Assembly (NCBI RefSeq): GCF_000186885.1
Contig: NC_014972.1
Span: 2,790,001 to 2,822,000 of the forward strand
Length of the DNA: 32,000 bases
Reading direction: 5' to 3'
Source: Desulfobulbus propionicus DSM 2032
GTDB taxonomy: Bacteria > Desulfobacterota > Desulfobulbia > Desulfobulbales > Desulfobulbaceae
Part shown: positions 1 through 32,000 of the stretch, in pieces
How the letters are laid out: each line of letters begins with the position of its first letter
Position numbering within the stretch: position 1 is the stretch's first letter
Notes under the pieces: generated by a model
What the model was told of the DNA's origin: nothing
Seen by the model: only the letters and a program-made list of their open reading frames with translations
Databases searched by the model: none
Translations under genes and position numbers: made by a program

Positions 1-2049
1 GCTGGCAGTACCCGTGATAAACGAATCCCAGGCCGAGGTCAGCCCGCCGGCGATCTGCTCGCCAATGTTCTCGCCGATGTAGATCATGACCTCGGCATCG
101 GTCTGCATCTTCTCCCTGGCCTTTTGAAATCCCAGAGAAAGCGCGGCCCCCATGTCGTCGCCGGCGGCAATCAGCTTCTCCCGCATCTCGTCGGCGGTGA
201 TCACGCCGGCGGCACCGGCGGCACGCACAGCCGCCCTGTACTGCTCAACCGAAGCCTGGCCGCGCCTCCACGCCTGTTCAACCTCGGCCATCCGTTCAGT
301 GGCCACCTGGGCCAGGTCCTCATGTTCCTGCTTGACCGCGTCGACCTGCATGGCGGCCAGTTCCGACTGAGCGCGGATGATATCGGCCTGGCTGGTGTTG
401 GAATCGGGCCGTGCGGCATCGACCTTCATGGCCTCGATTTCCTGACGCTTGAGGCTGAGGCGTTCCGCCATGATCTTTTTATCAATCGCCAGTTCCGCCT
501 CTGCCCGGGCCAGCTTGGTGCCGAGCTTCTCCGCCTCCAGTTTTTCCAGCTCCAGGGCGAGGATCTTCTCCTGGGAGGCGGCCCGCATTTTCTCGGACGC
601 GATCTTTCTTTGCTCCTCGTACTCCTTCTTGGCCTCGGTGGCGGCCTTCTTGGCGGCGGCTGCCGCTTCACGCTTGGCTTTCCCCTCCTCCTTGGAGGAC
701 TTTGTGGCAGCCTGCGAGGCAGCGGTCTGGACTCGGAACTGGGCCAGGGCCTCGACATTGGCTGCCTTCCTGGCTTTCTCCTTTTCCTCGAAAGCTACCC
801 GTTCGAGCATCGCCTGGGTGCGCTGATCCGCCGCCGCCTTGGCCGTGGCATCACGTTGCGCAAGGATGGAGTCAACCGAGGCGTCACGGGCCTGGTTGGC
901 AATCTTCAGTTCCCTGTCCAGATCGCTGGCAATCTGCCCGACATCGTAGGTGTCTCCCTGGGTGAACATCGCCGCGATGGTGAGCTTGAACGCCCTGGCC
1001 CGCGCCATCACCTTGTCGAACTCAGCAGCAACGTAGACGGTCACCAGGCCGATGAAGGCACGGACATTCTCCGGGAACCGTTCAAAGGCGTGAATCAACT
1101 CATCCACAACCTCCTGGCCTTGTTGGCCCAGATCCCCGGTAAAATCGCTCCACCAGCCACCAACAATATCGATGGTCTTTTTGATATCGTCCCCCCAGCC
1201 GGCAAACTGGGTGACAATGGCCCGGAGATAGCCTTCCAGCTGCCCCGAGGCGATCATGGCATTCAGCTCTTCCAGGGCATTGATACCAACTTGCACCCCA
1301 TCGGCGATCATGTTGCCGATTCCTGCCCGGGAGATGTTGAGGAAAACCTTGTTCCACTCATCAGCAAAATTCGACAGCTTGCCGTCGAGTTTTGCCATCC
1401 GGTTGGCCATGGCATCGCCGAAGTTGGTCTCGCCCAGCTTGATCAGATACTCCTCGATCTCCTTGGCGTTCTTGCCCACCGTGGTGGTGACTCCGCGAAA
1501 GGTGAAGCTGACCTTGTCGCCCTCGGAGCTGGCCTTGATGCCGAACTCCTTCAAGCGCTCGAACTCACCGGTGGCGGCATCGGCCACCGCCTCGATCATC
1601 TGGTTGAGATCCTTGCCCATCGATGCCGAAGTGTTGCCATAACTGGTCAAGGCCCGCTCCGATGGATCGAGCCCCATGTTCACCAGCTTGACAAATGCCT
1701 CAGACACCTGCGCCAAGTCGTATGGAGTCTTGGCGGCAAAGTCCTGGATGGCGGCAAAGGCAACCTCCGACTTCTCGGCGCTGCCGGTGGCTGTGATCAG
1801 GCCGGAGCTGATCTTGTCGAACTCGCGGGAGACAGTGACCAGCTTCTGCAGGCCAGCGGCGGCGGAGACCGTGGCGCCCAGGGCACGGAGCAGACCGCTC
1901 ACCGAGGACGTCAGGCCGTTGATGCCGGCATCGGCGCCCTTTGCTCCTGAGACAAAGGATTTGATCGCTCCCAGGGCACGATTGAACCCAGCCGTCAGCC
2001 CACGGTCGACCGCGCTGAGGACGATCTCTATTCTAGACTGGTTCGCCAT
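1..2049 (-). CDS. Tail tape-measure protein, N-terminal part (gene runs off the window)
   Basis: Absent from the ORF track because it is truncated by the window edge. My minus-strand translation from the ATG at 2049 reads MANQSRIEIVLSAVDRGLTAGFNRALG...SREFDKISSGLITATGSAEKSEVAFAAIQDFAAKTPYDLAQVSEAFVKLVNMGLDP, a typical conserved tape-measure N-terminal region. It lies directly after the chaperone gene. Confidence 0.85.
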   Translation of the reverse strand, partial: MANQSRIEIVLSAVDRGLTAGFNRALGAIKSFVSGAKGADAGINGLTSSVSGLLRALGATVSAAAGLQKLVTVSREFDKISSGLITATGSAEKSEVAFAAIQDFAAKTPYDLAQVSEAFVKLVNMGLDPSERALTSYGNTSASMGKDLNQMIEAVADAATGEFERLKEFGIKASSEGDKVSFTFRGVTTTVGKNAKEIEEYLIKLGETNFGDAMANRMAKLDGKLSNFADEWNKVFLNISRAGIGNMIADGVQVGINALEELNAMIASGQLEGYLRAIVTQFAGWGDDIKKTIDIVGGWWSDFTGDLGQQGQEVVDELIHAFERFPENVRAFIGLVTVYVAAEFDKVMARARAFKLTIAAMFTQGDTYDVGQIASDLDRELKIANQARDASVDSILAQRDATAKAAADQRTQAMLERVAFEEKEKARKAANVEALAQFRVQTAASQAATKSSKEEGKAKREAAAAAKKAATEAKKEYEEQRKIASEKMRAASQEKILALELEKLEAEKLGTKLARAEAELAIDKKIMAERLSLKRQEIEAMKVDAARPDSNTSQADIIRAQSELAAMQVDAVKQEHEDLAQVATERMAEVEQAWRRGQASVEQYRAAVRAAGAAGVITADEMREKLIAAGDDMGAALSLGFQKAREKMQTDAEVMIYIGENIGEQIAGGLTSAWDSFITGTAS

Positions 2050-2078
2050 CTACTTGCCTGTCAGTGCCGCCAATGCTC

Positions 2079-2504
2079 TCAGGAAGAAGCCGTAGCCGTA
2101 GTCCCAGACAAGGGGACCGTGGCCGGCGGTAATGAGGAGGCAAATTGCTCGGTCGAAATCTGCCCTATCCTGGACATTGCCTCGCGGAGTTCTCCCTCCA
2201 GAACCGGCTTCAGGCCGTCGATCAGGATATCGATCAGGCCGATCCGCCGGACCACTCCCAAAAAAGCGGCGTTGACCTCCTCAAAGCCTTGCCACAACTC
2301 CTCAATCTCCGAGGGATAGAGGTCGAGCAGGGCCTCGGCGGACAATTCCGGGCATGCCATGGCCAGCAGCCCCTGGCACCGGTTGAGTGCAGTTGCGGAT
2401 ATCTGCGCATCCTCGCCGTTGATCAGCTCCCAGATGGCTCGGGTCGGCAATTCCTTCAGAGTGAACGACCGCTGGCCGATCTGGATGGTTTTCGTTTTTT
2501 GCAT
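2079..2504 (-). CDS. Tail assembly chaperone (gpG/gpT-like by position)
   Basis: 141-aa ORF located between the tail tube and tape-measure genes. The call rests on synteny only. Confidence 0.55.
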   Translation of the reverse strand: MQKTKTIQIGQRSFTLKELPTRAIWELINGEDAQISATALNRCQGLLAMACPELSAEALLDLYPSEIEELWQGFEEVNAAFLGVVRRIGLIDILIDGLKPVLEGELREAMSRIGQISTEQFASSLPPATVPLSGTTATASS

Positions 2505-2545
2505 GTTTTCTCTTTCTCCTTCATCGAACCTGACGGTTCAAATGA

Positions 2546-3283
2546 TCAGATCAGCTCAAACGGCCAGGACTTGCCGGCCGGGGTGATCATCTTGCCGCTG
2601 AAGGCCAGCTCCGGGAATCCTCCTTGCGCCAGCAAGTCGAAATCGCCATCGGCGCGGATCTGCGCCTGCCAGACTCGCAGCTTGACTTCATTCCCCTCGA
2701 CATAGTTCTTTCCGTCGAGATACAAGCCGACATTGATAACCGGAGAGGTGGCACCGGTGATTTTGAATCCACTGGCAGCGGCCTTGTCGCCACTGATATG
2801 CAATGTGTCTCCGTCGATCGCCGAGCTGAGAACACGGATCATGCCCATGCTGGTGTTGACTTCGTAATCCGTATTCGCGATGTAGGTCGTGGTATCGGTC
2901 TCATCCTTGACCGTGCAGGTGGTCAGATCGTTATGGCCGATGGGCACCCACTTATTGAGGATGCCGGTAATGGTCGCTGTATACGTTCCCGATGCGGCCG
3001 TGATATCCACGGCCGAGCCCATGAAGTAGGCTGCCACGATTTTGGGATCGTAGATGTTCAGGGAAAAGGAGATAGTGGCATCGGAGATCCTGGTGAACGA
3101 TTTTCCGATTTGCCCCAGGGTGTACTTGCCGTTTAGCTTTGCATCCAGGGTCTCTGTTTCCACCTTGGGAATCAGTTTGGTGGCGTTGCCGACCAGCTCA
3201 AAACCGGTCGAGACACCGGCAGCGGTGAGAAAATCGAAGTAGAGATCCCCACCGAGGATCATGCCTTGTTGTGCGGATTGCAT
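2546..3283 (-). CDS. Major tail (tube) protein, siphovirus type
   Basis: 245-aa ORF immediately upstream of the chaperone and tape-measure genes. It is rich in Thr/Gly beta-type sequence, as tail tube proteins usually are. Confidence 0.65.
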   Translation of the reverse strand: MQSAQQGMILGGDLYFDFLTAAGVSTGFELVGNATKLIPKVETETLDAKLNGKYTLGQIGKSFTRISDATISFSLNIYDPKIVAAYFMGSAVDITAASGTYTATITGILNKWVPIGHNDLTTCTVKDETDTTTYIANTDYEVNTSMGMIRVLSSAIDGDTLHISGDKAAASGFKITGATSPVINVGLYLDGKNYVEGNEVKLRVWQAQIRADGDFDLLAQGGFPELAFSGKMITPAGKSWPFELI

Positions 3284-3310
3284 AGATGCCTCCTGGCCGC
3301 TTGGCCGTGG

Positions 3311-3709
3311 TTATAAAATCTTCTCCGGGACGACCTGCATGGTCACCCGGACGGTATAGATGAGCAGGGCTTCCTCTACCCCCTCGTAGCGGATCCGGGT
3401 CACGGTCGAGGGCAAACAACCCTGCGCTGCTGGCCGCCAGTCGGTGAGAGCCGGCCGGACCTGGTCGACCAGGTCATCCATCAAAGCCTGACCCTTGACC
3501 GGATCCAGATAACTGACCAGAAGCGCAATCTCCCATGTGAGCCGCCGCATGGCATAGGGCGAGTCGGTCACCTGTTCGTCGTCATAGAGGAAGAACACCG
3601 CCGAGGGCGGCGACTGCAGCGCCCGTTTGCTGAAGCCCCGTTCCACGGCCTTGAATGCGTCCAGCCCTTCAAGTCGGGCCTGAATGGCATTGCCGATGGT
3701 GGCCAGCAT
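3311..3709 (-). CDS. Mu gp37-like head-tail/tail completion protein
   Basis: 132 aa. The N-terminus MLATIGNAIQARLEGL resembles FluMu gp37-family proteins. It follows the gp36-like gene, and its start overlaps that gene's stop. Confidence 0.55.
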   Translation of the reverse strand: MLATIGNAIQARLEGLDAFKAVERGFSKRALQSPPSAVFFLYDDEQVTDSPYAMRRLTWEIALLVSYLDPVKGQALMDDLVDQVRPALTDWRPAAQGCLPSTVTRIRYEGVEEALLIYTVRVTMQVVPEKIL

Positions 3710-4140
3710 CAGAGCCCCCTCATGGTGGTGCGGGTAAACAGCCGCTCGCTGCCCGGGGTGAGTCCGCTCAGGCTCTCGGTCGCAGTCGTGATCAATGCGG
3801 CATCGGCCCCCATGGAGGCCTCGCCGGTCTGCACCCGCTTGAGATAGGCAAGGGCCTGAGTCTGCCGATCCTTGACCGCCTGAGGCACCTCCACATGGGG
3901 CCGCCGGGAATAGAGGTTGTAGATGGCCAGGTCGACCGCGAAGGTAACCGCCAGCCCGGGTACCGGATAGAACGGCAGCTGGTAGCGGTCATGGCAATGG
4001 GCATCGATCAGGGCATCGGCGCCATTCAAGGCCCAATCGACCACGTCGGTATCAACCGTTCCGCTCTGGACGTCATCGGTCAGGGCAATCAGGTCCGACT
4101 CGGCCATCTGTTCCAGGATGTCGGCCAAGGTGGCGTACAT
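3709..4140 (-). CDS. Mu gp36-like protein (DUF1320 family, head-tail connector)
   Basis: 143 aa. The sequence MYATLADILEQMAESDLIALTDD...IDAHCHDRYQLPF...DLAIYNLYSRR fits the DUF1320/gp36 pattern. It is in the syntenic position. Confidence 0.7.
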   Translation of the reverse strand: MYATLADILEQMAESDLIALTDDVQSGTVDTDVVDWALNGADALIDAHCHDRYQLPFYPVPGLAVTFAVDLAIYNLYSRRPHVEVPQAVKDRQTQALAYLKRVQTGEASMGADAALITTATESLSGLTPGSERLFTRTTMRGL

Positions 4141-4427
4141 CAGCTATTGCCTCCTGCTGGGGAATTATTGTTCTTCGAGTCCTCGGCGCCGTTCGTCGTG
4201 CCGTCTCCCGGAGCATTGCCTTCCGGCTCTTTGTCCTTGCCGTTCTTGCCCTTTGATCCCTTGGTCTCCTTGGGGGCTTCCGAAACCGTGACCACCAACA
4301 TTGGCTCCTTCTGCAAGGTCTTGAGTTCCTCGGTGGTGAATCGGTCATCCTCATAGGTGATCGGTGTCTGGCTATGGGCCAGACCGCACCGGCGGAAGCC
4401 CTCTTTCTTGCTCGTAATCGTGATCAT
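4140..4427 (-). CDS. FluMu HI1506-like N-terminal domain protein with a Lys/Gly-rich tail
   Basis: 95 aa. The segment ITSKKEGFRRCGLAHSQTPITYEDDRFTTEELKTLQKEPMLVV matches the Mu-like prophage small-protein motif found downstream of the major head gene. Confidence 0.55.
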   Translation of the reverse strand: MITITSKKEGFRRCGLAHSQTPITYEDDRFTTEELKTLQKEPMLVVTVSEAPKETKGSKGKNGKDKEPEGNAPGDGTTNGAEDSKNNNSPAGGNS

Positions 4428-4466
4428 GCCGTTGTCTCCTTGATCGCTTGAAATTCAGGCCCTGGA

Positions 4467-5360
4467 TCAGGCCAGCCACGGCACCTTGAGCAGGTCGACC
4501 GCCTTGTAGTTGGTGTTGGAATCACCGCCGTTGATCAGCTGGGCCTCGATGATCTTCTTGGCCTTGCTGTAGTTGGACGGTCCAACCACCAGCAGGTTGG
4601 GCACCACGCCCAAGGGCTCACCCCAATCCTTCTTGAAGGCACCCATGGCGTCATAGGCGGCCTCGAAGTTGGTCGCATCCAGGGTGGCCTTGGACCCGAA
4701 GGCCATCTGCCAGAAACCGAAGCCGACGTTGCAGCGCGAGTCGACCCCGTAAAGGAAGGTCTTGCGCATGAACACGTTCTCATCGCGCTCCTGATTGAGC
4801 AGCACGAAGTTGGCCGCCTTGCGATCCTGGAAGATGATAGGTTTCAGGGGCCGGCGGGTATCGAGCAGGAACCAGGGGTTGCCCGATCCGGACTGGACGT
4901 TGGAGACCGAGGTGACGTTGCCATCCGCATCGAGCACCGGGTGATCCGAATCAAAGAAGTACTGGCCGTCATAACAGGGGGTGGCAAATCCCGCCGTCAT
5001 GAGGGCAAAGACCAGCTTGTCCGGATGGATCCGGGCCTCAAACCCCATGTTCTCCATCATGGGGGCGTAGATGCCGTACTGATCGTCTTCGATCCGGTCG
5101 CGATCCACGCCCACGGTCAACTCGAACGACTTGTTCTTGATCGAGTAGTCGTGCATGCTCAGGTTGTTGATGTGGCGATCGCCCACCCATTCCCGCATGC
5201 CCGGGATCTCGCCGATCCAACCGTAATCCTCGATCAGGGTGGTGGAGGGCACCCGGGTCGCCACCTGCTGCCATTGGGACTCGGCGTTGTCGAAGCCCCG
5301 CTGGTAGACCGCCTTGAAACCGCGATACATGCCGGCCAGGTTGCTGCTGTTAATGATCAT
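4467..5360 (-). CDS. Major head subunit, Mu gpT family
   Basis: 297 aa. The segment YGWIGEIPGMREWVGDRHINNLSMHDYSIKNKSFE closely parallels the Mu/FluMu gpT signature region. Confidence 0.9.
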   Translation of the reverse strand: MIINSSNLAGMYRGFKAVYQRGFDNAESQWQQVATRVPSTTLIEDYGWIGEIPGMREWVGDRHINNLSMHDYSIKNKSFELTVGVDRDRIEDDQYGIYAPMMENMGFEARIHPDKLVFALMTAGFATPCYDGQYFFDSDHPVLDADGNVTSVSNVQSGSGNPWFLLDTRRPLKPIIFQDRKAANFVLLNQERDENVFMRKTFLYGVDSRCNVGFGFWQMAFGSKATLDATNFEAAYDAMGAFKKDWGEPLGVVPNLLVVGPSNYSKAKKIIEAQLINGGDSNTNYKAVDLLKVPWLA

Positions 5361-5393
5361 GAGTTGTTCTCCTCAGAAGTTGATGAATGTCGG

Positions 5394-5801
5394 TTAGCGC
5401 AGGTCGACCCAGACGCCCTGGCTGTCGACGTCAAAGACCTTGCCGGCCACGGACCGGGTCGAACTGCCGTTGGTCTTGGCCACGGTCTGGTCATCGACGA
5501 TGTAGCAGTCGTTACCGATATCGGCGGTGGTGATGGCATCGGTGGCGGTCGAGTTGGCAAACTGAAAGATGCCTTTGTCGATCTCCACGGTGACCGCCCC
5601 GGCCACGGCGCCGTTGGTCACCTGTTCGGCAAACCTTCCTACGCCTCGCAGGGTGGTGGCGGTGGCGCCGGGGGTAGCCCGGCCATTGGCATCCCGGGCC
5701 GCGAGTCCGCCGGCAAAGCAGATGACCGATGCGGCGACCGGCAGGGTGAGCTTGCGGCCGCTGCGCTCCTTGGTGTCTCTATCCTTGATCAATGCTGCCA
5801 T
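5394..5801 (-). CDS. Small capsid-associated protein (DUF2190-like, putative decoration/scaffold accessory)
   Basis: 135 aa, Gly/Ala/Thr-rich, located between the protease and major head genes as in many Mu-like phages. Confidence 0.5.
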   Translation of the reverse strand: MAALIKDRDTKERSGRKLTLPVAASVICFAGGLAARDANGRATPGATATTLRGVGRFAEQVTNGAVAGAVTVEIDKGIFQFANSTATDAITTADIGNDCYIVDDQTVAKTNGSSTRSVAGKVFDVDSQGVWVDLR

Positions 5802-5831
5802 GGTGTGTTCCTCCTCAAATGATGCCGGCGA

Positions 5832-6806
5832 TTAGACGGCGGCCTTGTGGTATTCTTCTTCCGAAACGCCCAGCCGTTCACAGATGGTCCGCTCGTCGCT
5901 GTTCAGGGCCTTGCTCTCGGCCGGCACCTTCTTGCCGTCCAGACCGGAGGGATCACCGATGACCGGGGCTGCCTTACAGAAGTCGGCGAACCGCTGCAGC
6001 CCGCCTTCCTGCCGGCACTGGGCCTTGTGGTAGTCGACCGTGGCCGGGGTGATCTTGCCCTCGGTCAGCGCTGCATTGATCGCGGTCTCGATCTCGGTTT
6101 CGAGCTGCTCCTGCTTGAGGGCGGTAAGCGATTGCTCGGCATTGGTGGCCCGGGCCAGGGCCGCGTCATAGTCGGAGCGGGGCACAAACTTCTCCAGACT
6201 GGGATTCTCGGCCCGGTTGGTGGCTGTGGCCAGATCGGTTTTGAGAGCCGAGATCTTGGCCAGGGCCTGGTCCTGGGTGGCGTCTTCGGGCAGCGCCAGG
6301 GCTGCCAGCAGTGCTTTGAGCATAGGGGTCTCCTTGGGATCCTGGATCCCGGTGTGATGGTTGAGGGCCTGCAGGTTGAGGTTGGGCCGGTTGGTCAGGG
6401 CCACCGAGGTCAAACCGACGATCAGGCCGTTGTCTTTCTGGTAGAGGATCACGGGGCTCAGGTAGCGGTACTGTTTGCCGCCGACCAGGTCCTTGCCGCT
6501 GGCGTTCCACTCGACCCGGCCCCAAATGACGCCTTCCCGGTTCTGCAACTCCTTGATCCAGCCGGCTGCCGGCGCCGGTTCTCCCAGGGGTGCTTTCAGC
6601 TCGGTGGCATGCTCCAGGTCAATCGGCAGGTCCATGCCTTGGGCAATGAAGGCATCGAGGATCCCTTGGGGGTGGATGTTGTTCCAGGTCCGGCCGTCGC
6701 GTCCCGCAACCCGGCCCGCCGGGATCAATTCCACCCACTCGGGGACCGTGTTGTTTTGGAGCGCGATTTCGGTGCTGTTCAGTGCAATGTGCTGCGTGGT
6801 TGTCAT
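5832..6806 (-). CDS. Mu gpI-like prohead protease/scaffold
   Basis: 324 aa. The segment PEWVELIPAGRVAGRDGRTW...IDLEHATELK...AAGWI...YRYLSPV matches the Mu-like prophage I protein family. A GAGGAAGG ribosome-binding site precedes the ATG. Confidence 0.85.
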   Translation of the reverse strand: MTTTQHIALNSTEIALQNNTVPEWVELIPAGRVAGRDGRTWNNIHPQGILDAFIAQGMDLPIDLEHATELKAPLGEPAPAAGWIKELQNREGVIWGRVEWNASGKDLVGGKQYRYLSPVILYQKDNGLIVGLTSVALTNRPNLNLQALNHHTGIQDPKETPMLKALLAALALPEDATQDQALAKISALKTDLATATNRAENPSLEKFVPRSDYDAALARATNAEQSLTALKQEQLETEIETAINAALTEGKITPATVDYHKAQCRQEGGLQRFADFCKAAPVIGDPSGLDGKKVPAESKALNSDERTICERLGVSEEEYHKAAV

Positions 6807-6939
6807 CCTTCCTCGCTGTTGTCCGGAACCGCGTTTAAAAACCGTTTAAAATTTTCTGTATTCGATTGGCAGGGTGCTGCGCGGCCCATGACCCGTATTG
6901 CCCCGTGAAAGAAAAACAGGCCGTTTTGTTGGCTCGGCC

Positions 6940-7470
6940 TCAAAGGTCGAGCAATCGCTCCCGGATCAGCTCGATCACCATGGTTCGGTCCCGCTCCGCC
7001 AGGTCCATCTCGGTACCCCGGTTGAGCGCCAGGTACGGCCGGGCCGGGATGGTCACCTTGCGTCCGCGTCCGGCCTTGCCGCCCAGCTGGTGGATGGCCG
7101 CGTAGGGGATGTGCCCACCGGTCCCAATGCTGACGCTGGTTCGGCTGGCCTGGCTGTGCACCGACCCCTCCAGGTCACCGTGCTCCCACAGGATCCGCTT
7201 GCCGCTCAGGTAGCGTTTGCCCTTGGCCGAGAGGTAGCCGTTCTTCTTCCAGCCCTTGTTCCTGGCCAGCCCCAGGTGCAAGGTAACCTCCGAGAGCGGT
7301 GCCCAGGGGGTACCGTCCGGTGCGGACTGGGCCTTGAAATTCTCCCGCACCCGCCGCTCGTAGAAGGCACCGATCGCCTGCATGGTGGGTGTCAGGTCGG
7401 CGGCATTGGCCCGCAGTCGATTGAGCAGATTTTGAGTGTCCTGGTCGTTAATTTTGAGACTGATCTCCAT
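6940..7470 (-). CDS. Virion morphogenesis protein, Mu gpG family
   Basis: 176 aa. The segments LTPTMQAIGAFYERRVRENF...DGTPWAPL and IHQLGGKAGRGRKVTIPARPYL are characteristic of gpG/Phage_tail_S. Confidence 0.85.
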   Translation of the reverse strand: MEISLKINDQDTQNLLNRLRANAADLTPTMQAIGAFYERRVRENFKAQSAPDGTPWAPLSEVTLHLGLARNKGWKKNGYLSAKGKRYLSGKRILWEHGDLEGSVHSQASRTSVSIGTGGHIPYAAIHQLGGKAGRGRKVTIPARPYLALNRGTEMDLAERDRTMVIELIRERLLDL

Positions 7471-7754
7471 TGTCAGACAGGTGCTCCGGTCTTATTATTC
7501 AGTTAAGGAATTCGTTGATTGGTTCTTGGAAGAACCAACCTCATCGACGTAATGTTGGATGCGATGAGGGCCAGGTGGTTCCCTCTCCTTCTTCCGCCTG
7601 GGTCAACGGATTTACTCCCGTAAACGATGATCCTCGTTAATCGGTGCGTTCCAAGCCTGCCGACGCTCTGACCAATAGCTGTTGTTGGAGTGCAAGGTGG
7701 GGGACTGGCGGCACGCCGGTTAACGAGTTTTTTTGTGCTATTTTCCCCCCACGC

Positions 7755-8501
7755 TCATCGAGCGATCCACTCTTCCAGCCCCATCTGCATGATCAGCTGC
7801 ATCCAGGCCTCGGCGATATCGTCGGGCAACCGCTGCATCTTCTCCAGCATGGCATCGGCCAGGTGCTCCTTGCCGGCCGTGGCCACGTTGTAATCCCAGC
7901 CCTTGTCGGGCAGGTCCTGCCAGTTTGCCGGCCGTGTTCTCTGTTCGGACCTGGCCGTCTCGTACTCGGCCCTGGTGGCAGCCACCACCCGGCACTTGCA
8001 GCCCCAGCCGTTGGGCGGATAGTTGATCTGCCAGAACGGATCGGTACGGGGCAGGATGATGCCGTCCATGGCCAGGTGGTTGGGCCGGGGATTGCGCACG
8101 CCATCGTTGTGCACGTATTTCAAGAAATCGATCCCAGCCGTTTCAAACTGCTGCCAGCGTCCGGCCTGGTAAGCGGTGTTGATGTTGGTCCGCCAGATCA
8201 AATCTGATCGCCAGGCAGGTCCACCGCCCTGGAGCTGCCAGCCATAGCGCTGTACCAAGGGTCGGAACTGCTGGCGGAACTCCCGGATGTCCATGCCTCC
8301 GGCAATGGCCCTGTCGGTCATCTGCCGCAATTCGTTCAAGAGGTCTGCCTGGTAGGCCCCGGCGCTCATGAACCCCTTGCCGTGTGCTTCGCCGGCCAGC
8401 TCATCCCACTTGGTCGTGGGGATATTGAGCTTGTCCCTGAACCAGGCACTGGCCTCGGCAAAGGGCAGGCGGAAAATCTGTTCGAACTCAGCGCTGTCCA
8501 T
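7755..8501 (-). CDS. Head morphogenesis protein, Mu gpF / SPP1 gp7 family
   Basis: 248 aa. The segment RTNINTAYQAGRWQQF...YVHNDGVRNPRPNHLAMDGIILP...PPNGWGCKCRV is the Phage_Mu_F signature. Confidence 0.85.
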   Translation of the reverse strand: MDSAEFEQIFRLPFAEASAWFRDKLNIPTTKWDELAGEAHGKGFMSAGAYQADLLNELRQMTDRAIAGGMDIREFRQQFRPLVQRYGWQLQGGGPAWRSDLIWRTNINTAYQAGRWQQFETAGIDFLKYVHNDGVRNPRPNHLAMDGIILPRTDPFWQINYPPNGWGCKCRVVAATRAEYETARSEQRTRPANWQDLPDKGWDYNVATAGKEHLADAMLEKMQRLPDDIAEAWMQLIMQMGLEEWIAR

Positions 8502-8673
8502 GGTCGTGATACGGTTGTTCCCTGGCCAATCGCTCCAGTTCCCGCCAGTCGGCCGTCATTCGGGTCTCGGAAACCACAACCGGGCCTTCCTGGAAAAGCG
8601 GGCCGGCCAGGTACAGTCCCAAGATGACCGCCAGGAGCAGCAGGCCCGTCTGGATGCAACTCCAGGGGCTCAC
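8488..8673 (-). CDS. Possible small membrane protein (GTG start overlapping the portal stop)
   Basis: The GTG at 8673 overlaps the portal TGA as GTGA. The 61-aa frame VSPWSCIQTGLLLLAVILGLYLAGPLF... has one hydrophobic helix and fills the otherwise empty portal-gpF gap. Confidence 0.3.
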   Translation of the reverse strand: MSPWSCIQTGLLLLAVILGLYLAGPLFQEGPVVVSETRMTADWRELERLAREQPYHDHGQR

Positions 8674-10235
8674 TCGGCCACCTCCAGCCGTCCGGCCAGG
8701 TTGCCGAGCAGATCCAGCCGGGCCATGATCTCGCCGAGCTGTTCGGGTTGGCTGGTTGCCAGGAGATCGATCAGCTGCTCGCGGAACTGCTCCAGGCTCT
8801 CGGCCTGTTCCAGCAGGGACTCGGCCCGGGTGATCAGGTTGGCGGCCGGACCGGCCGACTCGGTCTTGACCCATTGCAGCAGGGTCGACTCCAAAGGGTT
8901 CTTATCCAACTCCCGGCTGTTCTTGGCGGCCTCAACCGGTTCCGGTTGAACGGGTTGTTTATCAGCAGTCTCAACGGCTGCCGGTTGTTCCGCTGGTGGG
9001 GGAGTTCCTAAACAGTCCGCGCCCTCTTCCGGATCCGGCAGCCCCAGCTTGTCGCGGACCACCGATTGCTCGACCTTCAGCCCCAGGGGCACCAGCTTCT
9101 CCAGGGCGGTGACCAGCAGCTGGGTATCCTCCGGCTCCACCGCCTTGATGAGCAGCTCCGGATACTGTTCCTGCGGTCCCCAGTTGAGATCGATGAACGG
9201 CCGGACCAGGTCGCGGTTGATGGTCTCGGAGAGCTGGGTGGCATCATCGTCGCGGATATCTTCCCGCACCTCAGCCTGGGCATCCTCGTTGCCCAGTTTG
9301 CCGGCTGTCCCTTGCGTGGTGGCGGTCTGGCCGAGGATCCCCCGGCTGACCTGGGCATCGAGCCAGTCCGCCAGCTTGTTGAACAGTTCGTGGCCACCGG
9401 TGACCTTGGCGCTCTCGACAAACTCGATCAGCATCGACTCCGGAATCACTGCCGCCGCATCGCTGCCCAGGTTGGCCACCGCAGCTTTCAGGATAGCGAT
9501 GTCTTCCTTGGACGCACCGGGCTGATACTTGCCGACCCGCAGCGGCATGCCGAAGACCTCGGCAAAGGCTAGCCAGTCCTTCACCGTGTAGTTCTTGCAC
9601 ATCCACGCCCAGGCAGCCACGCGGGCGATCCCGCCGCGAATGGGGATGCCGGTCTTCAAATGCGGCAAGTGGCAGATGAACTTGAACGGGGCCAGATCGA
9701 TACCTTCCGCCACATTCTGCTCATCAAGCAGTCTGAGGCGCCTTCGGGAAGCCCGATCAAAGGTGAAAAAGCGGGGATCGCGCCACTCATACCCCACCGG
9801 CCGCCATCTGGCGCCACGCGACCAGAGGATCTCGCACACCGAGAACCCCTTGCCGATGGCATCGAGCAGGTCCTTGAGCAAGCCACGGAAACCGGCCTGT
9901 TTCACAAGTGCCCGCACCTCGTCGGCCAACTGCACATCCTGGGGTTCATCACTGGCTGCTTCCACCGTGATCGGCAAGGAGGCCACGGCCAACTTGCGTT
10001 TGGAAATCTCGCAGCGGTAGTGCAGATCCCGCTCCTCCATCTCCTCGGCAAGCGTCAGGTACTCGCTGATCTCGCCTTCGGCGGCCCGTTGCAATAGCCC
10101 AGCCAACCGGTACGGGGTCAGGCCCGAGGCCACGGTCACGTCCCAGACGCTGCGGATCCCGGCCAGGCTGGGTGCGGCCAGTTCCTGGGTCAGGGTTCGG
10201 GTTGTGACCGGTCGGTTAAGATAGTCGTAGATCAC
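8670..10235 (-). CDS. Portal protein, Mu gpH/gp29 (DUF935) family
   Basis: 521 aa, directly downstream of the large terminase. The N-terminal region LTPYRLAGLLQRAAEGEISEYLTLAEEMEERDLHY and overall length fit DUF935 portals. Confidence 0.85.
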   Translation of the reverse strand: MIYDYLNRPVTTRTLTQELAAPSLAGIRSVWDVTVASGLTPYRLAGLLQRAAEGEISEYLTLAEEMEERDLHYRCEISKRKLAVASLPITVEAASDEPQDVQLADEVRALVKQAGFRGLLKDLLDAIGKGFSVCEILWSRGARWRPVGYEWRDPRFFTFDRASRRRLRLLDEQNVAEGIDLAPFKFICHLPHLKTGIPIRGGIARVAAWAWMCKNYTVKDWLAFAEVFGMPLRVGKYQPGASKEDIAILKAAVANLGSDAAAVIPESMLIEFVESAKVTGGHELFNKLADWLDAQVSRGILGQTATTQGTAGKLGNEDAQAEVREDIRDDDATQLSETINRDLVRPFIDLNWGPQEQYPELLIKAVEPEDTQLLVTALEKLVPLGLKVEQSVVRDKLGLPDPEEGADCLGTPPPAEQPAAVETADKQPVQPEPVEAAKNSRELDKNPLESTLLQWVKTESAGPAANLITRAESLLEQAESLEQFREQLIDLLATSQPEQLGEIMARLDLLGNLAGRLEVAE

Positions 10236-11758
10236 CAGGTCCCCTCCATGGTGCCGAAGCCCGCAGTTGTCCGGATGTGCCGGTCACCTGGTTCAAAGTC
10301 CCGTTTGCGCACCGGATGGTAAGCGTACTCGGTGATCTCCATCCTGGTGGCCGAGATGGCCAGGGCCAGGGCAATGGCCGCGTCACCATGGCGCTGCCGG
10401 CCGTCAGCGCCCTTGTTCTTGGTGTCCGGCAGCTTGGCCACACCCCGGATCATCTTGATCGCCCGGTAATCGTCGAGATGGTCGGCATCCTTGGCCACTT
10501 CCACGGTGCCGTCCTCGAAGAACGATTTGAACCGGGGCATCTCGTCGCGGTACCAGGCCTCGGACAGCATCACCTGCTCGATCCGGCCAGTTCCGTAGCG
10601 CTGCATGGCCCGCTCGGCCAGATACTGGCCGTTGCCACGGGCATCGAACTTGCCGAAGCTGAACCGGGGCAATCGATCAAGGATGAAGAAAATGATCAGC
10701 TCCTGTTCCTTGAACGGCACATTGGACAGCTCCACCACAAAGGGCTGGCGATAGGTCAGGTTCTCCTGCTCGGCCAAGGGGGAGAGCACGGTCAGGTCAC
10801 CCAGGCGGGCAAAGTCTTCGCCGGCGTAGTGCCGCCGCTTCGGATCCAGCTTGGCGAGCAGCGGCGCCAGCTGCTCCTCGCACCACTCCAAGGCCTCGGC
10901 CTCGCGGAGAGGATCGGGCTGCAGGGCGAACTCGTTGGTGCAGGCCCAACGCAGGATCGGGATATCGTCGCGCATGCAGCGTTCGATGATCACCCGGGGC
11001 AGGAAGGCACCGGATCCCTGGCTAGGGATGCAGAACAGTTCCTCGTCGGCGCCGCTGCCGTATTGAGCAATCAGTTTCTCTCTCCACTGGTCCTCGGCCT
11101 CCTGCGACCATGGCTTGCCCAGGCGCAGGCAGATGCGCTCATACAGGCCTTCCGCCAGGGCATCGTCGATGGTGACCCGGTGTAGGCTGTACGGCTTCTT
11201 GCCGGCCCGGACCTCGTTGATCACCTCATTGAATGGATTGGTGTCGCCATCATGGGTGGAGATGATCACCACCCGCCCGCCCCACATCAACAGGGCCATG
11301 GCTGCCTTGATCAGCTCGCTCAGGTTGTCGTGAAAGGCGGCTTCGTCGATGACTACCTTGCCCTGCTTGCCGCGCAGGTTGGACGGCCTGCTCGACAGGG
11401 CCACGATCTTGTGACCCGAGGCGCAACGGATCCTGAAAGCGAGGATGTCTTTGTCTTCGTCCGCCAAGACGAACTCCTCCACCGCTGAGGCCGCCTTGTT
11501 GAAATGCCCCAGCCAGTCGCCGCAGTCCTCGATGAACTCCTGGGCCATGTCCTTGTTGTAGCCGATGTACCACACGTCCATGCCGCTCCGGCTGGCTGCC
11601 AGCAAGGCATCGTCCGCCGCCTCTGCCCAGGACAGGCCGATACGTCGGGACTTCTCGATGATCTTGACCTCGCCCTGGTCTTCCAGCCACCGTTGCTGAT
11701 ACGGCAGCAGGGCCATGGGCGCGCGGTTGGTTCTATCTTCCTTGGTAAAAGTACTCAT
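10232..11758 (-). CDS. Terminase large subunit (Mu gp28-like)
   Basis: 508 aa. The sequence LLPYQQRWLEDQGEVKIIEKSRRIGLSWAEA...VVIDEAAF...IISTHDG shows ATPase Walker-like motifs and a nuclease C-terminal part. It overlaps both the small subunit and the portal genes. Confidence 0.9.
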   Translation of the reverse strand: MSTFTKEDRTNRAPMALLPYQQRWLEDQGEVKIIEKSRRIGLSWAEAADDALLAASRSGMDVWYIGYNKDMAQEFIEDCGDWLGHFNKAASAVEEFVLADEDKDILAFRIRCASGHKIVALSSRPSNLRGKQGKVVIDEAAFHDNLSELIKAAMALLMWGGRVVIISTHDGDTNPFNEVINEVRAGKKPYSLHRVTIDDALAEGLYERICLRLGKPWSQEAEDQWREKLIAQYGSGADEELFCIPSQGSGAFLPRVIIERCMRDDIPILRWACTNEFALQPDPLREAEALEWCEEQLAPLLAKLDPKRRHYAGEDFARLGDLTVLSPLAEQENLTYRQPFVVELSNVPFKEQELIIFFILDRLPRFSFGKFDARGNGQYLAERAMQRYGTGRIEQVMLSEAWYRDEMPRFKSFFEDGTVEVAKDADHLDDYRAIKMIRGVAKLPDTKNKGADGRQRHGDAAIALALAISATRMEITEYAYHPVRKRDFEPGDRHIRTTAGFGTMEGTW

Positions 11759-12369
11759 CAGTGCTTCAACCCCAGGATCTGGCGGCGGATCGCTTCGGCG
11801 GCCTCATCGGACAATCCGCCGGGCGTGACGTGCTCATCGATCGAAGCCGCTCTCTTGCTGTCGAGCAATTCCATGGCCGTCATCAACTCCTTGATTGCCC
11901 CCAGGGTGATGGCCCCCGGCTGGTTGACCAAGGCCGCAATCCGAGCCTGCACCGCCGTGCGCAGGGCTTCGACCATATCCCCGCCCTCAGGCAAATGGTC
12001 GGTGGCGGCTCCGTCCGGCATTGCGATGGCTGCATTGGGGGCAGCTCCCCGCTCCCGCGCCTCGGCCTCGATCAGCTTGCCGGAGTTGACCAGAGCGCCA
12101 AAGGCATAGGCCTTTTGGGCGTCCTCGGTCTCAATCACCGACTCGATCAGCTTTGCTTTGGCGAGCATCACCCCCCGGCGCACCGACACCTGGGCCTGGC
12201 GGTACTCCCGTCGCCGTTCGGGCCAGGTGGGTTGGGAATCGGCGGACCACCGCTTGAGCTGGGAAACGGACACCCCGGTCCGCTCCGCCACCTGCTCAAA
12301 GGTGAGGCCGTCGATGATGTACAACTCCTCGGCAGCCTCTATGGTCTCCCAACCGTAGCTCTCCGGCAT
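11758..12369 (-). CDS. Terminase small subunit-like DNA-binding protein (Mu gp27 position)
   Basis: 203 aa with an N-terminal HTH (LTFEQVAERTGVSVSQLKRWS). Its stop overlaps the large terminase start. Confidence 0.6.
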   Translation of the reverse strand: MPESYGWETIEAAEELYIIDGLTFEQVAERTGVSVSQLKRWSADSQPTWPERRREYRQAQVSVRRGVMLAKAKLIESVIETEDAQKAYAFGALVNSGKLIEAEARERGAAPNAAIAMPDGAATDHLPEGGDMVEALRTAVQARIAALVNQPGAITLGAIKELMTAMELLDSKRAASIDEHVTPGGLSDEAAEAIRRQILGLKH

Positions 12370-12372
12370 TGT

Positions 12373-12630
12373 TTAGTTCCCCGCCATCCCCAGGGCTCGC
12401 TTGAGGGCCGCTATCTCTTCCCGCAATCCCATGTACTCGGCATGCTTGCCGGCCAGTTCCACAGCCTGCGCCGCCGCCTGGTCTGGCCTGATCTCGTGCA
12501 GCGGTGCGAACGGCTCCAGAGCCAGGCGTACGGCATGAATGTCGCCCTGCATCGAGGACTCCAATTGCCGCAGCCGTTGTTCCTTCTCCGCCAGCAGGCC
12601 GCGCCGGGTCAGTCGTTCGTTATCCAACAT
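12373..12630 (-). CDS. Hypothetical coiled-coil protein
   Basis: 85-aa ORF with good coding character, located between the lysis-region and terminase genes. Confidence 0.45.
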   Translation of the reverse strand: MLDNERLTRRGLLAEKEQRLRQLESSMQGDIHAVRLALEPFAPLHEIRPDQAAAQAVELAGKHAEYMGLREEIAALKRALGMAGN

Positions 12631-13030
12631 GTCTGCCTCCCTTGAGCAGGTGCCCGTCGATCCGGTCGACCAGCTTGGTCATGGACTGGGTGTTGAGGTG
12701 AATGATCCCGGCCAGGTCGTTGGCCAGCTTCTCGTAGCCCTGCACCAGGATGACGTTGTTCTCGTAGTTGCGGACCACCTCTTCAAACCGCTTCTCCTGG
12801 GCACCGATCATCTGCATCACCATCTCGCGGAAGCCGGCGATGTCCTCCCGGTGTTTGATCTCCCGGTCCGCTTCAATCTGTACCGCGCTCAATCGGGAGC
12901 GTTCCGCCCTGCGGTGGTCGAGGTACATGAAGGCCATGATCACCGTTGGGGCCAGCATGCAGATGATCAGCAGTCCCGGTGCGCCCAGGGTGGTGATCAG
13001 GGTGTTGATGAGGCTCAGTTCTCCGCTCAA
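12620..13030 (-). CDS. Membrane-anchored coiled-coil protein (Mu gp25/DUF2730-like or spanin-like, lysis region)
   Basis: 136 aa. An N-terminal hydrophobic stretch LITTLGAPGLLIICMLAPTVIMAFMYL is followed by a charged helical region. Confidence 0.5.
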   Translation of the reverse strand: MSGELSLINTLITTLGAPGLLIICMLAPTVIMAFMYLDHRRAERSRLSAVQIEADREIKHREDIAGFREMVMQMIGAQEKRFEEVVRNYENNVILVQGYEKLANDLAGIIHLNTQSMTKLVDRIDGHLLKGGRHVG

Positions 13031-13066
13031 CGTGGTCTCCTCCCCCGGCTCCCCGAGGGACAGAAT

Positions 13067-13276
13067 TTATTTTTGTCCCCGGCTTTCTTGTATGCGTTGG
13101 CAGCAGATGCACCGGGTGCAGCCCTTGGCCGCCTTCCGTCGTGCATCGGGGATCGGTTCCCCGCAGTCCTCGCACTCCAGGGCCGACTCGCCTTGGGGCC
13201 GGGTATCAAGATGGTGTTTGAGGACCATCCGCTGGAACAGCTCCTGGTTCTGCTGGGCGAGATCTCCCTCGTCCAT
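13067..13276 (-). CDS. TraR/DksA-family C4 zinc-finger protein
   Basis: The 69-aa version starts at the MDEGDL ATG at 13276. It carries CEDCGEPIPDARRKAAKGCTRCICCQ (CxxC...CxxC), typical of phage TraR. Its ATG overlaps the TGA of the upstream gene as TGATG. Confidence 0.75.
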   Translation of the reverse strand: MDEGDLAQQNQELFQRMVLKHHLDTRPQGESALECEDCGEPIPDARRKAAKGCTRCICCQRIQESRGQK

Positions 13277-13458
13277 CAGACGGCTTTTTTCTCGATCTTG
13301 TGGCCAAGGCCGACCAAACCGAGCCCCAGGACAATGCGTTCCAGGCCGCCCTCGAGGTTGCCGTTGGCGATCTCGACGATCCCGAGAAGCAACAAACCTG
13401 CCGCTGCAGCCCAGGTCTTCCATCCGGTCATCATGTTGAGGTTGTTCGCGAAATTCAT
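13276..13458 (-). CDS. Small membrane protein (holin-like by position)
   Basis: 60 aa, MNFANNLNMMTGWKTWAAAAGLLLLGIVEIANG...LGLGLVGLGHKIEKK, with two hydrophobic segments. A GGAG lies 8 nt upstream of the ATG at 13458, and the gene sits directly after the endolysin. Confidence 0.5.
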   Translation of the reverse strand: MNFANNLNMMTGWKTWAAAAGLLLLGIVEIANGNLEGGLERIVLGLGLVGLGHKIEKKAV

Positions 13459-13493
13459 GGGTGCTCCGTTGGGTTGACATGTACTGTCGGCGC

Positions 13494-14039
13494 TTAGGTG
13501 CGACCGAACACGCCGGGAAAGTCCTCGTGCTGGCTCCAGGCCTTGTAATGAAGGTATTGCTCGCCGTTCTGACAGCGAACCAGGAGGCGCGGCGAACGTT
13601 TGCGCAGGCACATCGTGACCGCCTGCAGGGTTTTGGGACCCATGATGCCGTCCACCACCAGGTCCGGGTAGAACCGTTCTCGTGCGTTGAGGGCGTTCAA
13701 GGCCCGCTGGAGGAACTTGGTCCCGTTGCCCGGTCCGCAGTTGACCGAAGCTTCGAACAACTCCTCGGCAACTTCCGGACTGACCACGTCGATGTGGTCA
13801 CAGCTCAGCGGCTGCCAGAACTCGGTGCGGTAGAACTCACGCACCAGATCGGTCAGGCCAGGCGCCAAAGACAAGGCGTGGCCCGCATGCAGGCAAGCGT
13901 CGATAATCGGCCAGCCCTCCCAAAGAGGATGCTTGTTGCGGGCGATGCCCATGTAGGTCTCACCACCCTTGTCCTTGGGGTTGTTGCTGTAGCCGCCCTC
14001 GTGTTGCAGGGTGGCGGCAAATGCGCGAGCAAAGCTCAT
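13494..14039 (-). CDS. Endolysin, glycoside hydrolase family 108 with C-terminal peptidoglycan-binding region
   Basis: 181 aa. The N-terminal FAATLQHEGGYSNNPKDKGGETYMGI is the GH108 signature, and the region around GIMGPKTLQA resembles PG_binding_3. Confidence 0.85.
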   Translation of the reverse strand: MSFARAFAATLQHEGGYSNNPKDKGGETYMGIARNKHPLWEGWPIIDACLHAGHALSLAPGLTDLVREFYRTEFWQPLSCDHIDVVSPEVAEELFEASVNCGPGNGTKFLQRALNALNARERFYPDLVVDGIMGPKTLQAVTMCLRKRSPRLLVRCQNGEQYLHYKAWSQHEDFPGVFGRT

Positions 14040-14376
14040 GGGGCCTCATCTGGCATGGGGTATCTTTCCTTTAAGGAAGAGGCAGGCCGTGTGGCCCGCC
14101 CCTATCCATGGGCAAGGAGAATGCATGGCGTCCAAACCATGTTGACGAGGGAACTATAGAGGAGAGGGCAGACAGCAATAAGTCTGCGCTGGAGCAGTGG
14201 TGAAAGTGCAAAATTTTATGATCACCACCCGGTCCGGGGTGATCCGGTTGGTGAAAGTTGACTAGGAAGATGTGGAAGACAGGAGGGGGGACCGGGGCAT
14301 ACGATTGAGGAAGTGCTGATGCAGCGCTATTCGCTCAATTTCGAGGTTGACTTAAAAACGGAGGGCTCAAGTTGAG

Positions 14377-14398
14377 CAATAGGTAAATTTACCTATTG
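14377..14398. repeat. 22-bp perfect palindrome CAATAGGTAAATTTACCTATTG upstream of the island operon
   Basis: Read directly from the sequence. It lies about 115 bp upstream of the methyltransferase ATG and is preceded by a second small palindrome, CTCAAGTTGAG (14366-14376). Confidence 0.8.
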
Positions 14399-14513
14399 AG
14401 ATTCAACGGTTGTCAACGACACTTTCAAGTGGTAGACAATCTCGACCTCATGCCTTTTTTCATGAAAATCAAGAAAACCGTGGTGCGCAGGACTGTTCGA
14501 GTACAACACAGAG

Positions 14514-16697
14514 ATGAATGGCAATGCATCAACAAGCCAAGAAAATGGAACGGCGATGACTCAAAAGCTGCAAGAAATAATTAAAGACAGTGCATACAAC
14601 CTTAGTCAATTCAAGCCTGAACAGATTTCAGCCTTGGAATCCGCAATAAGCATCAAGGGTTCCGGCACAAAAGCAGCTCCCTATGTAACGTGCCTGATGC
14701 GAGGCAAACCGATCAAGCTCACTCCGGAAGAAACCATTCGGCAACTCTACCTTATGGTACTCCGTGACGATCTGGGATACCCCGTGAGTCGCATGGCCGT
14801 CGAATATGAGGTGACTTTTGGGCGTGAGAAGAAACGTGCCGACATCTGCATCTTTGACAAGGACAAGACCAACACGCCATACATCCTGGTCGAACTAAAA
14901 AAACCGAAACTCAAGGACGGCAAGGAACAGCTCAAGAGCTACTGCAACGCCACCGGTGCACCGATGGGCGTATGGACCAACGGACAGCAGATTTCTTACT
15001 ACCATCGCAGGGACCCAAACTATTTTGAAGACATCCCCGCTATCCCTTCGGCCCATGAAAAACTGTCGGACATCCTCTCCGAGCGCTGGACGATCGATGA
15101 CCTGATTAAACTCGACAAACTGGTCAACGAGAAAAAGTCCCTGAAAGACCTGATCCTCGAAATGGAAGACGAGGTGCTCGCCAACGCGGGCGTGGACGTG
15201 TTCGAGGAGATGTTCAAGCTCATTTTCACCAAACTCTATGATGAGTTGGAAGGCGGGCGCGACAAGAAGCGCCATCTAGTTTTCAAAAACTACGGCGACA
15301 CCGAAACCGAACTCAAGGCCAAGATTCAGGATCTGTTTGACAAGGCTTGCGCCAAATGGGAAGGCGTTTTCCCGGAGAACGTTAAGATAGACCTCACCCC
15401 GAGCCACCTGGCAGTGTGCGTTTCTTCCCTGGAAAAGGTCAAGCTGTTCAATTCCAACCTGGAAGTAGTCGATGAGGCGTTCGAATACCTCATCAACAAG
15501 TCCAGCAAGGGTGAAAAGGGTCAATATTTCACTCCGCGCTATGTCATCGACATGTGTGTGAAGATGCTCAATCCGCAAGCGCATGAAACCCTGATCGATA
15601 CGGCCGCCGGGAGTTGTGGCTTTCCTGTACATGGTATCTTTTATGTCTGGGAACAGATCATGAAAGAAGAAGGGCTCGCAAAGAGTCATCTCTTCACCAC
15701 GGATAAAAAGCCCGCGCGTTGTGAGGACTATGTCCGCGACAAGGTTTTTGCCATCGACTTTGATGAAAAAGCCGTACGTGTTGGCCGGACACTCAATCTG
15801 ATCGCCGGTGACGGCCAGACCAACGTGCTGCACCTCAACACCCTGGACTACGAACGCTGGGACGAAAAAACCAGCGACGAAACCTGGATAGATATTTACG
15901 GCGAAGGCTGGAAGAAACTGCGCAAGCTACGGCTTGATAAAACCAGCAACCGGGATTTCGGTTTTGATGTACTGATGGCCAACCCGCCCTTTGCCGGTGA
16001 TATCAAAGAAACCAGAATCCTGGCCAAGTACGACCTGGCCCGCTCGGTACGCCTCGACAAAATCGGCAAGGTAGACCCAAAGGACAAGAACATCGTCACC
16101 GCGCATGATCGTGCCCCCAGTTTCACCGAAGCCCTGCATGCCAGCCATGAGGTCATTTATCAAATGGCCGATGGTACCTACCGCAAGGTCAAGGTCAAGA
16201 ACCAGAACAAGGTTGGCCGCGATATCTTGTTCATCGAGCGGAATCTCAATTTTCTCAAACCTGGCGGCCGCATGGCGGTGGTACTGCCACAGGGCCGTTT
16301 CAACAACGCCTCGGACAAGGATTTACGGGAATACCTTGCAGCACACTGCCGCATCCTCGCCGTAGTCGGCCTGCACGGTAATGTGTTTAAGCCACACACC
16401 GGCACCAAGACCAGCGTACTTTTCGTGCAAAAATGGAATGACGATTCAAAAGCCGGTCCGCTTTGTCCGAGGGTGGATGACTATCCGATCTTCTTCGCCA
16501 CCATGCGCGAGCCCAGCAAGGATAATTCCGGTGATAAAATCTACCGGCAAGGGCCGGACGGCTCGCCGCTGCTCGACAGCCACGGACACCTCATCGTCAA
16601 GCATGATCTATTTAATCACGATGGCTTGACCGAGGATGGTATCGCCGATGCCTTTATCGAGTTTGCCAAGAAAGAGGGCCTCAGTTTTTTTCTCTAA
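14514..16697 (+). CDS. Fusion of an HsdR-N-terminal-type PD-(D/E)xK domain with a gamma-class N6-adenine DNA methyltransferase (BcgI-A-like / HsdM-like)
   Basis: 727 aa. The N-terminal segment VEYEVTFGREKKRADICIFDKDKTNTPYILVELKKP...GVWTNGQQISYY fits the E...D...ExK nuclease-fold pattern. The methyltransferase motifs are GQYFTPRYV, motif I LIDTAAGSCGF and motif IV NPPF (VLMANPPFAG). An alternative start is the ATG at 14556. Confidence 0.85.
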   Translation: MNGNASTSQENGTAMTQKLQEIIKDSAYNLSQFKPEQISALESAISIKGSGTKAAPYVTCLMRGKPIKLTPEETIRQLYLMVLRDDLGYPVSRMAVEYEVTFGREKKRADICIFDKDKTNTPYILVELKKPKLKDGKEQLKSYCNATGAPMGVWTNGQQISYYHRRDPNYFEDIPAIPSAHEKLSDILSERWTIDDLIKLDKLVNEKKSLKDLILEMEDEVLANAGVDVFEEMFKLIFTKLYDELEGGRDKKRHLVFKNYGDTETELKAKIQDLFDKACAKWEGVFPENVKIDLTPSHLAVCVSSLEKVKLFNSNLEVVDEAFEYLINKSSKGEKGQYFTPRYVIDMCVKMLNPQAHETLIDTAAGSCGFPVHGIFYVWEQIMKEEGLAKSHLFTTDKKPARCEDYVRDKVFAIDFDEKAVRVGRTLNLIAGDGQTNVLHLNTLDYERWDEKTSDETWIDIYGEGWKKLRKLRLDKTSNRDFGFDVLMANPPFAGDIKETRILAKYDLARSVRLDKIGKVDPKDKNIVTAHDRAPSFTEALHASHEVIYQMADGTYRKVKVKNQNKVGRDILFIERNLNFLKPGGRMAVVLPQGRFNNASDKDLREYLAAHCRILAVVGLHGNVFKPHTGTKTSVLFVQKWNDDSKAGPLCPRVDDYPIFFATMREPSKDNSGDKIYRQGPDGSPLLDSHGHLIVKHDLFNHDGLTEDGIADAFIEFAKKEGLSFFL

Positions 16698-16729
16698 GCC
16701 CCTTCGACAAGGCGCAGTATGAGCGCCTG

Positions 16730-18175
16730 TTGGAGGGGCTTGAAGTGAGCGAAATTCAGTTTTCCGAAGCGCTATCCGGAACAAAAACGTCACGCATCGA
16801 CCCTGAGTATTTCAATAGAGCAGCCACCAAAACCCTGAAAATGATAAAGGGGACATTGCGGCTAGGGGATCTTGTTCAAGATGGTTATCGGGTCGTCTAT
16901 GAAACCACAGAGGCCATCGATCGGGAAGAAGGGGAACGCCTAGGCCTGCCCTATTTTCTGCAAAGCGCTGACATATCGACACCTTTCATCAATGCCAAGT
17001 CTATGGTTTGTGTAGCCCTTTCGGATTGGGAACGCTACCCAAAGGGGCGCATTATTCCCGGGGAGCTGCTTATCGAAGTCAAAGGCAAGGCAGAGAAGAT
17101 CGCTTTGGTTCCCGATGATTTTCCCAAAAATACGCTTGTGACAGGGACCTGTTTCAAGCTTACAACCAAGCAACGCGTCGATCAGTATTTCTTAGCAAGT
17201 TATCTTACTTGCCGTTACGGCCAAGCCCTTAAAGATCGGCTAAAAAGCAACTTGCTTGTAAGCTATATCGCAAAAGATGATCTTTACCGACTTCCCATCC
17301 CAGACCTCTCCCCTGAGATTAAGCTCAAGATTAAGTTTTGTTTTGACCGGTGCTTCGAGGCGCATGAAGAAGCTCAATCTTTAATGGACGAGGCCGAAAC
17401 CACGCTCCTTCGCGCACTCGGCTTAGAAAATTGGCAAGCTCCAGAATCTTTGAGCTATGTCCGCAACAGCCGCGATGCATTTGCTGCCGGGCGACTGGAT
17501 GCAGAGCATTTTCAAGAGAAGTATTATGCGGCAAAAACAGCCTTGATTAAAGCAGGCGCCAAGTGTTTTATCCCTTTCCCTGAACTGTTGGAGTCTTTGA
17601 CAAACGGGCATACCCCTCTACGTCACGATTTGAGCAAGGGTGAAGTTCCGTTCCTATGTGCAGAACACGTTAACGATTTCAATATCAAATTTGACAGTGA
17701 GAAACGTATCCTTCTTGAGCACCATGGAAAAGAACTAGCACGCACAGCCGTTCACGATGGTGATGTATTGCTCACTATCAAAGGAAGAATTGGAAATGCG
17801 GCTATCGCAGAAAACGTACCGGGAGCAGTCAACATCAATCAAGACGTTGCCCTACTTCGCCTCAATGAAACATTGCCTATTTGGTATATTGTTGCCTACT
17901 TGAATTGCCGTTTTGGAAAATTACAATCTGAAAAAATGGCAACAGGAGCCATTAATCCCTTCCTTGGTCTTTTTAGTGTCCGTCGGTTTGAAGTCCCTGA
18001 ATTTGAATATGAGACTATGCAAGAGATTGCCGACAGTACCCAATCGCTCGTTAAGTCGTCCCGCTCTGCTTGGCAAAAGGCATCTCAGTTTCTCGACACG
18101 GCTAAGCGTGCTATTGAAATTGCCATCGAAGAAAACGAAACAGCCGCGATGGCATATCTGGAGGGGGCTGTATGA
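16730..18175 (+). CDS. hsdS: Restriction-modification specificity subunit (HsdS-like, two target-recognition domains)
   Basis: 481 aa. The conserved spacer motif occurs twice, as SRIDPEYF near the N-terminus and GRLDAEHF mid-protein, each followed by a variable TRD. It has a TTG start, and the frame is open from 16616, so the exact start is uncertain. Confidence 0.8.
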   Translation: MEGLEVSEIQFSEALSGTKTSRIDPEYFNRAATKTLKMIKGTLRLGDLVQDGYRVVYETTEAIDREEGERLGLPYFLQSADISTPFINAKSMVCVALSDWERYPKGRIIPGELLIEVKGKAEKIALVPDDFPKNTLVTGTCFKLTTKQRVDQYFLASYLTCRYGQALKDRLKSNLLVSYIAKDDLYRLPIPDLSPEIKLKIKFCFDRCFEAHEEAQSLMDEAETTLLRALGLENWQAPESLSYVRNSRDAFAAGRLDAEHFQEKYYAAKTALIKAGAKCFIPFPELLESLTNGHTPLRHDLSKGEVPFLCAEHVNDFNIKFDSEKRILLEHHGKELARTAVHDGDVLLTIKGRIGNAAIAENVPGAVNINQDVALLRLNETLPIWYIVAYLNCRFGKLQSEKMATGAINPFLGLFSVRRFEVPEFEYETMQEIADSTQSLVKSSRSAWQKASQFLDTAKRAIEIAIEENETAAMAYLEGAV

Positions 18176-18747
18176 GCGGAGACTACTATAAAGAGTGGCG
18201 TGCAAAGGCCGAGGTTGATTATTTCCCGCAATTGGTAGTTTTATGGCTTTCAACCAATTCGTGGTACCGATCTCACTACTCCGAAATCACAACCAAGCGC
18301 GACCGTGACTTTCTCAACAAGCTTCGAGACGATCACAGCACCAGGAACAAGCTTTTTACGAGGTTTGATAGGCTGCTCGGGTCTGCTGGCACCAAAGATC
18401 ATGCCGAACTGATCAGTGTCATCGAAGCGCTCTCATTCGCTTTAAATAGCGCTTTGCTCCTTTGGGAAGAGAATAAGGGCGACAGCGTAATCACCTTCGA
18501 AAACTGCCTGCTAGCGCTGAATCCCAAAATGTACGGCAGTCTCGTTGTCAAGAAGCGAGCGCCAGGTATCCGCATCAGCGACACACTCAAGCTTACCGAT
18601 GACAAATCTTCTCTTTTTAATGGGCTGCTTGAGATAATTTACCAGATCCGCTGCCACCTGGTTCATGGCCAACTGGAACCAAATAACGAGAACCATGAAG
18701 TGGTGAAGCATTGTTATCGTTTGCTGCATCTACTGATGCAGATTTAA
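18172..18747 (+). CDS. Hypothetical 191-aa protein with a C-terminal Rx4H motif (possible HEPN-type RNase)
   Basis: Its ATG overlaps the hsdS TGA as ATGA. The protein is predicted helical. The motif YQIRCHLVHG places R160 and H165 in Rx4H spacing near the C-terminus, followed by Gly as in many HEPN families. Confidence 0.4.
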   Translation: MSGDYYKEWRAKAEVDYFPQLVVLWLSTNSWYRSHYSEITTKRDRDFLNKLRDDHSTRNKLFTRFDRLLGSAGTKDHAELISVIEALSFALNSALLLWEENKGDSVITFENCLLALNPKMYGSLVVKKRAPGIRISDTLKLTDDKSSLFNGLLEIIYQIRCHLVHGQLEPNNENHEVVKHCYRLLHLLMQI

Positions 18748-18807
18748 AACGGAAAAGATTCTGACTGCATTTCTCCACCCCCAAATCCTTCTATCAACGA
18801 GCAAGAA

Positions 18808-19710
18808 ATGGAAATAACCGTTCAGGCTTTTGAACTGAAAACAGGAAAAGGAATTTCTCTCCAGCATTTTGGTGACCACCTCAAAACTCTGTCGGTGTCG
18901 TCTGTGAAGAACAGGTACATCTATGTTGATCGGACAGATGGATGGTGGCACGGTTTGCTGTTGACGGCTCGAAATATAAAAGCCTTTGCACGGATGGAAC
19001 GACAGGGGGGACGGGTTATTTTAAGCCCGGAATCTATTAAAAATGGGGAACTTGCACATTTTAATTTTTTCTTAGTGCACGAAAAGTTTGGGAGAGGATT
19101 ATATCAGTATTATCACGGATCATCCTCTGTCCATGGATTTGCACAAGTATTGAAGCAACATTATAATGGATTTAAAAAGCAGTGTATCGAGAGAGATTGC
19201 CTTGCTGAAAATATTTTGGCAGATTCACCGCCGAAGAAAATAACTAAACGTTATGCCGGTTATCTGGTTTACCAGCTTGTTTTACGCAGAAAATCGTTCG
19301 AAGCTCTCATGAAAGAGCTTAGAGGAGTAAGAAAAGTCTCACTTCAGTTTGTTGAATATGAACCTCATCAGAGATTGTTTAGATCGCTTGCAGGCAAAGC
19401 GAAGGCAGTGCAACACAACCTTACATTTGGCAATAAATATGACGGATCCATCAGAGATGATCTAGTAGAGTTGGCAAACACCGATATTTTGAAGACATTG
19501 AGCGGAGTAGGTATTGACGATAACGATGTCGAACGGCGTTTTCGTTTACTGAATGAGCCTGAATCGCTTGGCAATTTCGATTTTAACGATATTGTCCTTT
19601 CAACTGAGTTCGACTCGGAAGATGTTCATTCGAGTCTTGAGCGAGCGCCTGTCCTCTCAAAAATGAAAACGATAGCCGAATCTGACAATTGGTTGATGGG
19701 TAAAATATAA
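18808..19710 (+). CDS. Hypothetical 300-aa soluble protein, no family recognised
   Basis: Clean ORF with an ATG start in a low-GC context. It has no TM segments and no catalytic motif that I can name. Confidence 0.6.
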   Translation: MEITVQAFELKTGKGISLQHFGDHLKTLSVSSVKNRYIYVDRTDGWWHGLLLTARNIKAFARMERQGGRVILSPESIKNGELAHFNFFLVHEKFGRGLYQYYHGSSSVHGFAQVLKQHYNGFKKQCIERDCLAENILADSPPKKITKRYAGYLVYQLVLRRKSFEALMKELRGVRKVSLQFVEYEPHQRLFRSLAGKAKAVQHNLTFGNKYDGSIRDDLVELANTDILKTLSGVGIDDNDVERRFRLLNEPESLGNFDFNDIVLSTEFDSEDVHSSLERAPVLSKMKTIAESDNWLMGKI

Positions 19711-19711
19711 A

Positions 19712-20236
19712 ATGGTCACTTTTATTCCATACATAGCGACTATTTTTGTATCCATTTGTTGTTGGTTTGCCCTGTTCAATTTACCTGATACGAATCGATT
19801 TTCTTGCCTCTACGATACAAAACTTCAGCTTGTTTTCTTTACTGCATTTCTCACTGTTGGCAGTTTTCTTCTGGCAATGAAGGCTTTTATCCTGATTCGG
19901 ATCCGGGATGATATTTATCGCCACGAAAAGTATAAAGAACGATATCTACTACAGTATGATAATCAGTATAAGGGAGATTATTATAAAGGGTTACTCGATC
20001 TGGGCAATTTGCTTGTTGTCAGTGTTGCCGGAGCCTTCTTTACGTCAATCGCTCAAATAACTATCGGATTCAGCAAAATATACCCTATAAAATGCATTGC
20101 TCCGTCACTTGTTGGCGGGATGCTCGTCCTCGTGTTGTTTGACTGGCTTTTTGTTTATCTCAATTTACGAGACTGGTTCGAATTTATCGAATCCGACATA
20201 GAGAAAGAATTGAAGGAAAAGAAAGAAACTCTTTGA
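19712..20236 (+). CDS. Hypothetical 174-aa integral membrane protein (four predicted TM helices)
   Basis: It starts 1 nt after the upstream stop. Hydrophobic helices lie at about aa 3-23, 38-62, 96-119 and 128-152. A Tyr/Lys-rich central loop (IYRHEKYKERYLLQYDNQYKGDYYKG) and a charged C-terminal helix complete the protein. Confidence 0.6.
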   Translation: MVTFIPYIATIFVSICCWFALFNLPDTNRFSCLYDTKLQLVFFTAFLTVGSFLLAMKAFILIRIRDDIYRHEKYKERYLLQYDNQYKGDYYKGLLDLGNLLVVSVAGAFFTSIAQITIGFSKIYPIKCIAPSLVGGMLVLVLFDWLFVYLNLRDWFEFIESDIEKELKEKKETL

Positions 20237-20354
20237 GGAATGTTCATTACGCAGAGCCGTAGTTCAATTTCACACCTCACCTAAAACATTAACAATTGTG
20301 CGCTCAAACTCTGCTCCACTGATTCAGAGCGCCAATACCTTCAGCCTTGATTCC

Positions 20355-20675
20355 TCAAAACAACCGCAACTGCCGTCCATCCGACCGCCCCAATATATTC
20401 CAGATCTGCCGTTCCTGGAGCCCATACTTGCGGGCCAACTCAACCCCCGAATACTTACCCGTATCATAGTCGCTGCGAATACACCGGTCCCGCCAACTAC
20501 GAGTCCAGGTCTTCCAGCCGTAGATTCGCACCGGGGTGCCGTCAAAGCGTTGGGCCAACTTGAGGGCGTTGCCAATGCCGATCAGCTCGGCAATGGTCCG
20601 CATGTCGCCGTTCAATTCCTCCAGCCGGGGCCAGGCATCCGGCGGCAGATCGATGATTTCGTGGGGCCTGCTCAC
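20355..20675 (-). CDS. mor: Mor-family middle/late transcription activator
   Basis: The segment IAELIGIGNALKLAQRFDGTPVRIY...RDRCIRSDYDTGKYSGVELARKYGLQERQIWNIL matches the Mor/C family. I favour the GTG at 20675, which overlaps the upstream TGA as GTGA. The ORF-track start at 20756 would overlap gemA by 85 nt. Confidence 0.75.
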   Translation of the reverse strand: MSRPHEIIDLPPDAWPRLEELNGDMRTIAELIGIGNALKLAQRFDGTPVRIYGWKTWTRSWRDRCIRSDYDTGKYSGVELARKYGLQERQIWNILGRSDGRQLRLF

Positions 20676-21130
20676 TTCTTTTGCGTCCCTTGCGTCTTCA
20701 ACCGATGCTCCAGATCGGTGATCAGGATATGCAGAGCCTTGCTGTCCTCGAGCCACTCAAACCGATCCACGCCGAACTGCTTTTTCACCCTGGCGTGGAT
20801 TTTGTTGATGTCGTAGCCCAAGGCGTGCCACAAAGCCAGCACCTTGCGTTGCTGCTTTGCCGCTGGGCCGGGCTTGATTTCCAGATACTGGCCATCGGTT
20901 TTTCGTTGTTGCTTTTGCCCATCAAAGCGTGGCTGCCAGCCCTTGGCTTTGAATAGATTGATCAGATCCCTGGCTTGCCGCTCGTTCAGTTCCTTGGCCG
21001 AGTCCACCTGAAAATAGTGATGAAGAATATCGCGGTAGGCTTCGTCGGTCAGGGCCAGTTCCTTCTTGGCAATGTGGATCCGGGCCAATGCACTGTTACT
21101 TGGCGTCATGTGGCTCTCCATACTGGGCAA
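20672..21130 (-). CDS. gemA: GemA / Mu gp16-like regulatory protein (DUF1018)
   Basis: 152 aa. The segment ALARIHIAKKELALTDEAYRDILHHYFQVDSAKELNERQARDLINLFKAKGW fits the DUF1018 pattern. The true start may be the internal Met at 21109. Confidence 0.7.
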   Translation of the reverse strand: MPSMESHMTPSNSALARIHIAKKELALTDEAYRDILHHYFQVDSAKELNERQARDLINLFKAKGWQPRFDGQKQQRKTDGQYLEIKPGPAAKQQRKVLALWHALGYDINKIHARVKKQFGVDRFEWLEDSKALHILITDLEHRLKTQGTQKK

Positions 21131-21629
21131 GGTATTTACGCATGATCTCGCTCATGCCTTCATCTGTTGGCTGCCGGCACACCCTGTGGCTTCCATCGAC
21201 CTCTTCTCTCCGCACCTGCTGCTCGTTCCGGGCATCGGCCTGGTCGGCCATTTGATACACAATGGTGCGAAGATAGTTGTGATTCTTCATCGGCAAGGTC
21301 AGGCTGGCGGCCTGCTCGAGCATCCGCTCCATGCCCAGCACCCATAACGATGGCGGACAAGGCCGATCAACCTTGCCCTGTTGCGAGACAAAACCTTTGC
21401 CGACCAACGCCAGCAATTCCCTGGTCAACCGCTCGCTTTTCGAGGGTTGCAGAGTGCAGCCGGAGGCCGGACGGAACAGGGAGAGATAGCGCAGGTAGGG
21501 TTTCTGCACCTCATGGGGCAGATCGGCAAAAAGGGCCAGGAAAGGGCCGAACTGTGCATCGTCCAGAAAGCAGGTAATCGGTGCCTTGTAGCCGCACCGG
21601 TGGCATCGTCCGTCATGGGGCATGGTCAT
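21096..21629 (-). CDS. Hypothetical early protein with an N-terminal CxxC
   Basis: 177-aa ORF in the semi-essential early region. CHRCGYKAPITC lies near the N-terminus. Confidence 0.5.
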   Translation of the reverse strand: MTMPHDGRCHRCGYKAPITCFLDDAQFGPFLALFADLPHEVQKPYLRYLSLFRPASGCTLQPSKSERLTRELLALVGKGFVSQQGKVDRPCPPSLWVLGMERMLEQAASLTLPMKNHNYLRTIVYQMADQADARNEQQVRREEVDGSHRVCRQPTDEGMSEIMRKYLAQYGEPHDAK

Positions 21630-21674
21630 AATTTATTATGCTGCTCATCAGACCCGGAGCGCAACCTCCGGATG

Positions 21675-21708
21675 ATCCCGGCCAGTGGCCGGGATTTCGC
21701 ATTTTTTC
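21675..21708 (+). terminator. GC-rich hairpin ATCCCGGCC-AGT-GGCCGGGAT followed by TTCGCATTTTTT (terminator-like only in the plus-strand sense)
   Basis: Perfect 9-bp stem with a 3-nt loop read from the sequence. The T-run is on the plus strand, antisense to the early operon. A second hairpin, CCGGAG-CGCAAC-CTCCGG, lies at 21655-21671. Confidence 0.4.
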
Positions 21709-22543
21709 ACGCAATCCCAGAAAAATCCAAGTTCACCTGCCGGTACTCGCCCTTTTCATCGCGCTCATACACCCGGTAATAGGTGCAGGATCCGGTCACC
21801 GTGATCGCGTCCCCGATGGCCTCCATGGCCTTGATCCAGGTGGGGTGCTTGATATCCAGCTTGCGCAACCCGAGGATCCGCTTGGTGTTGATCTTGCCCT
21901 TTTTGTCGACCTGAAAGGCAGCTTCGATGAGGGTGCGCACCTCAGAACCCGAGTCCTTGGTCCACTCGCGGAGACACTCGTCGATCAGGGCCTTGGCGGC
22001 CTGAAGCCGTTCATCGAAATCCAGCCGCTCGGATACGTCCCGCAGCACCTTGTAACGGCCGTCAAAGGAAACCAGGTTGATGTTGCCCTTGACCCCGCCG
22101 AGGGTGACCCCGTACTTCTCGGCGGAAAGGTCGAGAAAAGCCTCCAGGTCGGTGGCCAGCTGTTTCTTGAATGTGGTTACCGTGGCGGCCAGATCCTTGG
22201 CCTTGTGCACCACCTCCTTGACGAACTCGTCCCGGGCCAGGTCGATCTCCTTGATCGACTCGATCGGCACCAGGTGGCCCACCGCGTTCCGCATGTAGCC
22301 GTCGGGTATTGCCTGCATGGTCTTTCCTCCGTAAACAGTTAGGACTTTTTCGCTGATCGCCTCCAGGGATCCGCTGTAATTATTGTTCAGCACCTGGGAG
22401 ATGGCGGCCGGGCTATACCCCAGCTTGCCGGCCACCGATGCCTGGCTGCCTTCAATCTGGACTGCTCTACGCAGCAAGCTGATCCAGTCCATGGCCTTTG
22501 CTCTTGGTCTGGGTTCTAAAGGTATGCATTTCCCGGTAGTCAT
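21707..22543 (-). CDS. DUF3164-family Mu-like early protein, in frame with an upstream HTH segment
   Basis: The DUF3164 core begins MQAIPDGYMRNAVGHLVPIESIKEIDLARDEFV at the ATG at 22318, preceded by a GGAGGA ribosome-binding site. The same frame stays open upstream through the HTH-like MDWISLLRRAVQIEGSQASVAGKLGYSPAAISQVL (ATG at 22492). The true start is therefore ambiguous. Confidence 0.65.
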   Translation of the reverse strand: MTTGKCIPLEPRPRAKAMDWISLLRRAVQIEGSQASVAGKLGYSPAAISQVLNNNYSGSLEAISEKVLTVYGGKTMQAIPDGYMRNAVGHLVPIESIKEIDLARDEFVKEVVHKAKDLAATVTTFKKQLATDLEAFLDLSAEKYGVTLGGVKGNINLVSFDGRYKVLRDVSERLDFDERLQAAKALIDECLREWTKDSGSEVRTLIEAAFQVDKKGKINTKRILGLRKLDIKHPTWIKAMEAIGDAITVTGSCTYYRVYERDEKGEYRQVNLDFSGIA

Positions 22544-22829
22544 TGAGTTTCTTGACCGCCAGCTCCGCCGCCATGCCGATGGACAGCAGCGCCTTATGAT
22601 CGGGAGATGGCCCGGCCTCCTCGATCAGCTCATGCACTCGAAGCAGCTGGGTGATGGCATCGGTCCGAAAGCCGCTGAGGATCTTGTCCGAGGTCAGTTC
22701 CACCTGCAGGGCCTTGGTGGTTCGCATGATGGACAGCAGGTCGATGTTGTCGCCCAGAGTACCAATGCGCAGGTTGTGCACGTTCTTGCTGATCTCCGCC
22801 AAGCTCCGATTGATCCGTAATGCGTTCAT
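22467..22829 (-). CDS. Hypothetical early protein
   Basis: 120-aa ORF with protein-like composition. Its 3' end overlaps the upstream extension of the next ORF. Confidence 0.45.
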   Translation of the reverse strand: MNALRINRSLAEISKNVHNLRIGTLGDNIDLLSIMRTTKALQVELTSDKILSGFRTDAITQLLRVHELIEEAGPSPDHKALLSIGMAAELAVKKLNDYREMHTFRTQTKSKGHGLDQLAA

Positions 22830-23410
22830 TCTCCTTCCTCCATGGTGGTGATGGCGTCCCGGGCCTTGGACAGGGCCTCGCTTGCCGATTGTAAACTCTG
22901 TATGGTTTGGTCGATCGCGTTGATCGCTTCGCGTTTCTTTCTTTGCCGGAGTTCGCGCAGCTTGGCCGCCTTGGCGTCATCCACCGGCATATCGACGGTA
23001 TCGTTGATCAATTGCCAGGTTGCGGGCAGGCCAGGCTGCTGCTGTTTTCGCACCACCTCCCGCTTGGCCAGGGTGGCCAGCCACTCCCGGGCGTAGTCCT
23101 TGGAGACCTCGGCCATGACCATCATGTCCTCCACCGTCACCCGTTTGCGCATGCGCAGGATCTGCCACATCACTTGGCGCTTGTCCGGTTGCTTGAACGC
23201 CTTCACCGGGCCATACACCCCCTGGCGGAACCGCTGTAATCTTCCGGCCAGGTGCAGATCGCTCAGGGTATTGAGCATCCGCTTATATTCCACCCTGGTT
23301 TTCAATCCGAGCTGCAGGGCAATGGCCTCGGTCGTCACTTCACCGTTGTTCCCGGCCGCCAGTTGCCATGCTGTCTCCAGCACTGTCCGCGAAAAAGATT
23401 CATGTGCCAT
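22826..23410 (-). CDS. Hypothetical early protein (winged-helix-like repeats, C-terminal coiled coil)
   Basis: 194-aa ORF immediately downstream of the MuB-like gene. Its stop overlaps the next gene's start. Confidence 0.5.
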   Translation of the reverse strand: MAHESFSRTVLETAWQLAAGNNGEVTTEAIALQLGLKTRVEYKRMLNTLSDLHLAGRLQRFRQGVYGPVKAFKQPDKRQVMWQILRMRKRVTVEDMMVMAEVSKDYAREWLATLAKREVVRKQQQPGLPATWQLINDTVDMPVDDAKAAKLRELRQRKKREAINAIDQTIQSLQSASEALSKARDAITTMEEGE

Positions 23411-23413
23411 GGC

Positions 23414-24145
23414 TCACCCCTGCAAGCCGCACTTGCAGGCAATGGCGGCCAGTTCGGCGTCCACCTCGCCGGTCCGGCGCAAGCTGGTGGCGGCATGGGC
23501 TAGGTTGATGGTGTCGCGGCGGACGATCCGCAGATCGCCGCCGGCGGCCCGGTGCATGATCTCGGCCGCCGGGGTGCTCAGCTGCAGTCCGGTGCACTGG
23601 CTGACATACATGACCACATCCGAAGGGCTCACCGGCTCGAACTCCATGGCCCGATAGGTGCGCGACCAGACTCTCCGGTTTTGTTTCATCAGGTGCGGCA
23701 ACTCCTCTTCACCGATCAGGACCACGATGCCGCCGGTGATCTTGACCAGGTCGCGGATGATCTCGAGAAACTTCTGGCCGAACCGCTCGATTTCGTCGAT
23801 GAATACCGGTTGGTTGTTCGTGGTCATGGCCTCGATGATGGCATCGAAGCACCGGCCCCTGCGGCTGGGGATCTGGCGGATACCGAACTCCCGGCAGAGC
23901 TTCTGCAAAAAATCCAGCTCCGACCAGATCGACACCGTCTCGATATAGACACAGCCGTTTCGGGCCGCCCAGGTCTGGACAGTGCGGGTCTTACCCCGTC
24001 CGGCCCGGCCCCAGATGCAGCCCAACCGCTCGTCGCCTTCGCCTGCCCCGCCCTTGCCGATCATCAACCCCTGCATCAGGGTGTCGAACGATCGCACGTT
24101 TTTGGTCTGGACAAAAACCGGTTTGAATTTTACTGTTTCAGCCAT
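23414..24145 (-). CDS. MuB-like AAA+ ATPase (transposition target-DNA activator)
   Basis: 243 aa with Walker A GRAGRGKT and Walker B VFIDEIE. It lies directly downstream of the transposase, as in Mu. Confidence 0.8.
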   Translation of the reverse strand: MAETVKFKPVFVQTKNVRSFDTLMQGLMIGKGGAGEGDERLGCIWGRAGRGKTRTVQTWAARNGCVYIETVSIWSELDFLQKLCREFGIRQIPSRRGRCFDAIIEAMTTNNQPVFIDEIERFGQKFLEIIRDLVKITGGIVVLIGEEELPHLMKQNRRVWSRTYRAMEFEPVSPSDVVMYVSQCTGLQLSTPAAEIMHRAAGGDLRIVRRDTINLAHAATSLRRTGEVDAELAAIACKCGLQG

Positions 24146-24183
24146 AGGTCATTCTCCCCTGTGATCTATTCTTGGGTTGGATG

Positions 24184-24212
24184 AGGCCGGTGTTCCCGCA
24201 CCGGCCTTTTTT
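24184..24212 (+). terminator. Hairpin AGGCCGGTG-TTCCCG-CACCGGCCT followed by TTTTTT (terminator-like only in the plus-strand sense), between the A-like and B-like genes
   Basis: Perfect 9-bp stem read from the sequence. The T-run overlaps the complement of the transposase TAA stop codon. Confidence 0.4.
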
Positions 24213-26379
24213 ATTGTCCGCTGACCGCCTTGCGCCACATCAGGCCGTATTTGATTCGGCACGACTCCCAGTATTCCGGAAAATTGCGGTAGGGGTCGGT
24301 CTTCTCGAAGAAGGTCATGAAGTCGTTCCACTCTTGGGTGAGTTCCATGCCCTGGGCGCTCATTTCGATCAATCGTTCGTAGCGATCTGAATCGTTCAAC
24401 CGCATCAGCTCCTCTTCCAGGGCTTTGGCGACCGCCTCCTGTTGCAACCGTGTGGCCTCTTCCACTTCCCGGCGAAGTTTCTCGGCATCCAGGCTGATCA
24501 TTTTGCAGTTGGACGTGTCGATGGTCTGGATTTCACCGTTCAGCACCCCGATCTCGGCCATCTGCCGGCGGTGCTCGGGCAGGATCTCGTCCTTGAGCAG
24601 AGACCGGGCCGAGGCCGAGGCCTGTTTTTCCTGGTTCTTCTTCAGGGCGATGTGCTGGCGCAGTTTTTCCTTATCTCCCTCGTTACCCAGCTGGGCTGCC
24701 GCCGGGTGCACCTTCTCCACCGGGGTGGCCTCGCAGATCAGTTCGCCCTGTTGATCGAGCACCCAGATCGAGCTGGTATCCTGGAGGTCATAGCGGATGG
24801 ACACTTTATGCCGGCGGCCATAGAGGGCTGGGTGGTAGTAGTTCTGGCCCCGGAAGGTGATACCGTTGCGGTGGATGGTCTTGATTTCCAGGCTCATCAT
24901 CAGCCAGATCAGCTCGGTCTTATCGACACCCGGCCCCTTGCCCTCGACAAAGACCTCCATCGGGTTCCTGCCGTTCAGGTGGCCCCGTTGGGGCCGCTTG
25001 GCGTACTCATCGAACCAGAAGGCGATCAGGGTGTGGGCCTCTTCCAGGCTAAGGCAGCGGCTGCCAAACTGCTGCTCGTGGATTGTGCGGTGCAGTTTCT
25101 CCCCTCGCAGCATCCGGGGCGGCTTATGCTCGATGCTGGTCCCGGTATAGCCGGGGACCAGTCGTTCCAGTTCGGCAAAGGAGCCGAAGAACCGTTCGAC
25201 CGTCTTCGATTGGCCGTGATAGGGCCAGGCATAGATGGTCTGGCAGCCCATGCGTTCATAGAGGCCGGCATATCCTGCCTCGTCGAAGTTCTGGGAGCCC
25301 TTGAAAAACCTGGCCTTGAAGGCTCGGCCGTTGTCCAGGTAAACCACCCGGGGATACTTGCCCAGCCGCAGGACCGCTCGGCGCAGCGCACTGGAAATGG
25401 CGGCCGTGTTCTCGGTCGGCATGATCTCCCAGCCAAGCGGCATGTTGGAGGCCATATCGTAGAACAGGATGAGGGTCATGTGGTTCTGCGGTTTGCCGGT
25501 CCAGGGGTTGATGATCTCGAAGTTGAGGTTGTGGCCGTCGGCCACGATCACATCCCCCACGTTCAACAAATTCATGTCGCGCTCGATGTACATCGCGCAC
25601 TGGTCGTTCCAGGCCTTGGCGCCCTCGCGGGAGAATACCCACAGATGGTGGTTGCGTTCCTTCCAGTGATGGAGCCATCTCCGATAGGTGGCCTCGCTGT
25701 GGGTGTTGTCGATGCCCTGCTGTTCCATAACCGCCTTGGCCACGCGGTAGGCCTCCGAGATCCTCGGCCGGTTGGGCCGGAGCACGCAGCGGAGGAAGAT
25801 CTCGGTCTGCTGTTCCGTCAATCCACACTTGCCTCGTAGATGGGCGCCACGCTTATCGGCCAGGAAGAAGCAGTCATTGCCATGTTTGCGCACCTTGACT
25901 GACCAACTCTCGATGGTCTTCCAGCTTACCGGTCCAAGTTGTTCGTAGAGGTGCGGCCAGGTCAGGCCGGAGTTGTATGCCTGCTCGAATTTCACCCGCG
26001 CTTGGGTTTTGTCGCCCCAGTCAGCGGTGGCCAGTGCCCGATTGTACAAGGCGAGCAAGGCAGCCTTGTGCTGCATTTTCTCCTCCATGCGTTTGGTCAT
26101 CGGAGGTGGAGCAGTCTGTGCGCAGGGTGTGGAGATGGTTGCAGGAAAAAGGGAAACCGGGCTGCTTGGTGCCGAAGGTTGCAGGTTGCCGACACTTTGT
26201 CGCAAGGCAATGGCTGTTTGCACTGCCTTGGGGAGCCGATCGAGAAGATAGCGTTTCTCTTTGCCGCCTCGAACATCGGTCTCTTGATAGGGCCATTGTT
26301 CCTTATTGGCCCTTCGTTGAGCCGATGTCCGGTGGATGCCAAGCGCCTCGGCAATCTCGTTGATTGTTACCTGTTCCAT
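24211..26379 (-). CDS. MuA-like DDE transposase
   Basis: It has an N-terminal HTH (MEQVTINEIAEALGIHRTSAQRR). The rve-type core carries VIVADGHNLNF, VVYLDNGRAF and GQSKTVERFF, which supply the D, D and E residues. The long C-terminal domain resembles Mu transposase. I prefer the ATG at 26379 (AGGGA ribosome-binding site); the ORF track extends to 26436. Confidence 0.9.
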   Translation of the reverse strand: MEQVTINEIAEALGIHRTSAQRRANKEQWPYQETDVRGGKEKRYLLDRLPKAVQTAIALRQSVGNLQPSAPSSPVSLFPATISTPCAQTAPPPMTKRMEEKMQHKAALLALYNRALATADWGDKTQARVKFEQAYNSGLTWPHLYEQLGPVSWKTIESWSVKVRKHGNDCFFLADKRGAHLRGKCGLTEQQTEIFLRCVLRPNRPRISEAYRVAKAVMEQQGIDNTHSEATYRRWLHHWKERNHHLWVFSREGAKAWNDQCAMYIERDMNLLNVGDVIVADGHNLNFEIINPWTGKPQNHMTLILFYDMASNMPLGWEIMPTENTAAISSALRRAVLRLGKYPRVVYLDNGRAFKARFFKGSQNFDEAGYAGLYERMGCQTIYAWPYHGQSKTVERFFGSFAELERLVPGYTGTSIEHKPPRMLRGEKLHRTIHEQQFGSRCLSLEEAHTLIAFWFDEYAKRPQRGHLNGRNPMEVFVEGKGPGVDKTELIWLMMSLEIKTIHRNGITFRGQNYYHPALYGRRHKVSIRYDLQDTSSIWVLDQQGELICEATPVEKVHPAAAQLGNEGDKEKLRQHIALKKNQEKQASASARSLLKDEILPEHRRQMAEIGVLNGEIQTIDTSNCKMISLDAEKLRREVEEATRLQQEAVAKALEEELMRLNDSDRYERLIEMSAQGMELTQEWNDFMTFFEKTDPYRNFPEYWESCRIKYGLMWRKAVSGQ

Positions 26380-26469
26380 CGTTGTCCCTTGCTTGCAAAA
26401 ATCCATCTTCGTGCTACTTTGATCATCGAAAAACAACGAATTATCAATATTTCGCGAAAGGATGGAAAC

Positions 26470-26949
26470 ATGGAAAAAGAGATCATGACGTCAATCATCA
26501 CTGCTGGCGCTGCTCTCTCCGGCGTCGCGGTGTCGCAACTCGGCGGCATCGTCCGGTCACTATTCGATAAAAACAACGAACGAACCGTACTGCTGCGGTC
26601 AAAGCTCGAAGAGCTGGCGGACAACTTGCACAGGACAACGGAGTAGTTCGATTGGTTGGCGAAGACTGTTTCTGAGAAGGGTGCTCGCCCAGTAACATCA
26701 AGTGGAGGTCCCATCTCTGTTGCCACGTCATCCGAGGCCCGCCGCGTTTATGTGCTTTCATTGCTGTACTTTCCATCAATGAGGGAAGAGGCGAGAACAC
26801 TGCTCAACTCTTCCTACGAGTTTTATCTGCTTATGCAGAGCCTTGATAACTTCGACCCGCAAAAGCTAACCGAGATCACCTCGAATTACCGGGCCGCGAA
26901 AAAAGCTTTGGACGACCTCACATCCCTTGAGGCCGAGAAAATCACCTGA
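26470..26949 (+). pseudogene. Plus-strand ORF split by a single in-frame TAG (58 codons, TAG, 100 codons): nonsense-disrupted moron or readthrough gene
   Basis: The ATG at 26470 has an AAGGA upstream. The TAG at 26644-26646 is in the same frame as the following ORF, which is annotated from the TTG at 26656 and ends at 26949. The N-terminal part has a Gly/Ala-rich hydrophobic helix. Confidence 0.4.
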
Positions 26950-26975
26950 CATCATTCGGCGCCTGGTTGTATGCA

Positions 26976-27188
26976 TCATGCCGCCTTCTCCATGCTCTTT
27001 GGAAGGTCGAGATAGTGTTCCGGGCAGCCCTGATCTTTCAGATATTGGAGAACCTTCCGAAGATTCTTCTTGCCGTCGATGGTCAGTGAAACCGGGGTAT
27101 GGTTGCGATAACCGAGGGCACGTCTGGCCGATTCGACAGTCATTTGGTGGCGAAGCATCCATATCCGTATCTCGGTCGAGTTCCTCAT
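26976..27188 (-). CDS. Ner/Nlp-like small HTH DNA-binding protein
   Basis: 70 aa from the ATG at 27188, which overlaps the upstream TGA as ATGA. The sequence EIRIWMLRHQMTVESARRALGYRNHTPVSLTIDGKKNLRKVLQYL resembles the Ner-type HTH layout. Confidence 0.5.
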   Translation of the reverse strand: MRNSTEIRIWMLRHQMTVESARRALGYRNHTPVSLTIDGKKNLRKVLQYLKDQGCPEHYLDLPKSMEKAA

Positions 27189-27661
27189 CCCAGCTCCTCT
27201 TCGATCTTCTTCATCTTCTTCCGCAGTGCCTTGGTCTTTTGGTACACCCTGGCCCACTCGAGCAGTTTCACATCCTCGCCTTCGATGACCATTCCACCAA
27301 GAGTGGCGACCATCACCGCCATCGGTTGCACCGTGCCCAGGGCTGCACATAAGAGTGATAGTGCCTTGATACCTGGCACCCGGCTGTCGTCTTCCACGTT
27401 CAGCCATTTCTCAAACAGGTCCTTGCTCACGCCAGCCTTGCCATTGATGGGCACATTATGTCGGCGGGCCAACTCGTTCATCCGGTCCAACACCTGATCC
27501 CGCGACTGGCCGGAGGCCTTCACCGCCTGGTTCAAGGCCTCCTTCACATCGCGGACAACCGTGTGCAGTCCGGAATTGCTGAAGATTGTCAGTTGGGTAG
27601 GTGGCAAAGTTCGTGCTCCTGTCCGCCGATGTGGCACTGCGTGTCCTATTTTTGATGACAC
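27185..27661 (-). CDS. First early-operon protein, function unknown (possible regulator)
   Basis: The ORF track starts it at the GTG at 27661. The TTG at 27607, preceded by AGGAG at 8 nt, is a better start. The gene is translationally coupled to the Ner-like gene. Confidence 0.5.
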   Translation of the reverse strand: MSSKIGHAVPHRRTGARTLPPTQLTIFSNSGLHTVVRDVKEALNQAVKASGQSRDQVLDRMNELARRHNVPINGKAGVSKDLFEKWLNVEDDSRVPGIKALSLLCAALGTVQPMAVMVATLGGMVIEGEDVKLLEWARVYQKTKALRKKMKKIEEELG

Positions 27662-27740
27662 GCGGACGTTGTAAAAACATCCGGCCTCTGATACTGTCCA
27701 TTTATGGAACTTTCGTTTCCTTATCGGTCGTGATAGTCGC

Positions 27741-27773
27741 CCATTTTTGGCAAATTGTCAATGCCAAAAATGG
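27741..27773. promoter_or_regulatory. Perfect 12-bp inverted repeat CCATTTTTGGCA-N9-TGCCAAAAATGG in the divergent repressor/early control region
   Basis: Read directly from the sequence. It lies between the early-operon start and the repressor start. Confidence 0.6.
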
Positions 27774-27774
27774 C

Positions 27775-27905
27775 GCACAGCTTTATTTTGGGCTGATACG
27801 CGGGTTTGCTTCACAAAAAATACGATAAATCAGCGTTATAAAGGGAGCGGTGCGTACAGAAAAAACGCACAGCTTTCTGCACAGCTTTCCAAAATTAAGC
27901 TGTGC
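27775..27905. promoter_or_regulatory. Operator-like repeats: GCACAGCTTT three times direct (27775, 27867, 27879) plus an inverted AAGCTGTGC (27897-27905)
   Basis: Read directly from the sequence. The last direct copy and the inverted copy form a 9-bp dyad with a 9-nt spacer, about 30 bp upstream of the repressor ATG. Confidence 0.6.
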
Positions 27906-27934
27906 ACCGGAATTGATCATTCAAAGGTGGGCGA

Positions 27935-28681
27935 ATGAGTCTTGGAAACAGAATTAAATCCGTCAGAGGAACCCTTTCCCAAAAAGAGTTTAGCGATGTG
28001 TGCAAGGTTGGGATTTCTACGCTTAGGCGTTATGAGTCAGGAGTAAACCCTCCTGACTCCGATTTTTTATGCGCTATCGTTGATAATTATAATATCAACC
28101 CTATGTGGCTGTTGAGTGGTGAGGGGCCGATGTACCGAGAAAGAAACACGGATCCGCACGGTGCCAGTACTAATTCAACCAGCGCAAAGATACCGCAACG
28201 GCCTGTTTATATGGACGATAGCGGCCAAGTAGTCATCCCCCAATGGCAGAATCCCGATCCAGAGATGTTCGATTACATCCCTATGGCGGAAACGCAACTT
28301 TCCGCAGGGGGAGGAGCCTTTGTTATCTCGGAAGAGATCGAAGGATATTATGCATTTAGAAAAAGCTGGCTGAGCAGAGTCGCATCCAGCACCAAGAACT
28401 TGGTACTCATGCGGGTTCTCGGAGACTCGATGTCGCCAACCATTCAGGAAGACGACACAGTGATGATCGATATCGGGAAAAGATCGATAAAGGAGGGAAT
28501 GATCTACGCCATCCGCTTTGATTCCACAGTCATGATTAAGCGGTTGGCCTTTCGCCCTGGCGGGCGCATCATGATAATCTCAGACAATCGGCACGAATAC
28601 GAGCCTTACGAAGCCGACATGAGGGAACTGCACATCATCGGCCAGATCATTTTTTTCTGCCGAACCTTCGCCACCGAATAG
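27935..28681 (+). CDS. Prophage repressor: XRE-type HTH plus S24 (LexA/CI-like) autopeptidase domain
   Basis: 248 aa. The N-terminal HTH is LSQKEFSDVCKVGISTLRRYESG. The C-terminal domain has GDSMSPT (catalytic Ser) and MIKRL (Lys). The gene is divergent from the early operon. Confidence 0.85.
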   Translation: MSLGNRIKSVRGTLSQKEFSDVCKVGISTLRRYESGVNPPDSDFLCAIVDNYNINPMWLLSGEGPMYRERNTDPHGASTNSTSAKIPQRPVYMDDSGQVVIPQWQNPDPEMFDYIPMAETQLSAGGGAFVISEEIEGYYAFRKSWLSRVASSTKNLVLMRVLGDSMSPTIQEDDTVMIDIGKRSIKEGMIYAIRFDSTVMIKRLAFRPGGRIMIISDNRHEYEPYEADMRELHIIGQIIFFCRTFATE

Positions 28682-28954
28682 AGGTAGTTTCAGCCAGCAT
28701 TAACTTTCTCGCTCTTGATGCAAAATCCTGCCAATTTCACCCCAAAACCGAAAAGTTTCTTGTTTTAGAAATTTGTCCGCAAAATTTTTTCCAGACGTCC
28801 ACAAATGCCCATAGCGTTTGGAAAAAGTGCCATAAAAGTATCACCATTCCACGCTATTCAAAGTTTCTGGGTTTATGTGCCCCCCTATACCCCTATATGC
28901 AGAATCTCGCGCGAGTTTACAATATACGGGACAGGAGCGGGATAAATTGTCCTA

Positions 28955-28994
28955 GAAACAAAAAAGCCACTTAGCAAAAACTTGCTAAGTGGCT
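28955..28994 (-). terminator. Rho-independent terminator downstream of tRNA-Arg
   Basis: A 13-bp perfect stem (28965-28977 pairs with 28982-28994) with a 4-nt loop is followed on the minus strand by TTTTTTGTTTC. Confidence 0.65.
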
Positions 28995-29002
28995 GATATT
29001 AC

Positions 29003-29079
29003 TGGTGAACGAGGCGGGATTCGAACCCGCGACCTTTGGCTTCGGAGGCCAACACTCTATCCAGCTGAGCTACCCGTCC
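29003..29079 (-). tRNA. tRNA-Arg(CCG): tRNA-Arg, anticodon CCG, with encoded CCA
   Basis: I folded the 77-nt reverse complement by hand: GGACGGG-TA-GCTC-AGCTGGATA-GAGT-G-TTGGC-CTCCGAA-GCCAA-AGGTC-GCGGG-TTCGAAT-CCCGC-CTCGTTC-A-CCA. All four stems pair, with two G-U pairs in the acceptor stem. Confidence 0.9.
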
Positions 29080-29243
29080 GTAATATATTTATTTTATCAC
29101 AGTGGCTTAAAACACTTGGCGCACACCGGTGCTTTTTTACCAAAAAGAGCTCCCAATTACCACAAGTATTCTCACTTTCAGCCTTCTTTTCTCTCCAGAC
29201 GACCGCTGACGCGCAATCCTCTCGAACAGCGGCAGCACAGGGG

Positions 29244-30263
29244 TCACACCCTGTAATAACGTCGGTACCAATCAACGAAGTTTCTGATTCCCTGTTCAAT
29301 GGACGTGGACGGTTTGAAACCGACCGCTTGCACCAAGTCGGCCACATCGGCATAGGTTGCGGGAACATCCCCATCCTGGAGCGGAAGAAAATTCTTACGA
29401 GCCTTTTTTCCCAGGCAGTCTTCCAGCACTTCGATGTAGCGCATCAGCTTTTCCTTCTTGTTGTTGCCGATGTTATACACCCGCCAGGGGCAATAGCTGG
29501 TGGCGGCGTCCGGTTGGTCGCCACTCCATTGCGAATTGGCCGAGGCCACGTGGTCAATAACCCGCACCACCCCTTCGGCAATATCGTCGATGTAGGTGAA
29601 ATCCCGCTCCATGTTGCCGTTGTTGAACACATTGATCGGCCGGTCTTCGAGAATGGCCTTGGTAAAGAGAAACAAGGCCATATCCGGCCGGCCCCAAGGA
29701 CCATAGACAGTAAAAAAGCGCAGTCCCGTGGTCGGAATATGAAACAGATGGCTATAGGTATGGGCCATCAGTTCGTTGGCCTTTTTCGAGGCGGCATAGA
29801 GGGAAACCGGGTGATCGACATTGTCATGCACCGAAAAGGGCATGCGGGTGTTGGCGCCATAGACCGAACTGGAAGACGCATAGACCAAATGCTTGACGCC
29901 GGTGTGGCGGCATCCTTCAAGGATATTGACAAAACCGACCAGATTGGTGTCCACGTAAGAGTGGGGATTGATCAACGAATAGCGTACCCCGGCCTGGGCA
30001 GCCAGGTTGACCACCGCATCGAACTGTTCACGGGCAAACAGGGCCGCCGTCCGCTCCCGGTCGGCCATGTCAAACTCGACATGGTGGAAGGCGGCGAAAG
30101 CCTGCAACTCGGCCAAGCGGTCCCGTTTGAGTTGCGGATCGTAATAATCGTTGAGATTATCGAGCCCGACAACCGAGCGCCCTTCCGCCAACAGTCGAAG
30201 GGTCAAGGCGTGACCAATGAAGCCGGCCGCGCCGGTAACCAATATCTTGTGCAACGCTTTCAA
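29244..30263 (-). CDS. NAD-dependent nucleotide-sugar epimerase (UDP-glucuronate 4-epimerase-like, extended SDR)
   Basis: It shows the Rossmann motif VTGAAGFIG, the catalytic YAASK, and ends in DWYRRYY. The likely start is the TTG at 30263, 6 nt after AGGAGG; the ORF track extends to 30299. Confidence 0.85.
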
Positions 30264-30307
30264 TGCCTTCCTCCTCTCTTTCCCGCAGCCTGGAACCACG
30301 ATCCAGG

Positions 30308-31588
30308 TCAGTCGTCAAAATTCCCCTGCGGCCCCTTGTCGGTGGACAAGGTGGCGCCCCATTCCCTGATCTTGGCCACGGTCCAGTTCTCGGGCGACTC
30401 GATCCGGCCGGTTTTCGGACCGATATCGTAGGAACCGGCCTCAAGTATGGCCTCGACGCCAAAACGGGCGGTGTCTGCGGCATTGAACACTTCCACCAGC
30501 ATGGTGTAGATAAAATTTTCCACCCGCCGGGCCATCCGTTCACGAATTGCCTTGGGCTGGCCCATGATTTTATTTTCAAACGGCAGGTTCAAGTTCTTGT
30601 AATCGCCTGTTTTCCAACCCTTGCTCTCGGCATGGGCGCGCATCGCCTGCCATAGCTCCTCAGTGACACCCTCGCCGGGAATTTTGATAAAATCACCGTT
30701 GGCGTCAAGAGCCGCATTGCCATAATCGTTGACTTCCAATCCCCAGGAAACCATTTGCAACGCGGTGGCCACATTGGCCTTGGTGGTGTAGGTCTGGGCG
30801 GCGATTGCTCGCAGCCGATCGGAGTTGTTGCCCGAGGTGCCGTGTTGGGCTCCGGACACCGCATAACCGGCCAGCGCCTTGTGGATGTCGGCGGTCAGTT
30901 CCACCTGAATTCCTTGGGCGGATGCCTCGATGCCATGGGTCGTGCCGTTGTTGAGTGCGATCCAATCGGGAAAAATATCGTGCGCGTTGAGCCCCTGGAT
31001 GATGAACAAGGCCTCTTCCTTGGTGGACAGGCCAAGTTTACCTTTGATTTCCCCGACCTCGGTTTCCAGACCGGCCCAAACGGGAACATACTTGGCCAGT
31101 TCGATGCTGGCCAGCAGGTTGTCGGCATCGGGCATGTGCGAGGCGTCGATGGCGATTGAAGTGATGCCTGCCTCGAAGATGGTGGGGATTTCGACCGCCG
31201 CCACCGGCACATCCTCAGCCTTCTTGATGCCATAGTGATCGGCATGAATAGCCACCGGCACGGTAATGGCCAGCTCGTTGCACAGCGCGTCCACCTGACG
31301 GGCAATGTTCCAGTAGTTGACGGGGCAGTAGGCGTTAGCTCCGCCCTCGGATCGGGCAATCTCGATGATGATGGCCGCATGGGCCCGCTGCGCCGCCTGA
31401 AGGGCCCCACGGATAATCAAGTGATTTCGACCATTGGCGGCAATGGTCATCGCGCCACCCTTGGCCAGCATCGCGCGGTCGATCACCTTGCCGCTGACGA
31501 TCAGGGCGCGTGAATGGGGAAACAGGGTGCGAATATTCGGCGGCCGGCCGATCTCCAGGGCTTTTTCAAAATCAGCTATATAGGACAT
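30308..31588 (-). CDS. fba: Class II fructose-bisphosphate aldolase family protein (long form)
   Basis: 426 aa. It carries the metal and substrate motifs [17 protein letters not shown] and NNGTTHG. Confidence 0.8.
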
Positions 31589-31739
31589 GCGTTCCCTCCT
31601 ATTGACAATGCATCTGGTTCAAGATTGGGCGTTTTTTCATTCATGCAAACAATACCGCTGCCACACATAAAGTAAACGAGTCCGGCGTGAGTCGGCAAGG
31701 ACAAATCCATCGTGTTCCGGGGGGGCCTGTTGCTCGCCC

Positions 31740-32000
31740 TCACAGCGGGCCTCGTTGCTCGTCGCCCTCGCCTTCGGCGTCAAAACCGGCCGGCTTTGCC
31801 TCGGTTTTGGACGGAAAACCTGCCAAGGTCGTGCGGGCGAAGAGAACCACCGCGAGGATACTGATTTCGTAGAGCACGATCAACGGTCCGGCCATCAGCA
31901 GTTGGTTGACCACGTCCGGGGTGGGAGTCAGGATGGCGGCAAGGACAAAGGCTATCAAGAGCGCATACTTACGGTTCTTTTTCAAGAACGATCCGCTGAC
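31740..32000 (-). CDS. tatC: Twin-arginine translocase subunit TatC, C-terminal part (gene continues beyond window end)
   Basis: The segment [39 protein letters not shown] matches the conserved last TM region of TatC. The frame stays open to the window edge. Confidence 0.75.

Follow-up and report, generated by a model that had tools for sequence, protein, structure and literature searches.

Several described systems resemble parts of a locus found in a Mu-like prophage of Desulfobulbus propionicus DSM 2032. RexA/RexB of phage lambda, RexABpp of the P. putida prophage P1 and the systems of actinophages Sbash, CarolAnn and Butters are two-gene morons of temperate phages, in which a cytoplasmic protein of the RexA/RdgC fold (about 280-370 aa) precedes a small membrane protein with four transmembrane (TM) segments. 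Type IIB restriction enzymes, e.g., BcgI and BsaXI, join a nuclease and a gamma-class N6-adenine methyltransferase in one polypeptide, place specificity on a separate two-domain subunit and have no helicase or translocase. In PrrC-EcoprrI and in restriction-modification operons with HEPN genes (ApeA/BMEI1217, AbiU2, AbiJ; Anantharaman et al. 2013), a small Rx4-6H gene directly follows the specificity (S) gene, and 16 HEPN clades are embedded in restriction-modification operons (PMC3710099). The methylation-associated defence system MADS (mad1-8) includes a methyltransferase (MAD2) and an S subunit (MAD5) that act with further effectors. Rousset and colleagues reportedly described, in 2022, defence hot-spots in temperate phages and satellites, e.g., P2/P4. 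Such hot-spots and the lambdoid Q-S moron site have conserved flanks, interchangeable low-GC defence-like cargo and an opposite-strand orientation.

Traits of these systems recur in the window (the whole stretch of 32,000 nucleotides that was analysed), where five co-directional plus-strand ORFs (A-E, 14556-20236 in the ORF listing) interrupt the prophage. Homology with three related Mu-like phages from IMG/VR (L021-L023) sets the limits of the block at about 14211-20346, an accessory cargo that occupies a variable slot. The identifiable phage genes around it (gpT head, Mu portal, GemA, DUF3164, MuB-like AAA and MuA transposase) are all on the minus strand. GC content is 0.602 +/- 0.033 in the backbone (81 windows of 500 bp; minimum 0.504) and 0.474 on average in the island (maximum 0.542), with 0.496 in A-C and 0.401 in D-E. 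The strand switch and GC drop of the original prediction are thus confirmed; its per-line GC figures were roughly right, with the first three genes at about 47-52%, but the last two are at 38-41% and not at 33-38%. A literature search found no paper mentioning Despr_2450-2454. The features are as follows.

13494-14039, minus strand: left flank, phage endolysin (GH108; Glyco_hydro_108 and PG_binding_3 by Pfam), backbone, 66-76% identity in L021-L023.
14040-14210, no strand: phage backbone upstream of the endolysin, GC 0.561.
14211-14555, plus strand: non-coding cargo leader, GC 0.467.
14556-16697, plus strand: A, nuclease-methyltransferase fusion (Pfam, PADLOC); the ORF opens at 14514.
16730-18175, plus strand: B, DNA specificity (S) subunit (PADLOC Specificity_I).
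18172-18747, plus strand: C, all-helical, Rx4H motif (homologues, AF2); 4-bp overlap with B.
18748-18807, plus strand: module junction, 60 bp (blastn homology breaks).
18808-19710, plus strand: D, predicted RexA/RdgC/CENP-N fold (AF2 model, Foldseek PDB).
19712-20236, plus strand: E, four hydrophobic segments (hydropathy); starts 1 bp after D.
20237-20346, no strand: cargo 3' spacer, convergent with Mor; homology to related phages resumes at 20347-20355.
20355-20756, minus strand: right flank, Mor-family middle/late activator (Pfam Mor, E 1.3e-7), backbone, 74-83% aa identity in L021-L023.

Within the segment 14040-14210, the element at 14094-14210 is probably a late-promoter region; of the three related phages, L021 and L022 keep it (blastn, 71-77% over about 120 bp). 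The leader matches neither the related phages nor other A-B-C copies and is presumed to be a promoter region; a simple scan found no consensus promoter in it, and no convincing terminator was found in the 3' spacer.

The first module consists of A, B and C. Gene A encodes 713 aa from a conserved ATG at 14556; M1 of a Burkholderiales homologue (83% identical) aligns with M15 of A. Its N-terminal PD-(D/E)xK domain (HSDR_N_2) carries D96...E113-x-K115, invariant in four homologues, and is followed by a gamma-class N6-adenine methyltransferase with NPPF and an Eco57I-like C-terminal part (Pfam HSDR_N_2, N6_Mtase and Eco57I; PADLOC MTase_I, 1141 bits). The nearest solved sequence is RM.BsaXI (8w0p, E 5e-18), in a match that spans only about 80 residues of the methyltransferase. 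Gene B (481 aa, with a start codon uncertain by a few codons) aligns end to end with Type I S profiles (PADLOC Specificity_I, E 1e-31, residues 69-469). These profiles bear out the prediction that A and B are restriction-modification genes. Their layout is that of Type IIB enzymes, from which they differ in the Type I-like length of B and the conserved third gene C; two-sided cutting is putative for A/B.

Gene C encodes 191 aa, all-helical, with an invariant R160-C-x-L-V-H165-G. We found 169 homologues (67-83% identity), and C always lies 3' of A and B in five other contexts. In the AF2 model (moderate, pLDDT 68), the motif ends the penultimate helix, which is the position of the HEPN motif (PMC3710099), and UniProt names Despr_2452 'Apea-like HEPN domain-containing protein'. 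C is thus probably a HEPN-type RNase, a provisional assignment drawn from motif, helix position and name and not from a profile or fold match: there was no Pfam HEPN match and no PDB fold match, PADLOC gave only DzbB (E 0.004), and Cys follows the conserved R where a polar N/D/H is usual. Unlike PrrC/RloC, C has no ABC-ATPase domain; the logic that we propose is common to both is an RNase back-up freed when restriction fails. The original prediction of an abortive-infection add-on holds in that C is defence-like, but it belongs to the restriction-modification cassette as its obligate third gene and is not a free add-on.

The trio recurs with 67-88% identity in Vibrio, Burkholderiales and other contexts (83-88% for A). 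It lies with overlapping genes in a Burkholderiales island adjoining RhuM, in a Vibrio integrase island adjoining McrBC and Kiwa, at the end of another Mu-like prophage, and in a chromosome adjoining Mrr. At the DNA level, only the conserved ends of B match the other copies, the recognition domains having diverged. The most fitting interpretation of A-B-C is a restriction system like BcgI/BsaXI that a HEPN RNase probably backs up.

Two other readings of the trio have to be weighed. It could be a single three-component system, a reduced relative of MADS, with C needed for restriction itself, e.g., as an effector or activator recruited by A/B on unmodified DNA. A and B are indeed nearest to MAD2 and MAD5 in NCBIfam and PADLOC, and C is never absent from the trio and is conserved as much as A. 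Yet the scores are far below the equivalog cut-offs (313 against 720 bits for MAD2, 99.7 against 400 for MAD5), the other six mad genes are all missing, and A already has an intact nuclease motif; we consider this unlikely. Somewhat less likely still is a role of A/B mainly in DNA modification for the phage, either shielding it from host restriction (like Mu Mom and phage orphan methyltransferases) or acting in epigenetic regulation, with a non-catalytic nuclease-like domain in A and C as a regulator instead of an RNase. Phages often carry methyltransferases, the alternative cargo of L023 also begins with one, the PADLOC models derived from REBASE call the A family simply a Type I methyltransferase, and C has no verified nuclease fold. 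Against this, the D...ExK triad does not vary even between distant hosts, a true restriction enzyme is the nearest among solved enzymes, and the trio also occupies non-phage islands adjoining McrBC, Mrr and RhuM. Moreover, the S recognition domains have diverged while the remainder keeps about 75-80% DNA identity, as expected for arms-race specificity switching. The restriction system with an RNase back-up thus remains our reading of the first module.

The second module begins with D, a cytoplasmic protein of 300 aa that the original prediction had called unrecognisable. Its confident AF2 model (pLDDT 80.7, pTM 0.76) overturns this: the best Foldseek match in the PDB is lambda RexA (8twq, E 1.8e-7, prob 1.0), followed by CENP-N (the CHL4 orthologue) and RdgC. 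The order of secondary-structure elements in D matches the split globular domain and the central beta-alpha dimerisation domain of RexA. With global TM-scores to RexA of about 0.31, the modelled fold match is weaker than its E-value suggests; an interdomain hinge may account for the low scores. The set of RexA, CENP-N and RdgC was independently reported for the RexA fold family (PMC11077077). D has no sequence match to any named family and no detectable similarity to RexA (PF15969, phrog_12654; hhalign probability 1-1.6%; hmmsearch), and, unlike RexA, belongs to a much larger family of its own (phrog_2802, E 5e-17; 640 cluster representatives).

E has 174 aa, against 144 aa in RexB, and its four hydrophobic segments (about 4-22, 38-62, 95-119 and 125-150) include a long charged loop that separates TM2 from TM3. 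Its sequence shows no similarity to that of RexB, and PADLOC models matched neither D nor E. Every D homologue with downstream sequence is directly followed by a homologous partner of 168-182 aa, for which hydropathy predicts 3-4 TM segments (simple hydropathy gives three in the E. coli copy). The pair is found in phages of unrelated types (Mu-like, lambdoid) as well as in a non-phage island, and 219 of 5426 complete E. coli genomes contain a relative. In other prophages (L003, L005-7 and L020), it is found 3' of the lysogeny repressor in the same orientation, mirroring the position of rexAB after cI. In the D. propionicus prophage, it does not adjoin the repressor and lies instead between mor and the lysis genes, behind the restriction-modification cassette. 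Judging by the modelled fold, the partner and the context, D-E is a previously unrecognised look-alike of the lambda RexA/RexB exclusion system, in which we propose D as the infection sensor and DNA-binding protein and E as the RexB-like effector. Experiments have shown that a RexAB-type system of P. putida, whose sequence similarity is just as weak, is defensive (PMC12894663). The suspicion that C, D and E are defence-like is supported, by the invariant Rx4H of an obligate third gene in one case, and by fold, partner and context in the others.

D-E might instead serve the life cycle of the phage, with D as a RexA/RdgC-like DNA-binding protein modulating the lysogeny-lysis switch or recombination and E anchoring it to the membrane or antagonising it. 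In lambda, RexA biases the switch toward lytic growth and RexB antagonises it. A role of RexA in the bistable switch, separate from exclusion, is documented (PMC11077077). The fold matches of D include RdgC, which has 303 aa and modulates recombination, and the pair adjoins regulators (repressor, Q, Mor) in several phages. Nevertheless, D-E is a low-GC moron moving between phage types, elsewhere has HicAB, HNH, methyltransferase-Mrr and PLD-nuclease genes as neighbours, and is missing from three close relatives of the prophage, which therefore complete their cycle without it. We regard a life-cycle module as improbable and retain the RexAB-type exclusion system as the preferred reading of D-E.

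The island is two independently mobile modules, A-B-C and D-E, joined in the 60-bp spacer. Each is found elsewhere without the other, and blastn homology to other A-B-C copies stops at 18745, whereas that to other D-E copies begins at 18806. Two stacked acquisitions had been predicted from the internal GC step, and the modules split exactly there.

The variable slot became apparent in a survey of the mor-lysis junction. L021-L023 have Mor, GemA and endolysin in common with the prophage, and the same flanks enclose 4.1-6.5 kb of unrelated, low-GC genes, with no homologue of A-E at the junction. These alternative cargos are defence-like: a PDC-M28B/C fusion, a Type II methyltransferase with an LmuB-like ATPase, and HATPase_c_3 with Metallophos and nSTAND3. 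The prediction of cargo rather than core is thereby upheld. That the five genes are conserved core genes of the phage lineage is already refuted by their absence from this junction in the three relatives; the unrelated genomic contexts of both modules and a GC 10-20 points below the backbone also speak against it. One short metagenomic contig with the identical arrangement adjoining Mor/GemA would speak for it; that contig probably represents this same prophage or one almost identical to it. Known hot-spots differ in their position, the slot here being the mor-lysis junction of a Mu-like transposable phage, for which our literature search found no description as a hot-spot.

Taken together, it is fairly likely that this accessory cargo consists of two defence cassettes, a BcgI/BsaXI-like restriction-modification system with HEPN-type C and a RexAB-type D-E, arranged head to tail and oriented against phage lytic transcription. 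We infer the anti-phage role of the island, as well as the biochemical activities and defence phenotype of both modules, from domains, fold, partners and context. A and B would form a translocase-less enzyme, the separate S subunit supplying the target recognition domains, that methylates host and prophage DNA and cuts unmodified incoming DNA. C is always linked and translationally coupled; in analogy to PrrC and EcoprrI, the A/B complex would most likely keep it inactive, and its release would add an abortive defence as a second line. D would be a dimeric, DNA-binding cytoplasmic sensor that, on infection, activates the four-helix membrane protein E, which may depolarise or permeabilise the membrane, so that growth would stop and the infection would be aborted.

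Most of one Mu-like prophage lies in the window, on the minus strand, and five plus-strand genes (A to E, 14556-20236) stand between its endolysin and Mor genes.

Main features of the prophage and its flank (window coordinates; A to E from the ORF listing)
4467-5360, minus strand: major head protein gpT, phage backbone
8670-10235, minus strand: Mu portal protein, phage backbone
13494-14039, minus strand: GH108 endolysin, left flank of the island
14514 or 14556 to 16697, plus strand: A, nuclease-methyltransferase fusion
16730-18175, plus strand: B, S subunit
18172-18747, plus strand: C, 191-aa Rx4H protein, overlapping B by 4 bp
18808-19710, plus strand: D, 300-aa protein
19712-20236, plus strand: E, 174-aa protein, starting 1 bp past the end of D
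20355-20756, minus strand: Mor, right flank of the island
20672-21130, minus strand: GemA, phage backbone
21707-22543, minus strand: DUF3164 protein, phage backbone
23414-24145, minus strand: MuB-like AAA protein, phage backbone
24211-26436, minus strand: MuA transposase, phage backbone
27935-28681, plus strand: HTH_3/Peptidase_S24 repressor, divergent from the backbone
29003-29079, minus strand: tRNA-Arg(CCG), host gene
29244-30299, minus strand: NAD-dependent epimerase, host gene, followed by an aldolase

The original prediction of five co-directional plus-strand genes of lower GC between endolysin and Mor is borne out by the ORF listing and the GC windows: the backbone has a GC of 0.602 ± 0.033 with a minimum of 0.504 (500-bp windows), and the island a mean of 0.474 (0.496 in A-C, 0.401 in D-E). 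D matches Despr_2453 of Desulfobulbus propionicus DSM 2032 at 100% identity, and C and E are Despr_2452 and Despr_2454 in UniProt; we found no papers in the literature that mention Despr_2450-2454. A near-identity DNA search of the island against phage and E. coli collections gave no match, direct or inverted repeats bounding it were only short chance matches, and a promoter and terminator scan of the island stayed at background level.

We compared this junction with that of three related IMG/VR Mu-like phages (L021/L030, L022/L025 and L023/L033), which have in common with the window Mor (74-83% at the amino acid level), GemA (72-75%) and the endolysin (66-76%). The nucleotide homology of all three to the window ends at the same two points. 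This comparison sets the limits of the cargo at about 14211-20346 and assigns 14040-14210 to the backbone. Between the two points, the phages carry 6.5 kb (L021), 4.1 kb (L022) and 6.2 kb (L023) of low-GC DNA, in which we found no homologues of A-E.

Cargo in the mor-lysis slot of the three related phages (coordinates of each locus)
L021, 8388-14915: GHKL ATPase (HATPase_c_3), calcineurin-like phosphoesterase and nSTAND3-like NTPase
L022, 8410-12538: 945-aa PDC-M28B/C fusion (PADLOC candidate system) and a 164-aa partner
L023, 8376-14529: Type II methyltransferase, LmuB-like ABC/SMC ATPase, two unknowns and a ClpX-zinc-finger protein

The idea that A-E are conserved core genes of this phage lineage is refuted, since all five are missing at the same junction in the three relatives, and the earlier view of the block as cargo stands: the surveyed junctions hold alternative, defence-like genes in its place. 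Because the flanks are the same and the cargo differs among the three phages, the mor-lysis junction is a variable slot gathering defence-type genes in this lineage, with the conserved flanks and interchangeable cargo that characterise a prophage defence hot-spot. No description of such a hot-spot at the mor-lysis junction of Mu-like phages was found in the literature. The alternative cargos of the three relatives are mostly uncharacterised.

Several other elements of the prophage can be placed. A non-coding element of about 115 bp (14094-14210), 5' of the endolysin, is conserved at 71-77% in L021 and L022, next to cargo of another kind, and probably represents the late (Mor/C-dependent) promoter region. 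Within the phage early operon, between an ORF at 21096-21629 and the DUF3164 gene, there is a type II hammerhead ribozyme (21635-21702, minus strand; Rfam RF02276, 55.2 bits vs a gathering score of 37, E 6e-9), of which 44 bp are conserved at 88.6% in L021. Hammerheads have been reported to cut long prophage transcripts (PMC3088659). The right end of the prophage falls within 28681-29244, where the repressor is followed by tRNA-Arg(CCG) and the host epimerase, and GC is low (0.47) across 27662-29243. A 480-aa plus-strand ORF behind the repressor (28989-30431) was considered as extra cargo and rejected as spurious, the opposite strand being the host NAD-dependent epimerase.

The cargo consists of two modules, A-B-C and D-E. 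In blastn comparisons, the homology of A-B-C stops at 18745 and that of D-E begins at 18806, so that the joint is a 60-bp spacer. It falls exactly at the internal GC step that had suggested at least two stacked acquisitions, and the separate occurrence of the modules supports this suggestion. A-B-C is found as a unit without D-E in a Burkholderiales island beside RhuM and an AEP-helicase (L008/9), in a Vibrio integrase island beside McrBC and Kiwa (L010/11), at the repressor end of another Mu-like prophage (L012), and on a chromosome beside an Mrr-type nuclease (L111). Context look-ups of the D-E loci likewise found this pair without A-B-C.

That A and B are restriction-modification genes, as first read, is confirmed by nuclease, N6-adenine methyltransferase and S-subunit profile matches (Pfam, PADLOC). 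From its N-terminus, A comprises HSDR_N_2 (104.6 bits, residues 71-178), N6_Mtase (92.6 bits) and an Eco57I-type C-terminal part (35.5 bits); its translation carries an NPPF motif, and it matches one REBASE-derived PADLOC methyltransferase model at 1141 bits. Its start is likely the ATG at 14556, judging from the alignment with M1 of an 83%-identical Burkholderiales homologue, which is longer by an insert of about 57 aa close to its C-terminus. The homologues of Burkholderiales, Vibrio and L012 reach 784 aa through an insert of about 57-70 aa at this place, which is missing in the A proteins of the window and of L111, both of 713 aa (window 16546-16571 vs L009 8225-8445). B aligns end to end with Type I S-subunit profiles. 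In DNA comparisons, other copies resemble it in the conserved framework only, so its recognition domains have been exchanged.

A helicase-type R gene is absent from the island and from the surroundings of the A-B-C trio in five other contexts, and the closest solved sequence to A is RM.BsaXI (Type IIB), ahead of the EcoKI M subunit; the layout of A and B is thus BcgI/BsaXI-like. As in these Type IIB enzymes, a PD-(D/E)xK nuclease and a gamma-class N6-adenine methyltransferase share one polypeptide, the specificity subunit is separate, and an ATP-dependent translocase is lacking. By analogy, the putative activities of A/B are two-sided cleavage of a bipartite site and methylation of the same site. 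We rejected an assignment to Type I restriction-modification, since there is no HsdR with an SF2 helicase motor, only the HsdR N-terminal nuclease domain fused to a methyltransferase.

The third gene of the module has 169 homologues, all of about 191 aa and 67-83% identical. C had been listed as an unknown with an abortive-infection-like setting, and the checks leave it halfway: its motif and position are HEPN-like, and the profile and fold searches give no family match. The motif R160-C-x-L-V-H165-G has R160 and H165 invariant in 30 sequences (67-100% identity) and conforms to the Rx4-6H motif of the HEPN superfamily. In an all-helical AF2 model (pLDDT 68, pTM 0.70), it closes the penultimate helix (145-164) and opens the loop into the last helix (172-190), and a low-confidence, poorly ordered insert (94-144) separates the preceding helices. 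Anantharaman et al. place the catalytic Rx4-6H motif of HEPN RNases at the end of the penultimate helix and describe a poorly ordered insert as typical (PMC3710099); the placement of both in C agrees with this description, in a model of pLDDT 68 for which Foldseek retrieved no HEPN structure. UniProt names Despr_2452 an 'Apea-like HEPN domain-containing protein', a name that Pfam does not reproduce. HEPN is therefore the best reading of C but unproven, because none of 30 members matched a Pfam HEPN profile, even at E≤10, and the model found no fold match in the PDB. Searches with C in Pfam, NCBIfam and PADLOC gave no usable match, only a marginal one to DzbB (E 0.004).

How the module might work can be outlined from these relatives. 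A2B-type complexes would methylate resident DNA and cut unmodified invaders, and C, probably bound and silenced by the A/B complex, would degrade RNA once restriction is blocked or overwhelmed, following the logic of PrrC-EcoprrI. Sixteen HEPN clades are embedded in restriction-modification operons, for which a PrrC-like back-up suicide was proposed (PMC3710099). C is always the third gene of the trio, with the 4-bp overlap, and one may ask whether A-B-C acts through an obligatory three-component, MADS-like mechanism. We consider this unlikely. MADS itself was rejected, with MAD2 at 313 bits vs a cut-off of 720, MAD5 at 99.7 vs 400 (NCBIfam), and no other mad genes. Somewhat less probable still is a self-protective or epigenetic role of A/B; the methyltransferase is fused to a nuclease whose triad (D96...E113-x-K115) is invariant among the homologues compared. 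Restriction by A/B with C as its back-up is the reading that we prefer.

The 300-aa protein D, described at first as unrecognisable, does have a recognisable fold: lambda RexA is its first structural match, despite the lack of any sequence-profile link. There are 34 close relatives in an index of 5.8 billion proteins, and a profile search of 1.84 billion representatives retrieved 640 clusters, almost all of them about 300 aa long with a single domain, including phrog_2802, a PHROG of unknown function (the context search with the narrow D alignment comprised 5 loci). The AF2 model, built from 33 sequences, is confident (pLDDT 80.7, pTM 0.76). Foldseek against the PDB ranked lambda RexA first (8twq, E 1.8e-7, probability 1.00), then human CENP-N in CCAN complexes (chain N), which we take to be the orthologue of yeast CHL4, then E. 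coli RdgC (2owl). The structural relatives of RexA are RdgC and the kinetochore proteins IML3/CHL4 (PMC11077077), so the match list recovers the whole RexA fold family. D has the two-domain fold of this family with the caveat of a low global TM-score to RexA (0.31), as would be expected if the hinge is set differently. It consists of an N-terminal beta-rich part and a long helix, a central beta-alpha-beta-alpha-beta-alpha-beta-beta region (154-247) and C-terminal helices. This order fits that of RexA, whose split globular domain (1-139, 248-279) is interrupted by a four-stranded dimerisation domain (143-234).

At the level of sequence profiles, D falls outside the RexA family. It had no match to Pfam RexA (PF15969) at E≤0.1, hhalign of its narrow and broad alignments against lambda RexA or a 29-sequence RexA alignment gave probabilities of 1-1.6%, reciprocal hmmsearch gave no cross matches, and a PDB profile search gave no link to RexA; its PHROG (phrog_2802) differs from that of RexA (phrog_12654). 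For D and E together, Pfam, NCBIfam and PADLOC gave no usable matches, and phrog_2802 for D is the sole family signal.

E has four hydrophobic segments in its hydropathy profile, as RexB has, and the pair shows the RexAB-type arrangement of a small four-TM protein encoded directly downstream. A homologous partner of 168-182 aa follows D wherever the downstream sequence is readable (one copy is cut by a contig end), down to D identities of 24%. The hallmark of the E family is F-[TS]-[AG]-F-[LI]-[TS]-x-[GS]-[GS]-F at the second transmembrane segment, with a charged loop after it. E lies outside RexB by sequence profile, with no match to Pfam PF15968 or phrog_14878 and an hhalign probability of 0.07% for its family. 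The experimentally validated RexBpp of the P. putida prophage P1 is also without an HHpred match to RexB (PMC12894663). Kiwa (KwaA/KwaB), another pairing of a membrane with a cytosolic protein, was rejected: its genes run in the reverse order, neither Pfam nor PADLOC gave a KwaA/KwaB match, and the fold matches listed include no chain annotated as Kiwa.

The genetic contexts of the pair are varied. In L003, where it lies at the end of a Mu-like prophage, it starts 48 bp past the gene of an S24 repressor. In L005-7 and L020, an HTH_3 repressor is encoded upstream of it on the same strand, and a few other morons come in between (a TM2-domain protein, a PLD-type nuclease, a stand-alone HSDR_N_2 protein). 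These copies behind repressors mirror the lambda arrangement cI-rexA-rexB. The last two sets are transposable-type prophages (L005-L007 7349-11421, L020 3983-7426), in which D/E closes a same-strand string after the repressor that includes the TM2-domain protein, a PLDc_2 nuclease-like protein and small ORFs; the nuclease-like HSDR_N_2 protein, of 268 aa, belongs to the string of L020. The pair of the window is away from the repressor (27935-28681), and in E. coli lambdoid phages it lies instead between the antiterminator Q and holin genes, on the opposite strand and with a GC of 31% vs about 50% in the flanks. This antisense position, from late regulator to lysis genes, mirrors that of D-E in the window. 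The E. coli D homologue (phrog_2802), 23.6% identical to D, is found with its membrane partner in mEp460_4F5 (L104 3855-5340) and vB_EcoS-569R4 (L105 3947-5342). The partner, unannotated in mEp460_4F5, has three clear hydrophobic segments and a fourth inferred by eye. At ≥99% identity, the pair is present in 219 of 5426 complete E. coli genomes (about 4%), as two hypothetical proteins. In L016-L018, the neighbours of D-E are an HNH nuclease, BRCT proteins, a methyltransferase-Mrr fusion, HicAB and an integrase; that D/E has a life-cycle or recombination role is, in our judgement, improbable.

Exclusion by D and E would proceed as follows. By analogy with RexA, RexApp and actinophage homologues, D may be a dimeric non-specific DNA binder that responds to a DNA or DNA-protein state specific to infection by switching on E, and activated E would collapse membrane integrity and halt growth. 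DNA binding by a RexA dimer, RexB-dependent depolarisation triggered by an excess of RexA, and exclusion of superinfecting phage characterise RexAB-type systems; their counterparts in D/E are putative. Since D-E has no evident promoter of its own and begins 60 bp behind C, transcription of the A-C operon may extend into it, and read-through may likewise apply to the copies directly behind repressor genes.

Prophage defence islands, HEPN-coupled restriction enzymes and RexAB-type systems are already-known kinds. The novelty lies in a large RexA-fold/four-TM family missed by annotation and by defence-finder models, in a restriction-plus-Rx4H trio that is precisely conserved and still unnamed, and in the hot-spot that Mu-like phages have at their mor-lysis slot. 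[quoted passage not shown] We tentatively propose, as a possibility of some weight, that D/E is the founder of a large lineage of RexAB type that has no sequence relationship with lambda Rex (with phrog_2802 it counts at least 640 clusters at 50% identity, and the pair occurs in 4% of complete E. coli genomes). Rex-like cassettes of sensor and membrane effector would then be a general class of temperate-phage morons across Proteobacteria and Desulfobacterota, not a lambda curiosity. Under the same tentative proposal, the three genes A-B-C would make up a minimal system, as yet unnamed, that ties a restriction enzyme lacking a translocase obligatorily to a HEPN RNase.

Among transposable phages, the mor-lysis junction is a further hot-spot, from which uncharacterised defence genes can be harvested. 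A-B-C is a compact, highly conserved and portable restriction cassette, moving between Vibrio, Burkholderiales and Desulfobulbus, and could directly test the long-standing proposal that HEPN RNases are the back-up of restriction enzymes. How RexA senses infection is still a puzzle after 70 years. Broad and without annotation, the Rex-like family can be tested directly in E. coli, and a larger family defined by structure only, with an E. coli representative, would supply natural variants for the study of trigger and mechanism.

Follow-up and report, generated by a model that had tools for sequence, protein, structure and literature searches.

The stretch of DNA that was analysed (the window, 32,000 nucleotides in length) stems from Desulfobulbus propionicus and carries, inside a Mu-like prophage, a pair of adjacent genes on the + strand, Despr_2453 (18808-19710) and Despr_2454 (19712-20236). 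Both were called as ORFs with an ATG start, the former (further denoted as A) encoding a protein of 300 aa and the latter (B) one of 174 aa. A preliminary description had reported a single nucleotide between them, and indeed the stop codon of A ends at 19710 and the ATG of B starts at 19712, the junction (19708-19714, + strand) reading TAA-A-ATG; a spacing of 1 nt suggests translational coupling. Judging from their relatives, both ORFs are real genes, since close homologues of equal length number around 35 for each (34 in the case of A; 35, on the same contigs as A, in the case of B) and since the superfamily of A comprises 640 cluster representatives at 50% identity, i.e. hypothetical proteins.

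The pair closes a co-oriented array of accessory genes of low GC content (14514-20236, + strand), delineated on the basis of ORFs, GC and profile searches, that runs antisense to the lytic genes of the prophage. The other members of the array, likewise on the + strand, are the genes for a fused nuclease-methyltransferase (14514-16697) and an HsdS-like subunit (16730-18175), and a 191-aa ORF without assigned function (18172-18747). The array is flanked by two genes on the - strand that were recognised via Pfam, namely those for a GH108 endolysin (13494-14039) and for Mor (20355-20756), and A and B thus lie between Mor and endolysin and antisense to both. The prophage repressor is encoded at 27935-28681, about 8 kb from the pair in the window, and does not adjoin it. 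The GC contents of A (0.412) and B (0.383) are the lowest in the window, as had been noted earlier; the three upstream genes on the restriction-modification side have values of 0.516, 0.470 and 0.476, the flanking phage genes of 0.585-0.615 and the window as a whole of 0.567 (i.e. 41% and 38% for the pair against 47-52% for the restriction-modification genes, with the prophage at around 58-61%). Promoter, terminator and repeat scans of the region 13.4-21 kb yielded nothing beyond shuffled expectation, no flanking repeats that delimit the cassette were found in that scan, and a megablast search of the cassette against phage records gave no match. A-B is a separately acquired cassette of two genes, in agreement with the independent acquisition proposed before, and it encodes a cytosolic and a four-TM (transmembrane) protein.

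The protein encoded by A is soluble, has a pI of 9.1 and lacks a TM segment. Its sequence has no match in Pfam, NCBIfam, PADLOC or the PDB sequences, which fits the original statement that it holds no TM segment or assignable motif, and its single PHROG match is phrog_2802 (function unknown; E 5e-17). At the level of the predicted fold, the protein is not as unrecognisable as it had been called. The AlphaFold2 (AF2) model (pLDDT 80, pTM 0.78) was compared with the PDB by means of Foldseek, and the best match was lambda RexA (8TWQ, chain 8twq_B), with an E-value of 1.2e-6, a probability of 1.0 and an alignment of 277 columns of 279 residues. This match was followed by the weaker one to E. coli RdgC (2OWL; E 2.7e-4, RexA being about 200-fold better) and then by CENP-N/Chl4. 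Together with RexA these proteins constitute the published RexA fold family, and RdgC binds DNA non-specifically as a dimer (PMC11077077). A search of BFVD with the model retrieved RdgC-annotated phage proteins among the matches. The global TM-score between the model and 8TWQ is low (0.28, rmsd 11 A), which we tentatively attribute to a two-domain hinge, the model of A being open and the RexA crystal structure closed (PMC11077077).

In the AF2 model, aa 1-150 (18808-19257, + strand) make up the N-terminal part of a split globular domain, with five main beta strands and helices at 18-27 and 108-133, and contain two motifs typical of the family, ELAHFNFF (aa 81-88) and RGLYQYYHGSSS (aa 96-107). 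Where RexA has its dimerisation domain, the model of A has an inserted alpha/beta domain (aa 154-247; 19267-19548, + strand), in which strands are predicted at 154-159, 173-181, 203-206, 228-236 and 242-247 besides three helices, and a C-terminal strand and helices (aa 256-300; 19573-19707, + strand) then return to the globular domain. [quoted passage not shown] Across 108 diverse members of the family, G49 is the sole invariant column, M1, N86, F88, G97, Y99, Y102, S105 and G235 are conserved in at least 90%, and no catalytic-type polar residues are conserved, so that a binding or sensor protein fits better than an enzyme. By analogy, A is presumed to act as a dimeric DNA-binding sensor.

In the case of B, the hydropathy profile shows four hydrophobic segments (aa 4-22, 38-56, 100-118 and 132-150), and the AF2 model is an all-helical bundle (pLDDT 90). 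TM1, a short outer loop and TM2 (19721-19879, + strand; from hydropathy and conservation) include the stretch F43..F46-L-T-x-G50-x-F-L-L, which is kept superfamily-wide. The subsequent loop (aa 57-99; 19880-20008, + strand), distinguished by its composition and conservation, contains 9 K/R and 7 Y, with Y74 being invariant; by the positive-inside rule it is probably cytoplasmic, and it is a candidate docking surface for A. TM3 and TM4 (20009-20161, + strand; from hydropathy and conservation) are followed by a charged amphipathic helix at the C-terminus (aa 151-174; 20162-20233, + strand; from conservation and the AF2 model), a tail with 5 K/R, 8 D/E and the conserved motif NLRDWFxFIE. Q115 and G119 are invariant in B, and a further conserved motif reads LLAMKAF..R...D.Y. 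The four helices, the Tyr/Lys-rich loop and the charged tail are as they had been described at the outset, and the charge distribution would put both termini in the cytoplasm. With a length in the range of ~140-190 aa and four TM helices, whose orientation is deduced, B has a RexB-like architecture and is presumed, by analogy, to be a RexB-like effector. Searches of Pfam, NCBIfam, PADLOC, PHROGs and the PDB sequences gave no match for the protein, and a fold search of BFVD with its model returned uncharacterised 4-TM proteins only, RexB being absent; the best match came from the uncultured virus ctylc9, which is also the source of an A-like match. A holin was considered as well and rejected, because B lies on the strand opposite to the lysis gene, is constantly paired with A, is often found close to a repressor and has no holin PHROG match.

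The profile and structure searches that had been recommended as a check yielded a divided outcome: Foldseek on the AF2 model points to RexA, whereas the profile-profile comparisons with RexA and RexB are non-significant. HMMs of RexA sensu stricto (Pfam PF15969, PADLOC PDLC02339, phrog_12654) and of RdgC (PF04381) do not match A, whose likeness to RdgC is at the level of the fold alone, and none of the 108 diverse members matched PF15969 or PF04381 in a Pfam scan. Likewise, RexB sensu stricto (Pfam PF15968, PADLOC PDLC02340, phrog_14878) gave no match for B. In control searches, lambda RexA was matched by PDLC02339 at 9e-110 and by phrog_12654 at 6e-163, and lambda RexB by the PADLOC RexB model at 8.6e-61; the PADLOC models of RexA and RexB matched neither A and B nor their E. 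coli homologues, and a PADLOC scan of A and B recovered no families at E-values up to 0.1. Comparison by hhalign of A profiles to RexA, or to an alignment of 25 RexA sequences, gave E-values of 0.03-0.38 and a probability below 2%. These non-significant alignments run collinearly and share most of their register across RexA residues 1-112, a hint at most, and aa 1-150 of A are the sole region that is repeatedly registered in this way. The B profile scored an E-value of 0.37 against RexB in hhalign (0.2-1.5 over the B profiles used), and 8TWQ was not found in an hmmsearch of the A profile against the PDB sequences. Going by these profiles, A and B appear to fall outside the RexA and RexB families, with no homology between B and RexB being detectable. 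The canonical RexA family comprises 36 clusters at 90% identity, the named members of which are all from Enterobacterales, and the A family greatly exceeds it in size and taxonomic breadth (640 clusters at 50% identity versus these 36 at 90%). Kiwa, CBASS, Pycsar and Thoeris were dropped as candidate identities because PADLOC gave no matches, KwaA and KwaB included; Kiwa does combine a membrane protein with a cytosolic one, but it has the opposite gene order (membrane gene first) and another fold of the soluble partner. The reversal of order remarked upon before is confirmed, and the pair is not Kiwa.

A homologue of B lies directly 3' of A in 40 of the 43 informative loci (20/20 loci and 20/23 metagenome loci), and of the three metagenomic exceptions one lies at the end of a contig, one has a broken A gene and one has a fragment of A. 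The spacing in these 40 loci ranges from -56 to +15 nt, often with an ATGA overlap. The B homologues next to A-like genes measure 159-193 aa and have about four TM segments, matches to the B profile (E 1e-18 to 1e-93) were found directly 3' of every A-like gene examined, and the pairing persists even where the identity has fallen to ~22% (A) and ~23% (B). In other words, A and B are inherited together as an adjacent, co-oriented and tightly coupled pair in the A-then-B order of RexAB-type systems.

In at least 13 prophage loci, Mu-like and others, the pair is located 3' of, and co-oriented with, a gene for a CI-type HTH/S24 repressor (L001, L003/4, L005, L007, L014, L019, L021-25, L030 and L059). 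As a family the pair is thus prophage-borne and situated on the lysogeny side, near the CI repressor operon, and expression in lysogens seems likely, also for the prophage in the window, where the pair is antisense to the lytic genes. E. coli lambdoid phages carry A-B in a classic moron slot between Q and holin, antisense to the late genes, and the place between Mor and endolysin in the window is another slot of this kind. This version (orthologues WP_000868396.1 and WP_001131905.1) is present in 219 of 5426 complete E. coli genomes (4%); its placement between Q and the lysis genes was confirmed in E. coli O104:H4, and O111:H8 and O121 genomes also have the pair. The co-oriented neighbours include restriction-modification systems (the window and L005), a DrmC-like PLD nuclease (L003), HNH (L007), a retron-type RT (L024), a CAP12/PCTIR TIR protein (L059) and HEPN_Swt1-DUF499 (L057). 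In the neighbourhood analysis, which had been advised, TIR, PLD, restriction-modification, HNH or retron genes were often part of the same array as the homologues. Outside recognisable prophages, A-B was found in an ArdC/HEPN island (L057) and next to an IS (L058).

Rex exclusion was discovered some 70 years ago, and RexA/RexB is to our knowledge the oldest known abortive-infection system. The lambda rexA-rexB genes resemble A-B in that they are prophage-borne and in that a small four-TM protein (hydrophobic segments of RexB at 8-26, 48-67, 84-102 and 116-134) is encoded directly after a soluble protein of ~30 kDa that is slightly basic (pI 8.6 for RexA, 9.1 for A) and has the two-domain RexA/RdgC fold. 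The order cI-rexA-rexB is mirrored by repressor-A-B in many prophages, and the lambda system and the A-B family share a frequent location in the repressor operon and an expression from the lysogeny side, which is presumed in the case of A-B. On the other hand, B is 30 aa longer than lambda RexB and has a 43-aa TM2-TM3 loop rich in Lys/Arg/Tyr and a charged C-terminal helix, and the location of the pair in the window, i.e. between Mor and endolysin with the repressor elsewhere, differs from that of lambda rexAB.

Five Rex-like systems have been counted as described so far (PMC12894663). One of them, RexABpp of P. putida KT2440 prophage P1 (PP_5643/PP_5644; Rosendahl et al. 2026, PMC12894663), was found by the same route, and its role in defence was shown experimentally (PMC12894663). 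The requirement for both genes, with A triggering a B-dependent depolarisation/growth arrest, has been shown for lambda and RexABpp only (PMC12894663). The synteny of this locus (PP_3896..rexABpp) is mirrored by the repressor-A-B loci. RexApp has a 98% HHpred probability to RexA, whereas the A family is non-significant in hhalign. In a comparison that concerned the termini only, the primer-derived ends of RexABpp (MHRTATFV.../...QSRLMV and MLIGQLANP.../...GYKLQE) were present in no A/B family member collected; the published RexBpp mutation positions fitted no protein of the collected A/B set, and the exact primer-derived P. putida DNA patterns were not found in IMG/VR. The native start of the primer-targeted P. 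putida gene is apparently GTG. The Rex-like pairs of actinobacteriophages (Sbash gp30/gp31, CarolAnn gp44/gp43, Toast gp42, Butters gp30/gp31) are, like A-B, prophage-borne and combine a cytosolic protein with a membrane protein in the vicinity of the immunity repressor, but they come from other phyla and other sequence families, the comparison being one by description. These pairs exclude heterotypic phages, and their RexA-like members form dimers that bind DNA without specificity (PMC11077077); for Butters, the effector is reported to be the cytosolic partner and not the membrane protein (PMC12894663).

Directly established are the two genes and how strictly they are linked, the genomic settings, the topology of B and, as an AF2 model, the fold of A, and on these grounds we consider it probable (roughly 0.7) that A-B is a RexAB-type abortive-infection/exclusion module, carried as a lysogeny-side moron by the Mu-like prophage. 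The pair would thereby join the RexAB-type kind as a new member, its function being deduced. The genomic company agrees with the idea, voiced from the start, that the pair has the design of an abortive-infection or exclusion module and probably functions as such; that design is not undescribed, as had been thought, and corresponds to the one of RexA/RexB, which the mention of 'prophage superinfection-exclusion modules' had hinted at without naming it. By analogy to lambda RexA and RexApp, A would dimerise, bind DNA non-specifically and sense replication or recombination intermediates of the incoming phage. Through interaction with A, B would be triggered to oligomerise or open, in analogy to RexB and RexBpp, and would then cause the potential or the integrity of the membrane to collapse. 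The infected cell would be arrested before the superinfecting phage had completed its cycle, which would give protection against phage.

An unlikely, though the best surviving, alternative is that A-B constitutes a module for prophage development, in which A binds DNA or the repressor and biases the lysogeny-lysis switch or tunes induction, B modulates this activity and exclusion is a by-product. The frequent location within a repressor operon is in line with such a role, and in lambda the lytic state is stabilised by RexA without any need for RexB, the authors doubting that exclusion is the true, primary function of Rex (PMC11077077). Yet a long distance separates the pair from the immunity region both in E. 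coli lambdoid phages and in the window, some copies lie outside recognisable prophages (L057, L058), and the strict linkage of the pair and its defence-gene neighbours fit a self-contained cassette better; moreover, RexApp defended without the need of switch functions (PMC12894663). Roles in development and in defence are mutually compatible.

We consider it improbable that the shared fold is convergent or very ancient and that A is an RdgC-like protein of recombination or DNA metabolism that is tethered to or partnered with a membrane protein, its mechanism unrelated to Rex. Such a mechanism could, for instance, control how DNA enters, replicates or recombines at the membrane. The significant match to 2OWL and the RdgC-annotated phage proteins in BFVD are consistent with this explanation, as is the finding of no sequence homology of A or B to RexA or RexB, but the superior Foldseek E-value of RexA and the missing Pfam RdgC match argue against it. 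RdgC is, as far as we know, encoded by a stand-alone chromosomal gene without a membrane partner, and we know of no pairing with a 4-TM protein, whereas a small 4-TM partner, a prophage location and linkage to a repressor are features of Rex.

A pair of the addiction type, in which B is a membrane toxin and A a regulator or antitoxin that together stabilise the mobile element, is suggested by the presence of two small, translationally coupled genes on mobile elements, and RexBpp is toxic when triggered, clones with both P. putida genes being unobtainable (PMC12894663). Nevertheless, we rate this as very improbable, for A is larger than B and has a predicted DNA-clamp-type fold instead of an antitoxin fold, and in the characterised relatives A activates rather than neutralises B (PMC12894663). 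Moreover, B persists without A in L006, contrary to what one would expect of a protein that is toxic by itself, an argument of little weight because the L006 protein is a truncated remnant of 117 aa. Finally, it is hardly credible that the restriction-modification operon upstream (14514-18747) includes A and B as its accessory subunits: the five genes share a strand and short gaps with no convincing terminator in between, but the GC content drops at A from 0.47-0.52 to 0.38-0.41 and around 45 other loci carry A-B without these restriction-modification genes.

Taking A-B as a RexAB-type module, the superfamily (phrog_2802 and its 4-TM partner, at least 640 clusters at 50% identity), which ranges from Mu-like prophages of Desulfobacterota to lambdoid prophages of E. 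coli, might even represent the principal branch of Rex-type immunity, one that has gone unrecognised until now, far larger than lambda RexAB and with an effector that is not homologous to RexB; this we put forward tentatively. In that case DNA sensors with the RexA/RdgC fold would have acquired small membrane effectors of different kinds on more than one occasion. In E. coli lambdoid prophages, the moron region between Q and lysis genes contains two hypothetical genes for which a probable function would then be available. Comparative work can make use of sharply conserved motifs, namely ELAHFNFF and RGLYQYYHGS for A and LLAMKAF..R...D.Y and NLRDWFxFIE for B, and these motifs and the natural E. 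coli representative render both the sensing by RexA-type proteins and the opening of the membrane partner directly testable. The Rex-like systems would be joined by a large, phylogenetically broad and strictly paired family that is labelled 'hypothetical' or 'unknown function' in all libraries and annotations examined, and a gap becomes apparent in those PADLOC models that were tested; in the phage record LR595868, the 4-TM partner has been left unannotated.

Gene A (Despr_2453 of Desulfobulbus propionicus DSM 2032; 18808-19710, plus strand, 300 aa) and gene B (Despr_2454; 19712-20236, plus strand, 174 aa) are separated by a single nucleotide (TAA-A-ATG), exactly as the two open reading frames had been delineated in the preliminary description. 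The low GC content ascribed there to the pair relative to the adjacent restriction-modification (RM) genes is borne out by values of 0.412 (A) and 0.383 (B) versus 0.516, 0.470 and 0.476 for the three genes 5' of A, the flanking phage genes being at 0.585-0.615 and the whole window at 0.567. The protein features read from the sequence were likewise recovered: A lacks transmembrane (TM) segments, and B has a four-TM topology with hydrophobic segments at aa 4-22, 38-56, 100-118 and 132-150, a 43-residue loop (9 Lys/Arg, 7 Tyr) and a charged helix at the C-terminus. AF2 models B with confidence as a bundle of helices (pLDDT 90).

Close homologues of A (34, of 298-302 aa) and of B (35) lie on the same contigs, and a profile search with A yielded the representatives of 640 clusters (50% identity), almost all of them 300-320 aa long; all members that bear a name are called 'hypothetical protein'. 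The A family corresponds to phrog_2802 (function unknown), and B has no match whatever in PHROGs. At all loci with readable downstream sequence, the gene 3' of the A-like gene, at -56 to +15 nt, is homologous to B, encodes 159-193 aa and shares its TM spacing. B follows A in all 20 of the loci taken from genomes, prophages and IMG/VR, and in 20 of 23 metagenome loci; of the other three, one reaches the contig end, one has a broken A gene and one has A as a fragment. Because this strict co-inheritance is kept at identities as low as ~22% (A) and ~23% (B), the pair is an obligate two-gene unit. In a Desulfamplus MAG (L002, 8908-9435) B had been called as 120 aa, and an intact 175-aa ORF starts from an upstream alternative start. 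At another locus (L006, 8001-8354) the sole survivor is a 117-aa B remnant adjoining a RhuM-family gene, which suggests that the module is decaying in some genomes.

No match to A was found in Pfam, NCBIfam, PADLOC or the PDB sequences. The AF2 model of A, made from 29 homologues (pLDDT 80, pTM 0.78), consists of an N-terminal beta-sheet domain with a long helix (residues 1-150), an inserted alpha/beta domain (154-247) and a C-terminal strand with helices (256-300). Its top Foldseek match in the PDB is lambda RexA (8twq_B; E 1.2e-6, probability 1.0, 277 columns of 279 residues), followed by E. coli RdgC (2owl, 2.7e-4) and then by the CENP-N/Chl4 kinetochore proteins. RexA itself has a split globular domain (1-139 and 248-279) and a dimerisation domain (143-234), and is homologous to both RdgC and IML3/CHL4 (PMC11077077); the structural relatives of A are precisely the set published for RexA. 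The fold predicted for A is thus of the RexA type. Over 108 diverse members G49 is the only invariant position, M1, N86, F88, G97, Y99, Y102, S105 and G235 are conserved in at least 90%, and conserved polar residues of a catalytic type are absent from A. Neither A nor these 108 members match Pfam RexA or RdgC, and A, B and their E. coli homologues do not match the PADLOC RexA and RexB models, against which lambda's own proteins score 9e-110 and 8.6e-61. Profile-profile comparison of A gave E-values of 0.03-0.38 against RexA and against an alignment of 25 RexA sequences. All four alignments are collinear, three beginning within the first 15 residues, and in the hhalign alignments that reach that far G97...G104-S-S of A lies over G102...G109-P-T of RexA, both conserved; collinearity and glycine register may be taken as a hint, and only a hint, of a relation. 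No similarity of B to RexB was found, and size class and four-TM topology are the only features that the two have in common.

Lambda RexA (31 kDa) is a soluble dimer that binds DNA non-specifically and RexB (16 kDa) has four TM helices; both are cotranscribed with cI, they exclude T4 rII mutants, and RexA is believed to detect infection and to activate a RexB channel, resulting in depolarisation and ATP loss (PMC11077077; PMC12894663). In the RexAB-type pair of a Pseudomonas putida KT2440 prophage both proteins are required for defence, and RexApp binds DNA and, when overexpressed, causes growth arrest and membrane permeabilisation that both depend on RexBpp (PMC12894663). Judged by sequence, A and B fall outside the RexA and RexB families, and the pair is best classed as a new and very divergent RexAB-type system, the design being classical and having a 2026 precedent. 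The proposal of a defence or exclusion module is thereby supported in kind; its terms 'unrecognisable' and 'undescribed' are not supported in view of the structural match to RexA and the RexAB-type design. By analogy, A would dimerise, clamp DNA and sense an intermediate in the replication or recombination of a superinfecting phage; it would then engage B at its cytoplasmic loop or tail, and B may oligomerise and dissipate membrane potential or integrity, so that growth of the infected lysogen stops and the intruder fails. The family is large, unannotated, cross-phylum and found in E. coli, and comparison among its members gives a handle on a mechanism that has long been unsolved.

The settings of the pair are those of prophages, morons and defence islands. 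In Mu-like prophages closely akin to that of the window (L001, L003/4, L005, L007, L059), A-B closes a co-oriented array that starts at an S24/CI-type repressor and is located at the prophage edge, adjoining host genes. Six of ten distant IMG/VR loci are laid out in this way, a repressor and a small gene divergent from it being followed by one to three genes and A-B; at another two loci (L014, L030) a co-oriented repressor likewise lies upstream. This is the arrangement of lambda cI-rexA-rexB, and it might also reflect participation in the lysis-lysogeny switch of the prophage itself, which is unlikely as the explanation of the pair and in any case compatible with defence. An RdgC-like function of A unrelated to Rex, RdgC being the second structural match and RexA the first, is less probable still, and a toxin-regulator addiction pair is very improbable.

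Enrichment beside defence genes, which had been proposed as a check, is seen qualitatively, since the co-oriented neighbours include RM enzymes and, in repressor-side arrays of other prophages that end in A-B, a DrmC-like PLD nuclease (L003, 6528-7052), an MTase-Mrr/REase fusion (L005, 3589-5214), an HNH nuclease (L007, 4965-5522), a retron-type reverse transcriptase (L024, 2980-3756) and a CAP12/PCTIR TIR protein adjoining TnpB (L059, 3367-4050); another co-oriented array ending in A-B carries HEPN_Swt1-DUF499 with TerB and ArdC (L057, 1-1992). In the E. coli lambdoid phages mEp460_4F5 (LR595868, 3855-5316 of locus L011) and vB_EcoS-569R4 (ON470598, 3881-5342 of L012) the pair lies antisense between antiterminator Q and holin, as does the O104:H4 copy examined (5935-7396 of L056), where the interval also holds tRNA genes and a SASA esterase gene. 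The same DNA was found in 219 of 5426 complete genomes of E. coli, O104:H4, O111:H8 and O121 among them, and both proteins (WP_000868396.1, 308 aa; WP_001131905.1, 182 aa) are hypothetical according to PGAP in all 12 of the records listed. The annotation of LR595868 lacks the B-like gene and has in its stead a 56-aa ORF on the opposite strand.

The Q-to-holin site parallels that in the window, where the surrounding DNA is a minus-strand Mu-like prophage with an S24/HTH repressor (27935-28681, plus strand), Mu transposase (24211-26436), an AAA_22 MuB-like ATPase, DUF3164, GemA, Mor (20355-20756, minus strand) and a GH108 endolysin (13494-14039, minus strand). Between Mor and endolysin, and antisense to every lytic gene, lies a low-GC array in which a fused HSDR_N nuclease/N6-methyltransferase and an HsdS-like subunit are followed by a 191-aa unknown ORF and then by A and B. 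That the pair encodes accessory subunits of this neighbouring RM system is hardly credible, being contradicted by its independence of these RM genes in ~45 other loci, and this occurrence elsewhere together with the stepwise GC drop suggests that A-B arrived separately.

The RM genes (14514-18175, plus strand) comprise a 727-aa fusion of an HSDR_N_2 nuclease-like N-terminus and an N6-adenine methyltransferase (PADLOC MTase_I, 1141 bits; NCBIfam MAD2, 313 bits, under its 720-bit cutoff), followed by the 481-aa HsdS-like subunit with two TRDs; no HsdR helicase-nuclease gene accompanies them, and they look like a prophage-borne BcgI-like/type IIB-style system or a MADS-like fragment. The 191-aa ORF (18172-18747, plus strand) overlaps the hsdS stop codon (ATGA) and carries near its C-terminus an Rx4H motif (RCHLVH, aa 160-165) reminiscent of HEPN domains. 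Searches of Pfam, NCBIfam, PDB and plasmids returned nothing for it, matches to PADLOC DzbB (E 0.0039) and a PHROG (E 0.07) are weak, and it may be an RM-linked effector.

Within gene A, 5' of B, sigma-70-like hexamer pairs occur at 19138-19167 and 19568-19595 (plus strand), which recall the lambda P_LIT promoter that lies inside rexA and drives rexB alone; with 10 such sites in the region versus 7.2 +/- 2.6 in shuffled sequence, their number is not above expectation. Directly 3' of the S24 repressor, at the prophage edge adjoining a host aldolase gene, a 480-aa ORF (28989-30431, plus strand; no match in Pfam or PADLOC) takes the slot that A-B occupies in related Mu-like prophages. This ORF may represent another moron expressed in lysogeny or, since a 351-aa ORF on the opposite strand overlaps it, be spurious. 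The Mor and GemA ORFs overlap by 85 nt (20672-20756, minus strand) if counted from the first possible start codons, and translation of Mor probably begins at a codon downstream of the GTG at 20756.
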